Source: Fidelibacterota bacterium (GTDB lineage Bacteria; Fidelibacterota; Marinisomatia; Marinisomatales; TCS56). From it: 23,812 nt of DNA. Made by a program: the position numbers and the translations under genes. The stretch covers positions 1 through 23,812 of the forward strand of contig JBDRBK010000057.1 of assembly GCA_043822705.1 (NCBI GenBank), written 5' to 3'. Every line of letters begins with the position of its first letter. The first letter of the stretch is position 1. The notes beneath the pieces were generated by a model that saw only the letters and a program-made list of their open reading frames with translations, was not told the DNA's origin and ran no database searches. Shown here in pieces: positions 1-23,812 of this stretch.

Positions 1-73
1 TTTCACCGCGAATTGCTTCAAGGGCAATCTTGAACTTTAGCTCCTTTGTACGACGAATACGTTTTGATCCCAT
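1..73 (-). CDS. IS3-family transposase OrfA / HTH protein, N-terminal fragment (partial)
   Basis: Manual translation from ATG at 73: MGSKRIRRTKELKFKIALEAIRGE..., matching the 'R..EFKAKVALEA.RGE' start typical of IS3 OrfA. Not in the ORF track. Confidence 0.65.
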   Translation of the reverse strand, partial: MGSKRIRRTKELKFKIALEAIRGE

Positions 74-140
74 CTTATTTCCCTTTATTCGGCCTGTTCA
101 GCAAACTTATACTGCTGTCCGAATTTTGGGGTCCATTATA
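1..140 (-). mobile_element. Left end of an IS3-family insertion sequence (truncated by window edge)
   Basis: Minus strand from 140 reads TATAATGGACCCCAAAATTCGGACAG, resembling IS3-family terminal IRs, and is followed by a transposase OrfA-like start at 73. Confidence 0.6.
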
Positions 141-254
141 GATTGCCGTCTTCAATTGAAAAAATGCCGCGCTATCGAATACTTTTACCAAATTAATAAG
201 CGGACCGTCGCACCCGAAATTGACCGCTGTCCTAATCCGGCTTAAATTTTACTT

Positions 255-638
255 ATGCGATAAAAGAATAAACAGATTATCGTCGTCGGTGACCGGGTGC
301 TGATCCGTCCCGACGAAGGCGAGCGCAAATCGGCCGCCGGGCTGTATCTGCCACCCAGCGTCCTGGAAAAACAGGAGGTCCGTGGTGGGGTGGTGGTCGA
401 GGTGGGGCCGGGCATTCCACTAGGGCACCCCGATGATAGCGGACGCGAACCCTGGGAAACGAACCAGGAATTACGGGCGGTGAAATATATCCCGACCCAG
501 GCGGAAACCGGCGATTACGCCCTGTTCCTGAACAAGGCGGCGATCGAGGTCAAGTTCGAGGATACCAACTACCTGATCGTGCCACAGTCGGCGATCATGG
601 TGCTGATCCGTGACGATCTGACCGGTCCGGCTGATTAG
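255..638 (+). CDS. GroES/Cpn10-family co-chaperonin-like protein (in-frame TAA at 261-263; ORF track starts at 297)
   Basis: IIVVGDRVLIRP, AAGLYLP, GVVVEVGPG and YLIV..SAI motifs of Cpn10. ATG at 255 is in frame but codon 3 is TAA. No groEL next to it. Confidence 0.8.
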
Positions 639-644
639 ACCGGG

Positions 645-1355
645 CTATTTCACTGCTCCGGTATTAGGCGGGCCGTCCCAAACCAGGGGATAGATCGTCT
701 CGCCGAATATTCCGACACCGGCGGCGTGGAATTTCCGTAGATCGTCAGCACCGATCGGTGCCGCCGCCGTCGTGCCGTCGGTAGTATCGCCGAAATAATT
801 CTTGCCGTACTGGTCGATCGACAACTGATGGCGAACGATCCGCACCGGGTGGGCGCCGGCTTTCAGCGCGGCCACCATATCGCTGTCGGAATCGCCGAAA
901 TACAGGTCGATTCCGAGCTTTTTCAGCCGCCGGTGCTTTGATGTATAGCGGTAGCCGCCCACTGCTTCCTTGGGGTCGAAAAACAGGTTAATATCCTTTT
1001 TTACCGTGAATCCAAGCAGGTCACTGAGAAAGACCGCCAGACTGTCGCCGTTGCCGCCCGCGCGGGCGGTAATGAAAAACACCTCGTGACCATGCGCCCG
1101 GTAAAATTCGATCAACTCGATAACCGGGGTAATCGGCAGTGAATATTCCCGGTCGTGGGTATTGACCCAGCCGAAATCGATCGGACTCACCTTATCCGCC
1201 GGCAGGTTATCAAATATATCGCGGCTGAACAATACCGTATCGTCGATATCGAAACCGACCCGCAGGCGGCCTGACTCCCGGTCGGTGCTGCAACCGACAA
1301 TCAAAAAGGTGAGTACAAGCATTAATATTGGGCGGTGAAGGCGCGGTAAAATCAT
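645..1355 (-). CDS. Class B acid phosphatase (AphA-like, HAD superfamily) lipoprotein
   Basis: VGFDIDDTVLFS motif I, FFITAR motif II, YFGDSDSD motif IV; lipobox-like LIVGC. Confidence 0.8.
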   Translation of the reverse strand: MILPRLHRPILMLVLTFLIVGCSTDRESGRLRVGFDIDDTVLFSRDIFDNLPADKVSPIDFGWVNTHDREYSLPITPVIELIEFYRAHGHEVFFITARAGGNGDSLAVFLSDLLGFTVKKDINLFFDPKEAVGGYRYTSKHRRLKKLGIDLYFGDSDSDMVAALKAGAHPVRIVRHQLSIDQYGKNYFGDTTDGTTAAAPIGADDLRKFHAAGVGIFGETIYPLVWDGPPNTGAVK

Positions 1356-1410
1356 TTCCGATTGTCCTTGTTTTATGCGGAATTTATGATCGCCTCAGAA
1401 CAAAAATAGA

Positions 1411-2544
1411 ATGAATAAAGCCGGTATCTACATCCATATCCCTTTTTGCCTGCGCAAATGCGGCTACTGTGATTTTTATTCCGTTGCCGGCCAACAGGAG
1501 TTGATTCCCCGGTTTATTAAAAGTCTGATTAGAGAAATAGACTACAGTCAGGCGCTTGCTGCCGAAACCAGGTTTGATACGCTGTTTTTCGGCGGCGGCA
1601 CTCCCAGCCTGCTGGAACCGCACAGTCTGGCGGCGGTGCTGGACGCTCTGGCCGAAAAATTCGACCTGACTGCCGTTACCGAAATCTCCCTGGAAGCCAA
1701 TCCGGGTACGGTCACGCCGGAAAAATTGCAGGCTTATCGAAAACTTGGTATCAACCGGCTGTCATTGGGTATCCAGTCCTTCGATCAGGACAATTTGAAA
1801 TTCCTGCACCGGATTCATTCCGCCGCTGACGGCTTGGCGGCAATCGCGGCGGCCCGTACCGCCGGCTTCGCCAATATCAGTTGCGACCTGATTTTCGGCC
1901 TGCCCGGTCAGGACTGGAACCTGTTCCGGCGGGACCTGGAAACAGTCTGCGAACTGGAGCCGGAGCATCTATCCTGTTATTCATTGACGGTCGAGCAGGG
2001 AACCGACCTGTACTGGCAGGTATTTTCAGACCGGATCAAATTGCCCGGGGAAGAAGTGGTAGTCGAGATTTACCAGCGCACGCGCGAGTATTTGGCGGAG
2101 CGGGGCTATGCTAAATATGAGGTCTCCAATTACAGCCGTCCCGGCTTCGAGTGCCGGCACAACCTGCATTATTGGAACATCGAACCCTACCTGGGATTCG
2201 GCCCTTCGGCCCATAGTTTCGACGGCCGGCGGCGCTGGTGGAATTTCAGTGATTTGAATCTTTATCTGGCAAATATGAAATCGCGGCTGTCGCCGATAAA
2301 AGCTACCGAAATCCTGACGGAACCGGAAATAACCAACGAACGTGTCGGCTTCGGCCTGCGCCTGGTCCGCGGTTTCGATCCGATCGAAATCAGCAGTGAA
2401 TTGCAAACGCCCCTGCGGTCCAACATCGATTTATGCCGGCGCAAGTGGCCGGATTGCCTGGAAATTTCAAACGGCCGGGTCCGGTTGACCGCCAAAGGCT
2501 TCCTGTTTGCCGATGCGATCGCCGTCGATCTGATGGTCACTTGA
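1411..2544 (+). CDS. hemW: Radical SAM heme chaperone HemW (HemN-like)
   Basis: YIHIPFCLRKCGYCDF (CX3CX2C), FFGGGTPS, YEVSNY, HNLHYW. Confidence 0.9.
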   Translation: MNKAGIYIHIPFCLRKCGYCDFYSVAGQQELIPRFIKSLIREIDYSQALAAETRFDTLFFGGGTPSLLEPHSLAAVLDALAEKFDLTAVTEISLEANPGTVTPEKLQAYRKLGINRLSLGIQSFDQDNLKFLHRIHSAADGLAAIAAARTAGFANISCDLIFGLPGQDWNLFRRDLETVCELEPEHLSCYSLTVEQGTDLYWQVFSDRIKLPGEEVVVEIYQRTREYLAERGYAKYEVSNYSRPGFECRHNLHYWNIEPYLGFGPSAHSFDGRRRWWNFSDLNLYLANMKSRLSPIKATEILTEPEITNERVGFGLRLVRGFDPIEISSELQTPLRSNIDLCRRKWPDCLEISNGRVRLTAKGFLFADAIAVDLMVT

Positions 2545-2603
2545 AGCGGTACGTCAATTTTTCATTTGACCGGCGGCAGCTTGGCGATAATTTGCATCCG
2601 CCC

Positions 2604-4850
2604 ATGAATCGAATTATTCGGATATTATTTTTCCTGATTTTCTGCGGCTCGATCGTCGCCGGCGGCGAGCTGTATCAATCCGTGCGGATCGCCGATCCGT
2701 CGCCGGAACTGGCGGAAAGGCTGCTCCGGCTGGGAATTCCCCTGGATGAAATGACCGTCAAACCGGGCGTCTACTGGGAAATGGTGCTGCCGGAGCGACA
2801 GGTGCGGGACCTGGACCAAGCCGGGATTGCCTATCGGATCATTGTGGACGATGTCGCGCGTCTGATCCGGGACCGGGCGGCCGCCGTGCCGCGGGCAATG
2901 CAACCGGGATCGATGCTGGGTTATTATACTTATGCGGAAGTTCTGGCCAGAATTGACACATTGCAGGCGCATTTCCCCGCCCTGGTTTCACAGCGTGACA
3001 GTATTGGCAAAACGACCCAGGGCCGGCCGATCTGGGCCTTCAAGATTTCCGACAATCCCCAAATTGACGAGCCGGAACCGGAGGTGCTGTACACCGGCCT
3101 GATCCATGCCCGCGAACCGATCGGAATGATGAACCTGTTGTATTTCGCCGAGTATCTGTGTGAAAATTATTCCATTGATCCCGTCGCTACATATCTGGTG
3201 CAAGGGCGGGAAATGTGGTTCGTTCCGGTGGTCAACCCGGATGGTTACCTGTATAACCAGTCCGTCTGGAGTAATGACCCGGACCACGATCCAGGCATGC
3301 ACCGTAAAAACCGCCGTGACACCGGCTGCGACGACAGTTCCGAGTGGGGGGTGGACCTGAACCGCAATTTCAGTTACGATTGGGGTGTGCACAGTTCTTC
3401 CACCGATCCCTGCAGCGAATTGTATTGCGGTCTGGCTGCATTTTCAGAACCGGAAACACAGGCACTGCGAAACTTCATTTTGAACCATTCCTTCAGTAAC
3501 GCCCTGCATTATCATGCTTTCGGCAACGTCATCGTGCATTCCTACGGCGATGATAGCCTGCCCCCGGAACCGGACCTGACGACCCTGCGGGAAATCGGGT
3601 CTGAACTGGCGCGCTTCAACGGCTATGCGGTGGGGATCGGCGCCGAAATCGGCATGTACAAAGTCAGCGGCGATGCGGTGGACTGGTCTTACGGCGTGGC
3701 CGGACTGATTTCGTACACGACCGAAATCGGTGCGTCCAGTGATTATTTCTGGCCCGCTCCCGACCGCATTCTGCCGCTCTGCCGCGATCAGTTGCATTCC
3801 AATCTTGTTTTCGCTCAGGTGGCGGGCGCCGATTACACAATTTGCAATATTGAACCGACCGATTTACGGCCGCGGGCGCCGGCAATGGTCAACCTTGACT
3901 TAAAGATTCAGAACCGGGGCCTGTGGGATTCGGACGGTGTGGTGACCATCGGACTGAAGGCGCTCAACCAGCACTGCACACCGACACCGGGCGGTCCGAC
4001 CGCTACCGCCCTGGGGGCGCGTCAGGATTACCTTTTGCCCCTGCAACTGGCGATCGATCCGCAAATCCCCGATGGCACCGTCACCGGTGTGGTAGTCAGT
4101 CTGCGGGATGCCTCCAGTTTTGCCCGGACCGATACCATTACATTCGTCGTCGGCGAATATTACCCGTATTTCAGCGATGATGCCGAATTTGGGCCGGGCC
4201 GCTGGTCGGCCTCCGCCGGCTGGGACGTATCGACGCAGGCGCGAACCGGCCAGTTCGCCTTCAGCGACAGCCCGCTCGGCAATTATTCAGCCAATGCGAC
4301 TGCGCTGTTCACGCTGCGGGGAGCGCTGGATTTTTCCCGGCTGGCGCAGCCCTTCGTGACTTTTCAGGCCCGCTGGCAGGTGGAAAAGGATTGGGATTTC
4401 GTGCGATTCCAGGCTTCCCGCGACAGCAGCACCTGGATTTCGCTGGCCGGTGAGCATACGGTCTACGGCAGCGGCCTGGGCCGGCAGAGATCCGGGGAGC
4501 CGGGCTGGGAGGGAAGTCAGGAGGAATGGATTCAGGAAACCATCGATCTGGCGGCTTTTGCCGGCGCCAAACAGGTATTTCTGCGCTTCATCCTGACCAG
4601 TGACAACGAGGCTGACTATGATGGTTTTTCCTTCGATGATTTTAACCTTTACTATTATCCGGGCTGCCGGCCCGGCGATCTGGTGCTGGATGGGACGATA
4701 AATATTCAGGATCTGTTGATGCTGATTGATATTATGGAAAAAGCGCCGGAAATTCCGCCTTCCCGGTTTAAGGCCGGCGACATGAATCGTGACGGACAAT
4801 TAAATGAAACTGATATCCAGCTGCTGGTGGCAGCGATCGGCGGTGAATAA
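2604..4850 (+). CDS. Secreted M14 zinc carboxypeptidase with a jelly-roll/InhA-like domain and C-terminal dockerin-type repeat
   Basis: Likely start MNRIIRILFF (signal peptide) at 2604. HARE, RKN, DLNRNF, HYHAFG and TTEIG M14 motifs. GDLVLDGTINIQD / GDMNRDGQLNETD duplicated dockerin-like loops. Confidence 0.85.
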   Translation: MNRIIRILFFLIFCGSIVAGGELYQSVRIADPSPELAERLLRLGIPLDEMTVKPGVYWEMVLPERQVRDLDQAGIAYRIIVDDVARLIRDRAAAVPRAMQPGSMLGYYTYAEVLARIDTLQAHFPALVSQRDSIGKTTQGRPIWAFKISDNPQIDEPEPEVLYTGLIHAREPIGMMNLLYFAEYLCENYSIDPVATYLVQGREMWFVPVVNPDGYLYNQSVWSNDPDHDPGMHRKNRRDTGCDDSSEWGVDLNRNFSYDWGVHSSSTDPCSELYCGLAAFSEPETQALRNFILNHSFSNALHYHAFGNVIVHSYGDDSLPPEPDLTTLREIGSELARFNGYAVGIGAEIGMYKVSGDAVDWSYGVAGLISYTTEIGASSDYFWPAPDRILPLCRDQLHSNLVFAQVAGADYTICNIEPTDLRPRAPAMVNLDLKIQNRGLWDSDGVVTIGLKALNQHCTPTPGGPTATALGARQDYLLPLQLAIDPQIPDGTVTGVVVSLRDASSFARTDTITFVVGEYYPYFSDDAEFGPGRWSASAGWDVSTQARTGQFAFSDSPLGNYSANATALFTLRGALDFSRLAQPFVTFQARWQVEKDWDFVRFQASRDSSTWISLAGEHTVYGSGLGRQRSGEPGWEGSQEEWIQETIDLAAFAGAKQVFLRFILTSDNEADYDGFSFDDFNLYYYPGCRPGDLVLDGTINIQDLLMLIDIMEKAPEIPPSRFKAGDMNRDGQLNETDIQLLVAAIGGE

Positions 4851-4851
4851 T

Positions 4852-6546
4852 ATGCTGCGCACACTGTTGATCGGGGCAATATTCTGTACCCTGCTGCCGG
4901 GTGCAACCGGACTGAACCGGGAATTATTGACCACACCGCGGCAGGCGGATGGAACGGTCAAGGCCTGGATTTATTTTGCCGATAAGGGCCCGGAAGACCG
5001 GGCACGGTCGGTTGAGGGCAGCGGTTTGACCCAGCGGGCGCTGGCCCGCCGCAGCAAGGTAATGAATGCCCGGCTGATCACCGAGCAGGACGTACCAGTC
5101 CGGTCCGATTATATCGCCACCCTGAAAAATTCGAGCGCGAAAATCCGCACCGTCAGCAAGTGGCTGAATGCCTGTTCGGTGGAAGCAGACTTGGAACAAC
5201 TAGAACGACTTGCCGCGTTGCCCTTTGTGGCCGATATCCGGCCGCTCCGCTCCGCAAGGCGCCGGCCGCAGCAGGAATACCAGCCGGTGACGGTCCCGTC
5301 GCCGACCGCCCGGCGCACGACCCTGGATTACGGCTACGCCCAGGGCCAGATCGAACAGATCAACGCCCACACCGCCCACGAGAATGGCTATTTCGGCGCC
5401 GGTGTGCTGATACTGATTCTGGACACCGGTTATTCTCTGGAACACCCGGTGTTTGATTCGCTGGATATCGTAGCTCAATATGATTTTGTCCAGAAAGACT
5501 CCAACACCGCCAATGAAACCGGTGATGTACCCAGCCAGGAGATCCATGGCACCCAGGTATTTTCGGTGCTCGGCGGCTATGCCCCGGGCAGCCTGATCGG
5601 TCCCGCCTTTGAGTCCAGCTACCTGCTGGCGAAGACCGAAGACGATGGGTCCGAAACACCGGTCGAAGAAGATTATTTTGTCGCCGGGCTGGAATGGGGC
5701 GAAAACCTGGGCGCCGATGTCATGTCCACCGCGCTGGGCTACCTGGACTGGTATGAGTACAGCGACATGGACGGGCAGACGGCGGTGACCACGGTGGCCG
5801 TCAATATCGCCACCAGTTACGGCATGCTTTGTGTCACCAGCGCCGGGAATGAGGCAGCGGCTGCCTGGCATTACATCACCGCGCCCGCCGACGCGCCCGG
5901 CATCCTCAGCGTCGGGGCGGTGGATGCGGCCGGACAAATTGCCTCTTTTAGTTCCCGGGGACCAACCTACGACGGCCGGATCAAGCCCGAAGTCTGCGCC
6001 CGCGGCTTCGCGACGGCCGGCTTCACGCCCGCTAAAACACCGTTCTACACGACCACGCTGACGGGGACATCCTATGCCTCGCCGCTGGTGAGCGGGGCGG
6101 CGGCGATCATTCTGAGCGCTCACCCGGACTGGACGCCACGCATGGTGCGCGAGGCGCTGATGAAAACCGCCGACAGCGCCGCAACCCCCGATACGATCTA
6201 CGGCTACGGCGTCATCGACGTCTGGGCCGCCATCAATTTCACCGATTTCACCGATACTATCGATCCTGTCCCGCTGTCGCAGAATTTTCGCCTGCTGCCG
6301 GCCTGGCCCAATCCGTTCAATGCCGTTACCAATATCAGTCTGGTCATGCTTGAAGGCGGTCAGGTCGAACTGGAGGTATTCAATCTATTGGGCCAGCGGG
6401 TGGCAGTCCTGCACAGCGGCTATCTCATCAGCGATATCCACACCTTCACCTGGCGGGTCGGGGAAAGACATGCCTCGGGCATCTATTGGGTACGCGCCCG
6501 CCAGGGTGACCGGCAGGCCTCACAAAAGCTGCTGTTGCTAAAATAG
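4852..6546 (+). CDS. Secreted S8 (subtilisin-like) serine peptidase with T9SS-type C-terminal sorting domain
   Basis: Catalytic ILDTG, HGT, SAGN and GTSYASP motifs; C-terminal WPNPFN...SGIYWV...KLLLLK; ATG at 4852 gives a signal peptide. Confidence 0.9.
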   Translation: MLRTLLIGAIFCTLLPGATGLNRELLTTPRQADGTVKAWIYFADKGPEDRARSVEGSGLTQRALARRSKVMNARLITEQDVPVRSDYIATLKNSSAKIRTVSKWLNACSVEADLEQLERLAALPFVADIRPLRSARRRPQQEYQPVTVPSPTARRTTLDYGYAQGQIEQINAHTAHENGYFGAGVLILILDTGYSLEHPVFDSLDIVAQYDFVQKDSNTANETGDVPSQEIHGTQVFSVLGGYAPGSLIGPAFESSYLLAKTEDDGSETPVEEDYFVAGLEWGENLGADVMSTALGYLDWYEYSDMDGQTAVTTVAVNIATSYGMLCVTSAGNEAAAAWHYITAPADAPGILSVGAVDAAGQIASFSSRGPTYDGRIKPEVCARGFATAGFTPAKTPFYTTTLTGTSYASPLVSGAAAIILSAHPDWTPRMVREALMKTADSAATPDTIYGYGVIDVWAAINFTDFTDTIDPVPLSQNFRLLPAWPNPFNAVTNISLVMLEGGQVELEVFNLLGQRVAVLHSGYLISDIHTFTWRVGERHASGIYWVRARQGDRQASQKLLLLK

Positions 6547-6622
6547 ACAGTGGATTTTCATTTTATTACTTGCGATATTAGCTCCTGACTTTCATATTGT
6601 AAGCAGTCAGATTACTTCCTTT

Positions 6623-8431
6623 ATGTCAAAATCGATTCAGATAAAACTGTTGCTGGCACTGCTGACCCTGTCAATGCCGGTTATGGGGCAGATGCCCGAC
6701 TCGGCTGCCGTCCCGTTCGTGCTGCCGTTGGAGGTCTACGGCGGCAGTGGAACGATCCTGCTGGCCTGGTCGTTGCCGGACTCCAGTGCCGTCTTTACCA
6801 CGCGGATTTACCGCAGCAGCGCCCCCGACAGCGGCTTCGACCTGCTGGCCGATATCGCCGGCCAACCGGATCGTTATCTGGATCAGACGATAATTCCTGA
6901 ACAGCATTATTTTTACCGGGTGGAGGTCGATCTGCTCGACGGCGTCACGCTCTACAGTTCGCTGGACACGCCGCCGTTTACCAGCGCCGGGGAAGTGCTG
7001 ACGACCCACGCAGGTACCGATTCACTGCCGGCCGGCGATCCGTCGGCCCTGGCGGAATTTTTACTTGGCCGGCTTTTACCACAGCAGCTGACGCGCTGGT
7101 TCCCAAGTGTCGATAGCGCCGGGATCGCCCAGGTTACGGATTTCCTGACGACTCCCGAAACCGATTACAGACTCTGGTTTGACAAATTTACGCTGGCGAA
7201 TTTTTCCGCTTTCACCCCCCTGAATGCGCTTGCCTTCGCGGAACAGTTCAGCACCGCCTTCAGTGCTAAAATCGACACGCTGGCCTTCGGACTGAGCAAC
7301 CGTCTGCTGCTGACGCCGGACGAATGGAATGCGACTGCCAGCGGCGTAATGATCGCCATCAGCGAGCGCCTGCGGTCACTGTCCGATCACTACCGCTCGG
7401 CGGAATCGCAGATTGCCGGTTTCGATCCGTTGCGGATCATCGGCGCCTGGACCGACTCCACCGGAAATTATCGGGTCGAGTACCTGGTGCTGCAGCCGCA
7501 ACTGCTGGCCGGGCAGAATCCGGCCTTGACGATCGGCGGCCAGAGATTCGCCCTGGCACTGCCGGAACAACTGTCCATCGGTTACCGCGATACGCTCGCG
7601 TTGCCAGTCAGTGGCGAATGGTGTGCCCTGGAACTGGATGGTCAAGTTGTGCAACGGTTTCCCCTGGTGGCGGATAGAATCGCCTTCACCTGTTCGCTGG
7701 ACGGCGAATATGTTCTGACCGAACAGCCGTTCTGGGACGAAGCATTGTTTTACCGGACGCGCAGCCGGTTGTATATCAACGAATTGAATTATCGCGTCAG
7801 CGAAGGACGCCTGGCGGTCGAAATCCATGGTGCCGCCGATACCACCAGCAGCTATGGATTGCTGCTGAACGACAGTCTAATCGCCGCGATTTCCGGGAAA
7901 AATGGCAGTACCCCGTACCGCATTTATCGTTTGCCCACCGACGGTCTGGAATCGGCCGGCTGGCTGTCGCTGGCGGAATTACAGTCTGATTCCACCTGGG
8001 TGGTGCTGGAGAGCCGGTCTTTCGATCCGCGGCAGAATTTGTATGCAGCGCGGATTCCCGATGGTGGAAACTGGGTCGTCACATCATTCGCCACGCTGGG
8101 CAAGGCCAACGATCTGACCCGCACCCGCGGAGCCGAGATCACGATCCCGGAAGTATTCGCACTGTACCAGAATTATCCCAATCCCTTCAACGCCACGACG
8201 ACGATCGCGTTCGACCTGCTGCGCCCTGCCCTGGTATCCCTGTTCATCACCGATGCCACCGGGCGTAAGATCGATATTTTCATGGAGAACCTCCAGACCG
8301 AACCGGGTCATTTTCAATTCGCCTGGGACGGGCGGCGCTATTCCAGCGGTGTCTATTTCTTCACCCTCCAGGCCCAACTGAATGATTTCCTACCGATGAC
8401 TTTCAGCCGCAAGATGATCTTTCTGAAATAA
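6623..8431 (+). CDS. Secreted protein with FN3-like N-terminal region and T9SS-type C-terminal sorting domain
   Basis: Signal peptide; LAW...IYRS...YLD...YFYRV FN3-like pattern; LYQNYPNPFN...SSGVYF...KMIFLK C-terminal domain. Confidence 0.75.
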   Translation: MSKSIQIKLLLALLTLSMPVMGQMPDSAAVPFVLPLEVYGGSGTILLAWSLPDSSAVFTTRIYRSSAPDSGFDLLADIAGQPDRYLDQTIIPEQHYFYRVEVDLLDGVTLYSSLDTPPFTSAGEVLTTHAGTDSLPAGDPSALAEFLLGRLLPQQLTRWFPSVDSAGIAQVTDFLTTPETDYRLWFDKFTLANFSAFTPLNALAFAEQFSTAFSAKIDTLAFGLSNRLLLTPDEWNATASGVMIAISERLRSLSDHYRSAESQIAGFDPLRIIGAWTDSTGNYRVEYLVLQPQLLAGQNPALTIGGQRFALALPEQLSIGYRDTLALPVSGEWCALELDGQVVQRFPLVADRIAFTCSLDGEYVLTEQPFWDEALFYRTRSRLYINELNYRVSEGRLAVEIHGAADTTSSYGLLLNDSLIAAISGKNGSTPYRIYRLPTDGLESAGWLSLAELQSDSTWVVLESRSFDPRQNLYAARIPDGGNWVVTSFATLGKANDLTRTRGAEITIPEVFALYQNYPNPFNATTTIAFDLLRPALVSLFITDATGRKIDIFMENLQTEPGHFQFAWDGRRYSSGVYFFTLQAQLNDFLPMTFSRKMIFLK

Positions 8432-8512
8432 ACCGCCGCCGGCCGGATCAGCGGTTTGGATAATAGTGCGACAATTCTTGACTTATATTAGTCGGCAGGC
8501 TCATTTTCAGAC

Positions 8513-9202
8513 ATGATTCGCCGCATCTCTGCGCTGCTCCTGATACTGTTTTGGGCCGGTTGCTCGACCCATCCGACCGTGCCGGTCAACCGGATCAAGG
8601 CCGGTGAAAAGCAGTCCGGCTACTCTTTTTCCCTGGAAAATGTCTTCCCCTATTACTGGTACCAGATCGGTATTTCCGATCAGACCAGCCTGGGCCTGCG
8701 GCTGGGATTGCCGGTCTACGGCACCGGCGTCGATTGGAGCCGGGTCCTGTTCGAGCGCGAGGATCGCTGGGACCTGCTGAACCTGAGCTGGTCGCTGAAT
8801 CACAATCCCAATTTCGATTTTACCTATTATAAGATTAAATCCCGGCCGGCGGCCACCGGCAAGCGCACCACCTACTGGATCGGATTCCGCGGCATGTATA
8901 TTCCCCAGGGGATCAGCGGTAACACCAGCACCCGGATCGGACTGGTGCTGGGCACGACCTTTGGCCGGCGGCTGGCCCTGGAACTGGGCTACTGCCATGA
9001 TTTCGCCGCGATGCCGATCGGCGCCGTGTTTTCGCCCAGCTGGGATAACGAAAGCGCCGCAAATATCAGCCGCTACGGCGATAAACCGCCGATATCGCCG
9101 GCGGGAATGCCGTCGGAATATTCGCGGCTGACCGGTATCTCGGTCAAATTTTCCCTGGCGATTCCCGGTAAATCGGCAGCGGCCGGGGCGACCGGCAATT
9201 AG
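8513..9202 (+). CDS. Hypothetical lipoprotein, possibly beta-strand-rich outer-membrane protein
   Basis: Lipobox FWAGC; alternating aromatic/hydrophobic strands; co-oriented with neighbours. Confidence 0.65.
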   Translation: MIRRISALLLILFWAGCSTHPTVPVNRIKAGEKQSGYSFSLENVFPYYWYQIGISDQTSLGLRLGLPVYGTGVDWSRVLFEREDRWDLLNLSWSLNHNPNFDFTYYKIKSRPAATGKRTTYWIGFRGMYIPQGISGNTSTRIGLVLGTTFGRRLALELGYCHDFAAMPIGAVFSPSWDNESAANISRYGDKPPISPAGMPSEYSRLTGISVKFSLAIPGKSAAAGATGN

Positions 9203-9268
9203 CTGCATTAGTCCGGGCCGCGCTTGATTATGGCGGCTGCGGAATTCTAAATTCCGGCGAAAGGGATC

Positions 9269-9745
9269 ATGAAAATCAGTGACCGTAAGACGATTCTGCG
9301 AAAAATTCCCTATGGTTTGTACATCCTCACCGCACCGGCAACGGGCGGTCCGGCCGCCGCTCTGGTTTCTTTCGTGACCCAGTCCTCAATCGACCCGCCG
9401 CTGCTGGCAGTCGCCCTGAAAACCGACTCGGCCGCGTTCGCCGCCGTCAGTTCATCCCGGCAATTCGCCCTGCATTTTATCGGCCGGGAGCAGCAGACCC
9501 TGGCGGCGGATTTTATCAAAATCAAGAATTTCGACGGGCACCGGATCAACGGCTACGAATATGCCATCAGCCGGCGCCGCAACCTGTTGCTGACCGACAG
9601 CCCGATGGTGCTGGAACTGGAACTGCGCCAGATCGCCGCAATCGGTGACCACCATTTGTTCATCGGCGAAGTGCTGGAAACCCACCTGCGCCGCAATTGT
9701 GAAATCCTTACCATGAATCAAACCAACTGGCATTACGGGGGATAA
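9269..9745 (+). CDS. Flavin reductase-like (DIM6/NTAB) FMN-binding protein
   Basis: IPYGLYILT, QSSIDPPLLAV and GDHHLFIGEV motifs. Confidence 0.88.
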   Translation: MKISDRKTILRKIPYGLYILTAPATGGPAAALVSFVTQSSIDPPLLAVALKTDSAAFAAVSSSRQFALHFIGREQQTLAADFIKIKNFDGHRINGYEYAISRRRNLLLTDSPMVLELELRQIAAIGDHHLFIGEVLETHLRRNCEILTMNQTNWHYGG

Positions 9746-9747
9746 TC

Positions 9748-11754
<2,007 letters not shown>

Positions 11755-11853
11755 TTAGACCACGGAATACACCCGCCTGCGCTTCTTCGGCGGGCAGGCG
11801 GAATAACACGGAAGAAGAATATAATATTTAAAATTCTGAAAATCGATACTAAT

Positions 11854-11949
11854 TGTCATGCTGAGCGTAGCGAAGTATCTCTGGTAATAGTTGGTTTACA
11901 AAGCATAGGCCAGAGATTCTTCAACCGACAAGTCGGTTTCAGAATGACA
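11854..11949. repeat. REP-like palindromic element (TGTCAT-CTGAG...GAAG family)
   Basis: Nested inverted matches tgtcat/atgaca, ctga/tcag, gaag/cttc, atctctgg/ccagagat; related copies at 15039, 16284 and 20352. Confidence 0.75.
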
Positions 11950-11996
11950 GGGAGTTGAGGTATGGGGTTTTTCTTACTTTAATTGAGGTACAAACC

Positions 11997-12178
11997 TTCT
12001 GCGCCACCATGATCAGCGACGGCCTCAAGGATACCGGCCTGGCGGAGAATACGGCCTCGAAAGATATCGCGGAATATGTGGCTCAGGCACTGGGGTAGTT
12101 TAGACTACGGAATACACCCGCCTGCGCTTCGGCTTCGGCGGGCAGGCTGAATAACACGGCATAAGAAAATAATATTTA
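11997..12178 (+). pseudogene. Direct repeat copy 2: orphan, diverged 3' fragment of the oxidoreductase gene plus downstream hairpin
   Basis: 11997-12098 translates FCATMISDGLKDTGLAENTASKDIAEYVAQALG* versus FCATMISDGLKDTGLAETTTSKDIAEYVAQVLG* in the intact gene. Confidence 0.9.
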
Positions 12179-12180
12179 TT

Positions 12181-12207
12181 GTAGGGGCACGGTACGCCGT
12201 GCCCCTA
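12181..12207. repeat. GTAG-type REP hairpin, may also terminate the TIR operon
   Basis: GTAGGGGCACGG-TACG-CCGTGCCCCTA, 11-bp perfect stem, 6 nt beyond the stop of the 270-aa gene. Confidence 0.75.
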
Positions 12208-12213
12208 ATCATA

Positions 12214-13026
12214 CTATAAAATACATTTTGATATTTGCCATGTGATGGCTAGTATTGTAGCAAGAGCTATCAGTAAAGAAAAATATAGAGGCACATTTTT
12301 TTCCGTAGCGGTAAATGATCTATATTTTTCTGGGCGAAGACCCTTCCCAAGTGAGATCCATTCAGCATTATAAATTTGGGCTCCTAATTTTTTTTCTAGT
12401 TGCAAAATTACATCATATTTCGCTTTGTTCAATTTACCGTAGTTATCAAGGAGATTTCTCCAAGAATTGCATAGGAGCATCCCAATAATAGAAAATCCGT
12501 ATAGAACCCATAATGTATTTAACCTAAGAGCATCAGATTTGGTCAAAAATCCAGATATAGCTATTAAACTACCAAGAGCAGTAATGAAAAAAGCATTAGT
12601 CTTCTGTCTTCTTTGAATTAGAGCTTCAGATGATTCCAGCATTATTTTATATAGATCCAATACATCTTCACTGTCACTTGAAAAGCAGGAGTCAAATTCA
12701 TTTTTATAATCATATAATAGTTTAAGCTTTTCTGCAGTATCTGTTTTTTCTCCATTTGGATATATTTCCAAAACTTCTTTACCTGATAGTATAGCTTTAT
12801 CAATCTCCCACTTTGCATTATCAGATTTTTCACATGAAGATCTATTATAAATAATGATGGCTTCTGCCTGATCTATTGCGTTTAATGCTTTATTTTTCCA
12901 TCGATTTCCACTAATACTATTAAGCATTACAATCTTGAATTTTATTGAATATTCTTTGGCAATACTCTTTAATGTTTTTCTTGCCTGTTTTTTATCTTTA
13001 AATCGATGAATAATAAATATTATCAT
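12214..13026 (-). CDS. TIR-like domain fused to a multi-TM membrane domain (resembles the RipA-family octameric membrane protein domain); putative defence effector
   Basis: N-term IFIIHRFKD...AIDQAEAIIIY...KSDNAKWEIDKA (TIR-like, Glu retained). C-term LYKIMLESSE...RRQKTNAFF-TM-TM-W..LLDNYGKLNKAKY..I..LEKKL....YNAEW...FT.TEKNVP-TM. AT-rich. Confidence 0.7.
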   Translation of the reverse strand: MIIFIIHRFKDKKQARKTLKSIAKEYSIKFKIVMLNSISGNRWKNKALNAIDQAEAIIIYNRSSCEKSDNAKWEIDKAILSGKEVLEIYPNGEKTDTAEKLKLLYDYKNEFDSCFSSDSEDVLDLYKIMLESSEALIQRRQKTNAFFITALGSLIAISGFLTKSDALRLNTLWVLYGFSIIGMLLCNSWRNLLDNYGKLNKAKYDVILQLEKKLGAQIYNAEWISLGKGLRPEKYRSFTATEKNVPLYFSLLIALATILAITWQISKCIL

Positions 13027-13035
13027 AAGATTTAA

Positions 13036-13425
13036 TTATCTATTACCTGCAATTAGACTCTTAAGATTATCCCATGTCCACTTGTAAATTGTATCTGATG
13101 ATTTTGCTGCTTTAGGTTTTTTGCATGTTTTCCCACTTCTTCCCCAAAGTAGGAAGTAGTTAACCTTTTCCTCTTGGGTGATTTCAACCTCAACGCTAAC
13201 ACCAGATGCAGTGTCGGTATGCTCACCGCAAATAACAATAACTACATCACATCCCTTTATTCTTGTACGAGCTTTCTTTTTCCAATCCTCAGAAATTGCT
13301 TCTTTAATTGAAAAATCAGCAATCTCAAACGGGGAGTCCGCGTTCTTAGCTTGTCCGACTAAGAGATTTTTTAAATCTAGGTCATGGTCGTAGTCAAAAC
13401 TTATAAATGTACGCTTTTTAGCCAT
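13036..13425 (-). CDS. Stand-alone TIR-domain protein (ThsB/MTH538/DUF1863-like)
   Basis: RTFISFDYDHD, DFSIKEA...WKKKARTRIKGCDVVIVICGEHT..ASGVSVEV, YKWTWDNLK; SD AGAGG upstream. Confidence 0.85.
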   Translation of the reverse strand: MAKKRTFISFDYDHDLDLKNLLVGQAKNADSPFEIADFSIKEAISEDWKKKARTRIKGCDVVIVICGEHTDTASGVSVEVEITQEEKVNYFLLWGRSGKTCKKPKAAKSSDTIYKWTWDNLKSLIAGNR

Positions 13426-13528
13426 TATTATTTCCTCTTTTTAAAATGATTATTCGTGCAAAATGAACGTTAATTTATTAGTATTGATCTCTATGATTTA
13501 TTCAGTACTACTTGCTAAATAACATTCC

Positions 13529-13629
13529 TCTCCCGGAAACAAGATGGAATAAAATACGTGGTGGATACTTCCGCGCCCGGTGCAACGGCGGAGTTTATTG
13601 TTATTGGAGAGCTTTACGCAAATGGTTTT
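13529..13629 (-). promoter_or_regulatory. Repeated promoter/leader element, copy A (upstream of TIR operon)
   Basis: Colinear with 14322-14422 at constant offset 793; minus strand TTGCGT-N18-TAAACT then conserved GC-rich leader. Confidence 0.7.
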
Positions 13630-13689
13630 TTAATAGTCAAAATATTAGTTAAATGTCAGGTAAGTACGTTGTTTACTATTAGAAATAGT

Positions 13690-13995
13690 ATTGGCGTGAG
13701 ACTCTGGATTATAACCTATTAGTTAGGTATTCTAATCCAGAAATGGAAGCATCTACCGTTTGACGGGTAAATGCGTTTCCCATTTTTAACAATATACTTA
13801 CAAAAAATCTCTTTATAAGTATATTGCCTATGTGCATTCACTTTCATTTAATCACCTCCTTTCTTGGGACGCGGTTTGACCGGCTCTCCCAGGTGATCTC
13901 TCCGTTACGAAAAATCACGGAGAGAGCCAGTGAGTGACCGAATCGCCTAGAAAGGCGTGATAATAAGAGCGCCGCTAGTTTTATCTCACGCCAAT
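13690..13995 (-). ncRNA. Candidate highly structured RNA element (~306 nt) closed by a 12-bp inverted repeat and containing a small ORF
   Basis: ATTGGCGTGAGA (13690-13701) / TCTCACGCCAAT (13984-13995); long rod 13851-13961; hairpins 13790-13826, 13741-13785, 13703-13741. G-U wobbles form only on the minus strand. Confidence 0.7.
13719..13847 (-). CDS. Unannotated 42-aa basic small protein MKVNAHRQYTYKEIFCKYIVKNGKRIYPSNGRCFHFWIRIPN
   Basis: ATG at 13847, TAA at 13721-13719; SD AGAAAGGAGGTGAT (13864-13851) ends 3 nt before ATG. Below the ORF-track size cutoff. Confidence 0.7.
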   Translation of the reverse strand: MKVNAHRQYTYKEIFCKYIVKNGKRIYPSNGRCFHFWIRIPN

Positions 13996-14014
13996 TGTCA
14001 AAAACCTATTTTTG

Positions 14015-14284
14015 TTACTGAGAATGCCTACTTTTTTTCTTCGTAGAATCACCTTTTTCTCTATTAACCGAAGTTTTAAGAGCCTGTAGATTTCGGATAT
14101 CATCTGACCCACCTATAGCTGATGGTTTTATATGGTCTATTTCCCAACCCATTGTGGTATCTTTACCATATGAATCGTAACGAATTTTATTTCCATATGG
14201 GTCCTGACGATAATTATCGGGATTTTCCCCTTTAATTGGTTTAGCTTTATCCCACACCTTATCTTTTTGAGATTTATTAGCCAT
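14015..14284 (-). CDS. Minimal stand-alone HNH (H-N-N type) endonuclease
   Basis: GWEIDHIKP..GGSDDIRNLQAL...NREKG beta-beta-alpha-metal motif; 89 aa. Confidence 0.88.
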   Translation of the reverse strand: MANKSQKDKVWDKAKPIKGENPDNYRQDPYGNKIRYDSYGKDTTMGWEIDHIKPSAIGGSDDIRNLQALKTSVNREKGDSTKKKSRHSQ

Positions 14285-14321
14285 TTTGACTTATACCTTT
14301 ATCAGTTACTATAGTTACCCT

Positions 14322-14422
14322 TCTCCCGGAAACAACCAACAGTAAAATACGTCAATGCATCTTCCGCGCCCGGTGCGACGGCGGAGTTTATTGTTTATTT
14401 ACGGCTTTAAGCAAGCGGTTTT
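14322..14422 (-). promoter_or_regulatory. Repeated promoter/leader element, copy B (upstream of HNH)
   Basis: Minus strand TTGCTT-N18-TAAACT; 35-nt core 14361-14395 differs by 1 nt from 13568-13602. Confidence 0.7.
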
Positions 14423-14504
14423 CTGATGGTTGATTTTGGTTGATGGATGTTGGATTGAAGCAGGGGAAAGCTGCGGAATAATGATTACAGCACTCCAATT
14501 GCTC

Positions 14505-14924
14505 GGGGAAGTGTTGCCTATTCCAGGAAATTCCTTCCCCGTGTTAGGGGAAACACTCCCCGATCAAAATAATTGTCCGCCCCATCTTGGGGAACTCTTC
14601 CCCCAGGTCGGGGAACCTTTGCCAAAGCAGGGGCAGGGCATAAATCATCTTGGGCGGACTTCGCCCAAACATGGGGAACCTTCGCCCAAGCAGGGGCAGG
14701 GTATAAATCATCTTGGGCGGACTTCGCCCATTCAAGGGAAGGTCGCACCCAAACATGGGGAACCTTTGCCCATGATTGGGAGAACCTTCCCCAATCATAA
14801 TAATTGTCCACCCCATCTTGGGGAACCTTTCCCCCAGGTCGGGGAAACCTTCCCCCAGGTCGGGGAACTCTTCCAGAAGGTAGGGGAGACCTTAGTCAAG
14901 GTCGTGGAACCTTTCCCCTTGGTA
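14505..14924. repeat. Tandem array of 20 degenerate 21-bp units, consensus ~GGGGAA-NNN-TTCCCC-N6
   Basis: Units start at 14505+21n without indels (e.g. 14589 ggggaactcttcccccaggtc, 14820 ggggaacctttcccccaggtc, 14841 ggggaaaccttcccccaggtc). Confidence 0.9.
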
Positions 14925-15038
14925 AAATCGATGTTTTGCCAGGTTGAAATGCAAATGCCGGAGAGACTTTTTCGTACCGACCGGCCGGCCGGCCCGCCGC
15001 AGGTACGCAGGCGGGGAAGCAGGTCTAATAAAATATAT

Positions 15039-15094
15039 CACCCTTCGATACGCCTTCGTTGACACTACGGCGCACAGGCAGGCTCAGGGTGACA
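15039..15094. repeat. REP-like element; near-identical inverted copy of 20352-20407
   Basis: cacccttcgatacgccttcgttgacactacggcgcacaggcaggctcagggtgaca matches the reverse complement of 20352-20407 with few mismatches. Confidence 0.8.
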
Positions 15095-15119
15095 TAAGAA
15101 CCGGGGACAGAGTAATGAA

Positions 15120-15749
15120 CTAAAACTGAATTCTGTTGAGCAGGGTGGGAATCCCCATGTTGAAAATATTGATCAGCAGATGGGAGAAAATGCACAGCCG
15201 GAGACTGTTGGTCTTTTTGTAGATCAGCACCATCGCGTAGCCCAGGATCAGCACGGTGATATAAAAGGGGAGTGCCCGGACCGCATCCGATTGCCAGGCG
15301 AAGGCCGAATGCCAGACCATGAAAAAGACGCTGGAATAGGTGGCCGCTAACCAGGTGGGCCATTTTTTGGTGACATCCAGCAGTAGTCCCCGCCAGTAGA
15401 ACTCCTCCAGCCAGGGATTGATTATGAAAAATGCGATATGCAGGAGTAAAACCGCTGTATCCCGGAATACAGTCACATTATTGATAAACAACGGTAATGA
15501 TGATATCCCCAGGGCGCCGGCCAGGACGATCCAGCCCCAGTGCCCCTGCGGTTTAACCAGCCAGCGTTTAATATTGTCAAAACCGTACCTGAACAGAATG
15601 AATGCCAGTAGCCCCCAGTAGATCAGGATGACCGGAATAAGGACCATGCCGCCAAAATATTTCCCGAATATAATTGCGGTCAAATGAGTAATCAGGAGTA
15701 TGATCAGCGGGGAAAGGATGAAAAAACGGTTTGTTGGTGTTTTGTTCAT
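15120..15749 (-). CDS. CPBP-family (CAAX/Abi, Rce1-like) intramembrane glutamic endopeptidase
   Basis: EEFYWRG, FFMVWH and SHLLIN motifs; multiple TM helices. Confidence 0.88.
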   Translation of the reverse strand: MNKTPTNRFFILSPLIILLITHLTAIIFGKYFGGMVLIPVILIYWGLLAFILFRYGFDNIKRWLVKPQGHWGWIVLAGALGISSLPLFINNVTVFRDTAVLLLHIAFFIINPWLEEFYWRGLLLDVTKKWPTWLAATYSSVFFMVWHSAFAWQSDAVRALPFYITVLILGYAMVLIYKKTNSLRLCIFSHLLINIFNMGIPTLLNRIQF

Positions 15750-15809
15750 GGTATTACCTGATCATTGGTCGATGGTCGGCAGTCAGTGGTCAGTGGTTCG
15801 TGTAAACGT

Positions 15810-15983
15810 TTATTGCTGAGCTGGTCTGTTTTTTATTGCACTGACCAGAAGAAAACCCATTCCGGCCAGGATTGTCGTAATGTCAAAGGTTAGTAAACGT
15901 CCATCATCAATTATATTAAGAAGTCCATTCAAGACCAGCAGAATTCCGATTATAACTAATGATACCCGGATTAAGTTGTTCAT
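15810..15983 (-). CDS. Unannotated 57-aa small membrane protein with two hydrophobic segments
   Basis: MNNLIRVSLVIIGILLVLNGLLNIIDDGRLLTFDITTILAGMGFLLVSAIKNRPAQQ*; SD AAGGAG 6 nt upstream of ATG. Confidence 0.65.
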   Translation of the reverse strand: MNNLIRVSLVIIGILLVLNGLLNIIDDGRLLTFDITTILAGMGFLLVSAIKNRPAQQ

Positions 15984-16060
15984 TATCTACTCCTTGTTCT
16001 TGTGTAATATAACTAACATGTTGTAAAAATGTTCTTAATAATTTTCGCTGGTGAAATGGA

Positions 16061-16208
16061 AGCCGTTGAAATGGTAGCGATTTTTATGGATTTGTCTACC
16101 CACGACTAAAGTCATGGGCTGTTGAACGAATTTATATTTTATTGAATAGCCTATGTTTTTAACCGTGGGGATATAGATGCAAATGATGGATTAACCGTTT
16201 TAACGGTT
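16061..16208. repeat. Degenerate REP cluster (CCCACG..CGTGGG and AACCGTT..AACGGTT palindromes)
   Basis: cccacgactaaagtcatggg 16099-16118, ...ttttaaccgtggg ~16157-16169, aaccgttttaacggtt 16193-16208. Confidence 0.6.
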
Positions 16209-16283
16209 TCAAAACATTTTATGGAGCTGCCATCAAGGTCATCGGAAGGCGACCTTCCGGGTTACATGCTAATCCTCGGTAAT

Positions 16284-16362
16284 ATGTCATGCTGAGCTTG
16301 TCGAAGCATGGAGCAGCATGTCTAATAAAATATATGACCCTTCGACTCGCTCAGTGTGACAT
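16284..16362. repeat. REP-like palindromic element (TGTCATGCTGAGC..TCGAAG family)
   Basis: atgtca/tgacat, ctgagc/gctcag and tcgaag/cttcga nested matches; shares gtctaataaaatatat.acccttcga with 15023-15048. Confidence 0.75.
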
Positions 16363-16420
16363 GGTTGGCGGAACCGATGTAATTTACAGCCGTTGAGAAA
16401 CTCTACCAAACGGACGAAAG

Positions 16421-17263
16421 ATGCAGATCGGACAGTACACCCTCTATGAAATCGAGACCAGCCGCTTCGGCCTGGACGGCGGCGCCATGTTCGGGATCAT
16501 TCCCAAGACGCTGTGGGAGCGGCAGCTGCCGGCCGACGCGCGCAACCGGATCGTAATGTCCACCCGCTCGCTGCTGTTGGCGAGCGCCGACCGTAAAATT
16601 TTAATCGACAGCGGCAACGGCGACAAGTGGCAGGAGAAATTCCGGGCGATCTACGACATCGACACTACCAGCGTCAGCCTGGAAAAATCGCTGGCGGCCC
16701 ACGGCTTCGCTCCGGATGACATAACCGATGTGTACAACACCCACATGCATTTCGATCACATCGGCGGCGGCACGCGCTTGGTAAACGGCCGTACCGAACC
16801 GACCTTTGCCAATGCCCGCTACTGGTACCAGCAGGATAACTGGGCGCTGGCCAACTCGCCCAGCGAGAAGGACCAGGGCAGCTTCATGGCCGCAGACTGG
16901 CAGGTGCTGGCGGAAAACGGCCTGGTGGAACTGGTGGACGGCAAGGAGGAATTCCTGCCGGGCCTGAAAAACGTGGTAGTAAACGGCCATACCGACGGCC
17001 AGATGCTGCCATTGATCACCGACGGCACGAACACCCTGCTGTACTGCGGCGACCTGATCCCCACCGCGGCCCATATTCCGCTGCCGTGGATCATGGCCTA
17101 CGATGTGCGTCCGCTGAAAACGCTGCGGGAAAAACAGGAATTGCTGCCCCGGGCGGTGGCTGAAAACTGGGTCCTGTTTTTCGAGCACGATCCCAATATT
17201 GCCGCCGCCACGGTAAAATTCGACGGCAAACATTACCGTAAAAACCAGGTGGTAACTATATAG
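16421..17263 (+). CDS. MBL-fold metallo-hydrolase (YtnP-like)
   Basis: LDGGAMFGIIPK, THMHFDHIGG (HxHxDH), GHT, GDLIPT, FFEHDP. Confidence 0.9.
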   Translation: MQIGQYTLYEIETSRFGLDGGAMFGIIPKTLWERQLPADARNRIVMSTRSLLLASADRKILIDSGNGDKWQEKFRAIYDIDTTSVSLEKSLAAHGFAPDDITDVYNTHMHFDHIGGGTRLVNGRTEPTFANARYWYQQDNWALANSPSEKDQGSFMAADWQVLAENGLVELVDGKEEFLPGLKNVVVNGHTDGQMLPLITDGTNTLLYCGDLIPTAAHIPLPWIMAYDVRPLKTLREKQELLPRAVAENWVLFFEHDPNIAAATVKFDGKHYRKNQVVTI

Positions 17264-17435
17264 GCTATTCTCCCGGCTATTTTACCGCGGAGACGCAGAG
17301 GGCACAGAGAAATCAATATTTATTCAAAATTCCTGGTTATGAGAACTCCATACTCGACGCTCCGGTCCCCCTGCTTATTTTGAGACAGGCAGGGATGAGG
17401 CCGTTTCCCACGCCCGGCAATTGATAATCTCTGTT

Positions 17436-17500
17436 CAACCCCGTTGGGGTTGCCGTAAATAATAAGCGATTGGTCTATCCACATTTAACTCCTGCGGAGT
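17436..17500. repeat. REP-like pair of short palindromes
   Basis: caaccccgttggggttg 17436-17452 and actcctgcggagt 17488-17500. Confidence 0.5.
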
Positions 17501-17573
17501 AATCATCCTTATTCGGTAAATATTTAAGGCGTTCGTAATTTTCAGCAGCTTATCAACCAAAACAGGGTATCCG

Positions 17574-17921
17574 ATGGCCGAAGTACTGTTATTCATTCAC
17601 GATTTCAAACTGGGAACGGCGATTTCCGACACGCTGACGCGGATGGACATTACGGTGGAATTCGTGGAAAATCCCACGGACTGGCTGGGTCTGCTGGGGG
17701 CGGAAACGCGGCTGGTGGTGATCGACCTGGACGATGAAAAATACCTGTCCCACGCCATCATTTCACTGCTGAAAGTGCGCAATCCCGAAATCCGGATCGT
17801 CGGCTATCTGGCGCATGTGATGAAGGAAACCCGCGACCGGATGAAGTCCGCCGGCTGCGACCTGATTATTTCCCGCTCGTCGCTGTTAAAGAACATTCCC
17901 TCGCTGGTGCGCAACCTGTAA
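17574..17921 (+). CDS. Stand-alone CheY-like receiver domain protein (atypical)
   Basis: (beta-alpha)5 pattern with LVVIDL, IRIVGY and SAGCDLII; lacks the KP motif. Confidence 0.7.
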   Translation: MAEVLLFIHDFKLGTAISDTLTRMDITVEFVENPTDWLGLLGAETRLVVIDLDDEKYLSHAIISLLKVRNPEIRIVGYLAHVMKETRDRMKSAGCDLIISRSSLLKNIPSLVRNL

Positions 17922-17923
17922 AC

Positions 17924-18568
17924 GTGGCCGAAGCGCAGACCAGCAGAAATTTACGCGCCCGGGAGGTCGTCCGGCGGCTGAAAACCGAATATCCCGATGC
18001 GGCCTGCTCGCTGACCTACGGCACGACCCACGAACTGCTGGTCGCCACGATCCTGTCGGCCCAGTGCACCGATGAGCGCGTCAATAAAACCACCCCGGCC
18101 TTGTTCGAAAAATATAAAACGCCCCGCGATTTCGCCTATGCCGATGAAGCGGAGCTGGCGCAGGATATCCATTCCTGCGGCTACCACAACCAGAAGGCCC
18201 GCAGCATCCGCGGCGCCAGCCTGCGGATCGTGGAGGAATACGCCGGCCGGGTGCCGGGCAATTTGGCGGAACTGGTCGAGTTGCCCGGCGTTGGACGAAA
18301 AACCGCCAACTGCGTTCTGGGGGAATGTTTCGGGGAACCGGCTCTGGTGATCGATACCCACATGGTGCGGATCATGAATCTGCTGAGCTTCACCGTCAGC
18401 CGCAATCCGGAACAAATCGAACGCGAACTGGCGCTGATATTTGACCGCCAGGACTGGGTGGTTCTGACCCACATGATCATCGACCACGGCCGGGCCGTCT
18501 GTATCGCCCGCCGGCCGCGCTGTTCCACCTGTGTGCTGGCTGATCTGTGTCCGGCCGCCGCCCCTTGA
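17924..18568 (+). CDS. nth: Endonuclease III
   Basis: LVATILSAQCTD, HhH LPGVGRKTAN, IDTH, C-terminal CX6CX2CX5C. Confidence 0.95.
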   Translation: MAEAQTSRNLRAREVVRRLKTEYPDAACSLTYGTTHELLVATILSAQCTDERVNKTTPALFEKYKTPRDFAYADEAELAQDIHSCGYHNQKARSIRGASLRIVEEYAGRVPGNLAELVELPGVGRKTANCVLGECFGEPALVIDTHMVRIMNLLSFTVSRNPEQIERELALIFDRQDWVVLTHMIIDHGRAVCIARRPRCSTCVLADLCPAAAP

Positions 18569-18643
18569 TAATACCGCAAATTATTTGCATTTAATCCCGG
18601 CGACGGTACATTCCGTCAACGTTTTTCAGCAGGAAGAGTAACA

Positions 18644-19057
18644 ATGGCAAATCCATATATTACCAAGGTCTTTCATTTCTGCGCCGCCCATCAGTACGGT
18701 CACAGCGACTGGAGCGATGAACGCAACCGGGAGGTTTTCGGGCCCGACGCCCGGGTGCACGGCCACAATTACGCCCTGGAAATAACCGTCACCGGGCCGG
18801 TCGATCCCGACACCGGTTTCTGTGTCGATCTGGGCGAACTGAAGCAAATTGTCGACGAAAATGTAATCCGGCAGTTGGATCATGCCCAGATCGAGCGGGA
18901 CGTGCCCTGGTTCCACGGCAAGCAGCCCAGCTCGGAGAATATGGTGCGCTTCATTTGGGACGAAGTCGCCCCGCGCCTGCAGGGTCCGCGCCTGCACCGC
19001 GTCCGCCTGCGGGAGACGCCGACGATTTTCACCGACTACTACGGCCGGGAGCTGTAG
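18644..19057 (+). CDS. 6-carboxytetrahydropterin synthase / PTPS family
   Basis: FCAAH, HGHNY, LDH, PSSEN and LRET T-fold motifs; clustered with folE and a queuosine-precursor transporter. Confidence 0.85.
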   Translation: MANPYITKVFHFCAAHQYGHSDWSDERNREVFGPDARVHGHNYALEITVTGPVDPDTGFCVDLGELKQIVDENVIRQLDHAQIERDVPWFHGKQPSSENMVRFIWDEVAPRLQGPRLHRVRLRETPTIFTDYYGREL

Positions 19058-19060
19058 CCG

Positions 19061-19759
19061 ATGGAGTTCAAGGAAAAGCTGTTTCTGTTCCTGTCCGGCA
19101 TCTTTTTGACGTCGCTGGTGCTGGGCAACGTGATCGGCACCACCAAGTTCGTGCAGATCTTTTTCATGACCGTACCTGCCGGCGTGCTGGCCTACCCGTT
19201 TACTTTTCTGGCCACCGACCTGATCTGCGAACTCTACGGCAAGCAGCGGGCCCAGTCCCTGGTCTGGATCGGTTTCATCATGAATATTTTCATGCTGGGA
19301 TTGATGACGCTGGGGCATGTCCTGCGGGATGCCGGCGGTATTTCCGGCGCCACCTCGACCTTCGAGGCGGTCTATCGTTTTATGGTCGGCAACACCCTGG
19401 CGTCGATGATCGCCTACCTGACCGCCCAGACCATCGACGTGCACCTGTTCCATTTCTGGAAGCGCCTGACCAAGGGCAAACACCTGTGGCTGCGCAACAA
19501 TCTGTCCACCACCGTCAGCCAGCTGGTGGATACCACGGCGATCCTGTCGATCCTGTATTTCGCCAACAACCTGGGTGACAATGTCAATTCGGTCGGGGCC
19601 CTGTTCGCGCTGATTGTTTCATCCTACCTGTTCAAATTTTTCTTCGCCCTGCTGGACACGCCGCTGTTCTATCTGGGCGTCTGGCTGCTGAAGGCAAGAG
19701 TCCACGAAGACCCCGATGAAACCTGGGGCTACCGGGGGTTTAAAAAGGAGGCTTTATGA
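19061..19759 (+). CDS. Queuosine precursor transporter (YhhQ/DUF165)
   Basis: [42 protein letters not shown]. Confidence 0.9.
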
Positions 19760-20334
19760 GCGACATCGACCGCGATAAAATTATCAACATTACCCATGAA
19801 TTGCTGACCGAGATCGGCGAAGATCCAACACGCGAAGGACTGCTACGGACGCCGCTGCGGGTGGCCAAAGCCTGGGAATTCTTTTCCAAAGGTTACCGGA
19901 CCGAGCTCGATGATATCATCAACGATGCGATTTTCGAAGAGGATTGCACTGAAATGGTAATCGTCCGGGACATCGAATTCTTCTCGATGTGCGAACACCA
20001 CATGCTGCCGTTTTTCGGCAAGGCGCACGTGGGTTATATCCCCAGCGGCAAGGTCATCGGCCTGTCCAAGATACCGCGGATCGTGGAAATGTTTTCGCGC
20101 CGCCTGCAGGTGCAGGAGCGGCTGACCCACCAGGTGGCGGAAACGCTGCGGGATGTTTTGAATCCCATCGGCGTGGCGGTGGTTATCGAAGGCCGCCACC
20201 TGTGCATGCAGATGCGCGGGGTCGAAAAGCAGAATTCGTTTGCCACCACCAGCGCCATGCTGGGCGAATTCCACGACGAGGCCGAAACCAGAATGGAATT
20301 TTTGAGTATCATCGGTCTGCGTAATTTCAGGTAG
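19756..20334 (+). CDS. folE: GTP cyclohydrolase I
   Basis: [51 protein letters not shown]. Confidence 0.97.
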
Positions 20335-20351
20335 CTGTTTTGTCAAAATAT

Positions 20352-20448
20352 TGTCACCCTGAGCCTGCCGGTGCACCGTAGTGTCAACGGAGGCGTATCG
20401 AAGGGTGCTGAACGATATATTCGCATACTTCGACAAGCTCAGTGAGAC
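20352..20448. repeat. REP-like palindromic element between folE and lpdA
   Basis: ctgagc/gctcag and tcgaag/cttcga nested matches; first half is an inverted copy of 15039-15094. Confidence 0.75.
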
Positions 20449-20460
20449 TGACACAGAAAA

Positions 20461-21861
20461 ATGGAGCAAAACGTGGAAAAATTTGATATTGCCGTTTTAG
20501 GCGGCGGTCCCGGTGGTTACGTGGCGGCGATCCGGGCGGCCCAACTGGGTAAGAAAGTCGCCATTATCGACCGCGATCGTCTCGGCGGCGTCTGCCTGAA
20601 CTGGGGTTGCATACCGACCAAGGCGCTGCTGAAGAACGCTGAGGTGCTGCATACCGTCAAGAACGCCAAAAAATTCGGGATTACCGTCGACAATTTCACT
20701 GTCGATTTCCCGGCCACGATCAAGCGCAGCCGCCAGACCGCCGACCGCCTCTCACAGGGTGTCGAATTCCTGATGAAGAAAAACCAGATCACGGTCTTGG
20801 CCGGTACCGGTAAACTGACAGCGGGCAATCGGTTGGAGATCAACGGCCAGGATGGTACGGTGCAAGTGGAAGCGGCCACGATCATAATCGCCACCGGCGC
20901 CCGCAACCGGACTTTTCCGGGTCTGGAAACGGATGGAACCAAAGTTATTTCGGCCAAAGAAGCAATGGTTTTGGCGGCGCCCCCGGAGAAAATGGTGATC
21001 ATCGGCGCCGGCGCCATCGGCGTGGAATTTGCGTATTTCTATAACGAATATGGCACGGAAGTGCACCTGGTGGAGATGCTGCCGCAAATCCTGCCGGTGG
21101 AGGACGAGGAAGTCGCCCGCGAACTGGAAAAATCCTTTCTGAAGTCAGGCATCAAAATCCACAAGAACACACGGGTCGAGAAAATCGACCGGGACGGTAC
21201 CGGAGTGCAGGTGCACACCGAGTCCGGTGGAAAAACCCAGGTGATCGCCGGCGATGTCGCCCTGGTGGCGGTTGGCGTGACCGGCAATATCGAAGGCATC
21301 GGACTGGAAGCGGTCGGTATCAAAACCGACCGCGGCGCGATCACCGTCAATGAATTCGGTCAGACCAGTCTGGTCAATGTTTATGCCATCGGCGACGTGG
21401 CCGGTCCGCCCTGGCTGGCCCATGTGGCTTCGGCCCAGGGCCGGATCGCCGTGGAACATGCCGCCGGCCGCACCCCGCGCCCCCTGGATTTAAGCAACAT
21501 TCCCGGCTGTACCTACTGCCAGCCGCAGGTGGCTTCGCTGGGACTGACCGAGGCCCAGGCACGGGAAGCCGGTCTGGATATCAAAGTCGGTCGTTTCAAT
21601 TTCCGGGCGATCGGCAAGGCCCTGGCGATCGGTGAGAGCACCGGTTTCGCCAAGCTGATTTTCAGCGCCGAGTACGGCGAAATCCTGGGCTGCCACATCA
21701 TCGGACCGGAAGCCACCGAACTGCTGGCCGAGCTGGTGGTGGCCAAGGCGCTGGAAGCCACCTGGATCGATATCGCCAATACCGTACATGCCCACCCGAC
21801 GCTGTCGGAGGTAGTCATGGAAGCGGCGGCCGACGCTTTCGGCGAGGCGATCCACCACTGA
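20461..21861 (+). CDS. lpdA: Dihydrolipoyl dehydrogenase
   Basis: GGGPGGY, GGVCLNWGCIPTK, GAGAIGVE, HAHPTLSE. Confidence 0.97.
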   Translation: MEQNVEKFDIAVLGGGPGGYVAAIRAAQLGKKVAIIDRDRLGGVCLNWGCIPTKALLKNAEVLHTVKNAKKFGITVDNFTVDFPATIKRSRQTADRLSQGVEFLMKKNQITVLAGTGKLTAGNRLEINGQDGTVQVEAATIIIATGARNRTFPGLETDGTKVISAKEAMVLAAPPEKMVIIGAGAIGVEFAYFYNEYGTEVHLVEMLPQILPVEDEEVARELEKSFLKSGIKIHKNTRVEKIDRDGTGVQVHTESGGKTQVIAGDVALVAVGVTGNIEGIGLEAVGIKTDRGAITVNEFGQTSLVNVYAIGDVAGPPWLAHVASAQGRIAVEHAAGRTPRPLDLSNIPGCTYCQPQVASLGLTEAQAREAGLDIKVGRFNFRAIGKALAIGESTGFAKLIFSAEYGEILGCHIIGPEATELLAELVVAKALEATWIDIANTVHAHPTLSEVVMEAAADAFGEAIHH

Positions 21862-21873
21862 GCGAACGTAGCA

Positions 21874-22542
21874 ATGACCGCCAGCCCCGCCGCCCACCGG
21901 ATTGATATTCTGGACCTGGGTTTCCGTAGTTACCAGGAAACCTGGGACCTGCAGAAACAACTGCAGGCCCGGCGGATCGCCGGTGAGATCGACGATACGC
22001 TGATTCTGGTGGAGCACGAACCGGTTTATACCATCGGGCGCAACGCCGATCGCAGCAACCTGCGCAATGGCTATCCGGCCGACGTCAAAATATTTCAGGT
22101 CGAACGCGGCGGCGATATTACCTGGCACGGTCCCGGTCAACTGGTAGGCTACCCGATCATTGACCTGCACCGCTACCAGCTCAGCGCCGGCTGGCTGATC
22201 CGCTCGCTGGAACAGGTGCTGATCGACACCCTGGCCGATTTCGGTATTACCGCCGGGCTGCGCGCCGATTATATCGGCGTCTGGACCGGTGATGAGAAGA
22301 TCGCCGCCCTGGGCGTGCGCCTGTCGCGCTGGGTCAGCATGCACGGTTTCGCCCTGAATGTGAATCCCGACCTGCGCTATTACAGCGGCATCATTCCCTG
22401 CGGCATCGCCGATCTGGGGGTGACCTCGATGAGCGCCCGCCTGGACCGGACGGTTACGCTGGTGGAAGTCAAACCGGTACTGCTGCGGCATTTCGGCGCC
22501 GTCTTTACGGCGGAACTGACGGAAAGTGAATTTTATGACTGA
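21874..22542 (+). CDS. lipB: Lipoyl(octanoyl) transferase
   Basis: EHEPVYTIG, RGGDITWHGPGQLVGYP, KIAALG, HGFALN, IIPCG. Confidence 0.95.
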   Translation: MTASPAAHRIDILDLGFRSYQETWDLQKQLQARRIAGEIDDTLILVEHEPVYTIGRNADRSNLRNGYPADVKIFQVERGGDITWHGPGQLVGYPIIDLHRYQLSAGWLIRSLEQVLIDTLADFGITAGLRADYIGVWTGDEKIAALGVRLSRWVSMHGFALNVNPDLRYYSGIIPCGIADLGVTSMSARLDRTVTLVEVKPVLLRHFGAVFTAELTESEFYD

Positions 22543-23419
22543 AATGCCGAAAACCAGGCCCGCCAAACCGGCCTGGATGAAAATCAAGTTGCAGGTCGGC
22601 GACGATTACCGCTTTGTCCGCGATATCATCGCCAGCCGGCGCCTGCACACCGTCTGCGAAGAGGCGCGCTGCCCCAATGTTTATGAATGCTGGAGCCGCC
22701 GTACCGCCACGATCATGATTCTGGGCGACACCTGCACCCGGGCCTGCGGTTTCTGCGCCGTCAAAACCGGCCGGCCGCCGCCGGTCGATTTGTCGGAACC
22801 GCAGCGGACCGCCGCCGCCGTCCGTGAACTGCAGCTCCGGCATGTAGTCATCACTTCCGTGGACCGGGACGACCTCAAGGATGATTTCGGCGCCGCCATC
22901 TGGGCCGCCACGATCCGGGCCGTGCACCGGGAAGCGCCCGGTTGTACGGTGGAGGTGCTGACGCCTGATTTTCAGGGCTACAGCCCGGCGCTGGAAAAGG
23001 TCTTTGCCGCCCGCCCGGAAATTTTCAGTCATAACGTGGAATGCGTACAGCGGATCAGCCGCCGGGTCCGGGCCCAGTCCGACTGGCAGCGCAGCCTGGG
23101 CGTGCTGCGGCAATCGCTGGAATTCGGATTGCTGACCAAGACCGGGATCATGGTCGGCCTGGGCGAAACCAAAGCGGAAGTACTGGAGACAATGCGCGCG
23201 GTGGCGGATCTGGGCGTACAGATATTTACCATCGGTCAATACCTGCAACCGACCAGGGATCATCTGCCGGTTGCCCGTTATGTGGAACCGGAGGAATTCG
23301 ATGAATATCGCCGGATTGGCCGGGAATACGGTTTCCGGGTGGTGGAGGCCGGGCCGCTGGTGCGCAGCTCTTATCATGCCGACGAACAGGCGCGGAACAG
23401 CAGATTGGATAAACAATGA
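22535..23419 (+). CDS. lipA: Lipoyl synthase
   Basis: CEEARCPNVYEC, CTRACGFC, RSSYHA; ATG at 22535 overlaps the lipB end. Confidence 0.96.
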   Translation: MTEMPKTRPAKPAWMKIKLQVGDDYRFVRDIIASRRLHTVCEEARCPNVYECWSRRTATIMILGDTCTRACGFCAVKTGRPPPVDLSEPQRTAAAVRELQLRHVVITSVDRDDLKDDFGAAIWAATIRAVHREAPGCTVEVLTPDFQGYSPALEKVFAARPEIFSHNVECVQRISRRVRAQSDWQRSLGVLRQSLEFGLLTKTGIMVGLGETKAEVLETMRAVADLGVQIFTIGQYLQPTRDHLPVARYVEPEEFDEYRRIGREYGFRVVEAGPLVRSSYHADEQARNSRLDKQ

Positions 23420-23712
23420 AAAAGAATGAATTGACCCTGTATATCGTGACAGCTGTCGCCGGGTTACTGCTGCTATTGCTGATCTACGCTCCGTCGATCC
23501 TCCCTGGCCCGCGACCGGCGGGACCGGAGTCCGCCCCGGTGTTGTCAGCCCTGCCGTTTCATATGTCCTTTGTAAATGAGGATACCTGTTTGCAGTGCCA
23601 TCGGGAGGCGCGGCAGATCAACCTGAAGGGTGAAATCATGGAAGCACAGGCAATCGCCCATGAACCGCGGACCAATTGTACAGCCTGCCACCGGCTACCA
23701 AATATGATGTAA
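23416..23712 (+). CDS. Small membrane-anchored diheme c-type cytochrome (NapB-like arrangement)
   Basis: N-terminal TM helix; CLQCH and CTACH; extra His in PFH and IAH as candidate distal ligands. Confidence 0.75.
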   Translation: MKKNELTLYIVTAVAGLLLLLLIYAPSILPGPRPAGPESAPVLSALPFHMSFVNEDTCLQCHREARQINLKGEIMEAQAIAHEPRTNCTACHRLPNMM

Positions 23713-23812
23713 AAGACTGCCAGATTGTGTATTTTTCGCCGCCTGCGTGACACAATCGCAGGTGATAAAGGCTGGCACACTTATTGTGAATCTCCGTGCA
23801 CAACACTTTAAG

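What the first reader, a model, noticed from the sequence alone, without database searches (positions are those of the whole stretch)
13719..13961. 14-nt perfect Shine-Dalgarno sequestered by a 16S-tail mimic
Seen: the plus strand at 13851-13864 is ATCACCTCCTTTCT, the conserved 3' tail of many bacterial 16S rRNAs, so the sORF mRNA carries a 14-nt anti-SD complement (AGAAAGGAGGUGAU). About 100 nt upstream on the same RNA is AUCACGCCUUUCU (13961-13949), a near copy of the 16S tail that pairs with it. The peptide is basic and aromatic, not a TM helix (IFCKYIVKNGKRIYP..CFHFWI, probably a beta-hairpin), so it is unlike classical type I membrane toxins. Inference: a very strong but normally silent RBS suggests an off-to-burst switch for a toxin, or for an activator or inhibitor of the HNH.
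Basis: partly seen in the sequence, partly recalled or inferred. Interest (0 to 1): 0.78.

Follow-up and report, generated by a model that had tools for sequence, protein, structure and literature searches.

The report
Self-locked mRNA for new small protein
A 42-amino-acid gene of a widespread, unnamed family sits inside a roughly 300-base RNA predicted to fold shut over its very strong ribosome-binding site and likely to be opened by a cut in the RNA, which resembles known toxin messages although no antitoxin was found and toxicity is untested.

Summary
The 14-nt SD occurs only here and as the complement of the genome's own 16S end, and it pairs with 13961-13949. The unit is a predicted ~306-nt RNA (13995-13690, minus strand) whose 5' end pairs with sequence behind the stop codon (z -15.8). 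A long rod buries the SD. An alternative hairpin (13891-13865) would free it.

The peptide is real: at least 608 relatives, pN/pS 0.05, no Pfam/NCBIfam/PDB match, no membrane helix. I picked 37 of 147 distinct family members as sharing this fold, with covarying rods and a -10 box before the 5' arm. Bacteroidota members instead show covarying leader/terminator kissing loops.

One groundwater RNA contig (100% identical, 13687-13891) starts exactly at the alternative hairpin: a weak hint of processing.

Best reading: a stand-alone, translation-locked mRNA like hok/aapA/tisB, likely unlocked by an RNase III-type cut plus decay of the 5' piece. The peptide is most likely a cytoplasmic toxin (untested). 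No conserved antisense RNA was found. A dedicated link to the HNH is not supported (2 of 296 loci, one element).

The parts
14003..14030 (-). Putative weak sigma-70 promoter (-35 at 14030-14025, -10 at 14008-14003), ending 7 nt before the 5' arm
   Evidence: Own scan; not listed by the consensus scan. A TAnnnT box ends 5-8 nt before the 5' arm in 24 of 37 loci of this class, against 28 of 511 control positions.
13983..13995 (-). 5' arm: pairs with the 3' arm in the full-length RNA; can pair with the anti-SD when the 3' arm is gone
13949..13961 (-). Anti-SD, 12 bp with the SD; the helix extends over the start codon
13879..13931 (-). Apical part of the rod: 12-bp and 10-bp helices, 1x2 internal loop at 13892/13891, 6-nt loop; size of an RNase III substrate (inferred)
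   Evidence: covariation
13865..13891 (-). Alternative ('ON') hairpin, exclusive with the rod, closing 1 nt before the SD
   Evidence: -10.3 kcal/mol; a hairpin of -6 or better closes within 4 nt of the SD in 25 of 36 loci
13851..13864 (-). 14-nt Shine-Dalgarno sequence complementary to the genome's own 16S 3' end
13719..13847 (-). 42-aa basic, aromatic, beta-strand peptide of an unnamed family; the coding region is folded into hairpins
13690..13702 (-). 3' arm behind the stop codon, 13 bp with the 5' arm
13687..13891 (.). Extent of the single 205-nt identical contig in metatranscriptome run X1 (depth 28)
   Evidence: contigs cannot show strand or true ends
13797..13825 (+). Possible antisense promoter inside the ORF (9 of 12 consensus matches); not conserved in relatives
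14015..14284 (-). Stand-alone HNH nuclease gene, upstream neighbour; not a constant partner
14322..14430 (.). ~110-bp repeat D3, upstream of the HNH
13529..13637 (.). ~110-bp repeat D3, between the unit and the TIR genes
12214..13425 (-). ThsB-like TIR gene (13036-13425) and TIR-8xMP gene (12214-13026): defence-island context in an AT-rich insertion

Best explanation
This is a stand-alone small gene whose ~306-base message is predicted to fold shut over its own very strong ribosome-binding site, is likely opened by an RNase III-type cut in the leader rod followed by loss of the 5' piece, and then likely makes a burst of a basic beta-strand peptide that probably acts as a cytoplasmic toxin.

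Steps:
(1) Transcription starts at the 5' arm (inferred from the -10 box position in relatives).
(2) The full-length RNA closes: 5' arm with 3' arm, anti-SD with SD, rod, coding hairpins (predicted; supported by covariation).
(3) A cut near 13892/13891, 11 nt from the loop, and decay of the 104-nt 5' piece let 13891-13865 refold into a hairpin that ends 1 nt before the SD (refolding predicted and conserved; the cut is inferred from one contig end and helix geometry).
(4) The perfect SD drives strong translation (inferred).
(5) The peptide arrests growth, serving as addiction or abortive defence for the mobile DNA that carries it (inferred from RNA architecture and gene context only).
For: Fold: the whole unit gives -144.8 kcal/mol, z -15.8, 0 of 100 shuffles.

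Recurrence: the same geometry is seen in 37 of 147 distinct family members, picked by that geometry, in 12 arm-sequence types, 23 of the loci sharing one type. Rod covariation: 14 of 15 pairs change on both sides, 85% paired against 69.5% shuffled and 49-57% slid. Native partners beat swapped ones on average: rod -33.9 vs -17.6, anti-SD/SD -19.5 vs -12.3, 5'/3' arms -24.6 vs -16.1 kcal/mol. -10 box before the 5' arm in 24 of 37 vs 28 of 511.

Switch: opening the RBS costs 16.6 kcal/mol in the full RNA and 5.7 in the 205-nt piece; family medians 16.75 and 7.15, n=34. The ON hairpin is found in 25 of 36 loci. It starts 9-16 nt from the rod loop in the 23 loci measured, on a helix of at least 21 bp in all 37. 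RNase III needs ~11 bp to the distal box, 22 bp in all, and loops allow single-strand cuts (PMC3867540, passages). The genome encodes RNase III. The only identical RNA contig in 11500-16500 runs 13687-13891.

Peptide: 87 hits at 50% clustering, 2 of them spurious long proteins; 608 at 90%; pN/pS 0.05.

Context: IS1/IS1595, prophages, XRE-IrrE, ParE, restriction and HEPN genes. Not found in 300 other genomes of the phylum beyond three weak hits with internal stops.

Analogy: closed, processing-activated mRNAs are described for hok, aapA and tisB (passages).
Against: No toxicity or translation data exist, and the peptide resembles no known toxin. No conserved antisense promoter and no complementary RNA in the flanks (1 of 37 loci with 13 nt or more), so the check that type I systems rely on is missing.

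A cut alone would not open the RNA: the two pieces cofold at -142.6 against -102.5 kcal/mol apart. After the modelled cut the opening cost is 5 or less in only 5 of 34 loci, and it rises in L092. The ON hairpin is absent in 11 of 36 loci, and its segment beats 95% of shuffles in only 17 of 36.

The contig is one record from one run. Contigs cannot show ends or strand, a reverse-transcription or assembly break at the rod would look the same, and whether the host is in that sample was not established. I noticed the ON hairpin after seeing the contig end.

The native 5'/3' arm pair was the best partner in only 10 of 36 loci, and a cruder duplex test passed 5 of 63. pN/pS is biased because loci were collected by peptide similarity.
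Confidence: 0.5

Rival explanations
1. An ordinary type I toxin-antitoxin pair of the hok/aapA kind: 3'-end trimming frees the 5' arm, which captures the anti-SD, and a cis antisense RNA that I failed to detect silences the active form.
For: In the window, removing the 3' arm lets the 5' arm pair with the anti-SD by 12 bp. The cost of opening the RBS falls from 16.6 to 10.2 kcal/mol, and is 14.9 without the 5' arm, as for tac/ucb/fbi in hok. A 9-of-12 antisense promoter lies at 13797-13825. mRNA and ORF sizes fit the T1TAdb description (150-400 nt, 20-60 aa).
Against: The fall is 3 kcal/mol or more in only 9 of 34 loci. The antisense promoter position is not conserved. The RNA contig keeps the 3' arm and lacks the 5' end.
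Confidence: 0.25
2. The peptide is not a toxin but an RNA- or DNA-binding regulator (for example of its own RNA or of the carrying transposon or prophage), kept at low level by the structured leader.
For: Median charge +8 with conserved aromatic residues and a beta-hairpin. Members lie beside IS transposases, XRE-IrrE pairs and nrdJ. Some members lack an SD or any clear lock.
Against: No constant partner gene. The unit has its own promoter and 5'-3' closure, which among the examples I read belong to toxin messages. No structural match to a nucleic-acid-binding fold.
Confidence: 0.17
3. The peptide is a dedicated activator or inhibitor of the adjacent HNH nuclease.
For: The HNH is directly upstream on the same strand, between the same two D3 repeats. 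A 43%-identical HNH precedes the unit in L160/L161.
Against: 294 of 296 loci have no similar HNH within the DNA held, which is short for many metagenome loci. Kin of L160 have other neighbours. The RNA contig covers the unit but not the HNH.
Confidence: 0.05
4. The inverted arms are DNA ends of a miniature transposable element and the fold is incidental.
For: 13-bp inverted match at both ends; many relatives lie near IS elements.
Against: The arms use G-U pairs and bulges, start just behind a -10 box, and the unit is single-copy in the genome.
Confidence: 0.03

Closest known systems
hok/Sok (plasmid R1) toxin mRNA (PMC9841398, passages)
   Same: Closed, untranslatable full-length mRNA with 5'-3' pairing; anti-SD upstream of the SD; in the window the 5' arm can capture the anti-SD like tac/ucb.
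   Different: No mok-like leader ORF seen; no conserved antisense RNA found; the peptide is soluble and basic, not a membrane helix; the evidence leans to 5' rather than 3' processing.
aapA/IsoA of Helicobacter (PMC6733600, passages)
   Same: Small ORF in a wholly folded mRNA with a 5'-3' long-distance interaction that needs processing.
   Different: There the final anti-SD is in the 3' end; here it is about 100 nt upstream in a rod. The peptide families are unrelated.
tisB/IstR-1 (PMC4147584, passages)
   Same: [quoted passage not shown]
   Different: No divergent antitoxin with complementarity was found in the flanks; TisB is hydrophobic.
SymE and RalR, non-membrane type I toxins (PMC4147584, passages)
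   Same: Precedent for cytoplasmic type I toxins.
   Different: No family or structure match for this peptide; SymE is 113 aa.
RNase III stem substrates (PMC3867540, passages)
   Same: Two helical turns, cut about 11 bp from the distal box, single-strand cut at loops.
   Different: Cleavage of this RNA was not tested. Translation activation by RNase III in phage T7 and adhE leaders is recalled, not read.

Membership tests
Type I toxin-antitoxin system | mRNA of 150-400 nt encoding a 20-60 aa protein | tested here: met
   Predicted 306 nt and 42 aa; definition from PMC8594479 passages
Type I toxin-antitoxin system | SD sequestered in the toxin mRNA, often with 5'-3' pairing | tested here: met
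   Predicted and covarying; not probed experimentally
Type I toxin-antitoxin system | Cognate antisense RNA antitoxin | tested here: inconclusive
   No conserved antisense promoter, no flank complement, no Rfam antitoxin; one weak candidate promoter in the window; no stranded reads available
Type I toxin-antitoxin system | The protein is toxic | not testable with these tools
   No experiment; no homology to known toxins
Membrane type I toxins (Hok, AapA, TisB, Ibs, Ldr, Fst) | Transmembrane helix | tested here: not met
   Best 19-residue hydropathy -0.5; family maximum 0.93 in 147 peptides; all-beta model
hok-type 3'-processing switch | Loss of the 3' arm lets the 5' element capture the anti-SD | tested here: inconclusive
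   Met in the window model; a drop of 3 kcal/mol or more in 9 of 34 loci
RNase III-processed leader | Helix of about 22 bp with the cut about 11 bp from its end | tested here: met
   At least 21 bp in 37 of 37 loci; ON hairpin starts 9-16 nt from the loop in 23 of 23 measured
RNase III-processed leader | rnc-dependent cleavage | not testable with these tools
   Only one contig end fits; the enzyme gene is present
Known Rfam RNA family | Gathering-score match | tested here: not met
   None in the window region, in the leaders of 18 loci, or in two permissive scans

The most novel reading that the evidence does not exclude
A widespread family of antitoxin-free, self-locking toxin (or effector) genes: one new beta-hairpin peptide family that is carried in RNAs making 5'-3' contacts, by a closing helix plus an RNase III-cut rod in this class and by covarying kissing loops in Bacteroidota. 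The state of the RNA itself, not a partner RNA, would be the trigger, for example when phage infection or transcription shut-off shifts RNA decay.
Probability: 0.3. Interest if true: 0.88.

Novelty: new variant of a known kind. Interest (0 to 1): 0.72.

Why it matters
Nearly all characterised type I toxins are membrane helices held in check by an antisense RNA. This is a large unnamed family of soluble beta-strand peptides, found across several phyla, prophages and insertion sequences. It comes with two undescribed conserved RNA architectures, both linking the ends of the message, and with no detectable antitoxin. The predicted OFF and ON folds and a candidate cut site make it directly testable. 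Strong SDs under lock also occur in Bacteroidales members, a group that I recall rarely uses SD sequences.

Tried and rejected
Family and structure searches gave nothing informative: Pfam, NCBIfam, PADLOC, PDB by sequence, Foldseek PDB and VIA-align wide. PHROGs gave only unnamed families (phrog_30400, 14 of 79 members). BFVD gave one uncharacterised homologue. The ESM Atlas gave unnamed clusters below 0.9. The annotated phage collection had no match. Plasmids gave five matches, one clear; H4 and H5 were not confirmed.

No DNA homologue was found in 60 relatives. The RNA model finds no second copy in the genome. In 100 loci its strong hits lie at the peptide's leader; a few weak hits lie elsewhere and were not followed.

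The first 5'-3' duplex test was too coarse (5 of 63). The first kissing-loop test over whole leaders was modest (9 of 40 vs 90 of 1560 at 7 nt or more).

Runs X2 and X3 have no cover of the unit; this shows nothing. No control for the host's presence in X1 was obtained. No complex prediction was obtained for the peptide or for peptide plus HNH.

Nine answered paper searches found no description of the family; the peptide-motif search gave 0 papers. In PMC10690425 six leader motifs were absent from the three supplement files that could be searched; three listed files and three oversized ones were not searched. One small-protein survey was not held, and the catalogue PMC11364881 was seen as a listing only, so the family may be catalogued there without a function. 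Earlier scan notes had nothing on this sequence or place.

Full report
Observation. The window reads ATCACCTCCTTTCT at 13851-13864. Its complement lies 3 nt before the ATG of a 42-codon minus-strand ORF, 13847-13719. The 14-mer occurs twice in the 3.34-Mb genome: here and at the 3' end of the genome's own 16S rRNA. The stretch 13961-13949 pairs with it inside a long rod (-65.5 kcal/mol, z -7.2). The '16S mimic' is simply the complement of a perfect SD.

The unit is larger than reported. Folding 14000-13660 gives one closed structure, -144.8 kcal/mol, z -15.8, 0 of 100 shuffles. 13995-13983 pairs with 13702-13690 behind the stop codon, the rod buries the SD and start codon, and the coding region forms hairpins. 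A weak promoter ends 7 nt before the 5' arm; the stock scan did not list it. The unit lies in an AT-rich insertion, in the order repeat D3, HNH, unit, repeat D3, ThsB-like TIR, TIR-8xMP. It is single-copy. It was not found in 60 relatives by DNA or in 300 genomes of the phylum by profile, apart from three weak hits with internal stops.

The peptide. phmmer found 87 representatives at 50% clustering, two of them spurious long proteins. A profile found 608 proteins at 90% clustering; those listed are unnamed or hypothetical, apart from two stray ZinT labels. The consensus core is EVFCRYIxKNGKRIYPKNxKxFHFWV. Over 492 pairs pN/pS is 0.05 and third positions vary most (biased by the way the loci were collected). 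There is no membrane segment and the charge is +8. The model has four short strands, pLDDT 84. There is no Pfam, NCBIfam, PADLOC or PDB match.

Relatives. I fetched 296 loci: 56 from genomes, 160 viral (the best 80 of 196 and of 109) and the best 80 of 292 metagenomic. With the window they give 147 distinct peptides. Neighbours vary: IS1 and IS1595 transposases, XRE-IrrE pairs, ParE, restriction and HEPN genes, WYL, nrdJ, phage lysis genes (Pfam was run on 71 and 30 chosen neighbours, not all). No HNH or TIR homologue was seen in the first 136 loci. In all 296 an HNH homologue was seen in 2, L160 and L161, one element, upstream on the same strand as in the window.

The window's RNA class. I picked 37 loci, window included, by folding geometry (5' arm at about -150 to -133 pairing behind the stop; SD pairing at about -117 to -93). 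Named ones include Acidobacteria and Zixibacteria. L100 and L250 fit poorly. They fall into 12 arm types, 23 loci sharing one, so they are not independent. A TAnnnT box ends 5-8 nt before the arm in 24 of 37, against 28 of 511 control positions. In a 30-row alignment, 14 of 15 rod pairs change on both sides, 85% of cells pair against 69.5% in shuffles and 49-57% when slid (the structure was derived from this alignment). Native partners were best among dissimilar ones in 29 of 36 (rod), 21 of 36 (anti-SD/SD) and 10 of 36 (end arms). No Rfam family matches.

Expression hint. One groundwater metatranscriptome (X1) holds a 205-nt contig, 100% identical, 13687-13891, depth 28. No other identical contig lies in 11500-16500, and X2 and X3 do not cover the unit. 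One end is 3 nt past the predicted 3' arm. The other is at the rod's internal loop, 11 nt from the apical loop. That piece refolds with a new hairpin, 13891-13865, closing 1 nt before the SD, and the cost of opening the RBS falls from 16.6 to 5.7 kcal/mol. Such a hairpin occurs in 25 of 36 loci with changing end pairs and starts 9-16 nt from the loop of a helix of at least 21 bp. This fits RNase III geometry (PMC3867540, passages), and the genome has RNase III.

Limits of that hint. Contigs show neither ends nor strand. A technical break at the rod would look the same. Host presence in X1 is unverified. I looked for the hairpin after seeing the contig. The cut pieces are about 40 kcal/mol more stable together than apart, so decay of the 5' piece must be assumed. 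After the modelled cut the opening cost is 5 or less in only 5 of 34 loci.

Alternative switch. In the window, removing the 3' arm lets the 5' arm pair with the anti-SD (cost 10.2; 14.9 without the 5' arm), like hok tac/ucb/fbi (PMC9841398, passages). This would explain why the anti-SD departs from the 16S sequence. It holds in only 9 of 34 loci.

Antitoxin. No antisense promoter recurs at one position. One 9-of-12 candidate lies at 13797-13825. Flanks hold no complementary RNA (1 of 37 with 13 nt or more). A cis antisense RNA is not excluded without stranded reads.

Bacteroidota members use a different fold. A TAnnTTTG box (recalled as the Bacteroidota promoter motif) often lies at about -160 to -240, the 5' end pairs with the SD, and several hairpins lie between. 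The loop of a leader hairpin is complementary to the loop of the terminator behind the ORF: 6 nt or more in 17 of 29 loci against 38 of 800 swapped pairs, 7 or more in 8 of 29 against 2 of 800 (29 of 35 loci chosen by hand yielded both hairpins, and four share one loop). So end-to-end contact recurs in the family by a second means. Other members, for example some Flavobacteria and Patescibacteria, have no SD.

Comparison and verdict. The RNA works, by prediction, like the closed toxin messages hok, aapA and tisB (passages read: PMC9841398, PMC6733600, PMC4147584, PMC8594479). It fails the membrane-helix test, and the antitoxin and toxicity tests are open, so I do not file it as a type I system. 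Nine paper searches found no description; large supplements and small-protein catalogues were not fully seen. My own estimates: locked stand-alone mRNA about 0.85; activation by a 5' cut about 0.45; peptide toxic about 0.5. Novelty: new variant of a known kind; interest 0.72.

Noticed in passing
window 13529-13637 and 14322-14430; G000:C82 96246-96332 and 98174-98210; G004 (four copies, L315, L319, L321, L322): A ~110-bp repeat (D3) lies in the same orientation between accessory genes. On C82 and in G004:C34 two copies flank a related deaminase-like/ATP-binding gene. It looks like a cassette boundary or a small mobile repeat; no Rfam match in the window region.
   Followed up: partly
L036, L099, L102, L108, L004, L032, L244, L255, L257, L280, L096, L097, L106, L113 (leaders and terminators): Undescribed Bacteroidota RNA motif with covarying loop-loop complementarity between a leader hairpin and the terminator (tested). 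A second pair between the first and fourth leader hairpins was seen by eye only. The leader hairpin also has a U-tract like a terminator.
   Followed up: partly
window 12214-13425: ThsB-like TIR gene followed by a TIR-8xMP fusion: a likely Thoeris-like or abortive defence pair without ThsA.
   Followed up: partly
window 11700-11830 and 12044-12178: The end of the Fe-S oxidoreductase gene and its downstream sequence are duplicated about 345 bp apart (84-97% identical), at the edge of the AT-rich insertion.
   Followed up: no
window 14535-14923: Array of 21-nt-period repeats with open frames on both strands; probably non-coding or a degenerate low-complexity gene.
   Followed up: no
window 11854-11878, 16285-16350, 15013-15053: Short dispersed repeats with several more copies in the genome, REP-like.
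   Followed up: no
L088, L093, L095, L103: SD-less members of the peptide family sit directly behind a large gene, identified as class II ribonucleotide reductase for L088 and similar by eye in L093.
   Followed up: no
L003, L020, L094, L107, L119: Family members lie directly downstream of IrrE/ImmA peptidase genes, several with an XRE partner; L134 and L138 look similar by eye.
   Followed up: no
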